Positions 1 through 64,000 of a stretch of DNA of 64,000 nucleotides are shown one piece after another (the stretch's first letter is position 1; every line of letters begins with the position of its first letter). The notes below the pieces were generated by a model. It was not told the DNA's origin and did no database searches. It saw only the letters and a list, made by a program, of their open reading frames with translations. The position numbers and the translations under genes were made by a program. The stretch is from NCBI GenBank assembly GCA_049513715.1, contig JBEKVV010000004.1, forward strand, positions 128,001 through 192,000, in the 5' to 3' direction. This DNA comes from Candidatus Bathyarchaeia archaeon (lineage in GTDB: Archaea > Thermoproteota > Bathyarchaeia > 40CM-2-53-6).

Positions 1-2
1 TG

Positions 3-95
3 GCCTTCGCAATAGTCATCATATTCGGGCTGATGCTAGTCTTCACGAAAACAAGGCATAAGGACCAGCAACCGTCGTCTGGCACCGTTGGCTGA
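3..95 (+). CDS. C-terminal fragment of a membrane protein (5' partial)
   Basis: Open frame from the window edge: AFAIVIIFGLMLVFTKTRHKDQQPSSGTVG*; hydrophobic helix followed by basic residues. Confidence 0.5.
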   Translation, partial: AFAIVIIFGLMLVFTKTRHKDQQPSSGTVG

Positions 96-269
96 GGAAG
101 GTTCGCAACACTAGCTAATTCGTTTGTTATTGTTCTTCTGGGCTTGCTTGGTCTGAGTCCGCGTTTTTCCATGGTGAGTATTGGAAGAGGTAGTGGCGCA
201 TGAAGTTCTGTTGCGAGGTTCCCTTCAACTCCGAAATCTCCCGCACCTTTACCCACAAAGGCGCAAAAT

Positions 270-445
270 TGGTGCGGGGAAGGGGATTCGAACCCCTGAA
301 GGCCTACGCGGATTCTACTGTTCTGATTCCTCTACGCCACAGGATCCCTTCTCTCCAGGCCGAAACGAAACGCTTTCGATCTTAAGTGTGGCCCCACCCA
401 GAACCGGGCGGACCTGCCCCTTTGGCCTGGCTCGGGTACCCCCGC
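270..445 (-). tRNA. tRNA-Leu(TAA) with three BHB introns (30/31, 37/38, variable arm), CCA encoded
   Basis: Removing 388-412, 346-380 and 304-331 gives GCGGGGGTACCCGAGCCAGGCCAAAGGGGCAGGACTTAAGATCCTGTGGCGTAGGCCTTCAGGGGTTCGAATCCCCTTCCCCGCACCA, a full class II cloverleaf; each junction fits the helix + 3-nt bulge geometry. Confidence 0.9.
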
Positions 446-580
446 GCCGCACAACCCCACCAAACCCCAACCCAATCTTTAAGCTTCTTCCAAAGCAACC
501 GACCGCCAAGGTTCCAGGAAACCGTTCTTTTGCTGCCAAACCCTCAAGGCTTTTAGTTTCGTAAAGCCGGTTCACGGGTT

Positions 581-724
581 GGGCCCGTAGCTCAGGTTGG
601 ATAGAGCGGCAGACCCCGCACACGCTGCGGGTGCACCTTTGCCGAACCCCCTAAGGAACACCGGAAAAAGCTGTAGAACCCTTAGGTGCAGAAGTCCGGG
701 GTTCAAATCCCCGCGGGCCCGCCA
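581..724 (+). tRNA. tRNA-Arg(CCT) with three introns (30/31, 37/38, 45/46); C at position 33
   Basis: Acceptor GGGCCCG/CGGGCCC, G73, D-loop GGATA (A20); introns 613-646, 654-668, 677-693; spliced stem GCAGC/GCTGT, loop CCCCTAA, variable AGGTC. Confidence 0.75.
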
Positions 725-737
725 CCATCTGCCAAGC

Positions 738-977
738 CGGAGATACGGTGAAGAAGTCATGGCCTGGGTCAAACTAAAACCCGGTGCTACTGCAACATCC
801 AAGGAACTAACAGACTACTGCAAGGGTAAGATTGCTTACTTCAAAATCCCATCATACTTCAAGTTCACCGACACTTATCCAATGACTGTCACAGGTAAGA
901 TTCAAAAATTCAAGATTCGGGAAATATCTACCAAAGAGCTCGGGTTAGAAGAGGCAGCAGCCGTGAAAACGGCGTAG
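738..977 (+). pseudogene. C-terminal fragment of an AMP-dependent acyl-CoA synthetase
   Basis: [15 protein letters not shown]...[14 protein letters not shown]...[16 protein letters not shown] matches the AMP-binding C-terminal domain (PxTxxGK); the upstream frame runs into the tRNA, so the large N-terminal domain is missing. Confidence 0.75.
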
Positions 978-1013
978 CTTATGGCCCTCCAGCATTTCTT
1001 CCCGTTCAGCATC

Positions 1014-1787
1014 CTAGAGGCCTAATGATATTGGCTCTTGAATGAAGGGAGTATGGCGCCCGATCCTCGAAATGCGGCTTTCAAGAAGAGAAGGTCCTGT
1101 TTCCAGGTCTAAGGGATGGCTCTGCCATGTGCTGCATTGGTTTTGGGTTTGGTCGAGTATTCGTGCTTCGAGCCTATAGTCGCTGTCCTCTTGTTTGGAT
1201 TTATACTCTATGATAACATCCGCGAACCGTTTGAGTATTGCTGTTTTCTTTGAATCATGCATGTCTTCGGTTGCTAGCAGAAATGCGGTTTGCCCGTTTG
1301 TTCGTATCCTGGTAAAGAGTTTGCATAGGAACGAGTAGAGTCCCGATGGGACCGTAGATACTGAGAGTACATTATCGAGAAAATCACCGACTATTAGCGG
1401 AATCCGTCCGGTTCTTGTTTTGGATAGTCTGTCAAGGCTTAGGCTTATGTCTGTCAAATCGGTGGGTGGGACTATGGTGAGGCGCGTGCCATTTGGTAAG
1501 TTCCCGCCATCTGTGAAAGTTGCCCAGAGAACTCTTGATCTTGCGGGTGGCCGAAGTGAAATGGGCGTGGTCGGCCCCAACGCCAAGAGGACGCTGTTGA
1601 TGTAGAGGTCCTTTGAAATGCTCAATGCGTCTTGGAGGATGTTGACTGCCCCGACATCTCCTTTGGTTATGGCGATGATGATTCTGTAATCTAGTATTGG
1701 TCGAGGGAGTTGAAGTAGCGCTGGGTAAGTCGCTGAATCAATAGCCGTAATCGGACGGCTGTAATCTGTGCTGGTGTTGAAGGACAT
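1014..1787 (-). CDS. Degenerate RecA/KaiC-fold (DUF835/RAD55-like) protein
   Basis: PTDLTDIS, LIVGDFLDN, FLLATEDMHD..LKRFADVIIEY resemble the C-terminal part of KaiC-like ATPases; no Walker A seen; ATG at 1787 chosen as start. Confidence 0.55.
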   Translation of the reverse strand: MSFNTSTDYSRPITAIDSATYPALLQLPRPILDYRIIIAITKGDVGAVNILQDALSISKDLYINSVLLALGPTTPISLRPPARSRVLWATFTDGGNLPNGTRLTIVPPTDLTDISLSLDRLSKTRTGRIPLIVGDFLDNVLSVSTVPSGLYSFLCKLFTRIRTNGQTAFLLATEDMHDSKKTAILKRFADVIIEYKSKQEDSDYRLEARILDQTQNQCSTWQSHPLDLETGPSLLESRISRIGRHTPFIQEPISLGL

Positions 1788-1893
1788 GCCGAGCGCCGGA
1801 ACATCAATGTACTGTTTTACGTATATTAATGTTTCATGGATGTGGAAAACACATGAATCAACTCCAACAAAGACGCCAGAACATAATGGAGAC

Positions 1894-2088
1894 ATGTCAA
1901 TGGCGGCTCTCACAAAACTCTCGAAGTATGCTGGCGGCCTGGTTTGCACATTCGGCGGACTCTATCTGGGCAATGCATACGGCGCGGGGTACTGGCGCTT
2001 TGGCCCACTAAACCTAGCTTGGGACACGATCTTCCGCGGAACCATGCTGGTTCTGATCGGATTCATGCTGATCAGAATTAGCAAATAG
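1894..2088 (+). CDS. Small membrane protein (64 aa)
   Basis: ATG preceded by GGAG; two hydrophobic segments. Confidence 0.5.
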   Translation: MSMAALTKLSKYAGGLVCTFGGLYLGNAYGAGYWRFGPLNLAWDTIFRGTMLVLIGFMLIRISK

Positions 2089-2231
2089 CTTGAACATTCA
2101 GCACCAAACATTGTCACGTTAGCGCTTTCCCGGCATAATGACGCCGACAGCAAGTAATGGCCATGCATATTGCAGGGTCCATGTCTACGTAAGCATTGTA
2201 ATCCTGTAACAACTTCCAAAACTTCCGAGTT

Positions 2232-3059
2232 GTGATTTTACTTGAACTTGTCAGTATGGTAGAGCATCCTTTTTTTAGGGGAACAACTCGGAGGCCGCGA
2301 AAGGTGCAAGACTTGAAAAAACTACTGGTTGCCACAATCATTCTAGCGGTCATGATTACCTTTTCAGTCGGAACATCGATTCCTGTTCGTTCACAGACTC
2401 AACAAAAGGCATTGATTCTCTCGTCACTCGAGAAATATCAACCCACACATTATCTTGACAGAACAATACGATACCTGACCAACGATGGATACAACGTTAC
2501 TCTCGTAAAGGATACTGCGGTGACCTTGAACTTACTGACAACACAACTGAACAACTACGACGTAGTATTCTGGCGCACTAATGTCTACGAGTGGCATCAC
2601 GTAACCTACTGGTACGTAGGGGAGCTAACCAACAAGGCAACAATGCAAGCGTACACTCAAGATGTCACCAACGGTTACGTGGACGACACAAACGCCATAC
2701 TCGGCATTAACATGAACTTCCTATTCGAGCATTTCCCGGCAGGCTCGCTGAACCATGTCAAACTGGCGGTTTTGACAGGTAGTTCCACAGCCAACATTGC
2801 CGATGTATTCGTTGCAGCTGGCGTGAAAGGAACCGTCGACTACTACCAATCAGTTTCTTTGGCATTTGGAGAAACAGACGAAATCACAGCGATAGTCGTC
2901 GCCTACTTGACAAGCGGGGTTTCGCTTCAGAATGCAGTCTGGCAGACCCTCATCCCATTTATCAGTCAACAGATAAATGGGGGCCCAGACCCGCTGGTCG
3001 AGACCAGCCAGATCCCTCCGCTATGGTACTTCGGCAGCGGTACACTGACGATACCTTAG
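2232..3059 (+). CDS. Secreted hypothetical protein (start probably near 2304-2313)
   Basis: KK + hydrophobic signal-like stretch LKKLLVATIILAVMITFS; T/N/V-rich body. Confidence 0.65.
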   Translation: MILLELVSMVEHPFFRGTTRRPRKVQDLKKLLVATIILAVMITFSVGTSIPVRSQTQQKALILSSLEKYQPTHYLDRTIRYLTNDGYNVTLVKDTAVTLNLLTTQLNNYDVVFWRTNVYEWHHVTYWYVGELTNKATMQAYTQDVTNGYVDDTNAILGINMNFLFEHFPAGSLNHVKLAVLTGSSTANIADVFVAAGVKGTVDYYQSVSLAFGETDEITAIVVAYLTSGVSLQNAVWQTLIPFISQQINGGPDPLVETSQIPPLWYFGSGTLTIP

Positions 3060-3179
3060 TCAGCTCACGTACATCGAACCGTGACTCGCTTAACCTCCCT
3101 CTTTATTTCGGTGACGTTCTACTCAATACCTAGAATTCCACAGCTTCGTGCACTAAGGCAATTCGTATAAAGTTCCTCA

Positions 3180-4355
3180 TTGATGCTCGTACTGGTGCAT
3201 TTGTCCTTCGTCAAGGAGCCGGTGGTAATCCACAAAGGGCTCGACAATGTCTACGTCAAAGAAAGCAACATCTGCTTCATAGATGGAGAAGCCAGCAAAC
3301 TGTTCTACCGCGGTTACAGCATCGAAGACCTAGCCAAGGACTCAAGCTTCGAAGAAACCTCGTATTTACTAATCCACGGAACGCTCCCCACTAAACCCCA
3401 ACTTTGCGAATTCAACCGCTTACTCGAATCCTACAGGTCACTAGAGCCAGCCGCATTGCGGTTAATCCGGTCATTTCCAACCTCAAGCGATCCGATGGAT
3501 GCGCTGAGAACAGCTGTTTCTGCACTAGGCCTGTTTGACCCCCAACCGCTTAATGACAGCATAGATTCTAAGATTGACAAGGCGCTTCGAATTCTCGCGA
3601 AGATTCCCACAATAATATGCACGTTGGACCGAATCAGAAATGGCCACGAACCGGTTTCCCCGAAAACGGGATTGAGCCATGCCGCAAACTTCCTTCATAT
3701 GCTCACGGGGAAGGAACCTGACCCATACGACGTCCATGTTATGGACGTGGCGATGATTCTTCACGCTGAGCATGAAATGAATGCCTCCACCTTCTCCTGT
3801 ACTGTCACGGCATCAACTTTGGCGGACATGTACTCCATAGTTACTTCTGGAATCGGAACATTGAGAGGGCCACTCCATGGCGGGGCCAACGAAGCAGCAT
3901 TGAAGACCGTGATGGAGGTGGGTGATCCCTCGAAGGCGGAAGCCTATGTTGCACAAGCCCTAGCTCAGAAGAAGAGGATCATGGGATTCGGCCACAGGGT
4001 CTACAAAACATGGGACCCAAGGTATGTCATACTCAAAGAACTCGGGGGAGAGCTAGCTGCAAAAAGGGGACAAAGGAAATTGTTTGAGACCGCGGTTGCT
4101 ATTGAAAACAGCGCTAGAAAACACTTGGAAGGCACACAAATATTCCCCAACGTGGACTCATACTCTGGTATTGTGTTTCACATGCTGGGAATCCCCACCG
4201 ACCTATTCACACCGATATTTGCGATGAGTAGAATCGCCGGATGGACAGCGCACTCAATTGAATACCTGCGATCCAACCGCCTGATTAGGCCTAAAGCCTT
4301 CTACGTTGGAAAGACTAGCTTATCGTACACGCCCATTGAGGCGAGAGAAACTTAG
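3180..4355 (+). CDS. gltA: Citrate synthase / 2-methylcitrate synthase
   Basis: HAEHEMNAST, GPLHGGANE, MGFGHRVYK, FPNVD motifs; start may be 3201. Confidence 0.92.
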   Translation: MMLVLVHLSFVKEPVVIHKGLDNVYVKESNICFIDGEASKLFYRGYSIEDLAKDSSFEETSYLLIHGTLPTKPQLCEFNRLLESYRSLEPAALRLIRSFPTSSDPMDALRTAVSALGLFDPQPLNDSIDSKIDKALRILAKIPTIICTLDRIRNGHEPVSPKTGLSHAANFLHMLTGKEPDPYDVHVMDVAMILHAEHEMNASTFSCTVTASTLADMYSIVTSGIGTLRGPLHGGANEAALKTVMEVGDPSKAEAYVAQALAQKKRIMGFGHRVYKTWDPRYVILKELGGELAAKRGQRKLFETAVAIENSARKHLEGTQIFPNVDSYSGIVFHMLGIPTDLFTPIFAMSRIAGWTAHSIEYLRSNRLIRPKAFYVGKTSLSYTPIEARET

Positions 4356-4362
4356 GGATTGG

Positions 4363-4797
4363 ATGAGGATGAACGTAGGAGATATCATAACGAGACCGCT
4401 CCTCACTATCCCTCCGGGGGCAACTTTGATCGACGCAGCCAAAGTGATGGTTGAGAATAACTTGGGCCTGCTCGTCATATGCGATGCAGAAGACAAGACA
4501 AAAGTAGCAGGGGTGATCTCGGAACGGGACATCATCAAATCCATCGTCTCAGGAAAACTCCTGAACGCTCCTGTAGCAGAAGTGAGCACAAAACACGTGG
4601 TTACAGTGAAAGCAAACTCTGAAGTCGCCGAGGCTGCCAAAGCGATGAATAAGCACAGGATCAGGCACGTTGTAGTAGTGGATGAACACAACAAGCCTAT
4701 CGGCGTCGTCTCGATGCGGGACTTAGTCGGCGAACGCGCAACCCTGACCGCGATTCTTCAATCTCAAGAGAAAGAAGTCTTCATCGGAGGAGACTGA
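4363..4797 (+). CDS. CBS-domain pair protein
   Basis: Two CBS repeats (GVISERDI, GVVSMRDL). Confidence 0.88.
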   Translation: MRMNVGDIITRPLLTIPPGATLIDAAKVMVENNLGLLVICDAEDKTKVAGVISERDIIKSIVSGKLLNAPVAEVSTKHVVTVKANSEVAEAAKAMNKHRIRHVVVVDEHNKPIGVVSMRDLVGERATLTAILQSQEKEVFIGGD

Positions 4798-4798
4798 G

Positions 4799-6127
4799 CT
4801 AACGCAGGGCCTGCATTTTCTGAACTAGGTCAGCTAATGCTACTTCCGTTTCAGTCCCATCTGCCATGCGCCTAACTTTGACGACTTTCGATTCAATTTC
4901 CTTGGGGCCAACGACTATTAGGTATGGTATCTGAAGCGAATTCGCGTATTCCAACTGCTTTCCCAACGCCCGGCCCTTCAAATCGGTCTCAGTAGAGATT
5001 CCGTTGTCGCGTAGTTTCTGAGTCAGTCGCACTGCTTCGTTCCTTGAGCTCTCCTGAACTGCTGCAACATAGACTTGAGCGGCTTGGTGGGTTTTCGGAA
5101 ATAGATTCGCCCTTTCGAGCGAGATCATGAGCCTTTCAATTCCGCCAGCAACGCCAGTAGCTGGTATGTCGCGTTTTCCGTAAACCTTGCAGAGTTTATC
5201 ATATCGTCCCCCGCCGAAAATTGAGCCAACGTCCTCTCCGCCTTTATCGAAACCCTCGAATACTATGCCGTCGTAGTAACCGATTCCACGGACAATGCTT
5301 AGGTCAAATATGCAGCGGTCCGAGCGGCCGGCTGCAGAGAGAGCGTCGGCCAGAATTGTCAGCTCCTCTAGCCCTTTCTGTGCGAAAGGGTCTTCAAATT
5401 TGAAGCTGGCCAGCTTCTCTAGCACCTTTGAAGCTGACCCATTTAGTGAAGCGTAGGAAAAGATCTCGTCGGCCACAGGTTCCGTAATGTTGATCGCTTT
5501 GAATTCGCTTTCGAGCTGTTGGCGGCTCTCTTTGCGAATTTTGTCGATGATTCGAAGCGATTGCTCCAATTGATCTTGCGAGCGTACTCCGAGCTGCTTG
5601 AGGTATGCTTCACTCAGCTTCCTGTTTCCTATCCGGATGACGTAGTCCTTCAGACCCACATTGGCAAGTATGTCCGCTCCAACGCAAATGGTCTCGGCGT
5701 CGGCTAACGGGCTGGGGGAGCCGAAAATCTCCACATCCCACTGCGTGAAGTACCTGTACCGACCAAACTGCGGCTCTTCATAACGCCAGTTCCCGCCTAT
5801 TGCTGCAAATTTGATTGGTTCAGGCATATCGGAACGACTGGCGACCATGCGTGACAAGCCCACAGTTAGGTCGAAGCGTAGCCCAAGACCGCGGCCAGCC
5901 TTATCTTCAAACCAGTATATCTGGTCTCGAATTGCGGGCCCGCTCTTCGCCTCAAGCGTGTTCAGGTTCTCAATTGTTGTGGGCTCAACCATCTGGAAGC
6001 CATATCTATGAACGACCTCGCGGATTCTTTCGTACAACCACAAGCGTCGGTTCATCTCCTCCGCTTCTGTATCCTTCATTCCGCGGGGTAGGCTAAAGAC
6101 GTCTGAAACCAATTGCCACAAGCTCAA
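4799..6127 (-). CDS. hisS: Histidine--tRNA ligase
   Basis: PRGMKD, LRFDLT, WRYEEPQFGRYRYF, RGIGYYDG, GGGRYD, GIERL, C-terminal anticodon-binding domain. Confidence 0.96.
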   Translation of the reverse strand: MSLWQLVSDVFSLPRGMKDTEAEEMNRRLWLYERIREVVHRYGFQMVEPTTIENLNTLEAKSGPAIRDQIYWFEDKAGRGLGLRFDLTVGLSRMVASRSDMPEPIKFAAIGGNWRYEEPQFGRYRYFTQWDVEIFGSPSPLADAETICVGADILANVGLKDYVIRIGNRKLSEAYLKQLGVRSQDQLEQSLRIIDKIRKESRQQLESEFKAINITEPVADEIFSYASLNGSASKVLEKLASFKFEDPFAQKGLEELTILADALSAAGRSDRCIFDLSIVRGIGYYDGIVFEGFDKGGEDVGSIFGGGRYDKLCKVYGKRDIPATGVAGGIERLMISLERANLFPKTHQAAQVYVAAVQESSRNEAVRLTQKLRDNGISTETDLKGRALGKQLEYANSLQIPYLIVVGPKEIESKVVKVRRMADGTETEVALADLVQKMQALR

Positions 6128-6230
6128 GAAGCGAATATGGTGGCCTTCCTATAATCTTGTGACTCGGGCGCTGATTGATTCAGGTGTAACGTTTTATAGT
6201 GAAGTGCAACAGATGGCCAAATGATCATGA

Positions 6231-6743
6231 ATGATAGCTAAGACCCGCGATATCGGAACCGCAACGCTAGGCGGTTCGGTTGCTGCCGGAGCAATCGGGA
6301 CAATCTTGAGCATGGCCGATGTTCCCTACTCATTTGCTATTGGAGCCCTGATAGGTGGAGCGGTAGGAGCGTACCTACTCTATGGCAAGGTTGGGCATGC
6401 CGCACTTGTTGGTGCAATGTCTGGTTTGCTCGGTGTCCCATTCCTCTTAGGCCTGTCCCAAGTACTCGTGATTTTTGAATTGATACCTATACCTCCAGGG
6501 CCTCAGCCAGCAATGGCGGAGTTGCAGCTAGAGGTCTTCGTCATTTTTGGCATAGATATCGTAGCAGGTGTCATAGGGGGATCAGTCATAGGAGCCATTC
6601 GCCATCCGCAGACGCAATTGCCGCCCCCGCCACCACCGCCTGGGTCCACGCCTGCTCAGGCTAGGTACTGTGTTCAGTGCGGAGCCCATTTGCCCGCGGG
6701 GGCCCTGATTTGCCCGCACTGCAATGCTAGGCAACCACAATAA
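6231..6743 (+). CDS. Membrane protein with Pro linker and C-terminal zinc ribbon
   Basis: About 4 TM segments, poly-Pro, CVQC...CPHC. Confidence 0.75.
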   Translation: MIAKTRDIGTATLGGSVAAGAIGTILSMADVPYSFAIGALIGGAVGAYLLYGKVGHAALVGAMSGLLGVPFLLGLSQVLVIFELIPIPPGPQPAMAELQLEVFVIFGIDIVAGVIGGSVIGAIRHPQTQLPPPPPPPGSTPAQARYCVQCGAHLPAGALICPHCNARQPQ

Positions 6744-6752
6744 ACCGCAGCA

Positions 6753-7331
6753 CTAGACATGTAGTGGGGTCAGCGTATAGTATACTATATCCGTGCGTCG
6801 GTCAACCACCGCTAGGATCAGTTCCTTCTTCTCCCGTTCTGCGATCGTCAGAAGCTTTTCCAGTTTCCGCAGGCTCGCCTCTCCGCCCTCGTAAACGATG
6901 GATATGAGTCGCCTGAGTGGACCTTTTCCGTAAATATCGAAATCAAAGTTTCCACCGGATTCTCTGACAATATAACCCCTATCTCTCAGATCCCGATAGA
7001 CTAAGTATTTGATCCAGATTTCGGGTTTGACGAGGGAGAATTTCCTGACGAGGTCTCGCAAGTTAACTTCTTTTTCGTCCTTCTTTGTAGAGACGTGGAT
7101 TTTCTGTTTCTCGATGAGGTAGAAGGACTCGTAGGGTGTGAAGTAGAGTCTGTCCTTCTTGAGGTCTCCGAACCCCCTGTCCCGGAGTTCCATGAGGTCA
7201 GATTTGTAGGGTATGTACACACCGTGCGCATCAGAGAATGCGCTCCAAGGGGTAAACTGAGGCTTCTCCTCCGCTTGAATAGGAGGTTTGGCACTCTGCG
7301 GAGGCGGCGCGCTATTCTCCATGAAGACCAC
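6753..7331 (-). CDS. endA: tRNA-splicing endonuclease subunit, probably structural (non-catalytic)
   Basis: YESFYLIEK, YLVYRDLRDRGY, LILAVVD..DIVYY; the GxK(Y/F)G.DF loop and catalytic His are not evident. Confidence 0.85.
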   Translation of the reverse strand: MVFMENSAPPPQSAKPPIQAEEKPQFTPWSAFSDAHGVYIPYKSDLMELRDRGFGDLKKDRLYFTPYESFYLIEKQKIHVSTKKDEKEVNLRDLVRKFSLVKPEIWIKYLVYRDLRDRGYIVRESGGNFDFDIYGKGPLRRLISIVYEGGEASLRKLEKLLTIAEREKKELILAVVDRRTDIVYYTLTPLHV

Positions 7332-7534
7332 TTGCCAAGCGAAAAGACGCCGTTGGCTTAATGCTTTTGCAGCAGGCGAAGCTGTTTGATGAGCATGACG
7401 AGAGGTTGAGTTTTCGTTACCGCGTTTCGCAAATTACACAACAAAAATGCATTTAGTCATGGGCTGGGTCCCTTGACGCACATTAGCTGCGAAGGTTAAT
7501 TCTGGCGTCGCTACTGGTTTGGGCTGGTAGGGCG

Positions 7535-8584
7535 TTGTTGCGTATGAAGCCAATGTCGGAGTTGCGAACGATTGAATGGGTAGGCAACAAAGTACGTATG
7601 ATTGACCAGACGAGGCTTCCGTACCATCTCGCGCTTGTCACTTTCAGTAACTATCGGCAGGTGGCTAGGGCCATCAAGGAAATGGTGGTACGAGGGGCAC
7701 CCGCTATTGGTGTTGCCGCAGCAATGGGCCTCGCGCTTGCAGCTGACGCAAGCCGAACCAAGAAACGAGACAGATTCATGCGCGAGCTAAGCACAGCAGC
7801 GGAAGCTCTCAAACAAAGCCGACCGACTGCCTGGAATCTGTTCTGGGCAATTGACAGGGTTATGCAGGTCGCAGAGACAGCAGGCGAGCCGAATGAAATC
7901 GCTGACAGAATTATTGCGGAGGCGAAGCGAATGGCGGAATATGATGTGGAGACTAACCGAAGAATCGGTGAATTCGGCTCGGCGCTGCTCAAAGATGGAG
8001 ACCAGGTTCTAACTCATTGTAACGCTGGAACGTTGGCCACTGTGAGCTACGGCACAGCTCTGGCTCCGATTCGTACCGCCATGAATCAGGGAAAAATGGT
8101 GCGAGTCATTGCGACCGAGACACGTCCTAGGCTTCAGGGGGCAAAATTGACGAGCTACGAGCTTTTGCGAGATAGAATTCCTGTGACTTTGATAGTTGAT
8201 GGCGCAGCAGGCTACGTGATAAAAACAGGGAAGGTCAGCGCGGTGATCGTTGGGGCTGATCGAGTGACAAGGAAGTTCGTGGCAAACAAAGTTGGGACGT
8301 ATATGATTGCTCTTGCAGCTCAGGCAAATCATGTTCCGTTCTATGTTGCGGCGCCTTCGTCGACATTCGATCTTAGAACCGGTCATGAAGATGTAGAGAT
8401 TGAAGAACGGAGCGCACAGGAGGTAACCCACATCGAAGGAAAACGCATTGCCCCAAAGGGAATCAACGTATTCAATCCAGCCTTCGACCTGACACCGGTA
8501 GAACTTGTGACAAGTTTCATTACTGAAAAAGGTGTGGTTGGGCCTGAGATGGTTATGGCTGGGAGCCTGCAGCCCGGAACCTAG
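7535..8584 (+). CDS. mtnA: S-methyl-5-thioribose-1-phosphate isomerase (eIF2B-alpha family)
   Basis: MVVRGAPAIG, SRPTAWNL, THCNAG, ETRPRLQG, GADR, NKVGTY, NPAFDLTP. Confidence 0.92.
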   Translation: MLRMKPMSELRTIEWVGNKVRMIDQTRLPYHLALVTFSNYRQVARAIKEMVVRGAPAIGVAAAMGLALAADASRTKKRDRFMRELSTAAEALKQSRPTAWNLFWAIDRVMQVAETAGEPNEIADRIIAEAKRMAEYDVETNRRIGEFGSALLKDGDQVLTHCNAGTLATVSYGTALAPIRTAMNQGKMVRVIATETRPRLQGAKLTSYELLRDRIPVTLIVDGAAGYVIKTGKVSAVIVGADRVTRKFVANKVGTYMIALAAQANHVPFYVAAPSSTFDLRTGHEDVEIEERSAQEVTHIEGKRIAPKGINVFNPAFDLTPVELVTSFITEKGVVGPEMVMAGSLQPGT

Positions 8585-9354
8585 GTACGGTTAGTTCCAT
8601 CAAGTTCTTGCAGTGGCTTCTTGCCTACTTGCAGGACGATTTCCACAGGGCAGTGCGTTACGGCTTCAATTTTGTTCTTCCATTCGGATCCCATCCCGAC
8701 CAGTGCGTACATGCCAGTTACTTCGCTTTTGGCTTTTTGGACGATCCGGGTTAGAGCGATTTGTGTCTCTCCACTATCAATGACGTCGTCCACAATTAGG
8801 ACGCAGTCACCTTTCCTAAATGCGTCCCTTGGAACGAAGAGGCTGATCATGATTGCTGTTTTGCTGGGAATGTAGATTTCTTCGATGAACTCGCGGACGC
8901 CCACTTCCCTCTGCTTTTTCGCGATCACGAGTCCGACGCCGAGCCTGTGAGCAAGAAGTGCAGCCAGCGGTATACCGTCCACGGCTGCGGCCAGAATCTT
9001 GGTGATTCGCATTCCAGCGAAAGCATTCACGGCATGTTGAACGGCGCGTTCAAGGAGAAGGGTGTCTGAGATTAGTTTGGTGTTGTCGAAATACCCTGAA
9101 TCATCGAATCGGATTCTTTGCTGAATCTCGCCTTCAAGGCGCATGATTTTCTGGAGTGTGCGGTTAATGTTCTGAGCCCTGTCGATTGTTGGGAGCACGT
9201 GCCCCTTCACGTACCGGCTCAGTACGGTTTCTGGCAGGCCGATGATTTGTGCGAGTTCCCTGTAAGTGTAGTAGTTCTTGGCTAGGTTCAGGAGCTCGAT
9301 GGTCATCAGCTTGTACTTCAGGTCGGATATACGTGAACCTGTTCTCAATGTCAC
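8581..9354 (-). CDS. HTH-phosphoribosyltransferase (PurR-like regulator)
   Basis: N-terminal HTH (TYRELAQIIGLPETVLSRY) plus PRPP-binding VLIVDDVIDSGET. Confidence 0.85.
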   Translation of the reverse strand: MTLRTGSRISDLKYKLMTIELLNLAKNYYTYRELAQIIGLPETVLSRYVKGHVLPTIDRAQNINRTLQKIMRLEGEIQQRIRFDDSGYFDNTKLISDTLLLERAVQHAVNAFAGMRITKILAAAVDGIPLAALLAHRLGVGLVIAKKQREVGVREFIEEIYIPSKTAIMISLFVPRDAFRKGDCVLIVDDVIDSGETQIALTRIVQKAKSEVTGMYALVGMGSEWKNKIEAVTHCPVEIVLQVGKKPLQELDGTNRT

Positions 9355-9450
9355 GCCTTCTGCAATTGCTTTGACAAGTTAGGACATGCACATGCCCATG
9401 CTATGGGGTATTAATACTTTCGACACGAATTGACACAAAGAGTACGTCGA

Positions 9451-9885
9451 CTATTGCCGGGTATCGACAGTTCCTTGGCTATCTTGATACCTGCCATGGT
9501 ACGGTCGTAGCGTTTTCGTGCTAAGGGGGTGAAAGGCGATTTGCAGAAATCTGTCACCCTTGTTCATGTTGAATGGTGCCGTTCCGGCGTTGTAAAGTGC
9601 TATCGTCAACTGGCCGCGGAATCCCGGGTCGACCAAGGCTAAGCTTGCGAAGATTCCCGCGCGAGCCAGAGATGACCGAATATGCAATGTCCCTGCCATA
9701 TCCTCCCCCAACTCAACACGCTCGAGGGTTGCCACCAGGTGATGCTCGTGAGCTTCCATGTGTAATTTGGCGGCTAATCTCAGGTCGTAGCCCGATCCGT
9801 TCAGGCTTGACGAGTCGAAGGGGTTGATCACGAGTGAACCGTCCTGAACGCGTTTCTCGATTTCCACATCTGACAGAAGAGTCAT
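9451..9885 (-). CDS. dcd: dCTP deaminase / dUTPase family
   Basis: GYDLRL, RSSLARAG, VDPGFRG, GRYQ. Confidence 0.88.
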   Translation of the reverse strand: MTLLSDVEIEKRVQDGSLVINPFDSSSLNGSGYDLRLAAKLHMEAHEHHLVATLERVELGEDMAGTLHIRSSLARAGIFASLALVDPGFRGQLTIALYNAGTAPFNMNKGDRFLQIAFHPLSTKTLRPYHGRYQDSQGTVDTRQ

Positions 9886-9982
9886 TGAAAATCCGGCTTG
9901 CGTTATCTAGAGTCTGCAGCTAACTGTCTTGTCCATGTGCCAACCTATAGATTCATCTTGTACTATTGCTGCGTGATGCTTT

Positions 9983-10097
9983 GGGCCCGTAGTCGAGCCA
10001 GGATTAAGACACAGCGACTCCAATGAGTCGTGTAGGCCTTCGGTGCAAATGCGGGGAAAGCCTGGGATCCGGGGTTCGAATCCCCGCGGGCCCGCCA
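9983..10097 (+). tRNA. tRNA-Arg(TCG) with two introns (29/30, 37/38), CCA encoded
   Basis: Introns 10015-10035 (ACAC/GTGT helix, GACTC hairpin) and 10044-10058; spliced stem CAGGC/GCCTG, loop CTTCGGA. Confidence 0.92.
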
Positions 10098-10196
10098 CCT
10101 GTTTTCCAGCAAGCGAATCCCCTACTCGCGAAAGGAGTCTGCGAATAGTACAAATACTAAGGTATCTTCTCACACGAAAACTGTAACTGAGATCTG

Positions 10197-10865
10197 GTGG
10201 GACAGACGCGCAAAAAGTTGCTAACCATTGGCCTTCTCATACTTCTCGCCGGAGTGTACCTGTTTGAGCAAGGGCCTCAAATGCTCACTCCGATAGCCGA
10301 AATGTTCGGGTTAGTAACATACACCCCAATCGTGACCCCTGTGATAGCACCAACTCTGTTCGCGGTTCCTGCCTCGAACTACACTGCCCTGTCAGAAACT
10401 TTGAGCGGTGACGTCCAGGTCAAAGGGTCGTTGGAAGTTAGTGACGGTCGTGAGATTGCTTTCTACGTTATGGATGCTGGGAATTTCTCAGAGTGGCACG
10501 CGGGTCAACCCAGCGCCATTTTGCTTGCCAAGACCTTGGCGATAACATACAACTTCACCTTCACTCCCAAAGTCTCGGGAACGTACTTCTTCGTATTCGA
10601 TAACCAAGATACGACTCGCCGGACTGTAATCTTCAGCCTCAACACCGTTGAGGTTCTTGCGGTACTGAGCCCTATTGTCGAATACGCTGGATATGAGGCG
10701 ATGCTGTTGGGAATCGTGCTTTCTATAGCGGGGATTAAGACTGGAAAGAAGAAACCGGTACAACAAAAGACATTGGCGGAGGGGCTGTGGAATTGTAGGT
10801 TCTGCGGAGTGGACAACGCAGGCAGCGATGTGTTCTGTACAAAATGCGGGCGTTCGCAACAGTAG
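10197..10865 (+). CDS. Membrane protein with beta-rich extracellular domain and C-terminal zinc ribbon
   Basis: N- and C-terminal TM helices, GTYFFVFDN, CRFC...CTKC. Confidence 0.75.
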   Translation: MGQTRKKLLTIGLLILLAGVYLFEQGPQMLTPIAEMFGLVTYTPIVTPVIAPTLFAVPASNYTALSETLSGDVQVKGSLEVSDGREIAFYVMDAGNFSEWHAGQPSAILLAKTLAITYNFTFTPKVSGTYFFVFDNQDTTRRTVIFSLNTVEVLAVLSPIVEYAGYEAMLLGIVLSIAGIKTGKKKPVQQKTLAEGLWNCRFCGVDNAGSDVFCTKCGRSQQ

Positions 10866-10878
10866 TCGGTTTGAGGTC

Positions 10879-12075
10879 TTAGCCTATGTTCGTTGGGGAG
10901 TTTTGTTCAGTTTTCCGGAATATTGCGTAGAAGAGGGTTATGGACATGACGTACAAGATTGTGCAGAGGTAGAATGGCAAGCTGAGGTTGCCCGCGTTCA
11001 GTAGCGAGCCACCGACGACAGTGCTTGCTGCGTTCGGTAATCGCCAGATCACCACGTTAAGCGAGGACGCAGTTGCCCTTTCGTCCTCTGCAATCATGTT
11101 CATCAGAAATGTGTCGCCGAGGGGGCTGGACATGTTCATGAGAACTGCACGAATGACGTAGAGGGGTCCGGCGATCATTGGGCTTGGGCTGAATGGGATG
11201 GAGAGTAGGAAAATGGTTGAGAGCCCCTGAGTCACAACGATTCCTCTAATCAAGCCTATTCGTTTAGCGATGCTCGGTGCCGCTAGGGCGGTTAGTCCCA
11301 TTATGATGCTCGATGCTGCGACGAGAGGCCCGCTGAAGACGTCTGTCACATTGAAGCGAAGATAGAACCATGTCGGTATTAGTGGAATGATGAGTCCTGC
11401 TCCCAAGCCGATCATCAGGTTCGCGGTTGAGAATTTAGCTATGATTCCAAGCGATTTGCGAGGCAGTATACCCTTACGTGACGTCTTCGGCTTGATGTTG
11501 ACTGCCCAACGTGAAACCGTAAGCGGGGTTGCGAGGCATATGAGTCCAAGTGCAACGAAAGTCAGTCGGTGCGCTGTCAACAGATCCATTGGCAGCAGCG
11601 GGAATAAGCCGGGCACGAATGTGCCAACACCGGAAGCAATCGTGAAGGTCATGAAGGACAGGCTGAATGTGGCAGCCCTAACATCGGCGGTCGTTGTATC
11701 CGCAAGGTATGCGTTCCATGTGGACAGGTACATGGCCTCGCCTATGCCGCCTGCTATGGCTGAAAGTTCTAGCAGGAGGATGTCTGCTGTGATGCCCGGA
11801 ACTATGATGATGAAGCTCGTGAGAAGTCCTCCGACTAGCATTATGCGTTTGCGGCCGTAACGGTCAGAAAGCACAGCGAACGGGATGCTGAAGACCACGG
11901 TAGTTAACCCGAAAATCGTCAGGAGGGCGCCCAGATAAGTGACAGATATGCCTTCTAAGGGGAGAAAGACTGCTATGGCTACTTCGTAGAAGCCCAACCC
12001 TAGCGCCAAGGGGCTTGCACCCAAAACGACGCGGACAGTGTTTTTCGGGACACTTCCGAATGGGTGCATCTGCAT
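10879..12075 (-). CDS. MFS transporter
   Basis: About 12 TM segments; motif A LSDRYGRKR. Confidence 0.9.
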   Translation of the reverse strand: MQMHPFGSVPKNTVRVVLGASPLALGLGFYEVAIAVFLPLEGISVTYLGALLTIFGLTTVVFSIPFAVLSDRYGRKRIMLVGGLLTSFIIIVPGITADILLLELSAIAGGIGEAMYLSTWNAYLADTTTADVRAATFSLSFMTFTIASGVGTFVPGLFPLLPMDLLTAHRLTFVALGLICLATPLTVSRWAVNIKPKTSRKGILPRKSLGIIAKFSTANLMIGLGAGLIIPLIPTWFYLRFNVTDVFSGPLVAASSIIMGLTALAAPSIAKRIGLIRGIVVTQGLSTIFLLSIPFSPSPMIAGPLYVIRAVLMNMSSPLGDTFLMNMIAEDERATASSLNVVIWRLPNAASTVVGGSLLNAGNLSLPFYLCTILYVMSITLFYAIFRKTEQNSPTNIG

Positions 12076-12126
12076 TGGCCACTTACCAGGGGTTCTGATT
12101 AGATGAGCATGCTGATCGAAAAAAAG

Positions 12127-12543
12127 CTACGCCATGTTCTCGCGAAGGATCCCTGCGACTTCGGTCGGAAGCAGAGTAGCCTTCCAGTTCAGGTCGACTG
12201 CGATGCATTTCAAGTAGCCTTCAGCGGCCAATTCGTTCGTTTCCTTTTTGTTTAGTTGAAACTCGTATGTGACGGTCTTATCGGTGATTTCCTTGACCTT
12301 CATTACGACTTCAATGAGGTCATCGTACTTGCAGGCTACCATGTATACACAGTGTGCTTCAACCCTTGGTAGCATTATTCCGTATTTCTCGCGAATTTTG
12401 GCGTGAGTTGCACCCAGTGAGCGGTAGAACTCTTGCTCGCAGGCCTCGAAGTACCTGAAGAAGTTGGTATAGTGCATCACTCCCGCTACATCTGTGTCAA
12501 CCCAACGAACACGAAACGCGTATTTGAAACTCATCGCGGTCAA
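12127..12543 (-). CDS. Acyl-CoA thioesterase (YbgC/4HBT family)
   Basis: VRWVDTDVAGVMHYTNFFRYFE. Confidence 0.88.
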   Translation of the reverse strand: MTAMSFKYAFRVRWVDTDVAGVMHYTNFFRYFEACEQEFYRSLGATHAKIREKYGIMLPRVEAHCVYMVACKYDDLIEVVMKVKEITDKTVTYEFQLNKKETNELAAEGYLKCIAVDLNWKATLLPTEVAGILRENMA

Positions 12544-12624
12544 CTATCCCATTGTCCGGCTGAAAGTACTCCATAGATTTAACGAAGCCGTATTGCAAAT
12601 GCGAAAAGGCTGCGGGATTCTCTG

Positions 12625-12636
12625 AAAGCTTATAGG
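12625..12636 (+). promoter_or_regulatory. BRE/TATA promoter of tRNA-Tyr
   Basis: GAAAGCTTATAG about 30 nt upstream of the tRNA 5' end. Confidence 0.55.
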
Positions 12637-12662
12637 GCACGCGCCAGAGGCTTTGGTTTTGT

Positions 12663-12837
12663 CCCGCGGTAGCTCAGCCTGGTAGAGCTTCCGAGTCGCT
12701 CTAACTAGGAGTGACGGAGACGCTGTAGGTGTGCGCCCAAGGCGCGGCCATGTCAGCCTACTAGGCTAACAACCGAAACCGGACTGTCGCTGGTTCAAAG
12801 CAGGTGTTACCCTGTGAAAATCCGGCCCGCGGGACCA
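12663..12837 (+). tRNA. tRNA-Tyr(GTA) with three introns (30/31, 37/38, 59/60), CCA encoded
   Basis: C1:G72, A73; introns 12694-12721, 12729-12777, 12800-12820; spliced stem TCCGG/CCGGA, loop CTGTAGA. Confidence 0.92.
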
Positions 12838-13668
12838 TTATTTTGATGGTCGTGGGATCGGGGCTCCATTCTCCTTCAAAAGCAGAAGCCGTTCTTGAAG
12901 AGTTGTATGTGGTGGACAGGTACCAAGGGCTTTCCATACTAGGAATTTCGTATTCTTCGACAGATTGGCGAATCCCACTCTCATCATCCAGTAATGTAGC
13001 TGCTTACGACCCTTAATCCATATCAAGTGAAGTGGTACTCGACGCATCTGCTTGCTTTGGTATACACTACTATAGAAACGAAAACCCAGGTTCTTGAGCA
13101 AGCGAGTGGTGCCACTTGCGAGCGAGGGACTGCATGTTGAGAAGTTCAAAATGGGATCAGAGTATTCGGATCTTGCGTTCTTGCCAAATGAGAGTGAGCC
13201 GTCCGTGTCAAAGAGACCTCTCAAACAAGCTGAGTAGAACGATTTGTCATTGGAGTCCAGGAGAACGTCGGGTATACGGGCTCTGTACTTGGGCCCAACT
13301 GGCAATCCAAGAATCTTGGATTTGAAATAGAATACGGCCATGGAGCCGTACATCAGGTTCAGTTCTGACTTTTCAGGGCGCTCGTAAGTGCTACCTCGAA
13401 GATTGTAGAGCCGGGAAACAAGCGTCGAAACATGCGAAAGGAGGTAATCGCGGTCTTCTCTGTTATGCCCTGTATAGATCCATCGATACTCTGTTCCTCC
13501 ACGTTTCGGCCTGCAGAACTTCAGTTGGCCGTCACCCAAATGAATCCCGATTTCCTCCGCAAGCTCTATCGACATTTCTTTGGGGATCGTAACCTGTCTT
13601 CGGTCATCATTCCAACTGCGTGGCAGTGTCGAAGGAATCGGAGGCCTCATCCTTGCATATCGCTCCAA
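12838..13668 (-). CDS. Two-motif LAGLIDADG homing endonuclease (start uncertain)
   Basis: LAEEIGIHLGDG and CLRGLFDTDGS motifs; stop codon directly abuts the tRNA-Tyr CCA; no intein splicing motifs or host protein. Confidence 0.88.
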   Translation of the reverse strand: MERYARMRPPIPSTLPRSWNDDRRQVTIPKEMSIELAEEIGIHLGDGQLKFCRPKRGGTEYRWIYTGHNREDRDYLLSHVSTLVSRLYNLRGSTYERPEKSELNLMYGSMAVFYFKSKILGLPVGPKYRARIPDVLLDSNDKSFYSACLRGLFDTDGSLSFGKNARSEYSDPILNFSTCSPSLASGTTRLLKNLGFRFYSSVYQSKQMRRVPLHLIWIKGRKQLHYWMMRVGFANLSKNTKFLVWKALGTCPPHTTLQERLLLLKENGAPIPRPSK

Positions 13669-13762
13669 GAGTGTGAGTAATTGCGACTACTAATGCGAGA
13701 GAGCTAGGTGAAACGAATCTGGAATCGTACTAGTCCTACCGTGCAGTATTCAATGAAGGACA

Positions 13763-13910
13763 GCTGTAGTCCTGTACCTTGATGGTATGGGGAGTTCAGC
13801 TTACTAGGCGTACAACGTCTGAAACCGGAGTGTCGCTGGAGAACCGTTCAATGGTTCGGCGAATTCAAAATGGAGTGCATAACTCTATGAAACTCCGGCC
13901 CGCGGGACCA
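13763..13910 (+). repeat. Partial second tRNA-Tyr(GTA) copy (positions 31-76) with introns at 37/38, 53/54, 59/60
   Basis: Exons identical to the upstream gene except position 44 (G vs C); introns 13770-13823, 13840-13863, 13870-13893; no acceptor 5' strand or D arm found upstream. Confidence 0.88.
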
Positions 13911-13978
13911 TAACCGAGCTGTAAACGAAACCGTGTTCAATGACTCTTTCACCCTGAGAGCGGGTTCGTTTCCTGATT

Positions 13979-14455
13979 CTACGTGGTCGGTTTGGATACC
14001 TTGTAGAGAAACAGCTTGCGCTCAAGACCACCACTGCTTCCTATTGCGACTTTTTCAGGTGTGAAGCCTGGGAGCTCATAGTCAAGAGAAACGATTCTGG
14101 CGCCCTCTTTGAGTTCCTGTTTCAGTTTGGGTGCTAGCTTCGAGTTCACGCTATCTGAGAGGTAGATGATGACGGCGTCGGCAGGGGAAACGTCGACGTC
14201 CATGAAGTCTGCTTGGATTACTTGTGCTTCGATGCCGGTGGATTTTACGCGTTCCTGAATTCGGGAAACTCGTTCGGGGTCGATCTCGATTCCAACAACC
14301 TTCGCCCCGAATTTTCGTGCAGCTTCGATTAGAATGCGTCCGTCACCGGCTCCCAAGTCGTAGATTGTCTCCCCGCGTCGAATTTGGGCGAGCGAGAGCA
14401 TCTGGTGCACTATGGATTTTGGTGTTGGAATGTATGCTACGTCTAAGTCTACCAC
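13979..14455 (-). CDS. Class I SAM-dependent methyltransferase
   Basis: YIPTP, YDLGAGDGR, VGIEIDP. Confidence 0.88.
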   Translation of the reverse strand: MVDLDVAYIPTPKSIVHQMLSLAQIRRGETIYDLGAGDGRILIEAARKFGAKVVGIEIDPERVSRIQERVKSTGIEAQVIQADFMDVDVSPADAVIIYLSDSVNSKLAPKLKQELKEGARIVSLDYELPGFTPEKVAIGSSGGLERKLFLYKVSKPTT

Positions 14456-14520
14456 TCTATTCGTCCTCGTCGCAAATTCATTTCAGGTCTTCGAGGAGTT
14501 GGCGACCCAGAGAAAGAAAG

Positions 14521-16461
14521 CTAACGCTTCCTCCTGACCGATCGCCTTCGCTTGCGCTTCGAAGGTTTCCTCCGCAGAAACAGCACGAAGGAGGCGGCAG
14601 ACGCCGCGACGACAGTGATGAGCAATGTCACTTCATACAGCCAAATCGGAGCTAACACATTCAAATCCAGAAAACCTGTGGAGCCACCAAAATACGGGTT
14701 GCCATTGACTGCAACTGTCAGGTTGTGTTCTCCGAGCTGATACCATCCGAAGGCGAGTGTGATGTTCATTGTTCCATCGACAAGCCTTTGACTTGTAATG
14801 AGTTTGTTGTCGAGCCAAATGTCGGCTTGGAGGTTCGGGAGTAAGTTGCCGAATTCATCTGTGGCTTTGACGGTAATTGTGCTAGGCTGAGCTGCCTGCA
14901 TGTTTGGTGAACTGGAGAACTGTATTCTGGTGGCAAGCTTACCCAAGTTCAGGGTTGTCAGCTGGTCGCTGCCCGCAAGGTAGAGATTGCCAAACTTGCC
15001 ACCTGTAAACAAGAAGCGAATGTAGTATTCACCGGGCTTGAGTGCGAAGTGTTCTTCAAAACGTGCAATGCCTTCGTTGTCGGTTTGGTTCGTATCGATG
15101 TCATACCATTGTTCGTGGTCGTAATACTGAAGTTTCACTGGCAGTCCTGAAAGCCTGTTGCCAGATAGGTCTGTAATGGTGGCTGATATTGTTGCTTGCC
15201 GTAGGTAGGTGGCGTTTACGGAGCGAGGTGGTATGATCTGGGTGTTCTGGAGGGTGAGGCCTGATAGTTTTTGGTTGGCTACGAGCACTGTGAAAGTATC
15301 TGCAGTTCTGGATTGGATGGTAATGAATACGTGCCGGGCCGGGTCTTCGAAGGTTTCTCCGACTTGGTAGGGGGCATCGTTCAGCGTTTTGGTTGATGTG
15401 TTCGCGTCCATGACTTGAACGATTCCGCCGCCAGTGTCGCGTGATTCATCTATTCTCGTGATTAGGACGCCTGAGCTAGGAAGGCTGTCGTCAAACCCCA
15501 CCCTGTCACGGAGTTCAACCATGTAATAGTCGGTAGAGCTGTTGGTTGTTATCTTGATTGTTCGAGTTCCGGAGCTTGTTTCTAGCGGGTGGAGTGTTTC
15601 ACTTTGGATGGAGAGGTTGCCTGTGGAAAGTTGAACGCTGTCTGGCAGAAGCCATCCCAACTTGACTCTACTCCACGCCTCAAGCTCTGCGGGCGAGGTG
15701 CCCGGAGGATTGCCCAGCCACAACCCAGTTGCCATAAGGGACCACCTCCCCACAAACGGATCTGGTGTGTTAGGGGCGGCGTTCGCGTCGTATAGATCTA
15801 GAAGGCCTAGCAAGTGCCCGTACTCATGCGTATAGACACCTAATGGAGAATGCCCGTGTGTTTCCATCTCAGGGGCTATTGCGGCGGCGTTGACGACGGC
15901 CCCGTTGTTTGCTTGAATCTGCAGGTCATACCAGTAAGCCTCGGACCAAATGTCGTCGGATGTGGATGCCGCATCCTCTTGTCCTGCTCCTGCGTGAACC
16001 ACAACGATCTTGGAGTACGCATTGAAGTCAACATCCGCTTCGGCTGCTGTGATTGCGTCTCTGATCAATTGGACAGGGTTTGCATCGCTTCCCGGCTGCG
16101 ATGGGTTGAGGTCAGCGCCGTAGAAGGACATAGGGTTAGGAAGCTGATACCAGCCTACGGTTTTCCCGATAACTTGGATTTCGCCGTATGAAACGTCGGA
16201 GTAGTATTTCGCCATCTGGTTGAAAATCATATTGTCAATTGCAGTTTTGTTGGCCGTGTGTTTGACATCGGAGAATTCAACTAGAATCGCAAGCGTGTTT
16301 TGTGGACCTGAGGCAGGGGAGACTGGAGGGTAGTACTGAGGTCCAACGCCCTTCACCCCCAGAAGGTTGGGGCGCATTGCGGCTGCGTAGTCAGGACGCA
16401 TGGACGAGGCTAATACGCAGAAGAGAAAGACCACGGCGATGAGTACTTTTGAGGTTTTCAT
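14521..16461 (-). CDS. M6-family (immune inhibitor A-like) secreted metalloprotease with C-terminal membrane anchor
   Basis: Signal peptide, VVHAG, HEYGHLLGLLDLYD, WSLMATG, Ig-like region, TM helix and basic tail. Confidence 0.9.
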   Translation of the reverse strand: MKTSKVLIAVVFLFCVLASSMRPDYAAAMRPNLLGVKGVGPQYYPPVSPASGPQNTLAILVEFSDVKHTANKTAIDNMIFNQMAKYYSDVSYGEIQVIGKTVGWYQLPNPMSFYGADLNPSQPGSDANPVQLIRDAITAAEADVDFNAYSKIVVVHAGAGQEDAASTSDDIWSEAYWYDLQIQANNGAVVNAAAIAPEMETHGHSPLGVYTHEYGHLLGLLDLYDANAAPNTPDPFVGRWSLMATGLWLGNPPGTSPAELEAWSRVKLGWLLPDSVQLSTGNLSIQSETLHPLETSSGTRTIKITTNSSTDYYMVELRDRVGFDDSLPSSGVLITRIDESRDTGGGIVQVMDANTSTKTLNDAPYQVGETFEDPARHVFITIQSRTADTFTVLVANQKLSGLTLQNTQIIPPRSVNATYLRQATISATITDLSGNRLSGLPVKLQYYDHEQWYDIDTNQTDNEGIARFEEHFALKPGEYYIRFLFTGGKFGNLYLAGSDQLTTLNLGKLATRIQFSSSPNMQAAQPSTITVKATDEFGNLLPNLQADIWLDNKLITSQRLVDGTMNITLAFGWYQLGEHNLTVAVNGNPYFGGSTGFLDLNVLAPIWLYEVTLLITVVAASAASFVLFLRRKPSKRKRRRSVRRKR

Positions 16462-16510
16462 TCCGACAGGACCCGGTTGCTAATGGGAGAAGGTCAAACA
16501 GGAAACAACC

Positions 16511-16524
16511 CGAACACTTTAAAC
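16511..16524 (+). promoter_or_regulatory. BRE/TATA promoter of tRNA-Asp
   Basis: CGAACACTTTAAAC about 30 nt upstream of the tRNA. Confidence 0.55.
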
Positions 16525-16550
16525 TCTCTTGAGGATTTGTATGAAACCGG

Positions 16551-16656
16551 GCCCTGGTCGTTCAGTGGTCTAGGATGACGGCCTGTCACGTCGTCGACGC
16601 GGGTTCGAATCCCGCCCAAAGGAGCGGAAAGAATCTTCTCCTGGCGAGGGGCGCCA
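16551..16656 (+). tRNA. tRNA-Asp(GTC) with one intron in the acceptor stem (68/69)
   Basis: Removing 16619-16648 restores GCCCTGG/CCAGGGC, G73, CCA; strict BHB with CGCC/GGCG central helix and AGGAG/CTCCT outer helix. Confidence 0.9.
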
Positions 16657-16672
16657 ACCCGCGTACCCACGA

Positions 16673-16813
16673 CTACTCATCAAGGCCGGACAGCTTTTTC
16701 ATGTCCATGTTGCTGAGTTTCTTGCTTTTGCAGCGGGGGCAGGAGGGTTCTTTGGCGTTTGTGAGAAATTCGTAGCTGCAATCATTGCACGCGTAGAAGG
16801 CCGCTTTGTCCAA
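16673..16813 (-). CDS. Small zinc-ribbon protein (46 aa, below the ORF-track cutoff)
   Basis: TTG start; MDKAAFYACNDCSYEFLTNAKEPSCPRCKSKKL... with CxxC-x12-CxxC. Confidence 0.65.
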   Translation of the reverse strand: MDKAAFYACNDCSYEFLTNAKEPSCPRCKSKKLSNMDMKKLSGLDE

Positions 16814-16893
16814 GATTGTACCCGTGTTTCACTGTGTTCTTACTCAGTCATTAAATATCATTTTGCTGGTTTTGCTGGCGGTTTTGATTTACC

Positions 16894-17835
16894 ATGATGC
16901 CAGTTAATGAGAAGGATGTCGTAGCGGCAATCGAGAAAGTGAGCCCTGCGGTCGTGTCCATCGCAACCCTTAGGGTCATTCAGGAGAACCTGTTTGATGC
17001 TGTTCCAGTTCGCGGCTTGGGCTCGGGTATTATTTTCGATTCTAACGGTGGGATACTTACGAACCACCATATCGTTGAGGACGCTGAGAGGGTTCAGGTG
17101 GTTACTGCGAACGGGAAGAAGTTCCAGGGAGAGGTGTTGGGCTCTGATGCGATGTCGGATGTGGCTGTGGTCAGGGTGGATGGCGAGGGATTGCCTGCCG
17201 TTAGGCTTGGGGATTCCGATAAGTTGGTTGTGGGTCAAATTGCGATCGCAATCGGTAACCCGTACGGGTTTCTTCTACCCGGGCCGACGGCGACGGTTGG
17301 TGTAATCAGTGCTCTGCAACGGCATCTCCACGTTGAGAACCACATGTACGAGGACCTGATTCAAACCGACGCTTCAATCAACCCAGGAAACAGCGGCGGC
17401 CCCTTGGTGGACAGCTCAGGCCAAGTCATTGGCGTCAACACGGCTAACATACCGTTCGCGCAGGGCATAGGGTTCGCGATACCAATCAATAATGCGCGGA
17501 AGATTGCGAAGGAAATAATCCAGCACGGACGCGTCCCGCGACCGTACCTAGGTATCTCAGGCCTGACTCTGAACCGAGACATAGCCGAATCCTACAATAT
17601 TCCACACGAGAAGGGAGTGCTGGTGGTTAGGGTGGGGAGGGGTAGCCCAGCCCATAGGGGTGGCATGTCAGCCGGAGATGTGATTCTTGAGGTCGACAAG
17701 AAACCTCTGAAGGCTTGGGAGGATTTGCAGCATGTGGTTCAGGAGAAGAAGGTGGGAGAGAGTTTGGAATTGTTCGTGGGCCGCGACCAAGAGCAAGGCA
17801 AGATGAACATAGTCCTGGAGGAAGCGGCCAGGTAA
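16894..17835 (+). CDS. htrA: HtrA/DegP-like serine protease with PDZ domain
   Basis: GSG, TNHH, DVAV, IQTDASINPGNSGGPL, PYLGI. Confidence 0.92.
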   Translation: MMPVNEKDVVAAIEKVSPAVVSIATLRVIQENLFDAVPVRGLGSGIIFDSNGGILTNHHIVEDAERVQVVTANGKKFQGEVLGSDAMSDVAVVRVDGEGLPAVRLGDSDKLVVGQIAIAIGNPYGFLLPGPTATVGVISALQRHLHVENHMYEDLIQTDASINPGNSGGPLVDSSGQVIGVNTANIPFAQGIGFAIPINNARKIAKEIIQHGRVPRPYLGISGLTLNRDIAESYNIPHEKGVLVVRVGRGSPAHRGGMSAGDVILEVDKKPLKAWEDLQHVVQEKKVGESLELFVGRDQEQGKMNIVLEEAAR

Positions 17836-17986
17836 ATCTTCGTCCTAGCCACAGATTGGCGCCATTTTTCCTTTCTATTATTGTTGAGTAGGGGGGAGGG
17901 GGCAGTAGGGCAGTATGGGCCCCATCGTCGTGTTTCGGGATAAGATTTAAGCCAGTCATACTGGACGACAGACCTGAATCCAAACT

Positions 17987-18045
17987 AGGTTGCTGATTCC
18001 TCCGCCCTCCGGGGACTGGATCCAGTACTCCAACCTCTGAGCACC
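17987..18045 (+). ncRNA. Candidate box C/D sRNA
   Basis: Degenerate C box TTGCTGA, D box CTGA at 18037-18040, short terminal stem, TTTAAG upstream; internal boxes weak. Confidence 0.25.
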
Positions 18046-18124
18046 AACCAAGCCACGATTCGGGCTTTCTGGTGTTTTGCTGGCGGCTTGGCCGTAGCCT
18101 GTGATTCTTGTCGCGTGATCTTGG

Positions 18125-18460
18125 TTGGTGTTGTTCTTGAGGAAGAGTGTTCTTCGTATCTGGATTCGACAGCGTGAACTAGATCTGTTGGATGAATTGG
18201 CGAAACGCCTCGGGTTGCCCTCTAGAAGCCGACTTACAAACATCGCTCTGCAGTTCTTTTTCGAGCTAAACCATGAAGATCTCCCTGCTGCGGGGCAGAG
18301 GCGCAGGGTCAAGATATTGTTGGATCCATCAATCAAAGAAGAACTGGACGAGCTCTCCACATGCTTGCTCATTCGAAAAGCTTACCTGACGAAGATCGCG
18401 CTCAACGAATTCACACGTCGTTACCGGGCGACTTCTGTTCAACGAGATCATGAACCCTAG
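18125..18460 (+). CDS. Tandem ribbon-helix-helix DNA-binding protein
   Basis: Two repeats of strand + LDEL...S/K..L..IAL..F. Confidence 0.6.
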   Translation: MVLFLRKSVLRIWIRQRELDLLDELAKRLGLPSRSRLTNIALQFFFELNHEDLPAAGQRRRVKILLDPSIKEELDELSTCLLIRKAYLTKIALNEFTRRYRATSVQRDHEP

Positions 18461-18540
18461 CCGTACGTTAGGCCGCCTAACACAGTTTCGATTCCAGCCA
18501 CCTTTCGTCAAGGGAATGGATCAGGTCGGGGTTATCTGAG

Positions 18541-18921
18541 ATGGCAAATGAGTCGCATAAAAGCGACGATCCAGAAGTTGACATTCAGCAGGTAATCTGC
18601 AAATTAGTGCTAGCTCTGAAGCGATTGGAGGGCTACAATCCGGTTCTAGATCTGCCGCTCATTGAGGAGGTAGCCCGCAGCGCGGCTTTCATCAGACTCG
18701 GCGAAAGCTTCCTGATCAATCCGAAATGCTCTCCGGGAACGTACGCCAGTATTTCTGATGGGATAGCGAAGCATGCGTCCAGAATGCGCCAAGCCATGAA
18801 GGAGCTGGCAGCTACGAGAGCGGAGCGAATGCGCTACCAAACTGCAACGGCACAAGCCGCGCAGGTCAAAGAGATCGTGGATAAGATCATTCACCAGGAG
18901 AATGAGCATGACAGCGCGTGA
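18541..18921 (+). CDS. Helical protein, putative terminase small subunit
   Basis: 126 aa helical ORF overlapping the terL start; assignment by position only. Confidence 0.5.
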   Translation: MANESHKSDDPEVDIQQVICKLVLALKRLEGYNPVLDLPLIEEVARSAAFIRLGESFLINPKCSPGTYASISDGIAKHASRMRQAMKELAATRAERMRYQTATAQAAQVKEIVDKIIHQENEHDSA

Positions 18922-20245
18922 AAGATTCCGAGAAGAGGTAAGTAAGGCTAAGTGGAATGCGGCCTACTTTGCCGAAATCTTCCTCTCTCTGAGACCGTTT
19001 CCATACCAAGTCGACTTTCTCAGGGACGATGGAAAAGAGATTGCCGCGGCATGCGGTCGCCAGGTTGGAAAGACCACCCTAGCCGCAATCAAGGGTTTGC
19101 ATTTTGCCTTCTTCCATCCAGACGTGACTGTGCTGATCATCAGCTCCACGCTCCGCCAAAGCATGATCCTGTTCGCAAAGATCCGCTCAATGACAGAGTC
19201 GAACCCAATTCTCCGAATGAAAGTGAAGAACTCGAACCGGACAACAATTGAATTCGATCACGGCAGCCGAATCGTGGCGTTGCCCTGCGGACCGACCGGT
19301 TACAGCCTACGAGGCCACACCGCGGACATGATCATCCTAGATGAAGCGAACTTCGTGCCGGAAGAGATTGTGGACGGCGTCGTAAGGCCCATGCTCATCG
19401 CCAAACCCAACTCAAGACTCATCATGGTCTCCACACCTTGGACTCGAAACCATCCATTCTACCGAGCCATCTCTGAGAAGGGTCGAGGATTTCATGTCTA
19501 CAGATGGCCGACAAGCCTCAGCCCACTAGTCTCCGCGGAGAAGCTTCAAGCCGACCGCAACGCCCTCGACGCTCTCACATTCAGAAGAGAGTACGAAGCC
19601 CAGTTCGTCGAAGAAAACGATTCCTATTTCCCAACCCACCTCATCTCGCAGTGCGTAGACGGAAGCTATGAACTCCTGGAGGATCAGGACGTTCTCCAAA
19701 CCGAACACAAAGGCGTCTTTCACCTGGGCGTGGATTTTGGGAAGCGGGTTGACCACAGTGTCCTAGCTGTTCTTGAGGAATCCGCAGGCCGACTTCAACG
19801 CTTAGTCTATCTAAAACAGTTCCCGCTGCAAACAAATTACGCAACGGTAATCGGCTGGATTCGCCGCCTCAACGAGGGTTTCGGATTCGAGAGTGTAACC
19901 CTAGACCAGACAGGAGTCGGAGAAGCACCAGTCGAAGACGTGAAAACCTTCCTTCCAAACGCTGAAGGCGTCATTCTGACGAACAAGATGAAACTGGATA
20001 TTCTATCGAACCTGCAACTTCTCATGCAACATGAGAGGTTGAAGATACCGCTCGAAAAGACCATAATCACCCAGATCAACGAGCAGCAATACGAGATCAA
20101 TAAGACAGGGGAACTAATCTTCTCACACCCAACCCGATCACACGACGACAAACTCTGGGCTTTGGTTTTTTCAGCTTGGGGAGCCAGAAAACCACCTCGC
20201 CCAAGCTTCTTGCCAATAACCCGCTCCTTTGGACTAAGACCCTAA
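18902..20245 (+). CDS. terL: Terminase large subunit
   Basis: PFPYQ, Walker A GRQVGKT, Walker B IILDEA, STP coupling motif, FRREYEAQF, nuclease GVDFG..D and HDD. Confidence 0.9.
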   Translation: MSMTARERFREEVSKAKWNAAYFAEIFLSLRPFPYQVDFLRDDGKEIAAACGRQVGKTTLAAIKGLHFAFFHPDVTVLIISSTLRQSMILFAKIRSMTESNPILRMKVKNSNRTTIEFDHGSRIVALPCGPTGYSLRGHTADMIILDEANFVPEEIVDGVVRPMLIAKPNSRLIMVSTPWTRNHPFYRAISEKGRGFHVYRWPTSLSPLVSAEKLQADRNALDALTFRREYEAQFVEENDSYFPTHLISQCVDGSYELLEDQDVLQTEHKGVFHLGVDFGKRVDHSVLAVLEESAGRLQRLVYLKQFPLQTNYATVIGWIRRLNEGFGFESVTLDQTGVGEAPVEDVKTFLPNAEGVILTNKMKLDILSNLQLLMQHERLKIPLEKTIITQINEQQYEINKTGELIFSHPTRSHDDKLWALVFSAWGARKPPRPSFLPITRSFGLRP

Positions 20246-20379
20246 CTGATCGAAATGATTGCCGGAACATGTAACGACTCAGCCGGTGACCACTTTGGGT
20301 CTATGGGCAATCTTGTCAGGATCGCTGATTCTCGGGTCTTGGAAAAGTTTAGGTAGTCTCACCCCTTGCTCGTGTGGTA

Positions 20380-20574
20380 GGGCCCGTAGCTCAGTCAGAT
20401 CCACGCAAAATGGATCCTAGATAGGTAGAGCATCGGAAACACCGTGCAATTCCACGGGTGTTGGTGATGCTTTTACCCTGGGTTTCTGGAACCTTAGGGA
20501 AGCCACCCGAAAAGACACCGCTTAACCGCGGTCTTGGGGAAGGGTCCCGGGTTCAAATCCCGGCGGGCCCGCCA
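20380..20574 (+). tRNA. tRNA-Lys(TTT) with four introns (D loop 17/17a, 30/31, 37/38, 43/44), CCA encoded
   Basis: Introns 20397-20422, 20437-20468, 20476-20504, 20511-20541; spliced GGGCCCGTAGCTCAGTCAGGTAGAGCATCGGGCTTTTAACCCGAGGGTCCCGGGTTCAAATCCCGGCGGGCCCGCCA. Confidence 0.9.
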
Positions 20575-20769
20575 CCTTCACTGAGTGGCTGTACCATTTT
20601 CTTGATGCCAGCAGGACAAAGTCCTCCCGCGAGTAGCCACCATCAGTCTTACGTGAGCATATGCCAGGATTTTTTCTGGTTTGGCGTTTGGAGCGAGCTG
20701 TCGTCAAAGACACCGCTCCCTTGACCACACTAGAACAATTCCTCAGCCCGACTTGTATTCTGCAGCGCA

Positions 20770-20794
20770 GGGCCCGTAGTTTAGTCAAGGTGAG
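20770..20794 (+). repeat. tRNA 5' fragment (positions 1-24), tRNA-Lys-like, intron-less
   Basis: GGGCCCGTAGTTTAGTCAAGGTGAG vs spliced Lys GGGCCCGTAGCTCAGTCAGGTAGAG, 20/25 identical. Confidence 0.65.
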
Positions 20795-20915
20795 TCCGAC
20801 TGTTTTCGTACACTTTTAGTGGGTGAGTGGCGTGACTGAGCCTAGGCAACGCGGAAGGCTATCTCAGCGCAAAGTCTCTTTAGTAAATCCAAAAGCTAGT
20901 CGTTTCGGGTCTATT

Positions 20916-21262
20916 ATGAGCCCGCAATTCATCCGCTCCAAAAGAGCTTCCAATCTTAGCAAATCCGTGGAGCTTGAGGCGTTCCTTGGTTCCTGCAGAA
21001 ACGATTGGCTAAAAGAGAAAGCCGAAGAGGCATTCACAGAAATAAAAGCTCATTATGAAATTGGCGACAAGGTCCAGAAGGACAGATGGCCGCGCTATTA
21101 CGTCTTGACATGGGGATCAACAATCTGTATGTTCATAAGCTTGGGCGCGACTGGCGCTTAACCTACTCGCTCGTAGCAGATGAAGTAGGAATCATGGCCT
21201 TCTGCCTTGAAATCCTGACACACAAGCAATATAACAAAAGGTTTGGTTACGGGAACACCTAG
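20916..21262 (+). pseudogene. RelE-like toxin with a frameshift near 21112
   Basis: ...IGDKVQKDRWPRYYVLTW continues in the -1 frame as GINNLYVHKLGRDWRLTYSLV...LEILTHKQYNKRFGY; one G missing in a G4 run. Confidence 0.6.
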
Positions 21263-21519
21263 CGCACGCGGATGCTTTTCGCCAATGCCCGCTTTAACGT
21301 GGCGTTGTCAGCGAAGACCCAGACGATTTCACGATCATTCAAGATTATTTTGTTGCTTGCTAGCAAGTACTCTATGACACGGTTGAAAGTTTGGTATTGT
21401 ACCTTGCGCGGGAGGCTTTGCCACAGGGCCTTCTTGGTCGGATAGTTTTTCGCTTTGTGTATGGCTTCTTCCACCATCAGTATGGTTCCTAGTGTGGGTT
21501 CGTGGGCGTTTTTCACCAT
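21259..21519 (-). CDS. Small winged-helix protein, putative antitoxin/regulator
   Basis: PTLGTILMVEE..LWQSLPRKVQYQTF..VIEYLLASNKI; convergent with the toxin, 4-bp overlap. Confidence 0.65.
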   Translation of the reverse strand: MVKNAHEPTLGTILMVEEAIHKAKNYPTKKALWQSLPRKVQYQTFNRVIEYLLASNKIILNDREIVWVFADNATLKRALAKSIRVR

Positions 21520-21578
21520 CAGACATTTCCTCTCCCTTAGAGTTACTACTACAGTAGACTACTATGGTAATGTGCTAT

Positions 21579-21613
21579 TTATACATAATTGTATATTATA
21601 CAAGTATGTATAA
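21579..21613. promoter_or_regulatory. 35-bp AT-rich palindrome (operator or recombination site)
   Basis: TTATACATA-A-TTGTATA-T-TATACAA-G-TATGTATAA, one mismatched pair. Confidence 0.6.
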
Positions 21614-21700
21614 TGCTTTAATTGTCGGAAAACGCTATGCCCGCCACATCCATCAAGGGTTGTCATGAAGATTTTGCTCAAGATCCCTGATCTCATGATG

Positions 21701-21731
21701 TTGGTGGGTTCAAATCCCACCGGCCCAACCA
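21701..21731 (+). repeat. tRNA T-arm/acceptor 3' fragment, left direct repeat
   Basis: TTGGTGGGTTCAAATCCCACC-GGCCCAACCA. Confidence 0.8.
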
Positions 21732-21779
21732 TCTCGTCTGTGTAATGACCGTTCTTTCACGAGAGTATAATTGAGTCCA

Positions 21780-22043
21780 TCATTTGTAGGCCCTTCCTCT
21801 GAACTCGACAGCGAGAACGGCAATCGTTTTGGATTCCCAGTCGACCTCATACTCGATGCGGATTTCTCCTATTCGTATTCTGTAGGTGTCATGCATCCCA
21901 GCCAGTTTCCTGACATCGTATTCAGGAACTGGCGCTGGATTCTGACTCAAAGCCTCTAAAACCAGCAGGACTCCACGCGCGTAGTGGCTAGGTATACGCC
22001 TAAGCGACTTCCTAGCACGGTTTGAAATAATGATTTCGAACAG
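21780..22043 (-). CDS. relE: RelE/ParE toxin (87 aa, apparent CTG start, missed by the ORF track)
   Basis: FEIIISNRARKSLRRIP...NPAP..DVRKLAGMHDTYRIRIGEIRIEYEVDW..TIAVLAVEFRGRAYK*. Confidence 0.85.
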   Translation of the reverse strand: MFEIIISNRARKSLRRIPSHYARGVLLVLEALSQNPAPVPEYDVRKLAGMHDTYRIRIGEIRIEYEVDWESKTIAVLAVEFRGRAYK

Positions 22044-22048
22044 GAGAG

Positions 22049-22252
22049 CTACGCACCGAGTTCCTTTCGGAGCTGGCCTAAGGTGACGTAGCGGCCCTTC
22101 TCAACCTCTAGCCGACCCTGTCGGATCAGTTTTCTTTCTCTGGCAGTCACTCGCTCTTCCGGAAGTAGGGCCGCCCTTAAGCGAAGAAGCTCTATCTTCA
22201 CGTCGTCAAGCTTCGTGATTACTTTACGCAATTCAGTCTTGGTTACTGCCAT
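22049..22252 (-). CDS. Antitoxin upstream of relE
   Basis: 67 aa with C-terminal KGRYVTLGQLRKELG; canonical antitoxin-toxin order. Confidence 0.75.
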   Translation of the reverse strand: MAVTKTELRKVITKLDDVKIELLRLRAALLPEERVTARERKLIRQGRLEVEKGRYVTLGQLRKELGA

Positions 22253-22373
22253 TAGATTATCCCGCACATCTGCAGTCTAACCAACTAGTAAAAGAATCTG
22301 GCGTCTGGCAGAGCCTTATCTCCTTCCTCCTACGGGGTGGGTATTCTACTTAGAAACGTGATTAGTCCCACAA

Positions 22374-22404
22374 TTGGTGGGTTCAAATCCCACCTGCCCC
22401 AGCA
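22374..22404 (+). repeat. tRNA T-arm/acceptor 3' fragment, right direct repeat
   Basis: TTGGTGGGTTCAAATCCCACC-TGCCCCAGCA; first 21 bp identical to 21701-21721. Confidence 0.8.
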
Positions 22405-22445
22405 CTTTCCTGTTTACCCGTTGCCGTCGAGCATTGCACCTACTC

Positions 22446-22589
22446 CATTGGAGGTCGGCATGTGATGTGCTGGTCGGTGATGCTTTTACCTTTTCGGGAA
22501 ACGTAAACCCAGGGAAGCCACCCGAAAAGAAACCGCTTAACCGCGGTCTTGGGGAAGGGTCCCGGGTTCAAACCCCGGCGGGCCCGCCA
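22446..22589 (+). repeat. Partial second tRNA-Lys(TTT) copy (positions 25-76) with introns at 30/31, 37/38, 43/44
   Basis: Exons differ from the intact gene at positions 28 and 60 only; introns 22452-22481, 22489-22519, 22526-22556. Confidence 0.88.
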
Positions 22590-22693
22590 ACTCCCTGTTC
22601 CTCATGAATGTCCGCGTGAATCCGAACAGCCTTCTTGCTGGGGCCCTGCAGATGATGGTCGAGAAGAATGGAAGCTTTTGCATCTAAGCCAGA

Positions 22694-22879
22694 TTAGCTC
22701 AGGCGTTTCCCGCATACTCCGCAATGATGTGCATATGCTGGGTTCACGTTCCCGCATTTGGGGCAGGTTCCACCCACCATCATTGGTGTCCTGGGGAGTG
22801 GTGTCCCGCAGCTGAAGCAATAGCTATTGAACGGGGGGTTCCAGGTGCAACATATCGTGCAATAGGAAGAAGCGACCAT
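22694..22879 (-). CDS. Double zinc-ribbon protein
   Basis: Four CxxC motifs in 61 aa. Confidence 0.7.
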   Translation of the reverse strand: MVASSYCTICCTWNPPFNSYCFSCGTPLPRTPMMVGGTCPKCGNVNPAYAHHCGVCGKRLS

Positions 22880-23035
22880 GATACTCAGTCCAACCTGTAA
22901 CCCTCAAAAGGGCATCCGAATAAAATGTTTGCCTTAGCCCATGGTCATGCATCTGCAATTCATATGGAAGGAGGACGCAAAAATCGGCTTGGTCAACGGG
23001 AACTGACCTACTGGATTTGGAGTTTGTTTCCTTTC

Positions 23036-23803
23036 TTGGAGAACATCGACCCCGTCTATCTTCTCCAGCCCATAATCACAATCGCGTTCAGCATTGGCCT
23101 GGTTGTTTTCTGGCACTACTGGCGCAGTTTCACGAGAGGCGCACTGATCTATTCCCTCCTTGCCTACGGGGGAGGAATACTGATCAAAATAGTCCTCCAA
23201 TCCTTCACAGCCAGTGCGTTTGTGGCCCGGTTCGGGGAGAATCCGTACATTTTGGGGGCGTACTTTGGGCTTCAAACTGTCGTTTTTGAAGTAGGTGGGG
23301 CGTTCTTGGTAGCGACTTGGGCGGTTTCCAAAGGCAAGCTCGCGGCCAAAGACGATGAAGGCTACGGACTGGGACTAGGGCTATGGGAGAACGCAGTAGT
23401 GGTCGGTGGGTTTGGTTTGCTGAACCTTTTGATAATCTACTTAACATTCGCGTCCGGAGGATCTACAGCTGAAGCCCTACGCGCAGTAGTTGTCAACTCC
23501 AATCCTGAACTTTTCGCGCCACCAGTCCAAGCTTTCACGACGGTGGGATTTGGCTTGTTGGAGCGAGTGTCGTCGCTCATATTCCATTTCGCGTGGGGGC
23601 TTCTCTGCGTGCTTTCAGCAGTCACTCGTAAACGACTATACTTCGTAGTGGCGTTGCCGATGGGGCTCGTGGACTTTCTCGTTCCATTTTCCAAAATCCT
23701 AACGATTCCAGTCTTCGAAACAAGCGTCTTCATTCTAGCTGTCCTAGCTCTCCAGTTGTCCCTGTATGTGACGAGGGGAGATCGACAACCACCTCAAACA
23801 TAG
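23036..23803 (+). CDS. YhfC/PrsW-like intramembrane metalloprotease family protein
   Basis: Multi-TM; FEVGG, GLGLGLWE, ERVSSLIFH motifs; TTG start chosen. Confidence 0.7.
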   Translation: MENIDPVYLLQPIITIAFSIGLVVFWHYWRSFTRGALIYSLLAYGGGILIKIVLQSFTASAFVARFGENPYILGAYFGLQTVVFEVGGAFLVATWAVSKGKLAAKDDEGYGLGLGLWENAVVVGGFGLLNLLIIYLTFASGGSTAEALRAVVVNSNPELFAPPVQAFTTVGFGLLERVSSLIFHFAWGLLCVLSAVTRKRLYFVVALPMGLVDFLVPFSKILTIPVFETSVFILAVLALQLSLYVTRGDRQPPQT

Positions 23804-23821
23804 GTGAGCTTGCTGTCCCTC

Positions 23822-25255
23822 TCACTGATTTTCACCGTGACCCATATGCTCCATTTCGTGGTGGTATTGCTCAGGCGTCATTAGGCTTTGGAATGCGCGG
23901 TCAACAACCTCGCTCAAGGCAGGATGAATATGCATCGCATCGAGCAAAGGCCGCGCGCTCTGCTCAGGCGTATACATCAAGTTGATGATTTCCTGAATCA
24001 AAACCGACGCTGAAGGTCCAATGATGTGCGCACCAAGAATCCTGAGGCCGTTCTTTTCGAGAATAACCTTGACGAAATAGTCTTTCACTGCCATGGCTTC
24101 CCCTTTAGCTGTGTCTTGGTAACGCTGAAATCCGATCAGAGTTCCTTCAGACCCATATTTCTCGATGGCTTCATTCTCTCTGAGTCCAACAGCCGCGACC
24201 TCGGGGTATGTGAAGACCGCGTGCGGAACGGCATGGTAATCTACAGGGATTCTGCGACTCAAAACCGCGTTATAAAACACTATCCGGGATTCATAATTAC
24301 CTACATGTTTGAACAAGTACTTACCATGAGCATCGCCGAAAGCCCACACGTTGGGTAGTGAAGTTTCCAAGAATTCGTCGACCAACACCCACCCCTTTTC
24401 GTCAGTCTTGATTCCTCCCTTGTCAGGGTGGAGTATGTCGGTTGTCGGTCCACGTCCTGAGGCAATCATGATTTCTTTCGCAGTGATTGTTGTCTTCTCT
24501 CCTGTTTTGTGGTCAACGGCAAGTAGGGATTTTCCGCCGGGTTCGTTCTGTGCGGTCATAACCTCATGGTTTGTGAGAATCGTCATGTGTTTGCTGAGTT
24601 CCCGCTTGGCTAGGGCTGAAACCTCAGGCTCTTCTTGGGGTAGGAATTGTGGGTTTCGGCCGATGATTGTGACCTTTGAACCCATCGCGGACAGAAAATG
24701 GCCATACTCGGCGGCGATGTACCCACCGCCTACGATGGCTATGCTTTCTGGCAAAGTGGTTTCGTAGAGTATAGTATCGCTTGTCTTGTAACCAACTTCA
24801 TTCAAGCCTTTGATGGGAGGAATGATGGGCTTTGAGCCGATGGACAGAAGAATCATCTTGGATCTGATAGTCTCTTCTCGCACCTTCAGTGTATACCGGT
24901 CAACGAATTCAGCGACGGCGTGGTAATAGTCGATGTTCGGCGATTCGCTCAATCCTTGCCTGATTGAGTTGATGTCGCCATCGATTAGAGTTCTCATGCG
25001 CTTCATGACCTTGCCAAAATCAACGTTCCGTATTGCCACGTCTATGCCAAAGGTTCCGGCACGTTCGATCTCACGAACAAGTTCGGCTGGGTACAGTAGT
25101 ATTTTTGATGGGATGCAACCTCGTGTTAGGCAGATTCCTCCAGGTTCATCTTTGTCGATTACTGCTGCCTTGAGGTCGGGGCTCCTTTGGATCATCCCAT
25201 CAAGAACGTTCATCGCAGAGCCGGTGCCGATTGCAATCACATCATACTCTTTCAT
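23822..25255 (-). CDS. lpdA: Dihydrolipoamide dehydrogenase-family flavoprotein disulfide reductase
   Basis: GGICLTRGCIPSK, GGGYIAAE, HIHPALSE. Confidence 0.85.
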   Translation of the reverse strand: MKEYDVIAIGTGSAMNVLDGMIQRSPDLKAAVIDKDEPGGICLTRGCIPSKILLYPAELVREIERAGTFGIDVAIRNVDFGKVMKRMRTLIDGDINSIRQGLSESPNIDYYHAVAEFVDRYTLKVREETIRSKMILLSIGSKPIIPPIKGLNEVGYKTSDTILYETTLPESIAIVGGGYIAAEYGHFLSAMGSKVTIIGRNPQFLPQEEPEVSALAKRELSKHMTILTNHEVMTAQNEPGGKSLLAVDHKTGEKTTITAKEIMIASGRGPTTDILHPDKGGIKTDEKGWVLVDEFLETSLPNVWAFGDAHGKYLFKHVGNYESRIVFYNAVLSRRIPVDYHAVPHAVFTYPEVAAVGLRENEAIEKYGSEGTLIGFQRYQDTAKGEAMAVKDYFVKVILEKNGLRILGAHIIGPSASVLIQEIINLMYTPEQSARPLLDAMHIHPALSEVVDRAFQSLMTPEQYHHEMEHMGHGENQ

Positions 25256-25456
25256 GGCCTCAGTGAAGAATCAGCGAACATAACAGACTTTTCTTGAACA
25301 CACTGAAGACCAGCAGCACGCTCTATCAGCAGCTTGGAAAAAGGACCGAAGTTCGTCCCCGTCGGTTCGAGAACGAGGCATACGCCTATCTTCGCGAAGG
25401 AACTTGATGATGGAGTGATAGTTGACGCTTGGTTAAGTGGACTATTGGACTATGCG

Positions 25457-25804
25457 CTATTCTTTGCGGGTCGCATTTGTTGCGAGTTGGAAGTCTGTGG
25501 CCCATTTGATGAGTTGGCTCATGTGGTTTTCTGCGTTGAATTTGTAGGCTTGAGCGTTGCCCAATTTTCTTGTGGTCGACACCCACCGGAGTTCTTGTAG
25601 GTGCTTGAGGCAGTTCTTAGCGGTTTTGAATGTCAGCCCAGTGCCTTCTGCTATGATGGAGACCGTGAACTCCGCGCTGCCTAGGAGAAGACTTTGGTCC
25701 AGGATCCGCGCCATCGGAATCCCCCTACCCATTACAGTCACGAAGGGGCCCGCGTCAAAGTATTCGTCCTTCTTACTCGCTCTCACAGCTTCCACCATCA
25801 TCAT
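25457..25804 (-). CDS. Winged-helix protein
   Basis: FTVSIIAEGTGLTFKTAKNCLKHL..TRKLGNAQAYKFN. Confidence 0.7.
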   Translation of the reverse strand: MMMVEAVRASKKDEYFDAGPFVTVMGRGIPMARILDQSLLLGSAEFTVSIIAEGTGLTFKTAKNCLKHLQELRWVSTTRKLGNAQAYKFNAENHMSQLIKWATDFQLATNATRKE

Positions 25805-25856
25805 GATGATGACAATAACTTAATAAATGCTTCCAATAACATGGTAGCGATTTCCA

Positions 25857-26216
25857 ATGTCTACCGAGGAGCGAACGAAGCTCGCTAAGGGCTTCGTAAT
25901 GAACAAGATGTATTCCCTCGGATTAATCGGCGGGAGACACACTTCCGTAGATAACCTTCCGAAAAGCTGCCCGCATGAACTGGAACAAAACGTGAAAGCG
26001 GCAATCGACGAACTCCGCAAAGAAAAGCTTCTGGTAATCAAGCCAACAAGCTACGGGCAACAAGCCTCCGCGACGATGGCCGATCTAGGTCGGAATTACG
26101 CGAATGCCTATAGGGAACACGTCAACCTGCCCGAGACCGATTTCAATCCCACAAAGAAAGTTGAAGCGTCCCCGCTGACCAAGGAGGAATTGAGGAAGCT
26201 AAGATTCAAGAAGTGA
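25857..26216 (+). CDS. Hypothetical small basic protein
   Basis: IGGRHTSVDNLPKSCP..IDELRKEKLLVIKPTSYG; divergent from the wHTH gene. Confidence 0.65.
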   Translation: MSTEERTKLAKGFVMNKMYSLGLIGGRHTSVDNLPKSCPHELEQNVKAAIDELRKEKLLVIKPTSYGQQASATMADLGRNYANAYREHVNLPETDFNPTKKVEASPLTKEELRKLRFKK

Positions 26217-26479
26217 GTTCCGAATCGGACTTGGGTGGGTACCGTGCCTCCACTTATGTTGAACTAGTCATAAGTTTCGTCTCAGTGAGATAATTTTGAG
26301 GCCTCTCAACACAGAGACATGCACACACTTGAGATGGGGGGCCCTTCCTTCTTTACAGTTATCGCTTCAATTGATCAGAGGATTCCGACACACACCTCAA
26401 AGGTGAGTGAGATCGCAGCTCAGCCTTCCTCGTTACTTGAGAGCGCGTGTTCCCCTCACTTTTCATGAAGCGAAAAATG

Positions 26480-27916
26480 TCATGGGGGTGCGACTTTGGC
26501 TAGGGTTCTTGCTAATTCTACGCAGGGCGCGGCGTCGTACTCTCTGAGTAAGGTCATTTTCGAGGCTTCAATGGAGCCTTCCGCGTGAATTTGCAGGATC
26601 TCGTTGTACCCTCCGAAATCTGATGCTGTTAGGTCACGAACCAGGTTGATTACCCTAAGTCTGTCTTCCGTAGTCACCGTTTTCTTTCCTCCGAGGTACT
26701 TGCGCAAGTACGGTCCAATTTCGGGGGAGCGTAGGTCCTCTTCAGAAGGCCCAGTGACCGTCAAACCACCAGTCAAATCTTGCACGAGTGCCACGTGTTG
26801 ATGGTAGTTCGTCGCGAAATGCCATTTGGCGATGTTCGAGTAGACTGGGTCTGGGACGGCTAGACCCTCAACCATTCTGCAGTTTAGCGCCGCTTGCTTT
26901 GTCAAGCCCTTGACGGTTTCAGAATAGGCAATGAGGCGCGCCAATTTTTCCCTAACATGAGAAGCTTCGCCAATTCCGTTCATTTGCGCCATCAAAATTC
27001 CCGCTCCCACCAGTAGGTCTAGGAGCGGCGCCTTGTACGAAACGGCAGTGAACCGGTGGTACTGAACAAACCTCAAGGCGAGAGGGCCTGCAAATTGCAC
27101 CTCGCCATTCATGAAGACTCTCTCCCACGGCACGAATACGTCATCAAATATGGTCACCGACTCGACCATGTGGTGTTGGGAGCTGATCGGATTGTGAAAT
27201 TCTGAGCCCGTGGTGCCTCCGAAGGGGCTCGCAACCAGCTTCACTCCCTTCGTATTGGCTGGTACTGCAAACGCTACGGCATACTGCTTGTCCTTCTCCC
27301 CGAAGTTGCGTGTGGGAATTACCATGATTTCGTTGACGCAAGGTCCGTAAGATGTGTGCGCCTTGGCGCCCCTCACGACGATGCCGTCTTTTCTTTCTTC
27401 AACCACGCGGACGTAGTAGTCCTCATGTTCCTGTTCCGAAGGACCAAGGGAACGGTCACCTTTAACATCGGTCTGCGCGACAGCCATAGCCAAGTCATTC
27501 TTCATGCAATAATCATGATACTTCGAAACCCGCTTGAAGTAGTCAGTCCCAAGCTTCGCGTCCATCTGTTTCGAAATAATGTTCATCGCGAACAAGCAGT
27601 CAGTTCCAATTTCCTTTATCAGAAGAACTACCGTACCGCCTAGTCGTGTTCCCAAATCGATGATGCGGCTTCTTTCAAGCAGGTCTTGGGCGTTCTGCGG
27701 GATTTTGAAGTATCGGCTATACCGGTCCTTTCCATTCGGCGTGAATGTGACAGAATCGCGATGCTGTGGGTTCTCAGGAATTTCGAACTCAAGTCCCAAG
27801 TGTTTGATAATGGTGTCGAAGAACGGGTGAGTCGTGACGTCAGAGACTCTTTTGCCTTCGAAGTAGACCTCTCTGTCATCCTGCAGACTCTTGATGAATT
27901 CGGGTTTTGTTCTCAA
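26480..27916 (-). CDS. HpaB/AbfD-family flavoprotein (4-hydroxyphenylacetate 3-hydroxylase / 4-hydroxybutyryl-CoA dehydratase fold)
   Basis: QTDVKGDRS, GIVVRGAKAHTS, FDDVFVPWERVF, HAEGS; TTG start at 27916 avoids overlap with the divergent gene. Confidence 0.85.
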   Translation of the reverse strand: MRTKPEFIKSLQDDREVYFEGKRVSDVTTHPFFDTIIKHLGLEFEIPENPQHRDSVTFTPNGKDRYSRYFKIPQNAQDLLERSRIIDLGTRLGGTVVLLIKEIGTDCLFAMNIISKQMDAKLGTDYFKRVSKYHDYCMKNDLAMAVAQTDVKGDRSLGPSEQEHEDYYVRVVEERKDGIVVRGAKAHTSYGPCVNEIMVIPTRNFGEKDKQYAVAFAVPANTKGVKLVASPFGGTTGSEFHNPISSQHHMVESVTIFDDVFVPWERVFMNGEVQFAGPLALRFVQYHRFTAVSYKAPLLDLLVGAGILMAQMNGIGEASHVREKLARLIAYSETVKGLTKQAALNCRMVEGLAVPDPVYSNIAKWHFATNYHQHVALVQDLTGGLTVTGPSEEDLRSPEIGPYLRKYLGGKKTVTTEDRLRVINLVRDLTASDFGGYNEILQIHAEGSIEASKMTLLREYDAAPCVELARTLAKVAPP

Positions 27917-27988
27917 AATGTTCCGCTGCTGAGATGCTTTGCGGAATGAGGAAACATATAACATTGAACAGGTCTTTTCGATTAATCT

Positions 27989-29644
27989 ATGGAAGTCAGT
28001 GGCGCAGAGGCATTCCTTAACGCCGTTGTGGCCGAAAGCGTTGATTTCGCTTTTGGTATACCCGGAACTCACATCCTACCAATAATAGAACTGCTGGAAG
28101 AGAGCCCGCTCAATTTCGTGAATGTAAGGCATGAGGCTGGAGCCGCTGCGATGGCGGACACCTATGGGCGCTTGACAGGCAGACCGGGCGTGTGCCTAGT
28201 CACCGCAGGACCAGGAGCCACAAATAGCCTCACAGGCGTCGCGCACGCGTTCGCCGCTGCGTCACCGATGTTGCATGTTTCAGGAACTGTCCCAACTACA
28301 AGTGGCACGGGAGCCTTTCACGGTGCAGACAAACCGAGATTCCTTGAAAGCGTCTTCGCACCGGTCTGTAAGAGGAGTTGCAGCCTGGGGTCGGTCGCTG
28401 AAATTCCTCGAGTAGTTCACACGTGCTTTCAAGAAGCAACTACTGGCAGACGTGGACCAGTTCACCTGGGCCTTCCCCTTGACCTCCTCCTCGCACGGGG
28501 CGTCACTGCAAAGCCAAGCCAACGGGTGAAGCCCATTCGTGCTGTTCGAAACCTCGCCCGAACAGCGAAAATTCTGTCTTCGGCAGCGAGACCCGTCATC
28601 CTAGTTGGAGAAGAAGCGAGAGGTTTGGGACGTGAAGTAGAGATTTTTGCTGAGAAGCTTCAGAGCCCAGTAATATCAACGATGAACGCTTTGGGAGTGT
28701 TCCCTCAAGAGAACCACTTGTTTGTTGGATATGTTGAGCAATTCTGGCGTCTTCACCCCACAGCATTTGATGTCGTCAAAGAAGCGGATTTGGTGGTCTC
28801 GATTGGTGCACGAGCAGCTTCGCCTGAAACCAACTGCATAACCTCCGTAGTGGACACTGAATGGCTATTTCTGACCGAGGAAGCTCCGGGGGAGAAGGCG
28901 AAGAAAGCCGAGTACGTATCGGGAGACATCAGGAGAAGTCTTGTGGCGCTTGGGAACAAGCTAGAACCTGCACCCAAACTCAGAGAGAACTGGTCACACA
29001 AAGCGGTGGCAGGTCTAAGGTCCTACATGGAAGAGCTTGACAGGAATGCTGCAGAGAAATCAAGAATCAGACCAATTCACCCAGCCTATGCAGCCCACAG
29101 CCTTCTGCAGTTCCTTCCCCGCGACGGAGTCGTCTGCTCTGATTCCGGAGCCAATGAGATATGGGTCAGAGAATATTTGGGAAACAGAAGAAATTGTGAA
29201 TACCTCTACTCAGGGACATTCGGTGGCATGGGTTTTTCGTTGCCAGCTGCGATCGCGGCATCCCTGCTGCGCCCTAACACAAGGATCCTGGCGGTGTCCG
29301 GGGACGGTGGGTTGCTCATGAGCCTGATGGAGTTATCAACGCTCGTTGAACAGAAATCAAACGCCGTGATCGTTGTTTTCAACGATTCCGCTTACGGTAT
29401 GATGTGGTTGCTTCAACACCACAAGACAACAAACCTACTTAATCCTGTTAATTTCGCGAAGGTTGCTGAAGGTTTTGGAGTGAAGTCATGGCGCGTAGAA
29501 GAACCCGGGAAGTTGAAGGACAGCCTGTCCGAAGCGTTTTCAGTACGTGGACCAGCTCTTGTCGACGTCATCGTCGATCACAAGCAGCCTCTGCCCTTCG
29601 AACCATGGATGGAAAGATTCAGGCAACAGCATCCTGAAGTCTGA
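27989..29644 (+). CDS. Thiamine diphosphate-dependent enzyme (acetolactate synthase-like)
   Basis: FGIPG, VRHE, TAGPGATN, GDGG...ND. Confidence 0.9.
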   Translation: MEVSGAEAFLNAVVAESVDFAFGIPGTHILPIIELLEESPLNFVNVRHEAGAAAMADTYGRLTGRPGVCLVTAGPGATNSLTGVAHAFAAASPMLHVSGTVPTTSGTGAFHGADKPRFLESVFAPVCKRSCSLGSVAEIPRVVHTCFQEATTGRRGPVHLGLPLDLLLARGVTAKPSQRVKPIRAVRNLARTAKILSSAARPVILVGEEARGLGREVEIFAEKLQSPVISTMNALGVFPQENHLFVGYVEQFWRLHPTAFDVVKEADLVVSIGARAASPETNCITSVVDTEWLFLTEEAPGEKAKKAEYVSGDIRRSLVALGNKLEPAPKLRENWSHKAVAGLRSYMEELDRNAAEKSRIRPIHPAYAAHSLLQFLPRDGVVCSDSGANEIWVREYLGNRRNCEYLYSGTFGGMGFSLPAAIAASLLRPNTRILAVSGDGGLLMSLMELSTLVEQKSNAVIVVFNDSAYGMMWLLQHHKTTNLLNPVNFAKVAEGFGVKSWRVEEPGKLKDSLSEAFSVRGPALVDVIVDHKQPLPFEPWMERFRQQHPEV

Positions 29645-29669
29645 ACTGCCGACATCGCGCGCGATGTGG

Positions 29670-30998
29670 TCACAGAGTTGCCAGGCTTTGGTCTAGGGCT
29701 TTGATCGCTTCATCTACTTGCGCACGAGTTACATTCAGTGGCGGCGCAACTCTGATTACTTGGCCTCGCATGCCGCAGGGGTACATTAGTACCCCTCTTG
29801 ATAGTAATTCATTCAGAACTTTCTTCGCTGCGTTTGAGTTGGGTTCACGGTCTGTGCCGGGCACGATGAATTCTATTCCAATCATGAGGCCCACGCCCCG
29901 CACGTCACCGATCACGGGGTATTTCTTCTTGAGGTCTTGAAGGCGGCTGAGCAGGTACGCTCCCATTTTCTTCGCGTTTTCCAGAAGTCCCTCGTCCCTA
30001 ATGGTATCTATGGTTGCGATTGCTGCGGCGCAGGAGATGGGGTTGCCACCGAAAGTTGTGCCATGAACAGTCGGAGTCCAACGGCTCATAAGTTCCTGTT
30101 TAGCACAAACTGCTCCTAGTGGGAATCCTGATGCTATGCCCTTCGCAATCGCCATGATGTCCGGTTCAAGGCCGAACAATTGGCCGGCGAACCATTCTCC
30201 AGTTCGACCAAACCCGCTCTGCACTTCATCGAAGATAAGCAGGATATTGTTTTTTGTGCAGGTTTCTCGAAGCTGCCGGAGAAATTCCTTTGGCGGCGCA
30301 ACGTATCCGCCCTCTCCTTGAATAGGTTCAACGATGATCGCGGCTACCTGGGAAGGAGCGATGATGCGATCGAGAAGAGTTTGGAGTGCTCGCATCGTTT
30401 CCGCGACGCATTGAGCGGGGTCGTCTGGGTGGGCGGAATGGTAAGTGTCGGCGTACGGTGTGTGGTAGACGCTCCCGAGGAACGGTTCGAGTCCGAGTCG
30501 GTAACTGGACTTGGAAGCGGTCAGCGTGGCGGCGCCGTAAGTGCGTCCGTGAAATCCTCCCGTGAAAGCGATTATGCCCGGTCTGCCGGTAACGTTTCGC
30601 GCGAGCTTAATGCATCCCTCGACTGCTTCGGCTCCGCTGTTGCCGAAGAAGAACATGTCCAGAGCTCCGGGAAGGATGGCTGGCAGCATCTCCGCTAGTC
30701 GGAGGACAGATTCGTGGAGTGTTACACCAACGGCTCCATGGATTTGCTTTTCCATCTGCTCTTTCGCGGCTGCTATTACCTTTGGATGATTGTGGCCGAC
30801 ATTCACCGCGCCGAAAGCTGCCATGAAGTCCATGTATCGTTTTCCATCTAAACCGTACAAGTATATGCCCTGAGCTTTGACAACGGGCAGGTTGGGCCAG
30901 TCTTGAGAGAAGATTGGGGACAGCATCTTGTCTTTGCGGGCTACAAGTTCTGCGAAGGTGCTACGCTTCTTCACGGTCGTCATTGCTTCTGAAACCAA
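29670..30998 (-). CDS. gabT: Class III aminotransferase (GABA/ornithine type)
   Basis: SGAEA, FHGRT, EPIQGEGG, DEVQSGFGRTG, AKG, TTFGGNP. Confidence 0.88.
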   Translation of the reverse strand: MVSEAMTTVKKRSTFAELVARKDKMLSPIFSQDWPNLPVVKAQGIYLYGLDGKRYMDFMAAFGAVNVGHNHPKVIAAAKEQMEKQIHGAVGVTLHESVLRLAEMLPAILPGALDMFFFGNSGAEAVEGCIKLARNVTGRPGIIAFTGGFHGRTYGAATLTASKSSYRLGLEPFLGSVYHTPYADTYHSAHPDDPAQCVAETMRALQTLLDRIIAPSQVAAIIVEPIQGEGGYVAPPKEFLRQLRETCTKNNILLIFDEVQSGFGRTGEWFAGQLFGLEPDIMAIAKGIASGFPLGAVCAKQELMSRWTPTVHGTTFGGNPISCAAAIATIDTIRDEGLLENAKKMGAYLLSRLQDLKKKYPVIGDVRGVGLMIGIEFIVPGTDREPNSNAAKKVLNELLSRGVLMYPCGMRGQVIRVAPPLNVTRAQVDEAIKALDQSLATL

Positions 30999-31082
30999 TT
31001 ACCGCACATCCTCAGAGAATCAGGAGTATTGTTTGTGATGTGGGGAGAGAAAAAGACTGCCCCAACCTTTCCGCGATGGTAG

Positions 31083-32438
31083 TCAGGTTGGGTCCCTGGA
31101 AAGCGGTGCGGTTGAGCAGTGGGGGCCGCCCAAGGTGTCTAGGAAGCTGTCATCCCATTTCTTGACCTTTATGCCGTGTTTGTTCAATTCCTCGATTGTC
31201 GTTGTTGTCCGCGCGTATGACACGATGGTTCCAGATTTGATGGTGATTATGTTCGTTGCGCCGCGGGTCTGTTCCATTAGCGAGAGCATGAGGTGCTTCA
31301 TGTCGTTCTTCTCTTTGGGCTCACCTCCCACATAGATCAGGCCGTCTTTGTCGACCTTGTCTTCTTTGATTAGGAAATCTACGAAGCTCACGTCACGCCT
31401 CAAGAGGACAGGTTCATTGTTCGTGCCGCGTACGTACACGTAGCATTCTCCGGCTCTTTCGAAAGCTGCAGGGCTAACTACTTCCTGCATTGGCCTTGCA
31501 TCTCGTTCTGTTTGTGCTCGGGTTGCGGCGAGCAACTTCAGTAGCAGCTTCTTCGGTGGCATATCTTTCACAAGTTCGCTGTCGAAATAATATGGCATGA
31601 TGAGTGCTTTGCGGTTCGCTGGAAAGTTGATGACGACATCTAGGTGCATGAAATCTAATGCAGGAAAATCGGCGTTGTAAACGGCGCAGATATACTTGAC
31701 CGTGCGGTTCTGGTCTGCTTCGAAGATCTTTCTCGCAAACTGCAGGAAACCAGTGAATGTAGACCTCTGCCCTAGGCCGACAGCGATCGTTTCTTCGTCA
31801 ACGATCTGTGTGTCTCCCCCTTCAATGTTGGGGGGCTCGGTGTTGCCGATTTGAATGTCATTCGCGTCCCAGATCAGGTTCACATTCTTGCGCAGTATTG
31901 GGTCTGATTCGTAGGCAAGTTTCACCACGTGGGGTTCGAAACGCCTGCTGTATCTTCGCATGTTGCAAATGACTGTCCCAATCTGCGTTGTGAAGGAAGT
32001 ATCGCGGGTGTACGTCCATGAGGCGCGCTTGAAATCCGGCAGAACTACCTCGTCGCGTTCACGATCGTAGTATGGGGTTGGGGGGAATCCGTCAGTAATA
32101 TGCTCCACTTTGAGTTCATCAGGTTTCGGAGCCTTCTGTCCCGGACTCCAGAATCGTCTGATGATTTTCCTTCTTTCTTCCTCTGACGCCTGCTCGATGG
32201 CCTTTTTGATGATTGAGGTGACTTCGAAGACTTGCACTCCTTCGTCTTTGAGATATTGACTCAACTGTAGCCACTGTGTGTGCCCGCCGGCGTCGTAATC
32301 TGCGTGTGCGCATCTTGGCAGGTACTGAAGGTTTGATTCAGTGCCGGTGAAGGGGAGTTTGTTCTCCCAGAAGTTCATTGCAGTATCCTGTAGTAGCACA
32401 GCGTGCATTGTACCTGATTCTGATTTGACAGTCCACAT
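31083..32438 (-). CDS. arcA: Arginine deiminase-family amidino hydrolase
   Basis: SESG, YTRD, EGGD, MHLD, GGPHCST. Confidence 0.75.
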   Translation of the reverse strand: MWTVKSESGTMHAVLLQDTAMNFWENKLPFTGTESNLQYLPRCAHADYDAGGHTQWLQLSQYLKDEGVQVFEVTSIIKKAIEQASEEERRKIIRRFWSPGQKAPKPDELKVEHITDGFPPTPYYDRERDEVVLPDFKRASWTYTRDTSFTTQIGTVICNMRRYSRRFEPHVVKLAYESDPILRKNVNLIWDANDIQIGNTEPPNIEGGDTQIVDEETIAVGLGQRSTFTGFLQFARKIFEADQNRTVKYICAVYNADFPALDFMHLDVVINFPANRKALIMPYYFDSELVKDMPPKKLLLKLLAATRAQTERDARPMQEVVSPAAFERAGECYVYVRGTNNEPVLLRRDVSFVDFLIKEDKVDKDGLIYVGGEPKEKNDMKHLMLSLMEQTRGATNIITIKSGTIVSYARTTTTIEELNKHGIKVKKWDDSFLDTLGGPHCSTAPLSRDPT

Positions 32439-32492
32439 CTCAAAATCCCAATCTATCGTCCCGGTTCTTTCTTTAAGAGCCTGTTCTGGCCG

Positions 32493-33269
32493 CTAGAGGT
32501 ACGATGACATGCCGCCGTCGACATTGAGCACTTGGCCCGTGACGTAGTCTGATGCTCTTGAAGCCAGAAACAAGATGGCGCCCTTCACATCCTCGGGCAC
32601 GCCGAGTCTTCTCATCGGTACCCGTTCAATTATCCTGTCCTTCCTATGCTCGATCACCCATTCAGTCAAGTGCGTCGGGAAAAATGCGAGGGCGAGGGCG
32701 TTAACCCTGATTCCGTACTTTGCCCACTTGACCGCTAGGTCTTTCGTGAAACTGATCAGCCCTCCCTTGCTGGCGTTGTAAGAGATCGCGTCGAGAATGT
32801 TTTCGTCCGTTCCACTTAATGCCACAACTGAGGTTACGTTGATGATTACGCCACCGCCATCATGGATCATTCTTCGGCCAACCGCCTGGCTGCAGGTAAA
32901 GGCTCCAGTCAAGTTCACCTCCAGAACCTTCTTCCAATCTTCCAGAGTCATCTTTTCCGGAGGCGCGGCCCACGCTATGCCTGCGTTGTTCACGAGAATG
33001 TTGATCCGTCCGAATTTCTCGTGTGCTACCGCGACCATTCGTTCCACTTCTTCAGGGTTTGTTACGTCTGCTTTGATGGCGAGCACTGTGCTTCCGGATT
33101 TTCGCAGTTCAGTCGCTGATTGTTCACAACGTGATAGATTTCGTGAGCATATGGCTAGGTTTGATCCGCCTTCGGCCAATGTCTCGGCAATAGTTAGGCC
33201 TATGCCCATTGAGCCGCCTGTGACTATCGCTGACGTTCCGCGTAAGCTAAAGATGTCCTGAGTTTTCAT
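32493..33269 (-). CDS. Short-chain dehydrogenase/reductase
   Basis: TGGSMGIG, NNAG, YNASK. Confidence 0.92.
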   Translation of the reverse strand: MKTQDIFSLRGTSAIVTGGSMGIGLTIAETLAEGGSNLAICSRNLSRCEQSATELRKSGSTVLAIKADVTNPEEVERMVAVAHEKFGRINILVNNAGIAWAAPPEKMTLEDWKKVLEVNLTGAFTCSQAVGRRMIHDGGGVIINVTSVVALSGTDENILDAISYNASKGGLISFTKDLAVKWAKYGIRVNALALAFFPTHLTEWVIEHRKDRIIERVPMRRLGVPEDVKGAILFLASRASDYVTGQVLNVDGGMSSYL

Positions 33270-33338
33270 GGTTTCTCGGTCCCCTTCAGAGCGTAGTGTC
33301 TATTGCGCTTCGGCGGTTGAAGATTGTGGAAGCGCTTG

Positions 33339-34163
33339 CTAGACGCGGATGACGTAGTGTAATGATGAGTAGCCCATGAACTTGAGCGCTAGTATTGCGA
33401 CGGCGAGCGCCACAGTTGTGATTTGAGCAATGTAGTCGCCCGCTCTCAGTTTTGTCTCTTCGAGGTAGGTTCGGGTGGCTGGCGAGCCGAAGGCTCTACA
33501 TTCTAACGCAGTCTGGAGGGTTGTGGAAAGTTTCAGGAGGTATAGCAGAACAGGTGTTAGTGCGGCCGTATACACAGTGGCTTTCTTCGTTATCGGCAGT
33601 TTGTCTATGTCACGACCCCGGAGTTTCTGAGCTTGCATTACATTCCCCCATGTCTGGAAGACAAGTGGAACGAATCGCATACCCGTCACGAAGATTAGCG
33701 TGAACTGGTACGGTACTTTCAACTGTCCCATTTGCGCGGCTATCTTGGTCATTGGTGTCGTCATGGTTAGTATGGGCAGTGAGAAGACTACTGCAAGAAC
33801 TCGCATGAAGATGAGTGTTCCAAAGAGAAATCCCTCTAGGGTATACGCCGCGTAGTTGCGCGGACCAATCATAAGGACGCCCAGTTGGAAGAGTACTGTG
33901 TTGCCGAAGCGGTAAGTGAACCCCTGCAGGATTATGAGGAACAGATATGTCCCGAGGAGGATCTTGAGAATGATTCCTATCCGTCTGAGTTCAATTCCGC
34001 CGATTACCCACCAGACAAGCAAGAAGATTATCCAAATGCCCAGCAGGACATAATCCAAGGCAAAGAGGCTGATGATGAGACTGAGAACCGTCAATAGCAT
34101 CTTGCTGCTTGCTTGCAGCGCGTGGACTGGTGTGTCTTTTCTGATATACTCTAAGGTTGCCAT
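33339..34163 (-). CDS. ecfT: ECF transporter T component
   Basis: TM helices, RFVP, AQKLRG, ALECRAF. Confidence 0.88.
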   Translation of the reverse strand: MATLEYIRKDTPVHALQASSKMLLTVLSLIISLFALDYVLLGIWIIFLLVWWVIGGIELRRIGIILKILLGTYLFLIILQGFTYRFGNTVLFQLGVLMIGPRNYAAYTLEGFLFGTLIFMRVLAVVFSLPILTMTTPMTKIAAQMGQLKVPYQFTLIFVTGMRFVPLVFQTWGNVMQAQKLRGRDIDKLPITKKATVYTAALTPVLLYLLKLSTTLQTALECRAFGSPATRTYLEETKLRAGDYIAQITTVALAVAILALKFMGYSSLHYVIRV

Positions 34164-34165
34164 TT

Positions 34166-35890
34166 TTATTTCCCTCCGGTCAGTGACTCAACCATCGAGT
34201 CCACTGTCATAATGTCTCCAGGAACGCCGTAAGGCTCAAGTTCCTTGGCCAAGACTGAAATTGGCGGCGGTTTGATGAAGGTCCTTCTTAACGTCTCGAC
34301 TTGAGTGAATACCTCGTACGTCGGGCCGTCCAAGAGAATTTCACCGTTTCCCATAACGACACTTCGGTCAGCGTATTGTGTAACCAGGTTCATGTCATGG
34401 GTAATCATAATCACGGTGTGTCCGGCCGCGTTCAGCTTCTTTCCCAGCCTTGCAATACGGTGTCTACCGAGATAATCTTGTGCCGTCGTGGGTTCGTCCA
34501 TTATGATTACGTCTGGCCTCATGGCTATCACTGCGGCGACCGTTAGGCTTCTTCGATCTCCGAAACTGAGCCTAAACGGAAAGACTTCTTTTTGTTTCTC
34601 GAGGCCGACGAAACCGAGCGCCTCATCTACTCTTCGTTGAATTTCGTCTTCGGGGAGTTTCAGGTTTCGAAGGCCGAACTCAACTTCTTCTCTGCATGAG
34701 ATCGTGAATAGCTGCTCGTCCGGGTTCTGGAGCACTAGGCCAATTGAGGTGGAGAGCTGACCCGTCGTGAAGGCTGCTATGTCTTTGCCTCTGAACAAGA
34801 CTTTGCCTTGAGTTGGCTTCAGCAATTTGAGAAATTGTTTCACGAGCGTTGTCTTCCCGGAGCCGTTCTGTCCGATAATCCCAATCATCTCGCCTTTGTA
34901 CACTTTCAAGTTCACGTTTCTGAGGGCTGTAACGGGTGGGAAACCTGGGTATGCGAAAGTGAGATTCTCGCATTCAAGGACAACTTCCCCGGAAGATGCT
35001 GTTTTCGGTCGGTTTAGTTTGGTCGGTTTCAGTTTCTTGCTTTCAATTAGAGAAACAATCTGTTTCTTGCTGTCAGGGATTGTAAGTAGGGGCGGTTTCT
35101 CCGGAGCAATCTTGTGTCCGAGTGTTGCTAGCTGAGGAACTTGAACTCCTACTTTTTCCAGTAGGTCAACTTGGGAGAAGACTTCGCTGGGCGTTCCCTG
35201 CGCTACTATGCTTCCTTCACTCAGGATTATTGCGCGATCAGCGAATGATGGTACATCTTCAGAAGCATGGGTTGTCAATATTGTAGTAATCTGATATTTC
35301 TCTTTCAGGTCAACGAGTGCCTGGAATACTTCAGTGGTGCCGATCGGGTCGAGTTGCGACGTAGGTTCGTCAAGGACTAACAATTTTGGTTGCATGCTGA
35401 GGCCAGCTGCAAGGGCAAGTCGCTGTTTTTGTCCACCCGATAGCTCCATCGGCGAGCGCGCTTCATACCCCTGAAGCCCAACTGCTTGCAACGCCCATTT
35501 TGCTCTTCGCATTATTTCCTCTCTAGGGAGGCCGAGGTTCTCCGGACCGAATGCCACCTCCATTAGAACGTCTGGGTTTACGAGTTGGCCTTCTGGGTCC
35601 TGTGTTACGAAACTAATTTTCTGTGCCAATTCATGCACTGGATGTTCGTAGACATCCATTCCGCAGACAATCGCTTTTCCTGCGGTCGTTCCCTGAACTA
35701 TGTGGGGTATGATTCCTGTAAGGTGGCGACACAATGTAGTCTTCCCAGCGCCATTCGGTCCCATCACAGCGATTATCTCGCCCCTTGAAACTTCCAAGCG
35801 TATGTCTTTGATTGCTTGGACATTGTCCGGGTAAGTGAATGTGAGGTTTTGAATCTCCGCTATGGTCTCGTTGCTCATCTCTGCGTTCAC
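34166..35890 (-). CDS. ECF transporter duplicated ATPase
   Basis: GPNGAGKT/LSGGQ/LDEP and GQNGSGKT/LSFGD/MDEP. Confidence 0.92.
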   Translation of the reverse strand: MNAEMSNETIAEIQNLTFTYPDNVQAIKDIRLEVSRGEIIAVMGPNGAGKTTLCRHLTGIIPHIVQGTTAGKAIVCGMDVYEHPVHELAQKISFVTQDPEGQLVNPDVLMEVAFGPENLGLPREEIMRRAKWALQAVGLQGYEARSPMELSGGQKQRLALAAGLSMQPKLLVLDEPTSQLDPIGTTEVFQALVDLKEKYQITTILTTHASEDVPSFADRAIILSEGSIVAQGTPSEVFSQVDLLEKVGVQVPQLATLGHKIAPEKPPLLTIPDSKKQIVSLIESKKLKPTKLNRPKTASSGEVVLECENLTFAYPGFPPVTALRNVNLKVYKGEMIGIIGQNGSGKTTLVKQFLKLLKPTQGKVLFRGKDIAAFTTGQLSTSIGLVLQNPDEQLFTISCREEVEFGLRNLKLPEDEIQRRVDEALGFVGLEKQKEVFPFRLSFGDRRSLTVAAVIAMRPDVIIMDEPTTAQDYLGRHRIARLGKKLNAAGHTVIMITHDMNLVTQYADRSVVMGNGEILLDGPTYEVFTQVETLRRTFIKPPPISVLAKELEPYGVPGDIMTVDSMVESLTGGK

Positions 35891-35947
35891 CGCTAACTTG
35901 GGACACGTATTTCGAGAGAATATAGAAAAAGGGAGGTAGGGGAAACC

Positions 35948-36766
35948 CTACCATATCACGTTTGGCGGCTTCGCCATTCCGCTCTTTCCGAGGGCTGTCG
36001 CTATGGGTGCAGCGATTACTGTTGTTAGGATGGCAAACAGTGGCATGTACCATGGGTACACGAACGCGGCTTGGAAGAACAGGAGGGCAGCGGGGTATTG
36101 GTAGATGATCCAGAACGACCAGAAGGTTGGTGTCAGGTAGAATAGGTTGAATCCCATCCAAGTTCCTAGGAACAAGCCGAGAAATCTCCGTGACGGATTA
36201 GTGCTTCGCGCCCATTTGTAGATGTACTTGGTTCCAAGAGGTGATAGCATCACTATGGCCGGCAGTAGCCAGAAGTACATTATTACCATCCCGTATTGTG
36301 TTGGGTCTATTGGCGACCAACCACCACTCAGACATGGCACGCATGGAAAGACGTACACGATCACATAGAATGAAGCTGTTGCGATTGCGAGTACTGCTGC
36401 GTAAATAGCGACCCATTTCTTTGGTCCAGAATTGAGCGTCAGTCCGACCATGATGGCTGGAATTGTGGCGACTTGAAAGGCGTCAAATATCCCGAGGGGG
36501 TATGCCCCGGGTGCAATGAACATGCCAATCAATCCGCCTACGAAAGCACTGATGATTCCTGGAATTGGACCCAAGATAAGAGGTCCTACGGCTGCTAGCA
36601 CTACTGCGAGTGGCCAGTATCCGTTTCCTCCTGGGTATGGTAGCAGTGGGACGAACGAAGTGACGCCGACGAGGGCGCCGTATGCTGCAATCCATGCGAT
36701 TGGTGTTCCCATTATGTAGGATCGGCCTTTTGGTTTCGATGTCATTTTCTTTTCACTTCCGTTCAA
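35948..36766 (-). CDS. ECF transporter substrate-binding (S) component
   Basis: Multi-TM with LILGPIPGIISAFVG; directly upstream of the A and T components. Confidence 0.75.
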   Translation of the reverse strand: MNGSEKKMTSKPKGRSYIMGTPIAWIAAYGALVGVTSFVPLLPYPGGNGYWPLAVVLAAVGPLILGPIPGIISAFVGGLIGMFIAPGAYPLGIFDAFQVATIPAIMVGLTLNSGPKKWVAIYAAVLAIATASFYVIVYVFPCVPCLSGGWSPIDPTQYGMVIMYFWLLPAIVMLSPLGTKYIYKWARSTNPSRRFLGLFLGTWMGFNLFYLTPTFWSFWIIYQYPAALLFFQAAFVYPWYMPLFAILTTVIAAPIATALGKSGMAKPPNVIW

Positions 36767-36775
36767 TGGAGTTGC

Positions 36776-37051
36776 TTACTTTTCCTTAACTGCGTATGAT
36801 GCACCGAAGAGAACTATGCCAAGCACTAGCATGCCGGCGACATACATCCATAGTCGGCCGGGGAATATGTCGACGCCGTTCCAGAAGTAATCAACGACCG
36901 CCGGGTGTTTCGCACACCAAGTGGGGTTCGCTGGACAGGTATAGCCCGTTCTGACTGTGTCCATGAGGTAAGGTAGGATGAACATGACTACGCTGACCAA
37001 GATCAATGCGATGCCGACGTACTTGAGGGCAGCTTTTGTTCCTTTAGCCAA
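36776..37051 (-). CDS. Small two-TM membrane protein leading the ECF operon
   Basis: TTG start after GGAGG; two TMs with a Cys-pair loop. Confidence 0.6.
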   Translation of the reverse strand: MAKGTKAALKYVGIALILVSVVMFILPYLMDTVRTGYTCPANPTWCAKHPAVVDYFWNGVDIFPGRLWMYVAGMLVLGIVLFGASYAVKEK

Positions 37052-37177
37052 TTTTCTATAATTCCTCCATATAGCGGGGTGACTCGGTCGATTCTGATTG
37101 TATATTAAAGAGTGGAAAAGCCTTTCGTTGACTTTCAATTCGACGTAGACCACGAAAGTACTGGTTCTGAGCGGCTG

Positions 37178-38608
37178 TCAGAGGTCGAGTCCTTGGCGCC
37201 GTGCTTGAGAGTACTCGTAGAGTGCTCTCGCGCCTGCGATGGCTGCTTCCGGGGTAAGGTAGACGGGAAGCTTGAACTCTGCTGCTTCCGAGAGGAGTTC
37301 ACGGTGCGTTTCAGAAGTTATCGCCGTAAGTACCGGAAGGATGGGTTTGGAGACTTTGCCGCCAGCGATCTTATGCAGCCGCTCCAGGGCTCTGAGCACA
37401 TCGCTGAAGATTTCTTGCGGCCAGTAGCTGATTCCTAGAATCAGCATGTCGCAGTTCCTGTCTTGAAGAATTATCCGCGCAATCGATTCAAGGGAATCGG
37501 GGAATTCCTTCGGTCCCACGAGCGCGGTGATGTCAAGTGGGTTATTGGCTCTCGCAAGCGACGGTAAGACCTTCGCAAGCTCCTCCCGGGTTTGATCCTC
37601 AAAATCCGGGACCGTGAGTCCCTCTTGATCCGCTTGGTCTGCGAACACTGCCGCTATTCCTCCGGAATCTGCGACGATTCCAAGTCGGTTGCCAGCAGGC
37701 AAGGGCTCCCAAGCCAAGGCCAGGGGCAAATCGACTAATTCTTGGATACTCCTAGCTCGCACAATTCCTAGCTGTCGAAACAGGCCCATATAGACCCCAT
37801 ATTTACCTGCAATAGCCCCGGTGTGTGTAAGAGCGGTCTTCCTGCCCTGTTCCGAGCGACCTACCTTGAGGATGACGAGGGGTTTTCGGGCCTCAAACGC
37901 CGTCTTGGCTGCGCGAATGAACCTAGGTCCATCTCTGACGGCTTCGAGGAAAACCGAGATGACTTTCGTATCGGGGTCTTTCGCAAAGTACTCGATGTAG
38001 TCGGCCACTTGTAAATCCATTTCATTGCCGGAAGAAACCCACCCGCTCGCACCTGCTTTTCTTTCCCAAAGCTTGTGCAGCACGAATTCGCCGACTCCAC
38101 CGCTCTGGGTGACGAAGGCGATGTTGCCCCGGATGGGTGAGGTATGTGACAGGAATGTGGCCCAATTTCTCGCGCCTAAATGGATGACCCCTTCACAGTT
38201 CGGGCCGCAAATCCTCATTCCACTACTGTGCGCCTGGGCCAACAGCTCTGTACGCTCTACTTCTGGTTGGGCGGTCCCGAATTCTACTTCAGCGGTGATT
38301 ACTATGGTTGCTTTCACACCGATTCTGATGCACTCTTGAAGGACCTGCTTCACTCCCGAGCTGGGGATTATGATTATCGCCAGATCAGGAATTTCTGGAA
38401 GATTGCTGATGGAGTCGTAGCATTTGATTCCTGAGATTTCAGGGCGCTTGGGGTTGACTGGAAAAATCTTTCCGCTGTATCCGATTTGTTTCATCCCGGG
38501 AATGATCCAGCTACTGAATTTCAGCGGGTCGTCTGAGACTCCGATGATGGCTACGGATTTGGGTTTGAATAGAGGATCGAGGTTGCTTGGTTCGTCGTCT
38601 GGGGACAT
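37178..38608 (-). CDS. acdA: ADP-forming acyl-CoA synthetase alpha subunit
   Basis: PKSVAIIG, GPNC.G, QSG, GNEMD, THTGAIAG (phospho-His), NPLD. Confidence 0.88.
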   Translation of the reverse strand: MSPDDEPSNLDPLFKPKSVAIIGVSDDPLKFSSWIIPGMKQIGYSGKIFPVNPKRPEISGIKCYDSISNLPEIPDLAIIIIPSSGVKQVLQECIRIGVKATIVITAEVEFGTAQPEVERTELLAQAHSSGMRICGPNCEGVIHLGARNWATFLSHTSPIRGNIAFVTQSGGVGEFVLHKLWERKAGASGWVSSGNEMDLQVADYIEYFAKDPDTKVISVFLEAVRDGPRFIRAAKTAFEARKPLVILKVGRSEQGRKTALTHTGAIAGKYGVYMGLFRQLGIVRARSIQELVDLPLALAWEPLPAGNRLGIVADSGGIAAVFADQADQEGLTVPDFEDQTREELAKVLPSLARANNPLDITALVGPKEFPDSLESIARIILQDRNCDMLILGISYWPQEIFSDVLRALERLHKIAGGKVSKPILPVLTAITSETHRELLSEAAEFKLPVYLTPEAAIAGARALYEYSQARRQGLDL

Positions 38609-38748
38609 TACTATTTGCTCCTGGCATCTTCCGAGAGTGAAGTGGGCTACTTGTTGCCTTGCGCGGAGTCAGAGTGTGAGAAAATAGATTAGGCAGTGGT
38701 GGGCTGTCTCACTCTTTCTTTTGTGGCTTCTGCTACACTACGGGTTTG

Positions 38749-39678
38749 TTAAGTCATTGTGAGGGCCAGTACCGCTTTCTCCGTATGCATTCGGTTTTCG
38801 GCTTGATCCCAGACCGCGGAGTGTGGTCCTTCGATTATCTCATCCGTCATTTCTTCTCCCCTGTAGCCTGGTAGGCAGTGCATGAAAATGAAGTCACCAG
38901 CCGCGCCCTGGGCCACTGTAGAATTGATCTGGTAGGGTGCGTAGTCTCTCAGCCGCTTCTCCTTTTCCTTCTCGGGCCCTCCCATGCTGTGCCATGTGTT
39001 AGCGTAAAGGACGTCTGCATTCTTCACGGCCAATTTCAAATCGTCAGTGACCACGATTTCAGCGCCCGTCTCCTTCGCTTTAGCGGTTGCAAACTTCATG
39101 ATTGTCTCGTTTGGTTCGTATCCCTTGGGACGCGCAACGCTCAATTTGAATCCGAGGATGGATGCGGCGACAATCAAGCTGTGGCAAACATTCCAAACGT
39201 CCCCAGCGTAACAGACTTTGATATCGTGGAGTCTTCCTTTGTACTCCCGGATGGTGAGAAGGTCAGCAAGGCCTTGGCATGGGTGTGTGAGGTCGGTCAA
39301 GGCATTGATTACGGGGTTCTCCATGTAATTGGCGAACTCCTGAATCCGATCCTGCCCAAACGTTCGCATGACTAGGGCATCACAATATCTGTCAATCACC
39401 CTGGCCGTATCTTTTATCGGCTCTCCCCTTGCGAGCTGCATCTCGTCAGGTCTCATGTAGAAGCTCTGGGCTCCCAAATGTGCAATCGCAGCTTGGAATG
39501 ATGTTCTGGTCCTGGTGGAGGGTTTTTCGAAAAGAACCGCCACTGTTCGGCCGCGTAGGTATTCATGCGGTTCATGTTGTTTCCATTTCTGCTTCAGCTC
39601 TCTTGCCGTATCAAGTATAGCTGATATTTCGACTTTGGAATAATCCATCAAAGAAAGGAAGTCTCTTCCGCGAAACAC
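38749..39678 (-). CDS. argF: Ornithine carbamoyltransferase-family enzyme (atypical substrate loop)
   Basis: FEKPSTRT, HPCQ, HCLP, QAENR; NTWHSMG in place of DxWxSMG. Confidence 0.85.
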   Translation of the reverse strand: MFRGRDFLSLMDYSKVEISAILDTARELKQKWKQHEPHEYLRGRTVAVLFEKPSTRTRTSFQAAIAHLGAQSFYMRPDEMQLARGEPIKDTARVIDRYCDALVMRTFGQDRIQEFANYMENPVINALTDLTHPCQGLADLLTIREYKGRLHDIKVCYAGDVWNVCHSLIVAASILGFKLSVARPKGYEPNETIMKFATAKAKETGAEIVVTDDLKLAVKNADVLYANTWHSMGGPEKEKEKRLRDYAPYQINSTVAQGAAGDFIFMHCLPGYRGEEMTDEIIEGPHSAVWDQAENRMHTEKAVLALTMT

Positions 39679-39688
39679 TCATCATCAC

Positions 39689-40843
39689 CTAGTTCTGCAC
39701 TTTTCGGAAGTCGAACACACTTCCTATTTGTGCGTATTGTGCCCCTCGTCGTTTCTTGAATTCTTCGAAGAACATATCAGGGTCGATCGCGTCAGGGGGA
39801 AGAACACCGTGCTCCTTGATTTTTCCTTCCGCAAGCATCATCGTTCCTATGAAAAGCGGGAGGACCGTTCCGCTCACCATTGTTCCGACCGAAGTGTGAA
39901 TGTGTGTGACTTGTTCGCCGTTAGTTTCTCCGATGACCTCGATTCGTTGTGCGGCGACAGCAGGTATATTCTTCTTGGCCTGCATTATCTTCATTGAAAC
40001 CGCTGTCAGAAAGTCGACCGCGGCAATCTGTGTCCCGTCAATATCGTAGTTGTCCATGAGGCTGGCGCCTGCTTTTACCCAACTCTCTATGAGATCGTGA
40101 ATATCGCCAGGGAAGATGCCGCCTCGAACTGTGACGTTCTTCACCCCTTTCACGTACATTGGGATGGTCAAGATTTCGGGATGGTCGAAGTAAACAACAT
40201 CCACCTTTCCGACGGGGGGTGGAAACTCAACGAACTCTCTTCCAGAGAATGGCGGAACTTGAACGATCTTGCCCTCCAGATATTGATGCGGTTCACCGTA
40301 GCAATGAAGACAATGTTTCATGACAGAAGGACCAAACGGATCTGTTTGGCTTGAGGTCCAGGCGATGTGTACATCGCTCACAGAATCCATTCTCTGCGCA
40401 CTGTACTGCACCTGGATGTTCGAAAGGCCGGGGCTACTTCCAAGCGAGGTTAGAATCGTAGCATTAGCTTCCTTTGCGGCCTTATCGAGCTTCACTATCT
40501 CCTTCGCTGCAACCAACTCATCACAAATGTCCGCGTACTTGACTCCTAGTTCGATGGCTGCTTTGATCGTGTTGACTCCGTACTTGTAGTAGGGGCCTAC
40601 ACAGTTGACGACTATGTCCGTATTCTTCATCGACCTCCTCAATTCGTCAGCGTTCTCAACATCTACTACCTCGGACTTCACAAGGTCGCTCCCAATTCGT
40701 CGGTTAACGTCAGCAGCAGCCTTCGTCGCTCTCTCTCTCGAGCGGTCAGCCACTCGCACCTCGGCTTTGCCGTATTTTGCAAGCAGGTATGTTGCTACAC
40801 TGCCCATCTGACCTGCGCTCAAAACGAGAATCCGCATTCCCAA
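39689..40843 (-). CDS. Saccharopine dehydrogenase-like oxidoreductase
   Basis: N-terminal Rossmann fold, NCVGPYY, GSSPGLSN, HPE, GVLPPD. Confidence 0.85.
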   Translation of the reverse strand: MGMRILVLSAGQMGSVATYLLAKYGKAEVRVADRSRERATKAAADVNRRIGSDLVKSEVVDVENADELRRSMKNTDIVVNCVGPYYKYGVNTIKAAIELGVKYADICDELVAAKEIVKLDKAAKEANATILTSLGSSPGLSNIQVQYSAQRMDSVSDVHIAWTSSQTDPFGPSVMKHCLHCYGEPHQYLEGKIVQVPPFSGREFVEFPPPVGKVDVVYFDHPEILTIPMYVKGVKNVTVRGGIFPGDIHDLIESWVKAGASLMDNYDIDGTQIAAVDFLTAVSMKIMQAKKNIPAVAAQRIEVIGETNGEQVTHIHTSVGTMVSGTVLPLFIGTMMLAEGKIKEHGVLPPDAIDPDMFFEEFKKRRGAQYAQIGSVFDFRKVQN

Positions 40844-40996
40844 TCACAACCTCCTATGTTACGACTCCAATTCCGGATGGCGGACCGATTTGTTACTACT
40901 TATCTCTTCCACGGGTAATGAGAAAATCTCTGCGGCACTTTGGAACCGAAGGCATAGGGCACCAAGAATTTAGAAGACAAATCGCCCTAGTCTACA

Positions 40997-41614
40997 TTGA
41001 GGACACCCATCGAGGATTGGCCTTTGACTTCAACGGACTCATCGAGTGGCCTGCTAACGCGCTTCGCTACACAAGTAAAGGCCGTGGACGGACGTTTCGC
41101 TTCCATCACCCATCTCTCCGAAGCTCAGGAATACATGCTCAAGCTGATCAAATCAAAAAACGTCAAGAGAGTTGTGAGCGTCAACAAAGAACTCTCCTCG
41201 AAGCTCTTTCCGCCCAACAGCCCATTGAAAAACCTCGAAATAACCAGCAACGGGAGCTTGCCACGAGAGGAATTCTTCAAAGCAGTTCAAGTCGCAGAAG
41301 TTGGCATCTCAACCGTCGATACTGCCGTCGCAGAAACCGGCACGCTAGTCATTCTAACTTCAGATGAATCCGACCGGCTGGTTACCGCACTTCCCGAGAT
41401 CCACGTTGCTATTGTCCCTCGTTCCAAGATTGTTTCGTCGCTACATGATGTTGAACCACTTATCACAGAAATGCTCAACCAAACCAAAAGCGGCGCCACT
41501 GTCTCTCTGATCTCAGCCTCAAGCAGGACTGCTGACATAGGCGACAAGACAATTCTCGGAATGCACGGCCCCAAGGAATTGCACGTCCTGGTGCTCGACG
41601 AGGAGCTGCTCTGA
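40997..41614 (+). CDS. lutC: LutC/LUD-domain protein
   Basis: AVAETGTL, LPEIH, SRTADI, GMHGPKELH. Confidence 0.88.
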   Translation: MRTPIEDWPLTSTDSSSGLLTRFATQVKAVDGRFASITHLSEAQEYMLKLIKSKNVKRVVSVNKELSSKLFPPNSPLKNLEITSNGSLPREEFFKAVQVAEVGISTVDTAVAETGTLVILTSDESDRLVTALPEIHVAIVPRSKIVSSLHDVEPLITEMLNQTKSGATVSLISASSRTADIGDKTILGMHGPKELHVLVLDEELL

Positions 41615-41625
41615 GGTAGAAAGCC

Positions 41626-43755
41626 TTGGACGAAGCCAGCAGAAAAGCCCACTCGCAGCTGCTTGAAAAAATCGCTCTAGGCCTAAGAAACAAGCGCCAG
41701 AGAGCAGCTCTCTACGTCGGAACGGAAGGCGGCCGCGAACTGGTTGAAAAGGCGTACTCAGAGGTAGCTGACAGTGGCGAAATGCTCGTTGAGGCAAGAC
41801 GCATCAAACGGGATGCTATCGAGAGACTTGATGAAAATCTTGAGCGATTCATGAATGCGGCGAAATCTGCTGGAGTCACCGTTCATCTTGCGCCGGATGC
41901 CTCGGCAGCAGTCCAACTGGTTGTTGAGTTGGCCCGTCGGGCGAATGCCAAACGAATCGTCAAATCGAAATCTATGACTGGTGAGGAAATCGAGCTTCGC
42001 GACCGCCTTGAGAGCGAGGGCTTTGATGTTGTCGAAACTGATCTCGGAGAGAGAATAGTTCAGCTTGCTCACCAACGACCCTCACACATGGTTGCACCAG
42101 CGATCCACCTCGACGTGGAAGACGTAACCGAACTGTTCTCGAGGACACTCGGCAAAAAGATTCCACCTGATCCTGAGCAAATGACAGCTATCGCCCGCAA
42201 TTCCTTGCGGCAGAAGTTCCTAGAGGCGGATATGGGAATCACAGGAGCCAACTTTGCCGTAGCTGATTCAGGAGCCATCGTCCTTGTAACGAACGAGGGC
42301 AATGCTAGACTCGTCACGGCTCTTCCCAAAACGAACGTTGCCATCTTCGGCATGGAGAAAATCGTTCCCAACCTAGCCGACGCATTCACTCTGATTCAGG
42401 CATTGACTATGAGCGGTGCTGGCCGCAAAATGACCAGCTACGTAACGATTCAGAGAGGTGGGAGCAACCTTGCACAGACTGGTCAGAAGCAAGAGCAGCA
42501 CGTAATCATCATTGACAATGGCAGATCCAAAATGCGGGAAGACGCCACGTTTCGCCAGGCCCTGTACTGCCTCAGGTGCGGCTCATGTCTGGATATTTGT
42601 CCCACATTTCGAATATTCGGAGGGCATACATTCGGACACATCTACACGGGGCCGATCGGGGTCCCGTGGACCAAGTATACGGCTACACTGGACGCTGCCG
42701 GCGAAATTGCACCGCTATGCATCTCCTGCGGACTCTGCAAACATGCCTGCCCAGAAGACATCGACATCCCACTACTCATCGCTCGCGTCAAAGAAGAATA
42801 CACGAAGCAACATGGCCAACTATCAATCAACCGCACCCTGTGCAACTATGAAGCGTTCATCAACTTTGCGAGCATGACCGCCCCGCTATCCAATTTCGTA
42901 CTGGGGCTTCCAGGCTTCAGGCGGCTTCTCCAGGTACTCGTGGGAATCGACGCACGTAGACCGTTCCCAAAGTTTACTCGTCGCACTTTCAAGAAATGGT
43001 TCGCCGAACATACAACGACTGGTACTAGGCAAGTTGCTTACTTCGTTGACACGTTTGCAGATCAATGCGAAACGGACATAGGCAAAGCGGTTGTCGGAAT
43101 TCTTGAACCATACGGCTGCAAAGTAACTGTTCCCACCCAGATGGGAAGTGGGATGCCTGCTTTCCTCTATGGCGATCTGAAGCAGACCAAAAAGTCCGCG
43201 GAATTCAATGTTCTCAATCTAGCGAAATCAGTCCGTGATGGCTGCGAAATCATCTCAACTGAGCCTACCGCAACCTACTGCCTGAAGGATCTGTATCCTC
43301 ACCTTCTGCAATCTTCCGACGCGGAACTTGTTGCAGCTCATTCGCATGACCTCTTCGAATACTTGCTCCAACTGAGTAAGGATGGGATGGTAAATCTTGG
43401 AGTTCATAGAGATCAGACAGAGCCAGTGGCATACTACCCACCCTGTCATACACGTAGCACTTACGGGAATTCCCCTGTTCTGGAAGTATTGAAGGCCGCA
43501 GGCGTCGATGCTCGGGTTGTGAGGTACAATACGTGCTGTGGAATCGCTGGCACCTTTGGTTTCAAGAAAGGGCGCGAAGGTTACGATGTCTCGATGGCGG
43601 TTGGTGAGACCCTCTTCGAAAGACTGAAGGAACTAGATTGCCAACTTGTCCTCACGGAGAGTAGCGTCTGCAAGATGCAGATCGAACACGGAACAGGGAT
43701 GCGAGTTGTCCACCCAGCTGTATTCCTGTGGGAATTATTGCAGACTAGAGTTTGA
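41626..43755 (+). CDS. lutB: LutB (LUD + 2x[4Fe-4S]) fused to CCG-like domains
   Basis: KSKSMTGEE, ETDLGE, TNEGN, CLRCGSCLDIC, CISCGLCKHAC, CCGIAGTFG. Confidence 0.88.
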   Translation: MDEASRKAHSQLLEKIALGLRNKRQRAALYVGTEGGRELVEKAYSEVADSGEMLVEARRIKRDAIERLDENLERFMNAAKSAGVTVHLAPDASAAVQLVVELARRANAKRIVKSKSMTGEEIELRDRLESEGFDVVETDLGERIVQLAHQRPSHMVAPAIHLDVEDVTELFSRTLGKKIPPDPEQMTAIARNSLRQKFLEADMGITGANFAVADSGAIVLVTNEGNARLVTALPKTNVAIFGMEKIVPNLADAFTLIQALTMSGAGRKMTSYVTIQRGGSNLAQTGQKQEQHVIIIDNGRSKMREDATFRQALYCLRCGSCLDICPTFRIFGGHTFGHIYTGPIGVPWTKYTATLDAAGEIAPLCISCGLCKHACPEDIDIPLLIARVKEEYTKQHGQLSINRTLCNYEAFINFASMTAPLSNFVLGLPGFRRLLQVLVGIDARRPFPKFTRRTFKKWFAEHTTTGTRQVAYFVDTFADQCETDIGKAVVGILEPYGCKVTVPTQMGSGMPAFLYGDLKQTKKSAEFNVLNLAKSVRDGCEIISTEPTATYCLKDLYPHLLQSSDAELVAAHSHDLFEYLLQLSKDGMVNLGVHRDQTEPVAYYPPCHTRSTYGNSPVLEVLKAAGVDARVVRYNTCCGIAGTFGFKKGREGYDVSMAVGETLFERLKELDCQLVLTESSVCKMQIEHGTGMRVVHPAVFLWELLQTRV

Positions 43756-43801
43756 AACATGTTTTCGTGGATTGTGTGGTCACACGTGCGACCAGTCTCG
43801 C

Positions 43802-44893
43802 CTAAATAGAGTATATAGAGTTGCCCTCGTCTTCATTATACACTCTGCGCCTAACGACCCGAAGAAGAACCCGCTGCTCGCTGCTTGCAACAACTTTCAA
43901 GTTCAAAGTGAGCAACCCTTCCAGATATCCCCTCAGAAAATCCACGTTCTTGAGAATTGGGTTCCGCAACTCGACCGCTCCACCTAGAAGGTTCAACACG
44001 CCCCAACCCGATCGAATGTTAAACTCGCGAACCCGTTTTTCCTGGCTACGAATTCTGCATTTCTTCATGCCGTCCTTGCTCGTTGGAGAGAGTTTCTTCA
44101 AAGTGCTTCTTCCGCAAGCCATACCTACAGCATGCGCCCTCTCGCCGAGCCCGTCAACAATCATATTGAAGGTTTCAGAACGCAAGATCGAAATTCGCCC
44201 ATCCGGGCCAGGGAAAATCCCTTCGGTCCAACGATCCAAATTGAAGGTTTTGAATCTTCGAATAAGCTCCGCCAAACCCAACTCGGGATGTCTGTTGGAT
44301 TTGTACAGGGCGATTATGCGCTCCAGTTCGCGAACACTGATCTTCTCGCTTCGAACAAGATTTGCCAATTCAAGCTGTTCGTCGTGGTCAGAAACGTATG
44401 CAATGCGAATTACGTGTGAGGCCGTGAGGTGAGAATTGATGACTGCTTCTTTCGCCAAATCAGGTCGCAGTTTCTCAACGACTCGAACCCGGTCGAGAAC
44501 GTAGCTGTCGCTCTTGCCTATTGCTTTGGAGACCTGTGAAACTGTCCAGCCCTTTTGCATTAGGTTCTTGTACGCTTTTCCCTCTTCGAGGACATTCATT
44601 GACACGTTCCGCTGAATGTTCTCCACAATTCGAAACAGGAGAACTTCATCTGTACTCATCTCTTTGATGACTGCAGGTATGTCGATCCAACCTAACTGCC
44701 TACATGCCAACATTCTGTGGAAACCGAAAACGAGCTGATATCCCCCTTTTTCAGGCCTAACCATGATTGGTTGTAGAAGGCCTGAGCTCATGATAGATTT
44801 CGCCAGGTCGCTAACAACTGCTTGGCTGATTGGTCTAAGTGTCACGGTGGGCTCTTCAATGGAAGCAAGCGGCAGGTTCTGGATTTCCAGCAT
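43802..44893 (-). CDS. ParB/Srx-HTH protein with V4R-like C-terminal domain
   Basis: LAKSIMSSGLLQPIMV, GFHR, ENIQR, HTH; C-terminal GRISILRSETF..GWG..FLRGYLEGLL. Confidence 0.8.
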   Translation of the reverse strand: MLEIQNLPLASIEEPTVTLRPISQAVVSDLAKSIMSSGLLQPIMVRPEKGGYQLVFGFHRMLACRQLGWIDIPAVIKEMSTDEVLLFRIVENIQRNVSMNVLEEGKAYKNLMQKGWTVSQVSKAIGKSDSYVLDRVRVVEKLRPDLAKEAVINSHLTASHVIRIAYVSDHDEQLELANLVRSEKISVRELERIIALYKSNRHPELGLAELIRRFKTFNLDRWTEGIFPGPDGRISILRSETFNMIVDGLGERAHAVGMACGRSTLKKLSPTSKDGMKKCRIRSQEKRVREFNIRSGWGVLNLLGGAVELRNPILKNVDFLRGYLEGLLTLNLKVVASSEQRVLLRVVRRRVYNEDEGNSIYSI

Positions 44894-45035
44894 GGGGAAC
44901 GCACAACAATCCATCAAGCTTGGCGGATTTAATGGTTCCCAGTAAGAAGCAGCCTAGAAACTAGCTCCTTACTGGGCAGGAAGGCACACCTCGATCCTTT
45001 ATGGACTATTTTGGCCCATGGGAACATGAACCCCA

Positions 45036-45737
45036 ATGCAAGAACCTGTGGCGGCTGCGATCAAGATTGCTCGTAATGAAGGCCGGAAAATCCTGTTGGA
45101 GAATGAATCGAAACCACTGTGCGAAACATATGGCATACAGACACCGATGTCCCGTATCGCTAGCAGCCCGAATGACGCAGCAAAAGCGGCAGCTGGCATA
45201 GGATTCCCGGTGGCGCTCAAAGTAATCTCACCCGACATATCACACAAAACTGACGCGGGCTGCGTTAGACTCGGGCTTGGAAACGCGACAGAGGTCAGGC
45301 ATGCGTATGACGAGATTTGCGTAAACGCAAAACGCTACAACCCCAACGTGGATCTGCGCGGCGTATTAGTTGAGAGACTACAGCCAGAAGGCGTCGAAGT
45401 AATTGTGGGCGGCCTTAGAGACCCCCAATTCGGACCTGCAGTAATGTTCGGATTAGGAGGTATTCTCGTAGAGCTTTTCGCAGACTTCTCTTTCCGAGTC
45501 GCGCCACTTACGGAACCTGCCGTAAAGAGAATGATCGCGGAAGTCAAAGGATACGAGATCTTGAAGGGCTACAGGGGAAGGGAGCCAGTCGATCAAGACA
45601 GCCTCGTCAAAATCATCTTGGCCTCATCGAAACTCTTAGTTGACCACCCTGAGATTTCGGAGATGGACTTGAATCCCGTTATCCTCTACCCGAAAGGAGC
45701 GGTGGCTGTAGACGTGCGCATACGCCTGGCCTCTTAG
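45036..45737 (+). CDS. acdB: ADP-forming acyl-CoA synthetase beta subunit (ATP-grasp)
   Basis: GFPVALK, HKTDAG, DPQFGP, EMDLNP. Confidence 0.9.
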   Translation: MQEPVAAAIKIARNEGRKILLENESKPLCETYGIQTPMSRIASSPNDAAKAAAGIGFPVALKVISPDISHKTDAGCVRLGLGNATEVRHAYDEICVNAKRYNPNVDLRGVLVERLQPEGVEVIVGGLRDPQFGPAVMFGLGGILVELFADFSFRVAPLTEPAVKRMIAEVKGYEILKGYRGREPVDQDSLVKIILASSKLLVDHPEISEMDLNPVILYPKGAVAVDVRIRLAS

Positions 45738-45799
45738 CATTCCATCGTAAACCGCCGGCCTTTCGCTGCCGCTTATATTGATTCAGATAACAGAATTTC

Positions 45800-47740
45800 T
45801 TGGAATCCATGGCTAAATCCTCTCTGGAACAAATGCTCCTTTCTCCCGATGCGGGTCAAAGCGCCCTCTTGATGACGAACCATGCCATTGCGCGCGCAGC
45901 AATCGAGGCCGGCGCTCGGATTGTCACAGGTTATCCTGGTACGCCCTCATCGGAAATCATAGAATCCATCGGTTCCGTGGCTGACTCTCTAGGTATTCAC
46001 GTCGAATGGGCCGTAAACGAAAAAGTTGCACTAGAGGTTGCCTCGGCTGGCGCAATTGCAGGAATTCGAGCGATGACGGTAATGAAGCATGTGGGCCTCA
46101 ACGTCGCATCAGACATATTGATGGTTCTTGGCCTGAGCGGAGTGAACGGTGGCATGGTCATAGTTGTTGGTGATGACCCTGGCGGTTGGGTCTCACAAAA
46201 CGAGCAGGACAGTCGTCTCTACGCTCGAATGGCTGATGTTCCGATGTTCGAACCGTCAAATCCACAGGAAGCATTGCGTATGACTGTTCAGGCATTCGAG
46301 GTGTCAGAACGGGTTCAACTTCCAGTGATAGTTCGAACCACATTGAAAGTAAGCCATGGAAGCGGAATCGTCACATTCGGACCCATTGCGAACTCGAAGA
46401 AACGCGGAGAGTACGTGAAAGATGTGAACCGATACTACGTCGCGGACGTCGTTGCTCAGTCACGCCACGAATGGCAACATCAACAAATGAAGAAAATGCG
46501 GAGTCTGCTTCGATCTCTCAAACTCAATCCGCTCACGCTGAAGAAAGGGCAAAGCATTGGGATTGTCTCCTCCGGCGGCGCGTACAACTTTGCCGCAGAA
46601 TCCATTCGAAACCTGGACCTGCAAGACAGGGTCGCCATGTTGAAGGTCGAAACCTCCCACCCATTACCTGATGACAAGATGAGAAGAATCCTAACCAAAA
46701 CCAGAGAGGTGCTGGTTGTCGAGGAAACCGAGCCCGTAATGGAAGACCACTTGCGAATGCTCACGTACGGTCTGAAACGGCACGCAGTAATTCACGGCAA
46801 GCGAACGGGAGCCTTACCGGGCACGAACGAACTTACTTACGAGATTGTTGCCTCTTCACTAGCGAAGCTTGCAGGAATACATATTCGGCGAAACAAGAAG
46901 GAAACTGAGGTGCGCGCTGCGATTGCCGACGCGGTTCCCCCGCGAGGGTGGACCTTGTGCGCCGGCTGCCCTCACATTGGAACTTTCTACGCCCTGAAAC
47001 GATTGACAAAGAAGACCGGAAAAGGGAAGATTGCGAATCTTGGGGATATTGGATGCATAGGCCTCGCGGCTCTTCCTCCCCTAGAGAATGTTGACACTAG
47101 CTTCTGCATGGGGTCTAGCATCGCACAAGCAGCCGGATTGGCCTATGCTGGAGTCGACATGCCCATTGTAGCCTCGATAGGTGACTCAACATTCTTTCAT
47201 TCAGGAATAGCGCCGCTCATAGACGCTGTTGCAAACGACGCTCACATATGTGTTCTGATATGTGACAATGAAACAACCGCCATGACTGGTCACCAACCGC
47301 ACCCCGGCACGGGCATAACTGCGAGTGGTAAGTCCACCAAGAAAATCAGAATTGAAGATGTTGTCCGAGCGGTCGGTGTTGAGTTCCTGGAGATAACGGA
47401 CGCATTCAACGTGACGGAAACGTACCGAGCAATTGAACGCGCATTGAAGCACCCGGGACCATCAGTGGTCATTGCCAGAGGGCCATGCGCGGAATTGACG
47501 AGGCGCCAGGCAAGACGATTGGGAACAAAACCGCGAGCATACGTGATTCATTCAGAAAAATGCAAAGGTTACGACTGCAGGGTTTGTCTTCGAGAGTTCG
47601 GATGCCCGGCAATACTGTGGGACAACGATCTGCAGAAAGCCACAATTGACTCCACGCTTTGTAACGGCTGCGGCCTTTGCACTCAAGTGTGTGTCTTCCA
47701 AGCCATTACGCAACCAGTAGGAGCAGACGCGTTACAATGA
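45800..47740 (+). CDS. iorA: Indolepyruvate:ferredoxin oxidoreductase alpha subunit
   Basis: GYPGTPSSE, NEKVA, MKHVGLNVA, CAGCPH, GDIGC, GDSTFFH, AMTGHQ, C-terminal ferredoxin. Confidence 0.93.
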   Translation: MESMAKSSLEQMLLSPDAGQSALLMTNHAIARAAIEAGARIVTGYPGTPSSEIIESIGSVADSLGIHVEWAVNEKVALEVASAGAIAGIRAMTVMKHVGLNVASDILMVLGLSGVNGGMVIVVGDDPGGWVSQNEQDSRLYARMADVPMFEPSNPQEALRMTVQAFEVSERVQLPVIVRTTLKVSHGSGIVTFGPIANSKKRGEYVKDVNRYYVADVVAQSRHEWQHQQMKKMRSLLRSLKLNPLTLKKGQSIGIVSSGGAYNFAAESIRNLDLQDRVAMLKVETSHPLPDDKMRRILTKTREVLVVEETEPVMEDHLRMLTYGLKRHAVIHGKRTGALPGTNELTYEIVASSLAKLAGIHIRRNKKETEVRAAIADAVPPRGWTLCAGCPHIGTFYALKRLTKKTGKGKIANLGDIGCIGLAALPPLENVDTSFCMGSSIAQAAGLAYAGVDMPIVASIGDSTFFHSGIAPLIDAVANDAHICVLICDNETTAMTGHQPHPGTGITASGKSTKKIRIEDVVRAVGVEFLEITDAFNVTETYRAIERALKHPGPSVVIARGPCAELTRRQARRLGTKPRAYVIHSEKCKGYDCRVCLREFGCPAILWDNDLQKATIDSTLCNGCGLCTQVCVFQAITQPVGADALQ

Positions 47741-48369
47741 TTGGAAACTTGAACGTTGCAGTGGTCGGCGTTGGTGGCCAGGGAAACGTCCTCCTCTCAA
47801 GGATACTCGGTGAAACGGCGTTGAAGGTGGGGATCAAGGTGAGGATATCTGACACTTTTGGCGCTGCCCAGAGGGGGGCGGCGGTTCTCAGTCTCGTTAG
47901 GTTTGGGAGCAGTTATTCGCCCGTCATTCCATTAGGAAAAGCCGATGCGCTCGTGGCATTAGAGCCGAGCGAGGCCCTTCGTCAGTCACGTTTCCTTCGA
48001 CCGAACGGCTACGCCTTGATAAACACCAGAAGAATACTGCCCGTCGAAGTCCTCACGGGCAAGGCGGCGTATCCATCCACCGACAAGATTAGCGGGCTCT
48101 TGTCGGCTCTGACATCGAACTTGTACATGTTCGATGCCGCGAAACTGGCTGAACAGGCCGGCGATAGCAGAACCACAAACATGGTGATGCTCGGTGCATT
48201 AGACGGGTGTGACTGTCTGCCATTCGAGACAGAAGCGATCAAGGAAACAATAATGGATTTGGTTCCAGAGAAGATGCTCGATTCTAACCTCAAATCTTTC
48301 GAATTGGGAAGATCGTATCTTCAAAACCATCGAAAGATGGAGCCCGATCTAGGAATCGCTCTGCTGTGA
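47737..48369 (+). CDS. iorB: Indolepyruvate:ferredoxin oxidoreductase beta subunit
   Basis: GVGGQG, GAAQRG, NMVMLGA; ATGA overlap with iorA. Confidence 0.92.
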   Translation: MIGNLNVAVVGVGGQGNVLLSRILGETALKVGIKVRISDTFGAAQRGAAVLSLVRFGSSYSPVIPLGKADALVALEPSEALRQSRFLRPNGYALINTRRILPVEVLTGKAAYPSTDKISGLLSALTSNLYMFDAAKLAEQAGDSRTTNMVMLGALDGCDCLPFETEAIKETIMDLVPEKMLDSNLKSFELGRSYLQNHRKMEPDLGIALL

Positions 48370-49620
48370 ATTTAGAACGGGCATCGTCGTAGACCCGTGA
48401 GGCAAAACTAGAATCTTCGCACCGGCCCCTCTTTCTGCAACGGTTTCATCGATAGTCTTCTGCAAGTTCGTGCTGGATTTTAGTCCGATCATACGAAGCG
48501 TCGACGGCTTCAAGCCTTCAGTGTGCGCTATGATGTTTGCTCGGCTTCTGAGGCAGGCAACTTGGTACGCCACAATTGCGGTCACCAGATTTCGTTTCGG
48601 GTTCTGCTTGATTGATTCCAAGATTGTTTCTGGAGATGGTTTGGAGAGGAAGTACTCCAGATCCTTGGATCCTATTCCTCCTCTACATGGCGACACTAGG
48701 ATAACGGTGCTTCCATCTTTCACGATGCTTCCAGTATTCTCAAGGGGTTTTGAGCAATAGTAGAAATCACGATCATACGGAAACGCGCTCGCCACAATTA
48801 GATCAGGCTTCTCCTTCACCGGTACGGAGTAGATACTGGCGCAAACTGTGGCACCTGCTCTATGCGCTTCAAGAGGGTCGCCGGCTACAACTCTCACTAG
48901 GTCACCATCGGCGTTCTGAATTGTGTTAACGATGAAGTCTAGGTGAAGGAGTCTCGCGGCTTCATCTATCTCCTCACGGACTGGATTGTTGCTCATCTGG
49001 CCAATATTCAATTCCGCTTTCACCATCAGATGATTTTTCATCACGGTGTTGCGTCCAGCGAGACCCGGCATTACTGCTTTGCCTCCACCTGAGAAGCCAG
49101 CGTAGGGGTGTGGAACGATGTCGCCCGTGGCGATTTTGACGTCAGCTTGCACCATAGTTGAATTGATTTGAATCTCGTTCCCAAACCGAGAAACCCCTAC
49201 CGAGACTAAGTCTCTATCAGCGTCATGCTGCACTACGCGGACTCGTTTGCGGATAGCGGGTCCAACTTTTTCGTGAACCTCACCCGGTTTCATTCGCGCG
49301 TGCAGGCCGCCTCCAATTATGATGCAAATGTTCGGGTCTGCGATTCCGCCCACATTGAGTTCGTCGAGGAGCTGCGGGAGAATTTCACGATCGAAGGTTG
49401 GCCTGCTGAAATCGGAGATGGCAATCGCAGCGGTTTTCTTCCCTTTCGCGAACTCCGCTATTCTAGCCGTGCCGATTGGATTGAGCAATGCCCGGCGTAT
49501 CTCGGCGGCGTTACTGTCAACAGGAGTTGTCTTAGAAATGTCGCGAACGGTTACGTCGACGGCGTCATCGAAGGAGATCGGAAGTTGTTTCTTTCCGTAG
49601 GGTATCTTAACTTGAACCAT
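48349..49620 (-). CDS. larA: Nickel-pincer lactate racemase family (2-hydroxy acid racemase/epimerase)
   Basis: IPYG, SDFSRP, GLH, HD, PHPYAGFSGGGK, NPVREE. Confidence 0.88.
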   Translation of the reverse strand: MVQVKIPYGKKQLPISFDDAVDVTVRDISKTTPVDSNAAEIRRALLNPIGTARIAEFAKGKKTAAIAISDFSRPTFDREILPQLLDELNVGGIADPNICIIIGGGLHARMKPGEVHEKVGPAIRKRVRVVQHDADRDLVSVGVSRFGNEIQINSTMVQADVKIATGDIVPHPYAGFSGGGKAVMPGLAGRNTVMKNHLMVKAELNIGQMSNNPVREEIDEAARLLHLDFIVNTIQNADGDLVRVVAGDPLEAHRAGATVCASIYSVPVKEKPDLIVASAFPYDRDFYYCSKPLENTGSIVKDGSTVILVSPCRGGIGSKDLEYFLSKPSPETILESIKQNPKRNLVTAIVAYQVACLRSRANIIAHTEGLKPSTLRMIGLKSSTNLQKTIDETVAERGAGAKILVLPHGSTTMPVLNSQQSDS

Positions 49621-49694
49621 AACTGCTTGAAACCTCGAACTTGACCGGATACATGCACTTACCAGAACTCACTGAAAGCTTCATCCGGTTGTCC

Positions 49695-50135
49695 CTATTC
49701 CGGGCGTAAGGTAAATGCGTAGCTCGGCCCATACTCAGAAATCCCTGTCACCAGACTCACCCGCGCTCCAACTTTCACATCATCCGGCTTGGCGTCGTTC
49801 AACCAAGCTAGAACTCTGACGCCTTCCTTCATCTTGACGAGCACAACTGTATATGTTGCTTGACCTGCAAAACTCGCAGGCTTTATGGCAATGCGTGTGA
49901 AGCTCTCGATCTCGCCGGTTCCATCGAGTTTTACCCATTTCGGTTCCGAGTTGAGGCAACGTGGGCAATCGGCCACAGGCGGGAAGCTAGTGTATCCGCA
50001 TTTGCTGCATTTTGACGCGCATAATTCACCTTTCTCAAGCCGGCTCCAGAACTCGGAGAGCTTCTGAGTTGGGATTTCTGAAGCAAAAGTTAAGGGCCTG
50101 GTCTTGCGTGCAGCCTTTGGTTGATTGAGCGTCAT
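49695..50135 (-). CDS. DUF35 Zn-ribbon/OB-fold thiolase partner
   Basis: CSKC..PP..CPRC plus OB fold; downstream of the thiolase. Confidence 0.88.
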   Translation of the reverse strand: MTLNQPKAARKTRPLTFASEIPTQKLSEFWSRLEKGELCASKCSKCGYTSFPPVADCPRCLNSEPKWVKLDGTGEIESFTRIAIKPASFAGQATYTVVLVKMKEGVRVLAWLNDAKPDDVKVGARVSLVTGISEYGPSYAFTLRPE

Positions 50136-50139
50136 TTTC

Positions 50140-51297
50140 TCAGCTCCTCAGGATTGTCACGTAGCAGTAATGCCCTGTACCACCCACATTATGCGCTAAC
50201 GCTAAACCATTCTTGATTGGTGCTTGACTTTTCCCAGCCTGGTTACGTAGCTGTCGAGTCAGTCCCACTATCATTGAAGTTCCCGTAGCCCCGAGAGGGT
50301 GTCCTTTGGACTTGAGGCCCCCGTCTAAATTAACGGGAATCTTTCCCCCGATCTCTGTTTGGCCCTCATCTATCATTTGCCCGCCTTTGCCCCTTTCGCA
50401 GAATCCTAAATCCTCATAGGCAAGAATCTCGGCTATCGTGAAGCAATCATGCACATCCGCAACGTCAAGTTGCTTAGGCTGGACATGGGCTTTCTTGAAT
50501 GCACTCTGTGCCGCATTCACAGACGCACGTAGCCCGAGCAAATCCCCGCGCTTGGTGATATTTGCGGTATCCGACGAAATTCCCGTTGCCTCAACCCAAA
50601 CCGGGCTGTCGGTTAATGACTTTGCCTTCTCCTCTGAGGCCACTATCACCGCGGCAGCCCCATCGCTGACCGGGCAGCAGTCATAGAGTTTCAGCGGCCA
50701 CGCCACAACACGTGAGGAAAGAGCATCCTGCAGGGTCAACGGTCGCTGGAAATGGGCGTTCGGGTTAAGGGCGCCATACTTATGGTTCTTGACGGCCACC
50801 TCCGCCAACTGTTTCTCAGTTGTTCCGTACCTCTTCATGTGCTCAGTTGCATAGAGAGCATAGTAGCCTGGGAACGTCATTCCAAAGTTGTGAAACTCCC
50901 ACAAGTAGTAGCCAGCGCGCCCTATCACCTCGGTCATTGTCGGCCCATCGATGCCGAACATTTTCTCGACGCCTAACGCCATCGCGACGTCACTCTGGCC
51001 GCCCCTGATCATGTTGCAGGCCGTGACCAATGCAGCACTCCCCGTGGCGCAGGCTGCCTCACACCTGACAAGCCCCTTGCCCTCCAAGCCCAAGTATTCT
51101 GAAACAAGTACCGCGGGCAGGAAATCCTCGTACCATGTACCGGCGATGCCAACGCTCAGAAAGTCAACATCTTTTGGAGTTAGGTTAGCATCCTGGAACG
51201 CCGGTTTGGCTGCTTCGAATGCGAGCTCAGGAAGGCTCACATCACGCCGGTCACCGAACTTTGAGTGACCCACGCCCACAATTGCCACGCGAGTCAA
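50140..51297 (-). CDS. Archaeal thiolase (acetyl-CoA acetyltransferase, SCP2-type)
   Basis: EAACATG, DCCPVSDGA, HDCFT, GHPLGATG. Confidence 0.92.
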   Translation of the reverse strand: MTRVAIVGVGHSKFGDRRDVSLPELAFEAAKPAFQDANLTPKDVDFLSVGIAGTWYEDFLPAVLVSEYLGLEGKGLVRCEAACATGSAALVTACNMIRGGQSDVAMALGVEKMFGIDGPTMTEVIGRAGYYLWEFHNFGMTFPGYYALYATEHMKRYGTTEKQLAEVAVKNHKYGALNPNAHFQRPLTLQDALSSRVVAWPLKLYDCCPVSDGAAAVIVASEEKAKSLTDSPVWVEATGISSDTANITKRGDLLGLRASVNAAQSAFKKAHVQPKQLDVADVHDCFTIAEILAYEDLGFCERGKGGQMIDEGQTEIGGKIPVNLDGGLKSKGHPLGATGTSMIVGLTRQLRNQAGKSQAPIKNGLALAHNVGGTGHYCYVTILRS

Positions 51298-51400
51298 GAA
51301 TTATCCCGCCGTTTCGCTGAGCCGATTCTAAGGATTTAAAGCCCTAAGGCTCGGGAGCCATTCTTCGATTGAATAAGTCGGAAATTGTAGGTCCAAGATT

Positions 51401-53335
51401 TTGTCGGCGCCTGAGTCAGGTCCACGGGGTGGAAGAATTGAATATCCTCCTGAATTGAAGTCGATGCTCAAGCGTGCCCTTGAAGATCCAGAAGGATTTT
51501 GGGGCGACGCAGCGAAGGAATTGCACTGGTTCAGGCGCTGGGACCGCGTATTTGAATGGAACTATCCGAATTTCTCATGGTACAAAGGAGCAACCACAAA
51601 CCTAGCCTACAACTGCCTAGAACGCAACATCGATAATGGAAGAGGCAACCACCCAGCCATAATATGGGAGAACGGCGAGGGGTTTCCTTCGCGCTCCTTA
51701 ACCTACAGTCAACTGTTGGATGAAGTCAAACGATTCGCCAATGCGCTGAAAGCCCTTGGAGTAAACCGAGGCGACAGAGTAACAATCTACATGCCTATGG
51801 TGCCTGAAGCTGCAATCGCGATGCTGGCGACGGTAAGAATTGGCGCGATACACTCCGTTGTGTTTGGAGGTTTCGGGTACGGAGCCTTGTCGGACAGATT
51901 ATTGGACGCAGGTTCCACGCTTATCGTTACAGCGGATGTTGGCTACAGACGCGGAAGCCCAATTAAACTCAAGGAAGTTGTCGACGAATCCCTCAGAACC
52001 AGCGCGACCAAAGTACGGAAGGTCATAGTGCTAAAACGAGCCGAGAACGACTTACCGATGGTCTCGGGGAGAGACATCCTCTGGCAAGACGCGTTGGAAC
52101 AGGGGAAGGGAGCTGATGCTCAAGTCGAGAAGGTGCGTGCTGAAGAACCAGTCTTCATCCTTTACACTTCTGGAACCATGGCTAAACCGAAGGGCACCGT
52201 TCAGCCTCACGGGAGTTACCAAGTTTACATCCATGCCATGGGCAAATGGGTCTACAACATGGATGAGACCGATATCTGGTGGTCCACCTCGGACATTGGC
52301 TGGATCGTCGGTCATAGCTACGTTGTGTATGCACCATTGCTCTTCGGTTGCACGACGATAATGTATGAGGGACTGCCGGACCATCCTTCACCTGACATAT
52401 GGTGGCGGATAATCGAAAGGAACAAGGTATCGAGGTTCTGGATCTCACCTACGGGTGTTCGTGCCCTAATGAAGTACGGGGACGACTACCCGAAGAAATA
52501 CGACCTAAGCTCACTCAAACTCGTCGCGTGCGCCGGTGAAGTTCTCAACCCACCTGCATGGGAATGGCTCCAGAAGAAAGTGCTCGCGGACAGAATCCCC
52601 GTAATCGATCATATGTGGCAGACGGAAACAAGCGGCCCAATAGTCGGAAACCCGGCTGGGATTGCACTGCTGCCAATAAAGCCCGGCTCAGCAGCAATCC
52701 CACTCCCAGGGGTAGATGCAGAAATTGTCGACGACGAGGGAAAGCCAGTTGCACCCGGAATCGAAGGGACCTTCGTCCTGAAGAAACCTTTCCCCGGGTT
52801 GACCCCAACTCTATGGTGCGACCACGAACGATACGTGGAAAGCTACTGGAACAGATTTCCAGGCCTCTACACGACTGGCGACGCAGCCATGAAAGACGAG
52901 GACGGTTACATCTGGTTCCTAGGGCGAGTTGACGAGGTCATCAAGATCTCCTCACACAGGATCGGAACGATCGAAATTGAAAGCGCGCTACTTCAAGACT
53001 CGAACGTGGCTGAAACCGCGGTTGTGGGGCGCCCCGACCCTCTCAGGGGAGAGACTGCATGTGCATTCGTTGTTCTGAAAGAAAGCTCAAAGGCAACGGA
53101 CGATTTGAAGCAGGCGCTGAGAAGCCTCGTTAGAAAGACCTTGGGACCCATAGTCGTAATTAGCGACATTTACTTCGTCAACAAGCTACCCAAAACACGA
53201 AGTGGTAAAATCATGCGACGCCTGATCAAGGCTGTAATTTCGAACAAGCCCCTTGGAGACTACTCTACGATAGAAGATGAATCTTCAATAGAGGAACTCA
53301 AGAAAGCTGCTTCGAATTCTCACAACCGGTCATAG
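51401..53335 (+). CDS. acs: AMP-forming acetyl-CoA synthetase
   Basis: YTSGTMAKPKG, DIGWIVGH, WQTET, YTTGD, PKTRSGKIMRR. Confidence 0.93.
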   Translation: MSAPESGPRGGRIEYPPELKSMLKRALEDPEGFWGDAAKELHWFRRWDRVFEWNYPNFSWYKGATTNLAYNCLERNIDNGRGNHPAIIWENGEGFPSRSLTYSQLLDEVKRFANALKALGVNRGDRVTIYMPMVPEAAIAMLATVRIGAIHSVVFGGFGYGALSDRLLDAGSTLIVTADVGYRRGSPIKLKEVVDESLRTSATKVRKVIVLKRAENDLPMVSGRDILWQDALEQGKGADAQVEKVRAEEPVFILYTSGTMAKPKGTVQPHGSYQVYIHAMGKWVYNMDETDIWWSTSDIGWIVGHSYVVYAPLLFGCTTIMYEGLPDHPSPDIWWRIIERNKVSRFWISPTGVRALMKYGDDYPKKYDLSSLKLVACAGEVLNPPAWEWLQKKVLADRIPVIDHMWQTETSGPIVGNPAGIALLPIKPGSAAIPLPGVDAEIVDDEGKPVAPGIEGTFVLKKPFPGLTPTLWCDHERYVESYWNRFPGLYTTGDAAMKDEDGYIWFLGRVDEVIKISSHRIGTIEIESALLQDSNVAETAVVGRPDPLRGETACAFVVLKESSKATDDLKQALRSLVRKTLGPIVVISDIYFVNKLPKTRSGKIMRRLIKAVISNKPLGDYSTIEDESSIEELKKAASNSHNRS

Positions 53336-53438
53336 TTCCTCTATTCCACATCGTGCCTGGTTCTGCCTCTCGAAGGGCTCCTCCACTGACAAGTTATCGT
53401 ATCCCTTTTACTTGTCAAGCGCTGGATAATCCATCCAG

Positions 53439-53984
53439 GTGTATCTGATGCTGAACAAGACGAAAACTCTCACTTTGATCGCAGCCCTCTCCGCAGCGAA
53501 TGTGGCTTTCAGGTTTGCGTTGGCGGGCGGTCCCCCTAATGTCAAACCAACAGCGTTCTTGGTTATTGTTGCAGGTATCATTGGGGGGCCGATTTCCGGT
53601 TTTGCTGTTGGTTGGCTCAGTATGACTGTCAGCGATTTGGCGGCTTTCGGCGCAGGAATCTGGACAATCGAGACCTCTGGGGGTATGGCAATTGTTGGAC
53701 TGCTGGCCGGGTTCATATGGCACCGCGTCGCCCTACTCAACCGCTGGAAAATGGCGTTAGGGGGATTTCTTCTAACCGTAGTCTATGATGTTGGTACGTC
53801 TATTGTGGATGCGTTGCTCTTCAGCTACCCAGTAAGGTCAGCTATTCTCGGCCTATACGTTCCATTTCTGGCTGGAAGCGTAAGCCCATACCCATTCGGC
53901 CTGGTCCATGAGCTCACAACTGCTATCCTGCTTGGCACAATCGGCCCGTCGCTCATCACACAAATCAGAAGAGTCTACCGCTAG
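53439..53984 (+). CDS. Stand-alone ECF S component
   Basis: PNVKPT, GGPISGFAVG, G.WT; multi-TM. Confidence 0.75.
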   Translation: MYLMLNKTKTLTLIAALSAANVAFRFALAGGPPNVKPTAFLVIVAGIIGGPISGFAVGWLSMTVSDLAAFGAGIWTIETSGGMAIVGLLAGFIWHRVALLNRWKMALGGFLLTVVYDVGTSIVDALLFSYPVRSAILGLYVPFLAGSVSPYPFGLVHELTTAILLGTIGPSLITQIRRVYR

Positions 53985-54077
53985 GTCTCACCGATTCTGA
54001 ATGTATCCGAATGCTTTCAATGAGGAGCAACACCTAAACACCGGCAAAGTCGGGTTCTCGCTGAGTTTGGTGGGAGC

Positions 54078-54545
54078 TTGCCTAAAGTTGGAGATAAGGC
54101 GCCTCGTTTCCATTTGTTGTCAGGTCGGGGGGAGTATGTATCTCTGGATGATTTTCTCGGTAAACGAAGCCTTGTGGTGTATTTCTATCCGAAGGATTAC
54201 ACGGCCGGCTGCGTAAGAGAAGCGGTTTCGTTCCGGGATGCTTACTCGACATTGGTGGCGTTGGGTGCCGAGGTTGTTGGAATAAGCAGAGATCCTCCGA
54301 GCTCTCACGAACGATTTGCGAGAGACGAGCGCTTGCAGTTTCCTCTCGTGAGCGACACGGATGGCTCAGTTAGGAAAGCCTATGGTGTGAAGTCAACTTT
54401 CGGAATTAGTGGCCGGGTCACCTTTGTAATCGATAAGCAGGGAATCATTAGGCACGTATACTCGTCCCAAGTGCATCCGAGTAAGCATGTTGAGGAAGCG
54501 GTCCGTGCGTTGAATCGTTTGGTTGAGTCTGCCAAAACAGATTGA
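54078..54545 (+). CDS. bcp: Peroxiredoxin (BCP/PrxQ)
   Basis: YFYPKDYTAGCVREA. Confidence 0.9.
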   Translation: MPKVGDKAPRFHLLSGRGEYVSLDDFLGKRSLVVYFYPKDYTAGCVREAVSFRDAYSTLVALGAEVVGISRDPPSSHERFARDERLQFPLVSDTDGSVRKAYGVKSTFGISGRVTFVIDKQGIIRHVYSSQVHPSKHVEEAVRALNRLVESAKTD

Positions 54546-54574
54546 AAACCAAAAGCTGGCGTGAATAGTTCTCT

Positions 54575-55735
54575 TCAAGCTGGCTTGGTTTTCTTCCATT
54601 CTTCAGCCAGCCTGATTCGCCTCGATGAAGAAGGATGGGTGTAGAAGAAGAATTCAACAGCCGGGTTCGGCTTATCAACTGAGAGGCTCAAGTCTGCCAG
54701 CCGTTTCTCGGCTGATGCCTGGGCATCGGCGTCGTCCGCGGCCCGTAGAGCGAACTCGTCCGCTTGGCGTTCAACAACCCTGGAATACGAGTTGGAGATT
54801 GGTTGCAGAATGAAATTCACACAAATCAACACAGCGAAGATTATCGGGGCGCCCGCAGGATCCGCTATTCCACTGAAGCCGAGGCTGACGGCGTTTTGTC
54901 TGAGCACGTAGTCTGCGAGAAAGAAAGGTGGAATCGCTAACAAACCTGATGCGACCGCTTCCTTCCAAATATCCCTGTTCACATAATGCCCAAGCTCATG
55001 TGCGACGACCGTGACGACTTCTCTCCGGGTAAATTTGTCGATCAGAGTGTCAAACAGGACGATTGTCTTGCTCTTTCCAATTCCGGAAAACATGGCGTTC
55101 GCGCGGATAGACTTCCGGCTTTCATCTGCCACCAGAACTCGATCGATGTTTCTTGCACCCATCTTCCGAGATATCTCAAGTAGGTTGTCCTTGAGTGCGG
55201 AGTCAGTGAGGGGTGTGACTTTGTAAAAGATCGGCATGATCACGTACGGCAGTATTATCGAAATTAGAATCGAGAATATGGCGAAGAGGGCTGCTGCCAC
55301 AAGCCACCAAATATCCGTTGACAGGATCAGATAATACAGAAGCGACCCTGCAAGAATCCCTATTGCCAGTTCAAGTCCTAGGCCCTTCAGCTCATCCATG
55401 AGCCAATCCTTCACCCCTTGCATGGAGAGGCCGAATTTGTGGTCCAGAATGTATCCGGAATAGAATGAGAGGGGTGACTCTAAGAGTCCAAGGAAGAGAA
55501 AGAAGACCAGGAAATATGCGACGACCGTCATCCAGTAGGAGCCTGAAATCAGTTGAAGGGACTTACTAAGGATGAGTGAGGCACCGGAGAAAACCAAGAG
55601 CAAGCAAATAACGACGGGAACAACCGTTCCGCCCACGATGTCCAAAGCTAGCCTCACATTTTCGTATCTGTTTGCGAGGGCCCGCTTTTTCTCATCGTAC
55701 TGGTAGGATGGCTCTCCTTGCTCCGGTTCTTGCAT
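54575..55735 (-). CDS. M48/Ste24 zinc metalloprotease
   Basis: TM helices, ANA, HELGH, ERQAD, THP. Confidence 0.9.
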   Translation of the reverse strand: MQEPEQGEPSYQYDEKKRALANRYENVRLALDIVGGTVVPVVICLLLVFSGASLILSKSLQLISGSYWMTVVAYFLVFFLFLGLLESPLSFYSGYILDHKFGLSMQGVKDWLMDELKGLGLELAIGILAGSLLYYLILSTDIWWLVAAALFAIFSILISIILPYVIMPIFYKVTPLTDSALKDNLLEISRKMGARNIDRVLVADESRKSIRANAMFSGIGKSKTIVLFDTLIDKFTRREVVTVVAHELGHYVNRDIWKEAVASGLLAIPPFFLADYVLRQNAVSLGFSGIADPAGAPIIFAVLICVNFILQPISNSYSRVVERQADEFALRAADDADAQASAEKRLADLSLSVDKPNPAVEFFFYTHPSSSRRIRLAEEWKKTKPA

Positions 55736-56050
55736 CTGGTACCATTCCGGTGGCTGGGCGAATCGCCCAAGACTGACTAGAGACTGTCGTAGATAAGGAC
55801 GAATCCTCTGAGATCGTTCGGATAGTTGTGTTCAGCTCGGTGAAGAGTGTGAGGCGCCCGGACGTGGTTCCTCTCTCTTTTTCTTCGGCTTTCTGACCAT
55901 TTTTGGGTTTCCCAATCTAAATCACATTAAGTGTTGTTCGAAGGTGATAAAATAGGTATTGGCATTTGATATGGCGGCTTTGTCGTCGGGTGCTGTGAGG
56001 GATGGCACTAGCCTCAATGGCCTCTGCTCTCCCATGGAAGCGCTGGCTCG

Positions 56051-56518
56051 TCAAGATAGTGCGGAGGCATAAACGTACTCCTGCTCGGGCCCTCCGTTGC
56101 TGGCAATTTTGTAGGTTATGTGCACTTTCACGGAGTCGTTCAGCATCGCTCTCACTGAGCAGTACTTCTCTTGTGAGAGACGTATTGCTCTCTCAACGTC
56201 ATCCTTTCGGAGGTTGGGTCCAGCAATTGTGTACTCCAAATCTACCTCATCGTAGTACTTTGGATCCTCGTCGCGTCGCGTGCCTGTCGCGCAAACCTCG
56301 AACTTGTCAACTTTCTGCCTTTGCCTTTCCATGATCCATTGCACGTCCATTGCTGTGCATCCGGCCAACGCGGCCAGAAAGAGTTCCATGGGCGTGAACG
56401 ATTGGCCCATCTGTTCAGATGAGTCTAGTTTCACCATGCGGCCGTCGTGCAGTTCCACACTGAATTTCATTTCATCGATGTGCTTGAGCTTCAACTCGAC
56501 TGACGGTGTCGTTTTCAA
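56051..56518 (-). CDS. OsmC/YhfA family protein
   Basis: PMELFLAALAGC, EKYCSV. Confidence 0.88.
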   Translation of the reverse strand: MKTTPSVELKLKHIDEMKFSVELHDGRMVKLDSSEQMGQSFTPMELFLAALAGCTAMDVQWIMERQRQKVDKFEVCATGTRRDEDPKYYDEVDLEYTIAGPNLRKDDVERAIRLSQEKYCSVRAMLNDSVKVHITYKIASNGGPEQEYVYASALS

Positions 56519-56623
56519 TCAACCCACAGAATCTATACTAGCATTGAGAATATCAATTGATGACGCGTTGAAGCATCAAAGTAAGTATTGATATAAGCAC
56601 CCTCCAAAGCACGCTCGGATGAC

Positions 56624-57400
56624 TTGGAATTGGAATCACTCAGGGATCGCATTGTTCTGATCACGGGTGCAAGTAGCGGTATTGGGGCGGCCTGTGCACG
56701 TGTCCTTGGGAAGGATGGGGCGCGGCTAATTCTTAACGCGCGCCGGAAGGAACGGTTGGATGCGTTGGCCTCTGAGCTACGCGAACGTTATGGAACCGCC
56801 ACTCACGTGTGCTCGTTCGACGTGCGGGATTTCGCACAAGTGAAAGGCGTCGTTGAGAAGCTGCCCGCGGAATGGCAGGCTATTGACGTTCTGGTTAACA
56901 ACGCGGGGCTGGCGCGGGGTTTCGATACACTACATGAGGGTCAAATTGAGGATTGGGATGAGATGATTGACTGCAATGTCAAAGGGCTTCTCTACATGAC
57001 CCGTTTGGTGGTTCCCGGCATGGTCAAGCGTGGCCGGGGCCATGTTGTGAACATAGCCTCCATTGCGGGCATTCAGACCTATCCGAAGGGGAACGTGTAC
57101 TGCGCGTCGAAAGCGGCTGTGAGGGCTATTTCAGATGGTTTGAAACAGGATTTGACGGGGACCCCAGTACGAGTCACAACCATCAGCCCCGGGCTTGTTG
57201 AGACGGAATTCGCTGAGGTAAGGTTCCGAGGCAACAAGGAACGTGCCGCCCAAACCTACAAGGGCCTCACACCGTTGACAGGAAATGACGTCGCCGACGC
57301 GGTGCATTACTGCCTAACAAGGCCGCCACACGTGAACATTAACGAAGTTGTCCTTATGCCCGTAGATCAGTCAAGTGCAACCTTGGTCCACCGCAGGTGA
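56624..57400 (+). CDS. NADP-dependent SDR (YdfG-like)
   Basis: TGASSGIG, ARR, NNAG, YCASK, PGLVETEF. Confidence 0.9.
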   Translation: MELESLRDRIVLITGASSGIGAACARVLGKDGARLILNARRKERLDALASELRERYGTATHVCSFDVRDFAQVKGVVEKLPAEWQAIDVLVNNAGLARGFDTLHEGQIEDWDEMIDCNVKGLLYMTRLVVPGMVKRGRGHVVNIASIAGIQTYPKGNVYCASKAAVRAISDGLKQDLTGTPVRVTTISPGLVETEFAEVRFRGNKERAAQTYKGLTPLTGNDVADAVHYCLTRPPHVNINEVVLMPVDQSSATLVHRR

Positions 57401-57646
57401 ACGGGACAGGAGTAGTAGGTGTCCGGCACCTTCCTCAAAAGTAATTAGGCACTTACCACGTACTGTTGAGCTGTCGAGAAAACTTCCGGGCTTAATTTGC
57501 ACAGGCTTGAGGGGCTCGGTTGTTTAGCGGAGCACTTGTACTGGCCCAACCTTTATTAGCGTGGGTCCGGTGGTTCTATGGAAAGTTTCTGAAAGGCTCA
57601 TGCTAAGAGCTGGATGAATCTTTTCTCCGCGGAGAGAACACTTAGA

Positions 57647-57907
57647 TTGAAAGATACCGAAAAAGAAGAGAGGCCATACGATCTTTTCGCGCACGATTTC
57701 GTTCCAAAGCATGAACTTCTCTCAAAGAAGGAGGCTGAGGAATTGATGCGCGAGTTCCATATCAAGCCGTACCAACTCCCATACGTCAGAACAAGCGATC
57801 CTGCGGCTGAGACCTTGGGCGCTAAGATGGGAGATGTTTTACGTGTAACGAGAAAAAGCGCGACTGCTGGCCAAGTTGTCGTTTACCGTTATGTCGTTGA
57901 TGGGTAA
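57647..57907 (+). CDS. rpoH: RNA polymerase subunit H (Rpo5)
   Basis: VPKHELL, QLP..SDP, RKSATAG..YR.V; TTG start chosen (ATG 57614 is the alternative). Confidence 0.93.
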   Translation: MKDTEKEERPYDLFAHDFVPKHELLSKKEAEELMREFHIKPYQLPYVRTSDPAAETLGAKMGDVLRVTRKSATAGQVVVYRYVVDG

Positions 57908-57916
57908 TGTGATTTC

Positions 57917-60900
57917 ATGACAATGACATCAACCGCAACCGTGAGCCCACAAATATGGGACCTGATCAAACATTTCCTTGAAGAGAAAGGACTGGTCAGG
58001 CAGCATGTCGATTCCTACAACGAATTTATTGAGACTGGGCTGCAAGCCATAGTCGACGAATCATCCGAAATCCCTATCGAGATCGAAGACTACCCGCTCA
58101 AAATCAAATTGGGTAAGATTGAGATCGGGACGCCGCGAGTAACCGAAGTTGACGGCTCGGAACGGCAAATATTTCCGACCGAAGCGAGGATTCGTAATCT
58201 TACTTACGCAGCCCCACTCCATTTGGAGATGACCCCTGTCATCGGGGAGAGGGAAGGCCAAACTGAGATTGTGTATATTGGCGATTTTCCCGTCATGCTT
58301 CGTTCTAAGATCTGCCCGTTGTCGCGCATGACCCCAGAGGAACTCATCAGCATTGGAGAGGACCCGCTGGACCCTGGTGGTTATTTCATCGTAAACGGGG
58401 CAGAGAGGGTCGTAGTTGCTCTGGAGGATTTGGCGGCTAACCGAATCTTGGTGGATAAGGAGCAGACGGGCGTTCACCCAACCTACAAAGCTAAGATTTT
58501 CTCGACGACAGTTGGTTTCAGGGCACGCACGGAAGTCACCATGAAGACTGATGGCGCAATTTACGTCACCATGCCAGGCGTCCCAACCGACATTCCAATA
58601 GTCGTCATGATGAAGACACTGGGCTACGAAGAGGATTCGAAGATTGCGGAGTTGATCTCCACCGCTGATCCTCTCCAAAACCAACTCGCCTCAACCTTCG
58701 AGAAATCCATTGGAGTCGTAACCCAACGGGACGCGCTCCTCTACATTGGTAACAGGTTAGCGCCAGGCCAAGTCGAAGACTACAGGCTGAAGAAAGCAGA
58801 AGCGGCTATAGACAGAAACTTCCTACCCCACATAGGGCGCAACCCAGAAGACCGGAAAGAGAAAGCTGCGTGCCTTGCTGAAGTTGGCTGTCGCGTAATT
58901 GAACTCAAACTCAAAATGCGACAACCCGACGACAAAGACCATTACGCGAACAAACGTCTAAAACTCGCAGGATCACTGCTCGCGGAGCTTTTCCGAATCT
59001 CATTCAGAAACCTCATCCGCGATCTCAAGTACCAGCTTGAGCGGATCACTATACGCAGACACGCAGAGCTCTCAATCAGTAACGCAATCCGACCGGGCAT
59101 AATCACTGAAAGGATACAACACGCAATTGCCACGGGCAATTGGGTTCGCGGGCGCGTTGGCGTGACGCAACTACTTGACCGCACAAACTTCTCCTCCACC
59201 CTAAGCCACCTACGCAGGCTCCAATCACCCCTAAGCCGAAGCCAGCCAAACCTTGAGGCCAGAGACCTACACCCAACACACTGGGGAAGGCTCTGCCCGA
59301 GCGAAACACCTGAAGGATCAAACTGCGGCCTCGTCAAAAACTTGGCATTGAGCGCGGTCATCTCCATAGGAGTTGACTCACATGAATTCGTCTCCAAACT
59401 TAGAAGAATGGAAGTCGTCGGAATGGAAGTGGCCGACAGAAAGCTCCGGGAAACAGGAGCGAAGGTTTTCGTTGACGGCTTGATAGCAGGTTATGTGAAC
59501 GATGCAGAGAAGTTAGCTCAAGAACTCGTCAGAATGCGAAGAAACGGCGAGATAAGCTCCGAAGTCAACATCGCCCACTCGCCGCCACAATTCGAGGGCG
59601 CTCGGCCCGAGTTGTATGTGAACTGCGACCAAGGCCGAGTGAGAAGACCGATCATAATTGTTGAAAATCAAAAGCCACGGCTTACCAGGGAACATGTGGA
59701 ATCGATTCAGCGTGGCGAGATGCGTTGGGAGGACCTGATCGACCGTGGAATCGTCGAATACCTCGACGCCGATGAAGAAGAGAACGCCCTTATTGCGCCC
59801 GCACCTAACCGCATCAACGAGAAGACAACTCACCTAGAGATAGCGCCTTACACGATACTCGGGATCGCCGCGTCGCTCATTCCATACCCAGAGCACAACC
59901 AGTCACCCCGAAACGCCTACGAATCAGCAATGGCGAAGCAGGCGTTGGGAGTTTTCTGTGTCAATTACGCTAACCGAGTCGATTCACGCGCCCACATCCT
60001 ACACTACCCACAGGTGCCCGTGGTTCGAACTAAGCCCATGGACATCATCAAGTACGACAGCCGCCCCGCAGGCCAGAACTGCGTCGTCGCTCTTCTCTGC
60101 TACCAAGGCTACAACATGGAGGACGCCATCATCATCAACAAATCCTCCGTGGACCGAGGCCTCTTCCGCTCAACATTCTACCGTGTCTACGAAGGTGAAT
60201 GCAGACAATACCTCGGAGGTCTGAGAGACAAATTCGAAGTGCCTGAAGCAGGAATCAGAGGCTATAGAGGGGACAGGTACTACCGACTCCTAGAAGAAGA
60301 CGGCGTGATCTCAGTCGAATCAGAAGTCACAGGCAACAGCGTACTAATTGGAAGGACAAGCCCACCGAGATTCCTCGAAGAATATAGAGAGTTCGAAGTC
60401 AAAGGCCCAACCAAGAGAGACTCATCCGTCGGCATGCGCCCCTCAGAGGAAGGAATTGTAGACGCCGTTTTTCTAAGCGAATCAATTGAAGGAAACCGCC
60501 TAGTCAAATGCAGAGTCCGAGACATAAGAATCCCCGAATTAGGCGACAAATTCGCGTCACGGCACGGACAGAAAGGAGTCATCGGAACCCTGATCCCACA
60601 CGAGAACATGCCCTTCACCGAGCAAGGCGTCGTCCCGGATGTCATAATCAACCCGCACGCAATCCCGTCACGTATGACCATCGGCCAATTTGTAGAGGCA
60701 ATCGCGGGCAAAGTCGCAAGCTTGCGCGGCGAAGCAGTCGACGGGACCGCCTTCAGCAACGAAAGGCCTGGAACACTCCGCGAAATGCTTCTTGAATTGG
60801 GCTTCCAACACAGCGGGCGAGAGGTTCTCTATAACGGAGTCGACGGCAGAAAACTCGTTGCCGACGTCTTCGTGGGCGTAGTGTACTACCAAAAGTTGCA

Positions 60901-61279
60901 CCACATGGTCGCAGACAAGATGCACGCAAGGGCCCGCGGCCAAGTGCAAATGCTCACTCGCCAACCAACCGAAGGGCGCGCAAGAGGCGGAGGGCTTAGG
61001 TTTGGCGAAATGGAACGTGACTGCTTGATCGGTCACGGCGCGTCAGCATTGCTTAGAGACCGCCTGCTGGAAGAGTCGGACAAGTACATGGTCATGATTT
61101 GCGAAACCTGCGGCCTCATAGCGTACCATGATGTGAAGCAGAACAAGTACATCTGCCGTATAGACGGCGACAAAGCGGTAGTCTCTCCAGTTCAACTCTC
61201 GTACGCATTCAAACTGCTATTGCAGGAACTGATGGCGCTGGGGATTGCCCCGCGCCTAGAAGTATCGGAGCGTGCATAG
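57917..61279 (+). CDS. rpoB: RNA polymerase subunit B (Rpo2, unsplit)
   Basis: GGYFIVNG, ETPEG, GYNMED, GDKFASRHGQKG, RFGEMERD; 1120 aa. Confidence 0.97.
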   Translation: MTMTSTATVSPQIWDLIKHFLEEKGLVRQHVDSYNEFIETGLQAIVDESSEIPIEIEDYPLKIKLGKIEIGTPRVTEVDGSERQIFPTEARIRNLTYAAPLHLEMTPVIGEREGQTEIVYIGDFPVMLRSKICPLSRMTPEELISIGEDPLDPGGYFIVNGAERVVVALEDLAANRILVDKEQTGVHPTYKAKIFSTTVGFRARTEVTMKTDGAIYVTMPGVPTDIPIVVMMKTLGYEEDSKIAELISTADPLQNQLASTFEKSIGVVTQRDALLYIGNRLAPGQVEDYRLKKAEAAIDRNFLPHIGRNPEDRKEKAACLAEVGCRVIELKLKMRQPDDKDHYANKRLKLAGSLLAELFRISFRNLIRDLKYQLERITIRRHAELSISNAIRPGIITERIQHAIATGNWVRGRVGVTQLLDRTNFSSTLSHLRRLQSPLSRSQPNLEARDLHPTHWGRLCPSETPEGSNCGLVKNLALSAVISIGVDSHEFVSKLRRMEVVGMEVADRKLRETGAKVFVDGLIAGYVNDAEKLAQELVRMRRNGEISSEVNIAHSPPQFEGARPELYVNCDQGRVRRPIIIVENQKPRLTREHVESIQRGEMRWEDLIDRGIVEYLDADEEENALIAPAPNRINEKTTHLEIAPYTILGIAASLIPYPEHNQSPRNAYESAMAKQALGVFCVNYANRVDSRAHILHYPQVPVVRTKPMDIIKYDSRPAGQNCVVALLCYQGYNMEDAIIINKSSVDRGLFRSTFYRVYEGECRQYLGGLRDKFEVPEAGIRGYRGDRYYRLLEEDGVISVESEVTGNSVLIGRTSPPRFLEEYREFEVKGPTKRDSSVGMRPSEEGIVDAVFLSESIEGNRLVKCRVRDIRIPELGDKFASRHGQKGVIGTLIPHENMPFTEQGVVPDVIINPHAIPSRMTIGQFVEAIAGKVASLRGEAVDGTAFSNERPGTLREMLLELGFQHSGREVLYNGVDGRKLVADVFVGVVYYQKLHHMVADKMHARARGQVQMLTRQPTEGRARGGGLRFGEMERDCLIGHGASALLRDRLLEESDKYMVMICETCGLIAYHDVKQNKYICRIDGDKAVVSPVQLSYAFKLLLQELMALGIAPRLEVSERA

Positions 61280-61280
61280 A

Positions 61281-64000
61281 ATGGCAATGGCTGAAGAAGC
61301 GACAAAAGTAATCGGCAGTATACACTTCACACTAATATCCCCAAGCGAAATCCGGAAACTTTCGGCTGTTGAAGTTCAAACGGCCGACACGTACGACGAA
61401 GATGGAGTTCCTATCGTATCGGGTTTAATGGACGGACGACTTGGCACACTTGAGCCGCGCCAGAAATGCAAAACCTGCGGCAACACGGCTTCAGCCTGCC
61501 CGGGTCACTTTGGGCACATTGAACTCGCAGAACCCGTTGTACACGTTGCCTTCGCGAAACTCCTTCACAAGCTGCTGCAGGTAACGTGCCGAAACTGTGG
61601 ACGGGTTCTTCTCTCGGCAGACAAGATCAAAGCTTACAATGAGAGGATGCAACGGGAGCAGAAGCAGCTTAACGAAATCCCTTCCACCTTTTACGAGGCC
61701 GTAATGAAGGACGCGAAGAAAAGCCAAGAGTGCCCGAACTGCGGAGCCCGCCAATACCCAATAGAGCACGCTAAGCCCACCACATTCCACGAAATGATAG
61801 AGGGCGGCGCCTCGAGACTGAACCCGAGTCAGATCAGGGAGCGCTTAGAACGCATTCCCGACGACGACCTTCGGCTTCTTGGAATGGAGTCCACCGCCGC
61901 CAGACCTGAATGGATGATTCTACAAGTTCTTCCTGTTCCAGCAGTCACCGTACGCCCCTCGATCACCCTTGAATCCGGTATCCGCTCAGAAGATGACCTC
62001 ACCCACAAGCTAGTCGACATTATCCGAATCAACCAGAAGCTAAAGGAAGCCCTAGATTCAGGTGTCCCCGTAAACATCATCCAAGAACTACACGAACTCC
62101 TACAATACCACGTCACAACTTACTTTGACAACGAAGTCTCCGGCCTTCCACCAGCCCGCCACAGATCCGGCAGAGCCCTCAAGACTCTGAGCCAACGCCT
62201 CAAAGGCAAGGAAGGAAGGTTCAGAGGTAACCTGTCAGGGAAACGTGTTGACTTCTCGGCTAGAACTGTCATATCCCCCGACCCTAACATTGACATTAAC
62301 GAAGTTGGCGTGCCAATTGATGTTGCGCAACGTCTCACCATCCCAGAACGTGTCAACCCTTGGAACATTGAAGACCTGAAGAACCTCATCAGGTCCGGCC
62401 CCGACCAGTATCCGGGTGCACTTTACATTGTGCGCCCCGACGGCCGAAGGGTAAGGCTTGAGTTCGTTACAGAGCGCGAGAGCCTAGCAGAGGCACTGCA
62501 ACCAGGTTTCATAGTGGAACGCCACATCAGAGACGGCGACATTGTACTCTTCAACCGACAACCCTCGCTGCACCGCATGTCCATAATGGCGCACACCGTG
62601 AAAGTTCTACCCTACAAGACCTTTAGGCTCAACCCGTGCGTTTGCCCACCCTACAACGCCGACTTCGACGGAGACGAGATGAACCTACACGTCCCGCAGG
62701 GAGAGGAGGCGCGCACCGAAGCCAAGTTGCTAATGCAAGTACAAGACCAGATTTTGTCCCCACGCTACGGAGGACCCATCATAGGAGCAAAGACGGACCT
62801 GCTCACAGCCGCTTACCTCTTGACGAGAAAATCAACTTACCTTCCGAAGGAAGAGGTGGGGAAGCTCATAACCGCGGCCGGGTACATGGGTGAACTTCCA
62901 ACCCCAGAAATCAAGAAACCCGTTGAGCTCTGGAGTGGCAAACAAATATTCAGCCTGTTTCTACCAGCTGGTTTCAACTTCGTCGCAAAATCAAGCATGG
63001 TCACAAAGGAAGACGGCGCCTCAGTCGTTGTGAAAGACGGGCGGCTTGTTGAAGGCGTAATCGACAAGAACACAATTGGCGCAGAGCGTTCTGAGACCCT
63101 CTTCCACCGCGTCGTCAAGGACGCCGGGTCTGAAACTGGCAAGAATTTCCTGAACGGCCTAATCAAACTCTTAGACAGGTTCATCACACTGCGCGGATTC
63201 TCATACGGAATCAACGAACTCGACATTCCAGAATCTGTGCGAGACAAAATATCCAAAGCAATCAAGAAGGCCGAGGACCATGTTCAAGAGCTGATAGACC
63301 AATACAAGAGAAGAACCTTAGAAAGGCTTCCAGGACGCTCCTTGGAAGAATCGCTTGAACTCCGAATTATGGATGAGTTGTCGAAAGCACGCGACCAAGC
63401 AGGCGAATTGGCGGAACAGTACCTGATGACGGAGACCGACAATGCGGGTGTAATCATGACCAAAACGGGCGCCCGTGGGTCAATGCTCAACATAGCGCAA
63501 ATGGTTGCCAGCGTGGGACAGCAGTCAATTCGAGGTCAGCGAATTCGACGGGGGTACAGAGGCAGAGCCCTCTCATTCTTCGACCGAGGCGATGCAGGAG
63601 CTGAAGCCCGAGGGTTCGTTTACGCCTCATACCAAGAGGGGCTGACGCCTGTTGAGTTCTTCTTCCACTCCATGGGAGGCAGAGAAGGCCTAGTCGACAC
63701 GGCAGTACGAACACAGCAAAGCGGCTACATGCAACGTCGACTCATCAATGCCCTCGAACACATACGAGTCGAATACGACGGAACAGTCCGAGACTCTAGA
63801 GGAGACATAATCCAATTCAGGTACGGCGAAGACGGCGTAGACACAGCGAAGAGCGACCACGGCAAGGCCGTGAACACGGAGCGCCTCGTTGAGCGTGTCG
63901 AACTCACAATCGAAAAAGGAGCGAAGGCAAGCAAGGCCTACATTGAGAAGAAGGTCGATGATGTCGAGGACGACCTTACCCCGAGTTTATCTCAGCAGCT
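61281..64000 (+). CDS. rpoA1: RNA polymerase largest subunit (Rpo1), 3' partial, apparently A'/A'' fused
   Basis: CPGHFGH, GKRVDFSAR, NRQPSLH, NADFDGD, GGREGLVDTA, YGEDG; no stop before the window end. Confidence 0.95.
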   Translation, partial: MAMAEEATKVIGSIHFTLISPSEIRKLSAVEVQTADTYDEDGVPIVSGLMDGRLGTLEPRQKCKTCGNTASACPGHFGHIELAEPVVHVAFAKLLHKLLQVTCRNCGRVLLSADKIKAYNERMQREQKQLNEIPSTFYEAVMKDAKKSQECPNCGARQYPIEHAKPTTFHEMIEGGASRLNPSQIRERLERIPDDDLRLLGMESTAARPEWMILQVLPVPAVTVRPSITLESGIRSEDDLTHKLVDIIRINQKLKEALDSGVPVNIIQELHELLQYHVTTYFDNEVSGLPPARHRSGRALKTLSQRLKGKEGRFRGNLSGKRVDFSARTVISPDPNIDINEVGVPIDVAQRLTIPERVNPWNIEDLKNLIRSGPDQYPGALYIVRPDGRRVRLEFVTERESLAEALQPGFIVERHIRDGDIVLFNRQPSLHRMSIMAHTVKVLPYKTFRLNPCVCPPYNADFDGDEMNLHVPQGEEARTEAKLLMQVQDQILSPRYGGPIIGAKTDLLTAAYLLTRKSTYLPKEEVGKLITAAGYMGELPTPEIKKPVELWSGKQIFSLFLPAGFNFVAKSSMVTKEDGASVVVKDGRLVEGVIDKNTIGAERSETLFHRVVKDAGSETGKNFLNGLIKLLDRFITLRGFSYGINELDIPESVRDKISKAIKKAEDHVQELIDQYKRRTLERLPGRSLEESLELRIMDELSKARDQAGELAEQYLMTETDNAGVIMTKTGARGSMLNIAQMVASVGQQSIRGQRIRRGYRGRALSFFDRGDAGAEARGFVYASYQEGLTPVEFFFHSMGGREGLVDTAVRTQQSGYMQRRLINALEHIRVEYDGTVRDSRGDIIQFRYGEDGVDTAKSDHGKAVNTERLVERVELTIEKGAKASKAYIEKKVDDVEDDLTPSLSQQ

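Follow-up and report, generated by a model that had tools for sequence, protein, structure and literature searches.

A LAGLIDADG endonuclease gene between an intact and a truncated tRNA-Tyr copy in a bathyarchaeal genome, a candidate vehicle of tRNA introns

The window, that is, the whole 64-kb stretch of Candidatus Bathyarchaeia DNA that was analysed, contains two loci at which a working tRNA gene is followed by cargo and then by a partial copy of the same tRNA. The source organism is a peat archaeon, the genome of which is denoted G000; the other G-numbers are genomes of relatives, L014-16 are metagenome contigs, and window coordinates are used throughout. At the first locus, the working tRNA-Tyr(GUA) gene, or copy A (12663..12837, forward strand), consists of four exons (12663-12693, 12722-12728, 12778-12798 and 12820-12837) and three introns, located at 30/31 (12694-12721, 28 nt), at 37/38 (12729-12777, 49 nt) and in the T loop (12799-12819, 21 nt). 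When these introns are removed in silico, ARAGORN recognizes the product as a canonical 77-nt tRNA-Tyr. The CCA end of copy A abuts the stop codon of an intact 276-aa open reading frame on the reverse strand (12838..13668), which is antisense to the tRNA and lies past the CCA end of the complete tRNA, outside any BHB intron. The start of this gene is separated by a spacer (13669..13762, no strand assigned), which presumably contains its promoter, from copy B (13763..13910, forward strand), a 5'-truncated tRNA-Tyr that starts at the final base of the 5' strand of the anticodon stem and continues through the CCA end. The exon-like parts of copy B are 13763-13769, 13824-13839, 13864-13868 and 13893-13910, and its intron-like parts are at 37/38 (54 nt), at 53/54 (24 nt) and in the T loop (24 nt). 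The 3' part of copy B (13840-13910) matches the native tRNA-Tyr genes of six congeners at 83-90%. A 19-nt block, denoted b (12775..12793, forward strand), recurs at 13821-13839 with one difference and comprises the final two bases of the 37/38 intron, the 3' anticodon stem, the variable loop and the 5' T stem; it is the likely crossover zone, and a minor-allele contig crosses from one tRNA-Tyr copy to the other at 13839.

By family, motifs and predicted fold, the cargo of the Tyr locus is an intact two-motif monomeric LAGLIDADG homing endonuclease. The protein encoded by this homing endonuclease gene (HEG) matches the Pfam family LAGLIDADG_3 (PF14528) with 27.9 bits, compared with the curated cut-off of 22.5, and contains two LAGLIDADG helices, each with a conserved acidic residue at its end; the motif residues (G45, D46; D154, T155, D156) are invariant across 13 HEG sequences. 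Profile matches in the PDB include I-DmoI (E 5e-7) and intein endonucleases (E 1e-8), and the structure model (pLDDT 89.6) consists of two alpha-beta-beta-alpha-beta-beta-alpha domains in the expected element order. The nearest structures to this model are again intein endonucleases and I-DmoI (Foldseek E 3e-10, TM 0.77 normalised to I-DmoI). The unit at this locus is thus not enzyme-free; its sole gene belongs to an ordinary mobile-element kind, only in an unusual place.

At the second locus, the working tRNA-Lys(UUU) gene (20380..20574, forward strand) has four introns (20397-20422, 20437-20468, 20476-20504 and 20512-20542), and the spliced 77-nt product is called as tRNA-Lys. Upstream, outside the cassette and of interest for context only, is a gene for a large terminase (18902..20245, forward strand; Pfam Terminase_6N/6C) that sits in a 2.5-kb insertion separating the HtrA gene from the 5' end of tRNA-Lys; this block is found in G020 and is absent from G003 and G014. 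The Lys cargo is a mosaic of toxin-antitoxin (TA) genes and fragments of other tRNAs, all on the forward strand unless indicated otherwise: a Val-like tRNA 5' fragment (20770..20792; 92% over 25 nt to the tRNA 5' end at G000 C2:437757-437781), the remnant of a ParE/RelE-like toxin gene (21086..21262; a weak Pfam ParE_like match with E 0.022, under the curated cut-off), and a ParE toxin gene (21783..22046, reverse strand; Pfam ParE_toxin, E 1.9e-9), an open frame without ATG, GTG or TTG at its 5' end. Upstream of ParE there is a 72-aa ORF without a Pfam family (22049..22267, reverse strand), presumably the antitoxin, judging from its position. The ParE pair is bracketed by two copies of an orphan 3' end, 'tRNA-X' (T arm, acceptor and CCA; 21703..21731 and 22376..22404), of which there are eight orphan copies genome-wide, and G004 has a copy of ParE, 80% identical at the nucleotide level, that likewise adjoins an X-type tRNA end. 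The locus ends with the 3' two thirds of tRNA-Lys, from the 3' D stem to the CCA (22446..22589, forward strand), with its own variants of the 30/31 and 37/38 introns; the last 79 nt of this partial copy are 97.5% identical to the full gene. In G002, G003 and G005, the native 37/38 intron is of the type seen in this partial copy.

The layout of intact tRNA, cargo and partial copy is thus real at both loci, as indicated by the spliced calls and the repeats. The expectation that the exons differ by one or two nucleotides was borne out, with two differences in Tyr (variable loop and T loop) and one in Lys (T loop). The introns, anticipated to differ, largely do: the 37/38 introns of the two Tyr copies are similar in the 3' half and unrelated in the 5' half, the 53/54 intron of copy B is an extra one, the T-loop introns have the same position and different sequences, and in Lys, the 30/31 introns differ and those at 37/38 differ in the middle; the Lys variable-loop intron, with one change in 31 nt, is the exception. 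BHB geometry, judged by a simple positional score, is kept in the full copies, where 6 of the 7 introns have at least three of the four central pairs together with the flanking helices, but only in part in the partial copies, where 2 of the 6 introns score that well and one more has three of the four central pairs and the outer helix without the inner one. These tRNAs were located by a T-arm pattern scan with introns set by hand, and genome-wide counts are lower bounds; ARAGORN and Rfam detected only an intronless tRNA-Asp in the window and, genome-wide, yielded 29 calls, some of them doubtful, and 18 calls over threshold, respectively. Enumerating candidate BHB intron sets blindly with ARAGORN was far too permissive, at 2,497 hits, and was dropped. 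Group I introns were ruled out: no Rfam family other than tRNA reached the gathering score in the window.

The Tyr layout in G000 is not a misassembly. One contig of 10,478 nt from run X1 spans 12400-20546 with zero differences, and contigs of ~3.86 kb from three further runs span 12715-16580, so that all Tyr junctions are crossed by four contigs, without a difference and at even depth; for Tyr, this refutes the possibility, raised with the original prediction, that the duplicates are assembly joins. The 24 runs that contain the stretch are all flagged as possible sources of the G000 DNA and, accordingly, are not independent. The Lys cargo lies on a 2-kb contig in all four runs; among the contigs listed, none bridges the repeated 31-mers at either end, and the links across these repeats come from the deposited assembly alone.

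From the start of tRNA-Tyr to the end of copy B, G000 and its congener G004 are 91-99% identical, compared with about 64-73% in the neighbouring genes, with the G004 contig taken as deposited, where a join through the shared tRNA sequence would mimic such a jump. The identity is 63.5% in the upstream thioesterase gene, 173/175 nt in copy A, 804/831 in the HEG (27 differences), 88/94 in the spacer and 136/150 in copy B, and it ends exactly at the CCA end of copy B, downstream of which the two sequences are not alignable. The remaining 17 syntenic BLAST pieces between the window and the G004 contig are 68-85% identical, mostly 69-73%; at the protein level, the flanking genes show 56-67% identity except for one at 93%, and the HEG shows 94%. 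The HEG has pS of 0.057 and pN/pS of 0.44, so that the likeness reflects recent ancestry rather than constraint. Hence the Tyr block, introns included, seems to have been transferred recently between distant relatives. Copy B diverges ~8 times faster than copy A (9.3% vs 1.1%). The divergence of its 3' part between G000 and G004 is about that between copy B and the corresponding parts of other congeners (83-90% identity), which fits a host-derived origin of this part.

When 41 genomes were searched with the DNA of the locus, the HEG region had matches in G000 and G004 only; a close homologue is present in 2 of the 401 Bathyarchaeia genomes, the next best being 38% identical. Ten other congeners have HEG-less tRNA-Tyr sites, with the order thioesterase, tRNA-Tyr, methyltransferase held in all ten wherever those genes are in view. 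The alleles can be described in terms of four segments: a, the 5' portion containing the introns at 30/31 and 37/38; b, the mostly exonic block; c, a 3' portion containing the introns at 53/54 and in the T loop; and d, an alternative 3' end in which the only intron is that of the T loop. The common HEG-less allele is a-b-c and that of G000 is a-b-d-[HEG, antisense]-spacer-e-b-c, where a-b-d is the working gene. As foreseen, the empty sites of relatives mostly contain one or the other of the two 3' intron sets: six have a-b-c, with the 3' set of copy B, and two have a-b-d, with that of copy A; the other two have no T-arm intron. Neither part e nor HEG remnants were detected at any of the ten sites. 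In the manner of a mobile element, the Tyr cassette occupies its site in some relatives and not in others, and is more similar between genomes than its flanks are. The three metagenome contigs L014-16 encode a 59% identical HEG with the A-HEG-B layout and borders unchanged (their spacer is not alignable with that of G000), and between L014 and L015, the near flanks are 78-94% and the HEGs 98-100% identical. The predicted recurrence of such units is supported by their occurrence in G004, in these contigs, at two further tRNA genes of G000 and at tRNA-Lys of G020. The G020 unit is its own, consisting of tRNA-Lys, a DUF2283 pair and a partial tRNA-Lys. A 371-aa ORF before the G020 tRNA-Lys and a 388-aa HTH ORF after copy B of G004 are both unrelated to the HEG (hhalign probability 0.2%), and also to each other.

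More distant relatives of the HEG are associated with tRNA genes as well. A tRNA is found within -40 to +200 nt of the HEG 3' end in 51 of 70 metagenome loci, whereas only 4 of 77 have one at the 5' end, against a background of 0.018 per 240 nt; after clustering at 80% identity, 41 of the 58 HEG clusters have an adjacent tRNA, as do 9 of the 20 Bathyarchaeia paralogues. At least 15 tRNA types are involved. The 13 relatives that face a tRNA 3' end adjoin tRNAs that were called by ARAGORN and so have uninterrupted T arms; therefore, immunity cannot in general be due to an intron in the target. Of the 77 metagenome loci with sufficient flanking sequence (three more were too short), only L014-16 have tRNA duplicates on their flanks, and none were found in the 19 Bathyarchaeia paralogue loci with sufficient flank; the single repeat in the latter joins two different neighbouring tRNAs and is not a flanking duplicate.

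On this evidence, we consider it probable, with appreciable room for doubt, that the Tyr locus is a free-standing HEG cassette living in a tRNA gene and that the Lys locus is a scar left where DNA was inserted, at least once, in the 3' portion of the tRNA gene. The endonuclease would cut HEG-less tRNA-Tyr alleles and the cassette-bearing allele would serve as the template for break repair; given that tRNA sequence flanks the HEG on both sides, the tRNA gene itself would provide the homology arms, and crossovers in the short invariant exons would entail copying the donor introns along with the HEG. The e-b-c part would be a displaced headless copy, with c the former 3' end of the host gene. The Lys locus, in which ends of another tRNA lie on either side of the ParE pair, accompanied by a dead toxin gene and a tRNA 5' stump, may have been formed by an integrase that acted from another place and was subsequently lost, or simply by tRNA sequences recombining with one another. 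Its cargo contains no mobility gene and has no raised identity to any relative or other sign of recent transfer; cargo and partial copy are absent from G004, and the native and the imported tRNA are not separable by downstream synteny because the 3' flank differs in every relative examined. The view of the two loci as one system is accordingly abandoned, and the idea that recombination between exons brings in cargo together with a foreign intron set, supported for Tyr by the identity jump and the empty sites, is unproven for Lys. Three observations are at odds with the cassette model itself: both two-part junctions of a-b-c persist in the cassette allele (a-b in copy A and b-c in copy B), so that the target destroyed by the cassette must exceed block b, or else immunity has another source; copy B is better kept than expected of a relic; and flanking tRNA duplicates are confined to the Tyr clade among the HEG loci checked.

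The foremost alternative, which we regard as unlikely, is that both loci are scars of integrase-type elements, the partial tRNAs being att repeats, the integrases deleted and the HEG a chance passenger. Such integration is exemplified by the SSV- and pNOB8-type elements of Sulfolobus; archaeal elements of these types leave a partial tRNA repeat at the far end, and the element-borne piece restores the gene. Direct repeats of tRNA 3' parts around foreign DNA are the classic signature of this process and are present at both ends of the Tyr and Lys units alike; several orphan ends are found downstream of other G000 tRNA genes, at least one tyrosine-recombinase-like ORF directly follows an orphan tRNA-X end elsewhere in this genome (C3:166142-167554), and the Lys cargo is a typical islet mosaic. 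The Tyr unit, however, consists of exactly one gene (~0.9 kb of cargo) with no space left for another, its repeats run over more than 140 nt, introns included, its borders are maintained in lineages with HEGs as diverged as those of L014-16, and the HEG family adjoins tRNAs in most loci without flanking repeats. Moreover, there is no integrase in it, whole or split: Pfam searches revealed no integrase or transposase family in the 59 window ORFs of at least 90 aa or in the shorter cargo ORFs scanned, a whole-genome search with PF00589 had no match on the contig of the window, and no integrase family was detected in the cargo of the two other units examined. The claim that the window contains no recombinase or transposase thus holds as worded, but it has to be read alongside the LAGLIDADG HEG and the terminase upstream of tRNA-Lys.

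It is still less probable that the partial copies are working parts, with copy B an alternative or spare 3' module of tRNA-Tyr that is used via long-range or trans splicing or DNA rearrangement. The conservation pattern speaks for such a role: all 14 differing columns between G000 and G004 fall in intron-like parts and none in the 46 exon nucleotides (P about 0.008), three hairpin pairs have changes on both sides across five B copies, and in L014-16, the 3' acceptor strand of copy B tracks the 5' strand of the full gene. Nevertheless, copy B has neither a D arm nor the 5' strand of the acceptor stem, evolves faster than copy A, as noted above, and, by hand reading with the BHB positional score, the bases before 13763, which would form the leader of a split-tRNA 3' half, pair with exon 1, the one partner considered, at only 2 of the 4 central pairs, while its conservation could stem from re-templating off working alleles at each transfer. 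That the identity jump is an artefact, with the G004 contig or the G000 bin threading the cassette of a co-occurring strain through the shared tRNA, is hardly credible: both genomes are metagenome bins (contamination 8.8% in G000) and short-read contigs do break within tRNA genes, but the 10.5-kb contig and the three shorter ones cross all G000 Tyr junctions cleanly, the G004 cassette differs from that of G000 at the 27 HEG positions, and the layout recurs in three metagenome contigs of other samples.

The cassette model can be extended, tentatively, to a widespread family of free-standing LAGLIDADG enzymes that would home into archaeal tRNA genes, with the invariant exons as portable homology arms. 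Each homing event would overwrite the introns of the recipient with those of the donor and might add introns where one shields the target, so that BHB introns would arrive, move and turn over, and HEG-less cassettes, such as the Lys TA units, would ride the same exon-to-exon recombination. This generalization is possible, though we would not bet on it. Nothing in the analysis links the mechanism to the extreme intron load that the original prediction sought to explain.

Several known systems resemble parts of this arrangement. T4-like phages carry free-standing HEGs capable of 'intronless homing', and among these, SegB lies among phage tRNA genes, with homologues enriched beside tRNAs of many isotypes (PMC13096335, PMC6083498). 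Like SegB, the Tyr HEG lies outside an intron or intein and beside a tRNA, and would propagate through the repair of breaks, during which flanking markers are co-converted. SegB is a GIY-YIG enzyme, whereas the Tyr HEG belongs to the LAGLIDADG family and resides on a cellular archaeal chromosome rather than in a phage, within tens of bases of the tRNA end; in the Tyr clade, there is tRNA sequence on both sides of the HEG, and the tRNA contains BHB introns. In collaborative homing, F-CphI adjoins the intron-containing psbA gene of cyanophage S-PM2 (PMC6083498). The shared theme is a free-standing HEG adjacent to an intron-containing gene, the intron of which might prevent self-cleavage, with the intron and the HEG moving together; the F-CphI case involves a group I intron in a protein gene, and the Tyr case protein-spliced BHB introns in a tRNA gene, and the HEG relatives beside uninterrupted T arms argue against an intron-interrupted target as a general rule.

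The archaeal rRNA-intron LAGLIDADG enzymes I-DmoI and I-Tsp061I share with the predicted Tyr enzyme the same fold in a two-motif monomer, as well as the linkage to stable-RNA genes with BHB introns. Those enzymes are encoded within the intron, in the sense orientation, whereas the Tyr HEG is antisense and outside the exon-intron structure, downstream of the CCA end. Another parallel is the tRNA-Thr(GGU) of Caldiarchaeum subterraneum, where a tRNA fragment and a restored tRNA with different intron content flank a 1.8-kb insert, and a mobile element is proposed to have brought about both the intron gain and the scattered fragment (Sugahara et al. 2012, PMC3293823). That insert contains a predicted DNA recombinase and has a 5' fragment upstream, in contrast to the HEG and the downstream 3' copy of the Tyr insert; the Tyr case adds empty-site alleles and an identity jump that dates the transfer. 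In the full-text literature as searched, with subscription journals outside its scope, neither LAGLIDADG enzymes paired with archaeal tRNA genes nor a co-mention of LAGLIDADG and Bathyarchae was found.

For annotation, the implication is that intron-bearing partial tRNA copies in such genomes are footprints of mobile DNA, not extra genes. The HEG relatives beside at least 15 tRNA types constitute a pool of LAGLIDADG enzymes with new specificities, the likely targets being tRNA genes. The Tyr cassette provides a tangible route by which archaeal tRNA introns could spread: a complete intron set appears to have moved between genomes that are ~30% diverged, along with a gene encoding an enzyme potentially responsible for the transfer. 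With the empty-site alleles at hand for comparison, this case makes the question of how introns arrive in archaeal tRNA genes testable.

Between the two tRNA-Tyr copies of the window, the working copy A (12663-12837) and the 5'-truncated copy B (13763-13910), there is a single ORF, which encodes a LAGLIDADG homing endonuclease of 276 aa (HEG; 12838-13668, minus strand) and whose stop codon abuts the CCA end of copy A. The protein scores above the Pfam LAGLIDADG_3 cut-off, both LAGLIDADG motifs are invariant in an alignment of 13 relatives, and the profile of this alignment matches I-DmoI and intein endonucleases in the PDB. The structure model (pLDDT 89.6) shows a two-domain fold, with the same two kinds of enzymes as the nearest structures. 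The original prediction that the window encodes no recombinase is literally true: no integrase or transposase families were found among the 59 window ORFs and the shorter cargo ORFs scanned, and all five PF00589 matches in the genome are on contigs other than the window's. It is misleading for tRNA-Tyr, where the cargo is the overlooked HEG. Judging by the sequence, this unit appears to be a homing-endonuclease cassette that brings along a tRNA intron set.

The predicted layout of an intact tRNA, cargo and a partial copy of the same tRNA is real at both Tyr and Lys, and the coordinates and exon-difference counts are correct. Without its introns at 30/31 (28 nt), at 37/38 (49 nt) and in the T loop (21 nt), copy A is a textbook 77-nt tRNA-Tyr(GUA), and the full tRNA-Lys (20380-20574) without its four introns (D loop, 30/31, 37/38 and variable loop) is tRNA-Lys(UUU). 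Copy B starts at the last base of the anticodon stem's 5' strand, runs to the CCA end and has two differences from the exons of copy A; its 37/38 intron has an unrelated 5' half, a 53/54 intron is added and the T-loop intron is different. The partial tRNA-Lys (22446-22589), from the 3' D stem onward, has one exon difference; its variable-loop intron is the same as in the full gene, and its introns at 30/31 and 37/38 differ. The bulge-helix-bulge geometry that was thought to be kept is found in six of the seven introns of the full copies but, by a simple positional score, in only two of the six in the partial copies. Because the remaining tRNA genes of the window are heavily interrupted, ARAGORN and Rfam detect only the intronless tRNA-Asp. 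Three more interrupted tRNA genes (270-470, minus strand; 581-724 and 9983-10097, plus strand), whose T arm and acceptor end are nearly the same as those of tRNA-Lys, are seen in the ARAGORN intron mode only, with doubtful anticodon calls. The gene of the tRNA splicing endonuclease EndA (6753-7331, minus strand) lies some 5 kb away from the cluster of intron-rich tRNA genes.

The genome is a metagenome bin of 2.79 Mb in 11 contigs (completeness 99.4%, contamination 8.8%), with the window at positions 128001-192000 of contig C4. The 1.7 kb spanning tRNA-Tyr are present in 24 peat and wetland runs, each of them marked as a possible source of this DNA. Three of four runs show variants at three adjacent letters (12745-12747) in the hairpin of the tRNA-Tyr 37/38 intron, at 12-55% of the contig depth; a second strain, whose hairpin in this intron is different, co-occurs.

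The tRNA-Tyr locus was compared with that of ten further congeneric genomes, which share the order thioesterase, tRNA-Tyr, methyltransferase wherever these genes are in view and contain no HEG remnants at this locus. The 5' part of copy A (a), including the 30/31 and 37/38 introns, is common to all ten. The 3' end is of the type found in copy B (c, with 53/54 and T-loop introns) in six congeners and of the type found in copy A (d, with a single T-loop intron) in two, in agreement with the expectation that empty-site relatives carry one of the two intron sets; the other two have no T-arm intron. With b denoting a 19-nt shared block, the common native allele is a-b-c and the allele of the present genome is a-b-d-HEG-spacer-e-b-c, where e, the start of copy B with its own 37/38 intron half, is present in none of the ten native alleles. 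A low-depth contig from one sequencing run (X22) joins exon 1 straight to e-b, followed by a d-like end; an organism of low abundance in the same habitat therefore has an intact gene of the e-b-d type.

The same tRNA-Tyr layout in another congener (G004) provides a signature of transfer. Nucleotide identity between the two genomes is 63.5% in the thioesterase gene and 47% in the intergenic stretch 5' of the tRNA, compared with 173/175 in copy A with its introns, 804/831 in the HEG, 88/94 in the spacer and 136/150 in copy B, and past the CCA end of copy B, the alignment stops. The remaining 17 syntenic BLAST pieces between the whole window and the G004 contig show 68-85% identity, mostly 69-73%. 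At the protein level, the HEGs are 94% identical and their neighbours 56-67%, with one at 93%. Given the pS of 0.057 and pN/pS of 0.44, the likeness of the HEGs reflects a recent shared ancestor and not constraint. Within copy B, divergence is highest in part c, where it is about the same as that between the c parts of other congeners and copy B of the present genome; this is consistent with an origin of c as the old 3' end of each host, with the rest of the block imported. The imported block begins and ends where the tRNA sequence does, and therefore, the crossovers must be in exon 1 (31 nt) and within block b or close to it. In G004, a 388-aa ORF with an HTH_24 domain (L001, 1587-2753, plus strand), which is not related to the HEG, is inserted between copy B and the methyltransferase gene.

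Three metagenome contigs (L014-16) encode a 59%-identical HEG, likewise between a full tRNA-Tyr and a headless copy. The headless copy carries an intron at 53/54 as well as 37/38 and T-loop introns of its own, and both copies contain an extra intron near 43/44 that differs in sequence between them. L014 and L015 share 98-100% identity in the HEG and 78-94% in the near flanks. The full tRNA-HEG-headless copy layout is therefore an old one that moves as a unit.

Cut-and-repair homing into tRNA-Tyr is the most likely mechanism; the anatomy and the transfer signature are observed directly, and cleavage and its target are inferred. The endonuclease would cut a HEG-less tRNA-Tyr allele, and the break would be repaired by copying the cassette from the bearer allele, so that the recipient's 5' part and 3' end, introns included, would be replaced by those of the donor and its old 3' end displaced downstream. 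Because tRNA sequence is present on both sides of the HEG, any genome with a tRNA-Tyr offers both homology arms, whatever the neighbouring genes. Each two-part junction of a-b-c is still present in the bearer allele, so that self-immunity requires a target longer than block b or some other device. Collaborative homing, in which the target is blocked by an intron, as for F-CphI and psbA (PMC6083498), would be an attractive analogy because alleles without a T-arm intron exist, but it is not general, given that 13 HEG relatives face uninterrupted T arms. Copy B is preserved too well for a relic: none of its 14 columns that differ between the present genome and G004 is within the 46 exon nt, three hairpin pairs are changed on both sides among five copies, and in L014-16, the acceptor strand of the headless copy tracks that of the full gene. 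Re-templating of copy B at each transfer, with working alleles as the source, would explain its conservation; copy B may also have its own function.

Joint import of a cassette and a foreign intron set is supported for tRNA-Tyr, with its HEG and transfer signature; that such import explains the intron load of the genome is a wider hypothesis. The unit at tRNA-Lys is a scar of a more ordinary kind. Its 1.9-kb cargo includes the 5' stump of a tRNA, a ParE-like gene in decay, an 86-aa ORF that matches no family, and a ParE toxin gene with a presumed antitoxin, with two orphan 3' ends (T arm, acceptor and CCA) of another tRNA, tRNA-X, on either side (21703-21731 and 22376-22404). The links over repeated 31-mers in this unit rest on the deposited assembly. 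In G004, tRNA-Lys (81% identity, which is ordinary) has neither this cargo nor the partial copy, and an 80%-identical copy of the ParE pair is found beside an X-type end on another contig. The relative G020 has its own unit, with tRNA-Lys, a DUF2283 pair and a partial tRNA-Lys whose variable-loop intron is different. Three relatives (G002, G003 and G005) natively carry the 37/38 intron type of the window's partial copy, and most other congeners that of the full copy; the 3' flank is different in every relative examined. The locus is a hot spot for insertion, with alternative intron sets. In G020, a 371-aa ORF without a Pfam family and unrelated to the HEG (contig C7 of that genome, L095, 3016-4131, plus strand) ends 25 nt 5' of tRNA-Lys. 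Between the HtrA gene and the 5' end of tRNA-Lys in the window, a 2.5-kb block (17836-20340) encodes a large terminase (18902-20245), a weakly small-terminase-like ORF (18541-18921) and a 138-aa ORF. G003 and G014 lack this block, and G020 has it together with additional genes; it resembles the remnant of a provirus, and no other virion genes are in view.

Among the 25 tRNA 3' ends in the genome whose T arm is uninterrupted and for which a 5' acceptor strand matches, three are followed within 30 kb by an orphan copy of that end: Lys, tRNA-X at C2:373502 and the tRNA at C2:77394, the latter with two such copies. Beside these, Tyr is the fourth tRNA with a downstream partial copy. The cargo of the two C2 units encodes PIN and SET proteins and, in one unit, a DDE transposase; no tyrosine integrase was seen in either. 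Eight orphan tRNA-X 3' ends are scattered across the genome, including the two in the window and a pair 15 kb apart, at C3:166054 and C3:181343, the first of which is followed by a 470-aa tyrosine-recombinase-like ORF (C3:166142-167554); together with this ORF, the pair probably marks an integrated element that retains its integrase. Outside the window, a ~50-nt repeat built around a T-arm-like core has many copies (C4:230691-236635, C5:160035-211371, C7:4843-29667, C9:2254-4649 and C10:2454-7657) and also occurs 3' of the orphan tRNA-X ends at C1:892313, C5:206520 and C3:427306; it may be an attachment site or the terminus of an element family.

The connection with tRNA genes extends to the HEG family. 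Among the best 80 of an estimated ~1,700 metagenome stretches, where the relatives are mostly 27-39% identical, a tRNA is located -40 to +200 nt from the HEG 3' end in 51 of the 70 loci with at least 150 nt of downstream flank and at the 5' end in 4 of 77, against a background of 0.018 per 240 nt in the remaining flanks. After clustering of these best 80 at 80% identity, a tRNA is found at the 3' end in 41 of 58 clusters; the cluster of L014-17 is a false miss, ARAGORN being blind to the multi-intron tRNA-Tyr. In whole genomes of Bathyarchaeia, a tRNA or T arm directly follows the stop codon in 9 of 20 paralogues. The tRNAs adjoining the HEG relatives in the same best 80 loci represent at least 15 anticodons, with Arg(TCG) and Arg(GCG) the most common, and 39 of 52 share the strand of the HEG, the other 13 being on the opposite one; across these loci and those of the Bathyarchaeia paralogues, flanking tRNA duplicates are confined to the Tyr clade. 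In the full-text literature searched, no description of an association between this HEG family and tRNA genes was found, and the closest published parallel is SegB of phages, which is enriched beside phage tRNA genes (PMC13096335). The tRNA-Tyr cassette is a new variant among known mobile elements and, in the literature searched, the first found for archaeal tRNA genes.

What the first reader, a model, noticed from the sequence alone, without database searches (positions are those of the whole stretch)
12663..13910. Minimal homing-like element: tRNA-Tyr / antisense LAGLIDADG / second tRNA-Tyr 3' part with different introns
Seen: the endonuclease stop codon abuts the CCA with 0-nt spacing. On its other side lie tRNA-Tyr positions 31-76 (45/46 exon nt identical) with an extra intron at 53/54 and a different 59/60 intron, both clean BHBs. 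The ORF is neither inside an intron nor an intein. Established: free-standing homing endonucleases can spread by intronless or collaborative homing, in which an intron disrupts the target and gives immunity. Inference: the nuclease cuts tRNA genes lacking a given intron, and repair co-converts nuclease plus intron-protected tRNA half.
Basis: partly seen in the sequence, partly recalled or inferred. Interest (0 to 1): 0.88.

Follow-up and report, generated by a model that had tools for sequence, protein, structure and literature searches.

The report
Homing-endonuclease cassette inside archaeal tRNA-Tyr gene
A selfish DNA-cutting enzyme gene has inserted into the tyrosine tRNA gene of a peat archaeon, bringing its own replacement half of the tRNA and a small intron, which suggests one way that archaeal tRNA genes gain introns and leftover fragments.

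Summary
Window 12663-12837 is a complete three-intron tRNA-Tyr(GTA). An intact 276-aa LAGLIDADG gene lies antisense at 12838-13668, and its stop codon touches the CCA. Window 13763-13910 repeats tRNA positions 31-76 (45 of 46 exon bases identical) with other introns.

Comparison with 70 related tRNA-Tyr loci shows a roughly 1.07-kb insertion at tRNA position 30/31. It consists of a 28-nt BHB intron, a replacement 3' part, the nuclease gene and a spacer. The second part is the displaced original 3' part, still joined to the native downstream flank. Relatives hold uninterrupted "empty" alleles of the same intron type.

The cassette is 92-99% identical in two species whose surrounding DNA is 69-79% identical. 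It is present in 2 of 23 genomes of the genus, and one genome keeps only a decayed remnant. Distant homologs abut tRNA genes in 52 of 67 evaluable loci.

The best reading is a homing cassette that cuts tRNA-Tyr alleles lacking the 30/31 intron. Mobility is well supported; the cleavage site is inferred only.

My literature searches found no description of this. The nearest published cases are collaborative homing in phages and integrase-borne tRNA introns. Earlier notes of this scan report similar tRNA-linked LAGLIDADG genes on other DNA.

The parts
12626..12637 (+). Putative TATA/BRE-like promoter element of the tRNA-Tyr gene, about 27-37 nt upstream of tRNA position 1
   Evidence: Read from the sequence. 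The core CTTATAGG is kept in L002, although the 40 nt upstream of the tRNA are only 72.5% identical. Promoter function is inferred.
12663..12837 (+). Complete tRNA-Tyr(GTA) gene (copy 1) with encoded CCA. Exons: 12663-12693, 12722-12728, 12778-12799, 12821-12837.
   Evidence: Spliced alignment. The spliced product is called tRNA-Tyr(gta), 77 nt, by ARAGORN. It holds the only 5' part of this tRNA in the 2.79-Mb genome.
12694..12721 (+). 28-nt BHB intron at tRNA position 30/31. It is proposed to be the left end of the inserted cassette and the feature that disrupts the nuclease's target.
   Evidence: Central helix 4/4 (one G-U), bulges CG|A and AC|G, inner helix 8 bp. It is absent from 'empty' alleles L092, L095 and L115/120/125/128/131. 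Its role in immunity is inferred.
12729..12777 (+). 49-nt intron at 37/38 of copy 1 ('37a' type)
   Evidence: It is 92-96% identical to the 37/38 introns of HEG-less alleles L116, L127 and L129. The central helix scores 3/4 in the canonical register.
12800..12820 (+). 21-nt intron at 59/60 of copy 1 ('59a' type)
   Evidence: Canonical hBHBh': central helix 4/4, inner helix 4 bp, outer helix 5 bp (the T stem).
12838..13668 (-). Free-standing single-chain LAGLIDADG homing endonuclease gene, 276 aa from a TTG start (270 aa from the ATG at 13650). The stop TAA at 12838-12840 abuts the CCA. The T-rich run after the CCA may also serve as the tRNA terminator.
   Evidence: ORF. Pfam LAGLIDADG_3 scores 27.9 bits against a cut-off of 22.5. 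Both motif aspartates are invariant in 13 homologs. AlphaFold2 pLDDT is 90.8 with two alpha-beta-beta-alpha-beta-beta-alpha halves. The best Foldseek hits are the TliVMA intein endonuclease and I-DmoI. The terminator role is inferred.
13669..13762 (.). Spacer between the nuclease start and copy 2. It presumably holds the nuclease promoter and is the right end of the cassette.
   Evidence: It is 93.6% identical to L002 and has no match in HEG-less loci. Promoter function is inferred.
13763..13910 (+). Displaced 3' part of tRNA-Tyr (positions 31-76 plus CCA, copy 2). Exons: 13763-13769, 13824-13839, 13864-13869, 13894-13910. Introns: 37/38 ('37b', 54 nt), 53/54 (24 nt), 59/60 ('59b', 24 nt). It is contiguous with the native downstream flank.
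   Evidence: Its 37b intron is 87-89% identical to that of the intron-30/31-less full genes L115/120/125/128/131. The downstream methyltransferase gene follows HEG-less tRNA-Tyr at the same spacing in L127 and L133. No long-range BHB to exon 1 was found.

Best explanation
The locus holds a minimal homing cassette of about 1.07 kb (12694-13762) inserted at position 30/31 of the single tRNA-Tyr gene of a Bathyarchaeia genome. Read along the tRNA strand, the cassette consists of four pieces:
- a 28-nt BHB intron;
- its own replacement copy of tRNA positions 31-76, with two further introns and the CCA;
- an antisense LAGLIDADG endonuclease gene packed against that CCA;
- a spacer.

The host's exon 1 (positions 1-30) is spliced by the cell's own tRNA splicing endonuclease to the cassette-borne 3' part, so tRNA-Tyr stays functional. 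The host's original 3' part (copy 2) is pushed downstream and left unused.

Proposed mechanism (inferred):
1. The nuclease makes a double-strand break in tRNA-Tyr alleles whose 30|31 junction is uninterrupted.
2. The broken ends find homology in exon 1 on the left and in copy 2 on the right. The cassette therefore carries a portable right homology arm.
3. Repair copies everything in between. The new allele is immune because the junction is split.
4. Later loss of the nuclease gene leaves behind an intron-bearing tRNA gene and sometimes a tRNA fragment.

Shown here: the anatomy, the filled-versus-empty site relation, an intact nuclease fold, recent exchange between species, sporadic presence, a decayed remnant, and the tRNA linkage of the whole protein family.

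Inferred: nuclease activity, the cut site, and immunity through the intron.
For: 1. Anatomy.

2. Filled versus empty site.
- In metagenome loci L003-L005 the nuclease is 59% identical in protein sequence. There the flanks and copy 2 are collinear at 84-88% identity with genomes L092 and L095.
- L092 and L095 carry a complete, HEG-less tRNA-Tyr with no 30/31 intron and the same intron set as copy 2.
- Homology to L092 resumes at tRNA position 25. In L003, 1108 nt lie between G30 of exon 1 and G31 of copy 2, and the 6-nt word CTTCCG is repeated at both ends.
- In the window, copy 2 starts exactly at G31.

3. Copy 1 of L004/L005 matches the stand-alone allele L086. Both intron haplotypes therefore exist as working genes.

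4. Native locus. The order thioesterase, tRNA-Tyr, (wHTH ORF), methyltransferase is syntenic in the genus. The methyltransferase follows copy 2 at the spacing seen after HEG-less genes in L127 and L133.

5. Recent transfer. G000 and G275 are 69-79% identical over the 20 kb compared. Between them the segments score as follows:
- promoter 72.5%;
- copy 1 98.9%;
- nuclease gene 96.8%;
- spacer 93.6%;
- copy 2 91.9%.
There is no homology right of copy 2's CCA.

6. Sporadic presence.
- 1 of 22 other genomes of the genus carries the cassette.
- 0 of 30 loci in genera g2-g5 carry it.
- 0 of the 18 other loci fetched from g4 and other families of the order carry it.
- Only G000 and G275, of 59 family genomes, have the close nuclease.

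7. Remnant. G260 (L117) has a full tRNA-Tyr followed after about 45 nt by a decayed piece of a copy-2-like part, with no nuclease gene.

8. By elimination. Everything from position 31 to the native flank of an 'empty' allele is still present in copy 2, and positions 1-30 are present in copy 1. The only sequence that empty alleles have and the cassette locus lacks is the uninterrupted junction around 30|31 (reasoning).

9. The nuclease looks active. Both catalytic aspartates are invariant, and the fold is of the I-DmoI/intein type.

10. Family-wide tRNA linkage.
- 52 of 67 evaluable distant loci have a tRNA within -120 to +200 nt of the ORF stop: 39 on the same strand and 13 convergent. Only 4 have one upstream.
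- Rfam confirms 14 of the 20 loci checked.
- Clades are tied to one tRNA type: 14 label changes on the tree against a mean of 27.2 (minimum 22) in 200 shuffles. Kinship alone contributes to this.
- Paralogs in the same archaeal family sit tail-to-tail on tRNA-Phe.

11. Assembly. The cassette is contiguous in contigs of 4 public runs. One of these runs also holds, at depth 7.9 against 263, a relative's uninterrupted allele that joins 12693 to 13763. These runs may include the source sample.
Against: - There is no biochemical or expression evidence of any kind. Cleavage, its site and immunity are all inferred.
- In the window and L002 the CTTCCG repeat is absent. The bases just before copy 2's G31 weakly resemble the 3' end of a 30/31 intron (GGA.CA against GGAGAC). 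Copy 2 might therefore derive from an intron-bearing allele, which would undercut the proposed target.
- None of the 21 HEG-less genomes of the genus has exactly copy 2's intron set (37b + 53/54 + 59b). That set was seen only in the sister genus.
- Effectively only two cassette lineages were seen: the window with L002, and L003-L006/L062, which are near-identical to each other.
- The 30/31 intron is widespread in the order, including genus g4, where 0 of 10 genomes have any homolog. It does not need this nuclease to persist and may be older than it.
- Between the window and L002 the nuclease gene differs at 16 nonsynonymous and 11 synonymous codons, which points to relaxed constraint.
- Copy 2's 46 exon bases show 0 differences between the two genomes, while its introns show 12 plus indels. 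That could mean selection on copy 2 as a working part rather than refreshment from recipients.
- Distant homologs show no flanking tRNA repeats, and 15 of 67 have no adjacent tRNA by ARAGORN.
Confidence: 0.62

Rival explanations
1. The element is the same mobile nuclease cassette, but the nuclease cuts somewhere other than the 30|31 junction. For example, it may cut outside the tRNA or need only a short site near the tRNA end, as its tail-to-tail paralogs may do. On this reading copy 2 arose once from a one-sided, illegitimate repair event, and the 30/31 intron plays no part in immunity.
For: The family generally abuts tRNA ends without any duplicated tRNA part. The 30/31 intron is common where no nuclease is found. 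In the window, the junction before copy 2 has no repeat.
Against: Copy 2 keeps positions 31-76 and the native flank intact, so a target there would be self-cut. Two cassette lineages have their right junction within 6 nt of the 30/31 site.
Confidence: 0.12
2. The arrangement is a decayed tandem duplication of tRNA-Tyr with a resident nuclease gene that is no longer mobile or has been domesticated. The high identity between the two species would then come from ordinary recombination of a conserved locus.
For: The ratio of nonsynonymous to synonymous codon changes is fairly high, 16 to 11. Only two lineages were seen.
Against: The identity step is sharp: 72.5% in the promoter and no homology in the right flank, against 92-99% inside. 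Further evidence is the presence in 2 of 23 genomes of the genus, the remnant in G260, and the collinear empty alleles.
Confidence: 0.08
3. The arrangement is a remnant of an integrase-mediated integration of a plasmid or virus into the tRNA gene. The reconstituted tRNA and the repeated 3' part would be attL and attR, the intron would have come in with attP as in the Caldiarchaeum tRNA-Thr model, and the nuclease gene would be a passenger.
For: The geometry is the same as in PMC3293823 (abstract and Discussion read): a reconstituted tRNA, a direct repeat of a tRNA part, and an extra intron on the element side.
Against: The insert holds one ORF, and that ORF is LAGLIDADG. The Pfam Phage_integrase search (E <= 0.01) finds no match on contig C4. 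The neighbouring variable ORF is a wHTH protein. The same one-gene insert is kept in two lineages whose nucleases are only 59% identical.
Confidence: 0.05
4. Copy 2 is a working alternative 3' half. One 5' exon would be joined, by long-range BHB splicing or in trans, to either 3' part, giving two tRNA-Tyr isodecoders (C44 and G44).
For: Copy 2's exons are unchanged between the window and L002, while its intron loops vary and its helices are kept. The acceptor strand of copy 2 co-varies with the 5' part in L003-L005.
Against: In the canonical register the long-range motif has only 2/4 central pairs (both G-U) and a 0-bp inner helix. Duplex energy is -20.8 against a shuffle mean of -24.7. In L003-L005 copy 2 carries positions 25-30 again, which cannot be spliced onto exon 1 at 30/31. 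There is no second 5' half in the genome. In L002 copy 1 already has G44. The co-variation is equally expected if copy 2 is the recipient's own former gene.
Confidence: 0.05

Closest known systems
Collaborative (trans) homing: a free-standing endonuclease beside an intron-containing gene, such as F-CphI with the psbA intron of cyanophage S-PM2 or T4 mobE with I-TevIII. Sources: passages of PMC3984707 read; PMC6083498 and PMC2790892 seen only in search listings.
   Same: The nuclease gene lies outside the intron, next to the gene it targets. The proposed target is the intron insertion site of intron-less alleles. The intron gives immunity and is co-converted with the nuclease gene.
   Different: Here the host is a cellular archaeon, not a phage. 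The intron is a protein-spliced BHB intron in a tRNA, not a self-splicing group I intron. The nuclease is LAGLIDADG. The cassette carries a replacement gene half and leaves the displaced half as a built-in homology arm. Cleavage is untested.
Phage T4 SegB, a free-standing GIY-YIG endonuclease in the tRNA gene cluster. Its role in inheritance of the T4 tRNA region is recalled; PMC13096335 was seen as a listing abstract only.
   Same: A free-standing homing endonuclease whose mobility is tied to tRNA genes.
   Different: It belongs to a different nuclease family, sits in a phage genome, has no intron and does not duplicate a tRNA half.
Integrase-mediated integration into archaeal tRNA genes with an intron-bearing attP: the Caldiarchaeum subterraneum tRNA-Thr(GGU) model (Sugahara et al. 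2012, PMC3293823; abstract and Discussion read).
   Same: A reconstituted tRNA gene, a direct repeat of part of the tRNA at the far end of the insert, an extra intron arriving with the element, and heterogeneity among close relatives.
   Different: That insert encodes a DNA recombinase and duplicates a 5' fragment. Here the only gene is a LAGLIDADG nuclease, the 3' part is duplicated, and no tyrosine integrase is on the contig.
LAGLIDADG endonucleases encoded inside archaeal rRNA BHB introns (I-DmoI, I-Tsp061I). PDB titles were seen; their intron location is recalled.
   Same: The same protein fold and family, and the same partnership of a LAGLIDADG nuclease with a BHB intron in a stable-RNA gene.
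   Different: Those ORFs lie within the intron and are spliced out with it. Here the ORF is antisense, outside the small intron, and no BHB bounds the whole insert.

Membership tests
LAGLIDADG homing endonuclease, single-chain two-motif type | Two LAGLIDADG motifs, each ending in a conserved acidic residue | tested here: met
   The motifs are ...IGIHLGDG... and ...LRGLFDTDG.... The aspartates are invariant in the 13-sequence alignment A1.
LAGLIDADG homing endonuclease, single-chain two-motif type | Profile match above the curated threshold | tested here: met
   Pfam LAGLIDADG_3 scores 27.9 bits against a cut-off of 22.5, E 2.9e-6. The A1 profile hits the TliVMA intein endonuclease and I-DmoI chains at 1e-8 to 1e-6.
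LAGLIDADG homing endonuclease, single-chain two-motif type | Pseudo-dimeric alpha-beta-beta-alpha-beta-beta-alpha fold | tested here: met
   AlphaFold2 pLDDT 90.8 and pTM 0.89, with the element order as expected. Foldseek probability is 1.00 to I-DmoI, with TM normalised to the target of 0.72-0.78.
LAGLIDADG homing endonuclease, single-chain two-motif type | Site-specific double-strand cleavage of a long target | not testable with these tools
   This needs protein expression and a cleavage assay.
Free-standing endonuclease with collaborative or intronless homing | Nuclease gene outside any intron or intein, beside the target gene | tested here: met
   The ORF is antisense between copy 1 and copy 2. 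No BHB bounds it.
Free-standing endonuclease with collaborative or intronless homing | Unidirectional gene conversion that carries the nuclease gene and flanking markers into nuclease-less alleles | tested here: inconclusive
   The data are compatible. There is a tract of 92-99% identity in a 69-79% background, filled and empty sites and a remnant. The process itself was not observed.
Free-standing endonuclease with collaborative or intronless homing | [quoted passage not shown] | not testable with these tools
   This is only inferred, by elimination, from what empty alleles have and the cassette locus lacks.
Free-standing endonuclease with collaborative or intronless homing | Partner intron is a self-splicing group I intron (as in the described cases) | tested here: not met
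   The intron is 28 nt long with a BHB motif. Rfam found no group I intron in 11000-17000.
Integrase-type integrated element in a tRNA gene | Direct repeat of part of the tRNA at both ends of the insert | tested here: met
   Positions 31-76 are present twice.
Integrase-type integrated element in a tRNA gene | Integrase or recombinase gene in the insert | tested here: not met
   The only ORF with a family match is LAGLIDADG. The Phage_integrase search (E <= 0.01) gave no match on contig C4. Other recombinase families were not searched.
HEG-bearing archaeal BHB intron (I-DmoI type) | The whole insert is bounded by a BHB motif so that it is spliced out | tested here: not met
   For 12694-13762 the central helix is 2/4 and the inner helix 0 bp.
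Split tRNA gene (Nanoarchaeum or Caldivirga type) | Separate half genes with complementary leader and trailer | tested here: not met
   There is one 5' part in the genome, and it belongs to the complete gene. No excess complementarity was found.

The most novel reading that the evidence does not exclude
tRNA-locked LAGLIDADG cassettes may be a general, so far undescribed vehicle by which archaeal tRNA genes acquire BHB introns at non-canonical positions and shed orphan tRNA fragments. On this reading each homing event installs an intron as the immunity scar, and loss of the nuclease leaves multi-intron genes, mosaic intron haplotypes shared across genera, and possibly the raw material for split tRNAs.
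Probability: 0.3. Interest if true: 0.9.

Novelty: new variant of a known kind. Interest (0 to 1): 0.8.

Why it matters
How archaeal tRNA introns arrive is still unsettled. [quoted passage not shown]

This locus offers a concrete, testable route. A homing nuclease may spread by breaking intron-less tRNA alleles, leaving an intron plus a displaced gene fragment behind.

The locus comes with natural controls. Filled, empty, immune-looking and remnant alleles occur in one genus, and some of them in the same peat samples.

It would also extend collaborative homing from phage group I introns to cellular archaea and protein-spliced introns. Finally, it points to a family of nucleases with long, tRNA-gene-specific targets.

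Tried and rejected
- ARAGORN in default mode and Rfam (E <= 1) do not detect this tRNA-Tyr. ARAGORN with introns over the whole genome did not list it either. Identification rests on spliced alignment and on the spliced product.
- Minimum-free-energy folds of single arms did not reproduce the BHB motifs. I used an explicit register check instead. The outer-helix counts of that check are meaningless where another intron interrupts the stem.
- A search for tRNA-derived direct repeats around the nuclease gene in distant homologs found none beyond L002-L005.
- Long-range splicing of exon 1 to copy 2 has no support.
- An integrase nearby was not found with Pfam Phage_integrase.
- The variable roughly 400-aa neighbour is a wHTH protein, not a mobile-element gene.
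- Expression: no RNA holder is listed among the 24 runs, so nothing can be said about it.
- The comparison of the 59a intron with relatives was spoiled by inconsistent boundary placement and is not used.
- My idea that 'Type A' alleles are deletion products of copy 1 by copy 2 recombination is not supported, because G260 has a Type A gene and still keeps a remnant.
The same check was redone from window coordinates.
- Viral contigs, phage and plasmid collections were not searched.
- The supplements of the papers were not opened.
Full report
OBSERVATION

The window is G000:C4:128001-192000 of a 2.79-Mb, 51% G+C archaeal assembly. The closest public record is titled Candidatus Bathyarchaeota.

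Reading 12300-14300 and a spliced alignment give a complete tRNA-Tyr(GTA) at 12663-12837. It has introns at 30/31 (28 nt), 37/38 (49 nt) and 59/60 (21 nt). The spliced 77-nt product, CCA included, is called tRNA-Tyr(gta) with a regular cloverleaf.

A 276-aa ORF lies on the minus strand at 12838-13668. Its stop triplet occupies the three bases after the CCA.

At 13763-13910 tRNA positions 31-76 occur again. There is one exon difference in 46 (C44 against G44), and the introns lie at 37/38 (54 nt, unrelated in sequence to the first), 53/54 and 59/60.

In the canonical register the 30/31, 53/54 and both 59/60 introns have a 4/4 central helix, two 3-nt bulges and inner helices of 4-8 bp. The two 37/38 introns score 3/4 and 2/4.

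Standard tools miss the gene. The 5' part occurs once in the genome and the 3' end twice.

THE PROTEIN

The ORF matches Pfam LAGLIDADG_3 above threshold. Both motifs keep their acidic residues in 13 aligned homologs. The AlphaFold2 model (pLDDT 90.8) has the two alpha-beta-beta-alpha-beta-beta-alpha halves. Its best structural matches are an archaeal intein endonuclease and I-DmoI. It is the only close copy in the genome.

WHAT THE RELATIVES SHOW

I located the tRNA-Tyr 5' part in 401 genomes of the class. I then examined 70 loci: 30 returned by that call and 40 fetched.

Only L124 (genome G275, the same record as L002) has the nuclease and the second 3' part. That is 1 of 22 other genomes of the genus. 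The count is 0 of 30 loci in genera g2-g5 and 0 of the 18 other loci fetched. A protein search of all 59 family genomes finds the close nuclease only in G000 and G275. Eleven others have 28-36% identical paralogs at other loci.

The HEG-less genes of the genus fall into four intron types:
- Type A: 30/31 + 37a + 53/54 + 59b, 11 genomes.
- Type B: 30/31 + 37a + 59a, 2 genomes. This is the same as copy 1.
- Type C: 30/31 + 37a, 3 genomes.
- Type D: no 30/31 intron, 37b + 59a, 5 genomes.

Copy 2 combines 37b, 53/54 and 59b. In the sister genus that exact set occurs as a complete, HEG-less gene without a 30/31 intron (L092, L095). The set of copy 1 also occurs there as a complete gene (L086).

FILLED AND EMPTY SITES

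Metagenome contigs L003-L005 carry a 59% identical nuclease in the same architecture. Their upstream flank, copy 2 and downstream flank are collinear at 84-88% identity with L092 and L095. Homology to L092 resumes at tRNA position 25. In L003, 1108 nt lie between G30 of exon 1 and G31 of copy 2, and the word CTTCCG (positions 25-30) stands at both ends.

In the window the second part starts exactly at G31. The upstream thioesterase gene is syntenic across the genus. The downstream methyltransferase follows HEG-less tRNA-Tyr at the same spacing in L127 and L133. In most genomes of the genus, including G275, a wHTH ORF lies in between.

The cassette therefore sits inside the native gene, and copy 2 is the part that remains attached to the native flank.

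MOBILITY

G000 and G275 are 69-79% identical across the 20 kb compared. Within the locus the identities are:
- 40 nt upstream of the tRNA: 72.5%;
- copy 1: 98.9%;
- nuclease gene: 96.8% (11 synonymous and 16 nonsynonymous codon differences);
- spacer: 93.6%;
- copy 2: 91.9%, plus indels.
Similarity ends at copy 2's CCA.

G260 (L117) has a full gene followed by a decayed copy-2-like piece without the nuclease gene.

Contigs of four public peat and wetland runs carry the cassette contiguously. One run also holds a low-depth contig that joins 12693 to 13763 and continues with the 59a intron of L125. This is a relative's uninterrupted allele, not an excision product. These runs may include the source sample.

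THE FAMILY IS TIED TO tRNA GENES

There are 75 distant homolog loci (L007-L082 without L062). Of these, 67 could be evaluated, and 52 have an ARAGORN tRNA within -120 to +200 nt of the ORF stop. Of those 52, 39 are on the same strand and 13 are convergent. In many of these the in-frame stop lies 10-30 nt inside the tRNA. Only 4 have a tRNA just upstream. In 15 none was seen.

Rfam confirmed the adjacent tRNA in 14 of 20 loci checked.

On a quick tree, clades correspond to single tRNA types. There are 14 label changes against a mean of 27.2 in shuffles, which is partly an effect of kinship.

Paralogs in the same archaeal family sit tail-to-tail on a multi-intron tRNA-Phe, with the stop touching the discriminator base.

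No flanking tRNA repeats were found outside the Tyr clade.

HOW IT MOST LIKELY WORKS

The insert splits the gene at 30/31. The tRNA is rescued because the insert begins with a BHB intron and a full replacement of positions 31-76.

Everything from position 31 to the native flank of an empty allele is still present in copy 2, and positions 1-30 are in copy 1. The only sequence that empty alleles possess and the cassette locus lacks is therefore the uninterrupted junction around 30|31. That makes the junction the candidate target.

A break there would leave two ends that match exon 1 and copy 2. Repair would copy the cassette whatever the surrounding genome. Alleles that keep the 30/31 intron after losing the nuclease gene would be immune.

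All of this mechanism is inference. Nothing here shows cleavage.

POINTS AGAINST

- The weak resemblance of the bases before copy 2 to an intron end.
- The absence of an exact copy-2 haplotype among HEG-less genomes of the genus.
- The wide spread of the 30/31 intron where no nuclease is found.
- The relaxed codon pattern of the nuclease gene.
- The unchanged exons of copy 2.
Each is detailed in the Against line.

RIVALS

- Long-range or trans splicing of copy 2 finds no support.
- An integrase-type origin, as in the published Caldiarchaeum tRNA-Thr case (PMC3293823; abstract and Discussion read), shares the geometry. However, no recombinase is present.
- A non-mobile duplication does not explain the identity step or the sporadic presence.

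WHAT IS KNOWN

I ran six full-text searches. None returned a paper describing LAGLIDADG genes attached to archaeal tRNA genes.
- Nawrocki et al. 2018 (PMC6125680; passages read) report archaeal group I introns, all 39 in rRNA genes.
- The 2026 Asgard preprint (abstract and passages) leaves the route of intron arrival open.
- Collaborative homing is described for phage group I introns (PMC3984707; passages).

Recalled without a call: the definition of the BHB register, the rRNA-intron location of I-DmoI, and the homing-cycle idea.

Earlier notes of this scan report tRNA-linked LAGLIDADG genes on other DNA, one of them with a duplicated tRNA half and a new small intron. These are unchecked AI notes. 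I tested the tRNA linkage myself.

VERDICT

It is a new variant of known kinds: free-standing or collaborative homing combined with tRNA-half replacement. It bears directly on how archaeal tRNA introns and fragments arise.

Noticed in passing
window 20771-22590: A tRNA 5' piece (acceptor strand plus D-arm start) and a 3' piece (T arm, acceptor strand, CCA) with perfectly complementary acceptor strands lie about 1.7 kb apart. ARAGORN with introns calls this tRNA-Glu(ttc) with a 1734-nt intron. The only ORF of 100 aa or more between them is 112 aa.
   Followed up: partly
G000 C1:422326-424277, C2:276145-278935, C2:397267-397809, C8:55914-56389: ARAGORN with introns calls further tRNAs with introns of 399-2698 nt in this genome. 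I did not check whether they are real, and none coincides with a LAGLIDADG_3 match.
   Followed up: no
L083-L152 (tRNA-Tyr loci of relatives): Two unrelated 37/38 intron types (37a, 37b), and the presence or absence of the 30/31, 53/54 and 59/60 introns, are shared across genera and occur in mosaic combinations. This means old intron haplotypes or frequent exchange between tRNA-Tyr alleles.
   Followed up: partly
L149-L152: In another family of the order, tRNA-Tyr has a 22-nt intron in the D arm (placed by the aligner at 20/21 or 22/23) instead of the 30/31 intron, together with a 37b-type intron.
   Followed up: no
L022:820-1086: A group I intron (Rfam 75.2 bits) starts at the stop of a distant nuclease homolog. 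ARAGORN calls a tRNA-Asn with a 197-nt intron there. This may be a group I intron in an archaeal tRNA gene.
   Followed up: no
L038:1272-2126 and L070:195-1077: ARAGORN calls tRNA-Ser and tRNA-Ala genes whose roughly 780-800-nt intron near position 37/38 contains the nuclease homolog. If this is correct, some family members are intron-encoded. Not verified.
   Followed up: no
L154-L158, L161, L164: Paralogous LAGLIDADG genes (28-36% identical) in the same archaeal family lie tail-to-tail on a multi-intron tRNA with a GAA anticodon loop. The stop codon touches the discriminator base, and in several loci a tRNA-Cys lies on the other side.
   Followed up: partly
L124:1657-2850 and the same place in L117, L120, L121, L125, L134: A 390-420-aa winged-helix (AsnC-type HTH) ORF lies between tRNA-Tyr and the methyltransferase in most genomes of the genus. 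It is missing in the window, L127 and L133.
   Followed up: partly
G000 C2:395288-395785: Two LAGLIDADG_3 matches lie inside a 1062-aa open frame, which looks like an intein endonuclease in a host protein.
   Followed up: no
window 12838-12846: The T-rich run directly after the CCA contains the nuclease's stop codon on the other strand. It could also act as the tRNA's terminator, so the two convergent genes may share their end signals.
   Followed up: no

Follow-up and report, generated by a model that had tools for sequence, protein, structure and literature searches.

The window (the whole stretch of DNA analysed here, 64,000 nt) contains a tRNA-Lys(UUU) gene that is interrupted by four introns. 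We conclude, with a probability of about 0.88, that it is the functional and apparently the sole tRNA-Lys(UUU) gene of an uncultured peat or wetland archaeon of the Bathyarchaeia, and that its four introns would be removed at BHB motifs by the endonuclease EndA, with RtcB joining the exons. The introns account for 118 of the 195 nt of the gene, and they separate five exons, the third and fourth of which are micro-exons (Table 1).

TABLE 1 Features of the tRNA-Lys(UUU) gene, its surroundings and related genes. Positions are those of the window unless a contig (C) of its genome, G000, is named.
Feature	Position	Strand	Description
tRNA-Lys(UUU) gene	20380..20574 (G000:C4:148380-148574)	+	195 nt; five exons, four inserts
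Exon 1	20380..20396	+	17 nt; positions 1-17: acceptor 5' strand, U8, D-stem 5' strand, D-loop start
Intron 1	20397..20422	+	26 nt; D-loop, 17/17a
Exon 2	20423..20436	+	14 nt; positions 17a-30: remaining D-loop, D-stem 3' strand, 26, 27-30
Intron 2	20437..20468	+	32 nt; anticodon stem, 30/31
Exon 3	20469..20475	+	7 nt; positions 31-37 including anticodon UUU; invariant in 20/20 orthologs
Intron 3	20476..20504	+	29 nt; canonical 37/38 position
Exon 4	20505..20510	+	6 nt; positions 38-43
Intron 4	20511..20541	+	31 nt; 43/44, junction of anticodon stem and variable loop
Exon 5	20542..20574	+	33 nt; positions 44-73 plus encoded CCA: variable loop, T-arm, acceptor 3' strand, discriminator G
TATA-like box TTTAGGTA	20348..20355	+	putative archaeal promoter; preceded by an A-rich stretch; ends 24 nt upstream of the mature 5' end
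Left-over partial copy of tRNA-Lys gene	22473..22589	+	last ~10 nt of intron 2 to CCA, with its own introns 3 and 4; 1.9 kb away
Degenerate 5' fragment	20770..20794	+	resembles exons 1 and 2 without intron 1
tRNA-Asp gene	16551..16623		sole tRNA called by ARAGORN in the window
Second EndA subunit gene	6753..7331	-	structural, beta-like; divergent 192-aa paralog; in the window
Catalytic EndA subunit gene	G000:C1:841621-841866	-	alpha subunit, 186 aa; outside the window
tRNA-Pro(GGG) gene	C2:373349-373529		four introns
tRNA-Leu(CAG) gene	C5:220117-220321	-	four introns

Joining the exons in silico yielded a 77-nt sequence that ARAGORN identified as tRNA-Lys(ttt), with four fully paired stems; its D-loop has 9 nt and its variable loop 5 nt, the discriminator is G, and CCA is encoded. 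According to ARAGORN and to the constraints of our own intron-aware parser, the product is a class I cloverleaf with UUU at positions 34 to 36, U33, a purine at position 37 and the conserved residues U8, A14, G18G19 and T-loop. When the parser was run blind on the genome, the four-intron solution was the sole parse of this gene and obtained the top score among all genes. The initial annotation had proposed a tRNA-Lys(TTT) gene with introns of 26, 32, 29 and 31 nt at 17/17a, 30/31, 37/38 and 43/44, with 118 intron nucleotides out of 195 and two exons of only 7 and 6 nt. The perfect cloverleaf of the joined exons and the blind parse confirm this anatomy, and the same boundaries were recovered from the sequence. 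The boundary of intron 1 may be shifted by as many as 2 nt and that of intron 4 by 1 nt with no change in the product, and 17/17a and 43/44 were chosen by BHB geometry.

Other readings of the locus were rejected. A first, looser version of the parser also gave a three-intron solution, but its 14-nt variable arm does not fit a tRNA of the Lys type. A split or permuted gene is excluded because the five exons follow one another in order within 195 nt, and inspection revealed no BHB-compatible junction between the left-over 3' copy located 1.9 kb downstream and the nearby 5' fragment. Self-splicing group I or group II introns have a ribozyme core of hundreds of nucleotides, whereas the inserts are 26 to 32 nt long, and Rfam detected no intron family in the window.

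We then compared the gene with its orthologs. The search covered 41 genomes, i.e., that of the window and 40 relatives, and it yielded 20 same-genus loci complete from the 5' to the 3' exon; three genomes of the genus (G003, G009 and G011) that gave partial matches only were left out of this set. In the alignment of the 20 sequences, 72 of the 77 exon columns were invariant, compared with 28 of the 118 intron columns, a contrast far greater than chance would give, and exon 1 had a single variable column. The closest ortholog shows 82% overall identity with the gene of the window. An A-rich stretch followed by a T-rich TATA-like motif was found at the same upstream distance in all 20 loci, and the box at 20348 to 20355 presumably acts as a promoter.

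All four inserts are present in 12 of the 20 genes of the genus, and the other eight lack exactly the D-loop insert (intron 1) and are otherwise complete. Outside the genus, tRNA-Lys(UUU) genes were parsed in 11 genomes of the same order, making a total of 31 genes. Four of them (in G023, G048, G040 and G052) have three introns, at 17/17a, at 30/31 and at the canonical site. Three introns were also found in G034 (17/17a, 37/38 and 43/44), G037 (17/17a, 30/31 and 40/41) and G044 (9/10, the canonical site and 43/44), and two in G025 (37/38 and 43/44). The gene of G033 has four introns at the same positions as that of the window, and those of G045 and G041 have four at 9/10, 30/31, 37/38 and 43/44. 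Intron 2 is therefore missing from the alleles of G034, G025 and G044, and intron 4 from those of G023, G048, G040, G052 and G037. As introns 1, 2 and 4 are each precisely absent from natural alleles, their boundaries are fixed without appeal to a splice motif. The canonical 37/38 intron is present in all 31 genes, and no allele without intron 3 was seen among them. Altogether, introns occupy six different sites in the tRNA-Lys genes of the order; four introns were found in 15 of the 31 genes and five in none.

The presence of the D-loop intron differs between near-identical congeners. A gene tree built on 162 columns requires five gains or losses of intron 1, its well-supported branches force only one, and the clustering of the presence labels was not above that of shuffled labels (82/500). 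We also scanned one genome per prokaryotic species for the pattern formed by the two micro-exons and the start of exon 5, which yielded 20 loci. Fifteen of these belong to MAGs of Bathyarchaeia or Bathyarchaeota from peat and soil projects, and one to archaeon RBG_16_50_20. The remaining four are on contigs of 2.9 to 13.8 kb in MAGs titled as bacteria, which are most simply explained as mis-binned contigs.

We examined the potential of each insert to form a BHB motif. In the geometry used, the central helix pairs exon nucleotides -6 to -3 on the 5' side with intron nucleotides -6 to -3 on the 3' side; the 5' bulge consists of two exon nucleotides and one intron nucleotide, and the 3' bulge of two intron nucleotides and one exon nucleotide. 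With the boundaries set so as to restore the tRNA, each of the four inserts conforms to this geometry. Intron 2 forms a strict hBHBh' motif, with a central helix of 4/4 pairs, an internal helix of 6+3 bp and an outer helix of 4 bp between D-stem nucleotides 21 to 24 and loop nucleotides 32 to 35. The central helix of intron 3, which pairs anticodon-loop nucleotides 32 to 35 with the intron, is also complete (4/4); its internal helix of 3 bp can be extended, and its outer helix has 1 bp. The central helices of introns 1 and 4 have 3/4 pairs, making both motifs relaxed in this genome. For intron 4, in which A38·G is unpaired, the internal and outer helices have 5 and 3 bp, and the fourth central pair is present in only 5 of the 20 orthologs. 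For intron 1, the central helix includes one G-U pair and one C·A mismatch, the internal helix has 6 bp and the outer helix 1 bp.

The central and internal helices were paired in 93.4% of 590 cells of the 20-sequence alignment, compared with 33.7 to 49.4% when the 3' partners were slid by 1 to 3 columns. Six of the 34 pairs changed on both sides, which was reached by none of 500 shuffles; most of this covariation comes from intron 2, with compensatory changes in four pairs of its internal helix. The central helix of intron 3 is invariant and hence uninformative on covariation, and the outer helices carry no information because they consist of invariant exon sequence. A continuous helix around intron 2, the favourite of the energy model, was rejected as an alternative: the orthologs do not preserve it, but in the BHB register they are 98.8% paired. 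Judged from these alignments, the BHB helices are evidently maintained by selection.

The imperfect motif of intron 1 bears on a different outcome, in which only three inserts would be removed and intron 1 would be retained as an enlarged D-loop, or the copy would be non-functional. The C·A mismatch of the window is the sole unpaired cell among the 12 orthologs that carry intron 1, the other 11 having a perfect central helix of 4 bp, and it comes in addition to the G-U pair. Moreover, the minimum free energy (MFE) fold pairs the intron 1 region in another register, and according to a preprint on Asgard archaea (bioRxiv, October 2026, 10.64898/2026.10.13.758758), many missed inserts have been annotated as enlarged D-loops. 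Nevertheless, intron 1 retains its full 6-bp internal helix and two intact 3-nt bulges, forcing the motif costs little energy (see below), and according to the literature (PMC5829648) (alpha-beta)2 enzymes accept relaxed motifs in which three of four central pairs form. In eight congeners that lack the insert, the mature sequence is exactly identical, and no other Lys(UUU) gene was found in the genome by the searches described below. Finally, a 26-nt insert before G18-G19 would disturb the contact between the D-loop and the T-loop. We consider this outcome very unlikely, and removal of all four introns remains the preferred reading.

The 7 nt of exon 3 are made up of 1 nt of the 3' bulge of intron 2, the 4 nt of the central helix of intron 3 and the 2 nt of its 5' bulge. 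Similarly, exon 4 consists of A38, positions 39 to 41, which belong to the central helix of intron 4, and positions 42 and 43, which belong to its 5' bulge. A38 is both the third and last nucleotide of the 3' bulge of intron 3 and the unpaired fourth position of the intron 4 helix. Apart from this shared nucleotide, the four BHB cores (central helices, bulges and internal helices) do not overlap, and only the optional outer exon helices compete with the central helix of a neighbour. The micro-exons are thus the minimum spacing at which neighbouring cores can coexist, and they show how tightly BHB motifs pack. The claim that overlapping BHB helices imply ordered splicing, also made in the initial annotation, does not hold, as non-overlapping cores do not force an order; with the micro-exons as minimal spacers, the four introns could in principle be cut independently.

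Folding energies suggest preferences nonetheless. The fold of the precursor was more stable than those of 200/200 shuffled sequences (z = -3.71). Its MFE was -83.6 kcal/mol, compared with -60.8 kcal/mol when all four BHB cores were imposed, and the motifs of introns 2 and 3 are absent from the whole-precursor MFE fold. Forcing a single motif cost 4.5, 8.9, 13.1 and 1.7 kcal/mol for introns 1, 2, 3 and 4, respectively. For intron 3, the cost fell from 13-16 to 4-5 kcal/mol in every intermediate without intron 2. In this model, introns 4 and 1 would be the most accessible and independent of the others, and the removal of intron 2 would be preferred before that of intron 3.

The genome encodes two EndA paralogs, of 186 and 192 aa. 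The 186-aa protein, the catalytic subunit, aligns end to end with that of the Aeropyrum pernix (alpha-beta)2 enzyme (3p1z_B, E 2.5e-41), followed by those of Sulfolobus tokodaii and Pyrobaculum aerophilum, and the aligned stretch contains what we take to be a Crenarchaea-specific loop. RtcB is encoded as well (578 bits). By homology, the genome has an endonuclease of the crenarchaeal alpha/beta type, predicted to be able to cut non-canonical and relaxed motifs, together with the RNA ligase RtcB. From these elements we infer a course of maturation. Transcription from the TATA-like promoter would generate a pre-tRNA of about 195 nt, in which a BHB motif would form between each intron and the adjacent exon. 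EndA, as an (alpha-beta)2 heterotetramer, would cut both 3-nt bulges of each motif, with the removal of intron 2 probably making the canonical motif of intron 3 much easier to form, and RtcB would join the exons into a normal 74-nt tRNA plus CCA.

Standard tools did not detect the gene. ARAGORN missed the unspliced tRNA-Lys(UUU) gene, calling the tRNA-Asp alone in the window, and the same tRNA-Asp was the only hit of Rfam in the window at the gathering threshold. In the whole genome, the Rfam tRNA model gave for the tRNA-Lys(UUU) gene only a 15-bit partial match on the T-arm, and it exceeded its threshold for 18 genes in all. With introns allowed, ARAGORN called no tRNA-Lys in any part of the genome. 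An exon-motif search, our own parser and ARAGORN with introns allowed gave no other Lys(UUU) gene; as the parser census comprises 16 confident genes of approximately 46 expected, another one with a strongly deviating sequence may have been missed. As standard finders miss most tRNA genes here, quality scores of Bathyarchaeia MAGs and codon-usage inferences are biased.

That census was obtained with the third version of the parser. The first version was too permissive, giving many chance parses with 'introns' of 60 to 130 nt, and the second was too strict, with 12 genes. The third gave 32 parses, of which 16 were kept by criteria set after the results (score of at least 18, perfect acceptor stem and acceptance by ARAGORN). 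The 16 dropped parses all had low scores and spans of 199 to 315 nt; 10 were rejected and 6 accepted by ARAGORN, and in most of them the acceptor was mismatched or the parse was one of several alternatives. The 16 confident genes have no intron in one case, one intron in five, two in seven and four in three. Approximately 29 convincing anchors made of a T-arm and an acceptor strand were found, with the 50 nt of an uninterrupted tRNA between the 5' end and the T-arm in one of them and distances of 64 to 177 nt in the others.

The two other four-intron genes are those for tRNA-Pro(GGG) and tRNA-Leu(CAG). For the former, 75 of 79 exon columns were invariant versus 59 of 102 intron columns (11 sequences), and for the latter 83 of 88 versus 44 of 117 (6 sequences). 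A five-intron parse of a tRNA-Gln(CUG) gene on contig C8 was dropped as unproven (score of 13, 18 alternative parses), and four therefore cannot be called the maximum of this genome. No paralogs of any of the four tRNA-Lys introns were found in the genome, except for intron 4 in the left-over fragment.

The region around the gene is variable. A terminase large-subunit open reading frame ends 135 nt upstream of it. Downstream are ParE-like toxin fragments and two tRNA-like 3' fragments besides the pieces of the gene itself. The left-over copy is 86% identical to the gene overall; its intron 4 is identical at 30 of 31 positions, and its intron 3 is strongly diverged and resembles that of another clade of the genus. 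Partial copies of the tRNA-Lys gene were also found in G018, G020 and G033. None of the 19 other ortholog loci had any of these neighbours, and no integrase was found between the gene and its left-over copy or near the degenerate copy of G018.

The gene might instead be a pseudogene in decay or the remnant of a mobile-element integration, with a working tRNA-Lys(UUU) encoded elsewhere. Its surroundings resemble an integration hot spot, with the terminase upstream and ParE-like and three tRNA fragments downstream; part of the same gene is repeated 1.9 kb away, and no neighbour is conserved at the 19 other loci. Yet across the 19 other species genomes the exons have been kept while the introns diverged, the pattern that marks purifying selection acting on both the mature tRNA and the splice helices, and the promoter-like box is conserved. 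Furthermore, the real relics, i.e., the two fragments of the window listed in Table 1 and that of G018, are visibly truncated or mutated, unlike this gene. We regard this reading as highly improbable, even more so than the removal of only three inserts.

The integrity of the sequence was also considered. The assembly is estimated to be 99.4% complete with 8.79% contamination, and De Bruijn unitigs break in the T-arm, at ~20546, because this segment is common to many tRNA genes. In each of 24 metagenome runs from peat or wetland, 99% of the words sampled from a 2.9-kb stretch around the gene were present. In 4/4 public peat or wetland runs, contigs reproduce 19800-20546 and 20546-22561 with zero differences, although these runs may include the source sample and thus represent reproducible assembly rather than independent support. 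Short joints with sides of 20 to 33 nt in the same data derive from other tRNA genes or organisms and were set aside. That the 195-nt structure is an assembly or binning artefact, a chimera of reads from several organisms, is hardly credible in spite of the unitig break and the contamination estimate, given its presence in these runs and the recurrence of the architecture in the genomes of 11 further species of the genus and in three genomes from another family, where the intron sequences differ. The four-intron tRNA-Lys(UUU) gene is real and almost certainly functional.

The neighbourhood itself looks like the footprint of integration events that duplicated parts of an intron-bearing tRNA gene, which is a lead. 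In a broader and doubtful reading, this order of Bathyarchaeia would be a third hot spot of tRNA introns, besides Thermoproteales and Asgard families, with fast turnover and with mobile elements ferrying intron-bearing fragments between lineages. If so, introns would arrive and be exchanged by way of elements integrating into tRNA genes, a tangible route of the kind that the Asgard study could not find. The mosaic of intron presence and absence and the intron-bearing fragments make up a natural system for the gain, loss and exchange of archaeal tRNA introns.

The initial annotation stated that classic multi-intron tRNAs of Thermoproteales carry up to three introns and treated four as unusual. 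The figure stands, as the tRNAscan-SE 2.0 paper gives a maximum of three introns per archaeal tRNA gene (PMC8450103). The rarity needs revision: Asgard genes have up to five introns according to that preprint, the tRNA-Pro(GGG) and tRNA-Leu(CAG) genes of this genome have four, as do 15 of the 31 Lys genes, and four-intron tRNAs are thus, in part, already documented as common. The term 'Bathy' occurs 0 times in the preprint, which does not mention Bathyarchaeia. In full-text searches judged from titles and abstracts, we found no account of multi-intron tRNA genes in Bathyarchaeia or Bathyarchaeota. Bathyarchaeia are abundant in peat and sediments. Four-intron tRNA genes are frequent in this lineage and, as far as we searched, undescribed in the literature, and the tRNA-Lys(UUU) gene is a clean, comparatively well-supported case above the long-quoted archaeal maximum.

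Compared with Thermoproteales, for which 71 introns in 46 tRNA genes of Pyrobaculum calidifontis are reported (Sugahara 2008, Fujishima 2010, as cited in PMC8450103), the Bathyarchaeia gene is similar in that its BHB introns are short, lie at both canonical and non-canonical positions and occur several to a gene, with motifs sometimes close enough to compete. A predicted (alpha-beta)2 EndA of the crenarchaeal type is also shared, and the best structural relatives of its catalytic subunit are the enzymes of A. pernix, S. tokodaii and P. aerophilum. No more than three introns per gene have been published for Thermoproteales, in contrast to four here. Many introns of Thermoproteales belong to families common to several tRNA types, according to the preprint, whereas those of the tRNA-Lys gene have no paralogs apart from the left-over fragment. 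Finally, Thermoproteales are hyperthermophiles, and the archaeon considered here is a mesophile of peat soil.

The likeness is closer with Asgard archaea, although the lineage is different. In three Asgard genomes, introns were found in 92 to 95% of tRNA genes, and several introns in over half of them, according to Valentin-Alvarado et al. (2024, PMC11291895), and the focal families of the preprint have 2.2 inserts per gene and at most five in a single gene. As in those archaea, nearly every tRNA gene is interrupted, most have at least two introns, and many D-arm introns are missed by standard software. The wetland soil habitat and the BHB-capable intron boundaries are also common to both. Multiple ectopic introns of the BHB type, including in the D-arm, are likewise found in nuclear tRNA genes of Cyanidioschyzon merolae, for which a preferred order of intron removal was shown experimentally and correlated with the stability of the BHB motifs (PMC3728597). 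In contrast to the gene described here, with its four introns and colinear exons, this eukaryote has at most three introns per gene, and some of its genes are permuted.

A partial copy of the tRNA-Lys(UUU) gene, lacking everything upstream of the end of intron 2, was detected 1.9 kb 3′ of the intact gene. Between the two lies a degenerate fragment of the gene's 5′ part. Intron 4 of the left-over copy is identical to that of the intact gene at 30 of 31 positions, and its intron 3 is of another type than its counterpart in the intact gene. Together, the left-over copy and the 5′ fragment look like an attachment-site duplication, in which an integration event appears to have brought intron-bearing tRNA sequence.

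Features in the window and elsewhere in the same genome (G000; C2 and C5 are its contigs)
Feature	Location	Strand	Remarks
Left-over 3′ part of tRNA-Lys(UUU) gene	window 22473-22589	+	end of intron 2 to CCA
Degenerate 5′ fragment of tRNA-Lys(UUU) gene	window 20770-20794	+	195 nt downstream of intact gene
Terminase large-subunit ORF	window 18902-20245	+	Pfam Terminase_6N and Terminase_6C
Small ORF	window 21086-21262	+	between tRNA-Lys gene and left-over copy
Small ORF	window 21780-21950	-	as above
Small ORF	window 22049-22267	-	as above
tRNA-like 3′ fragment	window 21700-21735	+	T-arm and acceptor strand
tRNA-like 3′ fragment	window 22335-22401	+	T-arm and acceptor strand
Interrupted tRNA gene	window 581-724	+	144-nt span; acceptor stem same as tRNA-Lys
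Second interrupted tRNA gene	window about 270-470	-	
Second (beta-like) subunit of tRNA splicing endonuclease	window 6753-7331	-	13 kb upstream of four-intron tRNA-Lys gene
tRNA-Pro(GGG)	G000:C2:373349-373529	+	four introns
tRNA-Leu(CAG)	G000:C5:220117-220321	-	four introns
97-nt gene	G000:C2:419817-419913	-	

Across the order, six intron insertion sites occur among tRNA-Lys(UUU) genes (9/10, 17/17a, 30/31, 37/38, 40/41 and 43/44); in one family, an intron at 9/10 stands in place of the D-loop intron (loci L092, L093 and L096 of genomes G045, G044 and G041). Clear homology to intron 1 of tRNA-Lys(UUU) is seen for the D-loop intron of a CAT-anticodon tRNA, and a tRNA-Lys(CUU) has a 43/44 intron whose 3′ end is like that of intron 4 (loci L046, G026:C21, and L049, G027:C84, from other families of the order), showing that related introns occur in different tRNA species.

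Two further four-intron genes are present in the same genome. The exons of tRNA-Leu(CAG) measure 8, 6, 19, 7 and 48 nt; exons are conserved and introns variable in 10 genus orthologs of tRNA-Pro(GGG) and 5 of tRNA-Leu(CAG). The 97-nt gene was labeled tRNA-Pyl(cta) by ARAGORN and scored 47.9 bits with the Rfam tRNA model; ARAGORN may have misread a tRNA gene with introns here, or the gene may encode a true tRNA of the amber-suppressor type. For the two interrupted genes near the start of the window, the ARAGORN labels of single-intron Phe(aaa) and Ser(aga) were judged to be misreads, and our intron-aware parser yielded no settled exon/intron structure.

No 5′ partner could be recognized for either of the two tRNA-like 3′ fragments. 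Metagenome depth spikes at both, showing that these segments are common to other genes or organisms.

Between the end of the terminase ORF and the start of the tRNA-Lys(UUU) gene downstream are 135 nt. None of 19 other genomes has such an ORF beside its ortholog of the tRNA gene, and the terminase ORF may therefore be what remains of a provirus. Two of the small ORFs gave weak matches to ParE toxins, and an adjoining 72-aa ORF could encode the antitoxin. Mobile islands typically carry such cargo.
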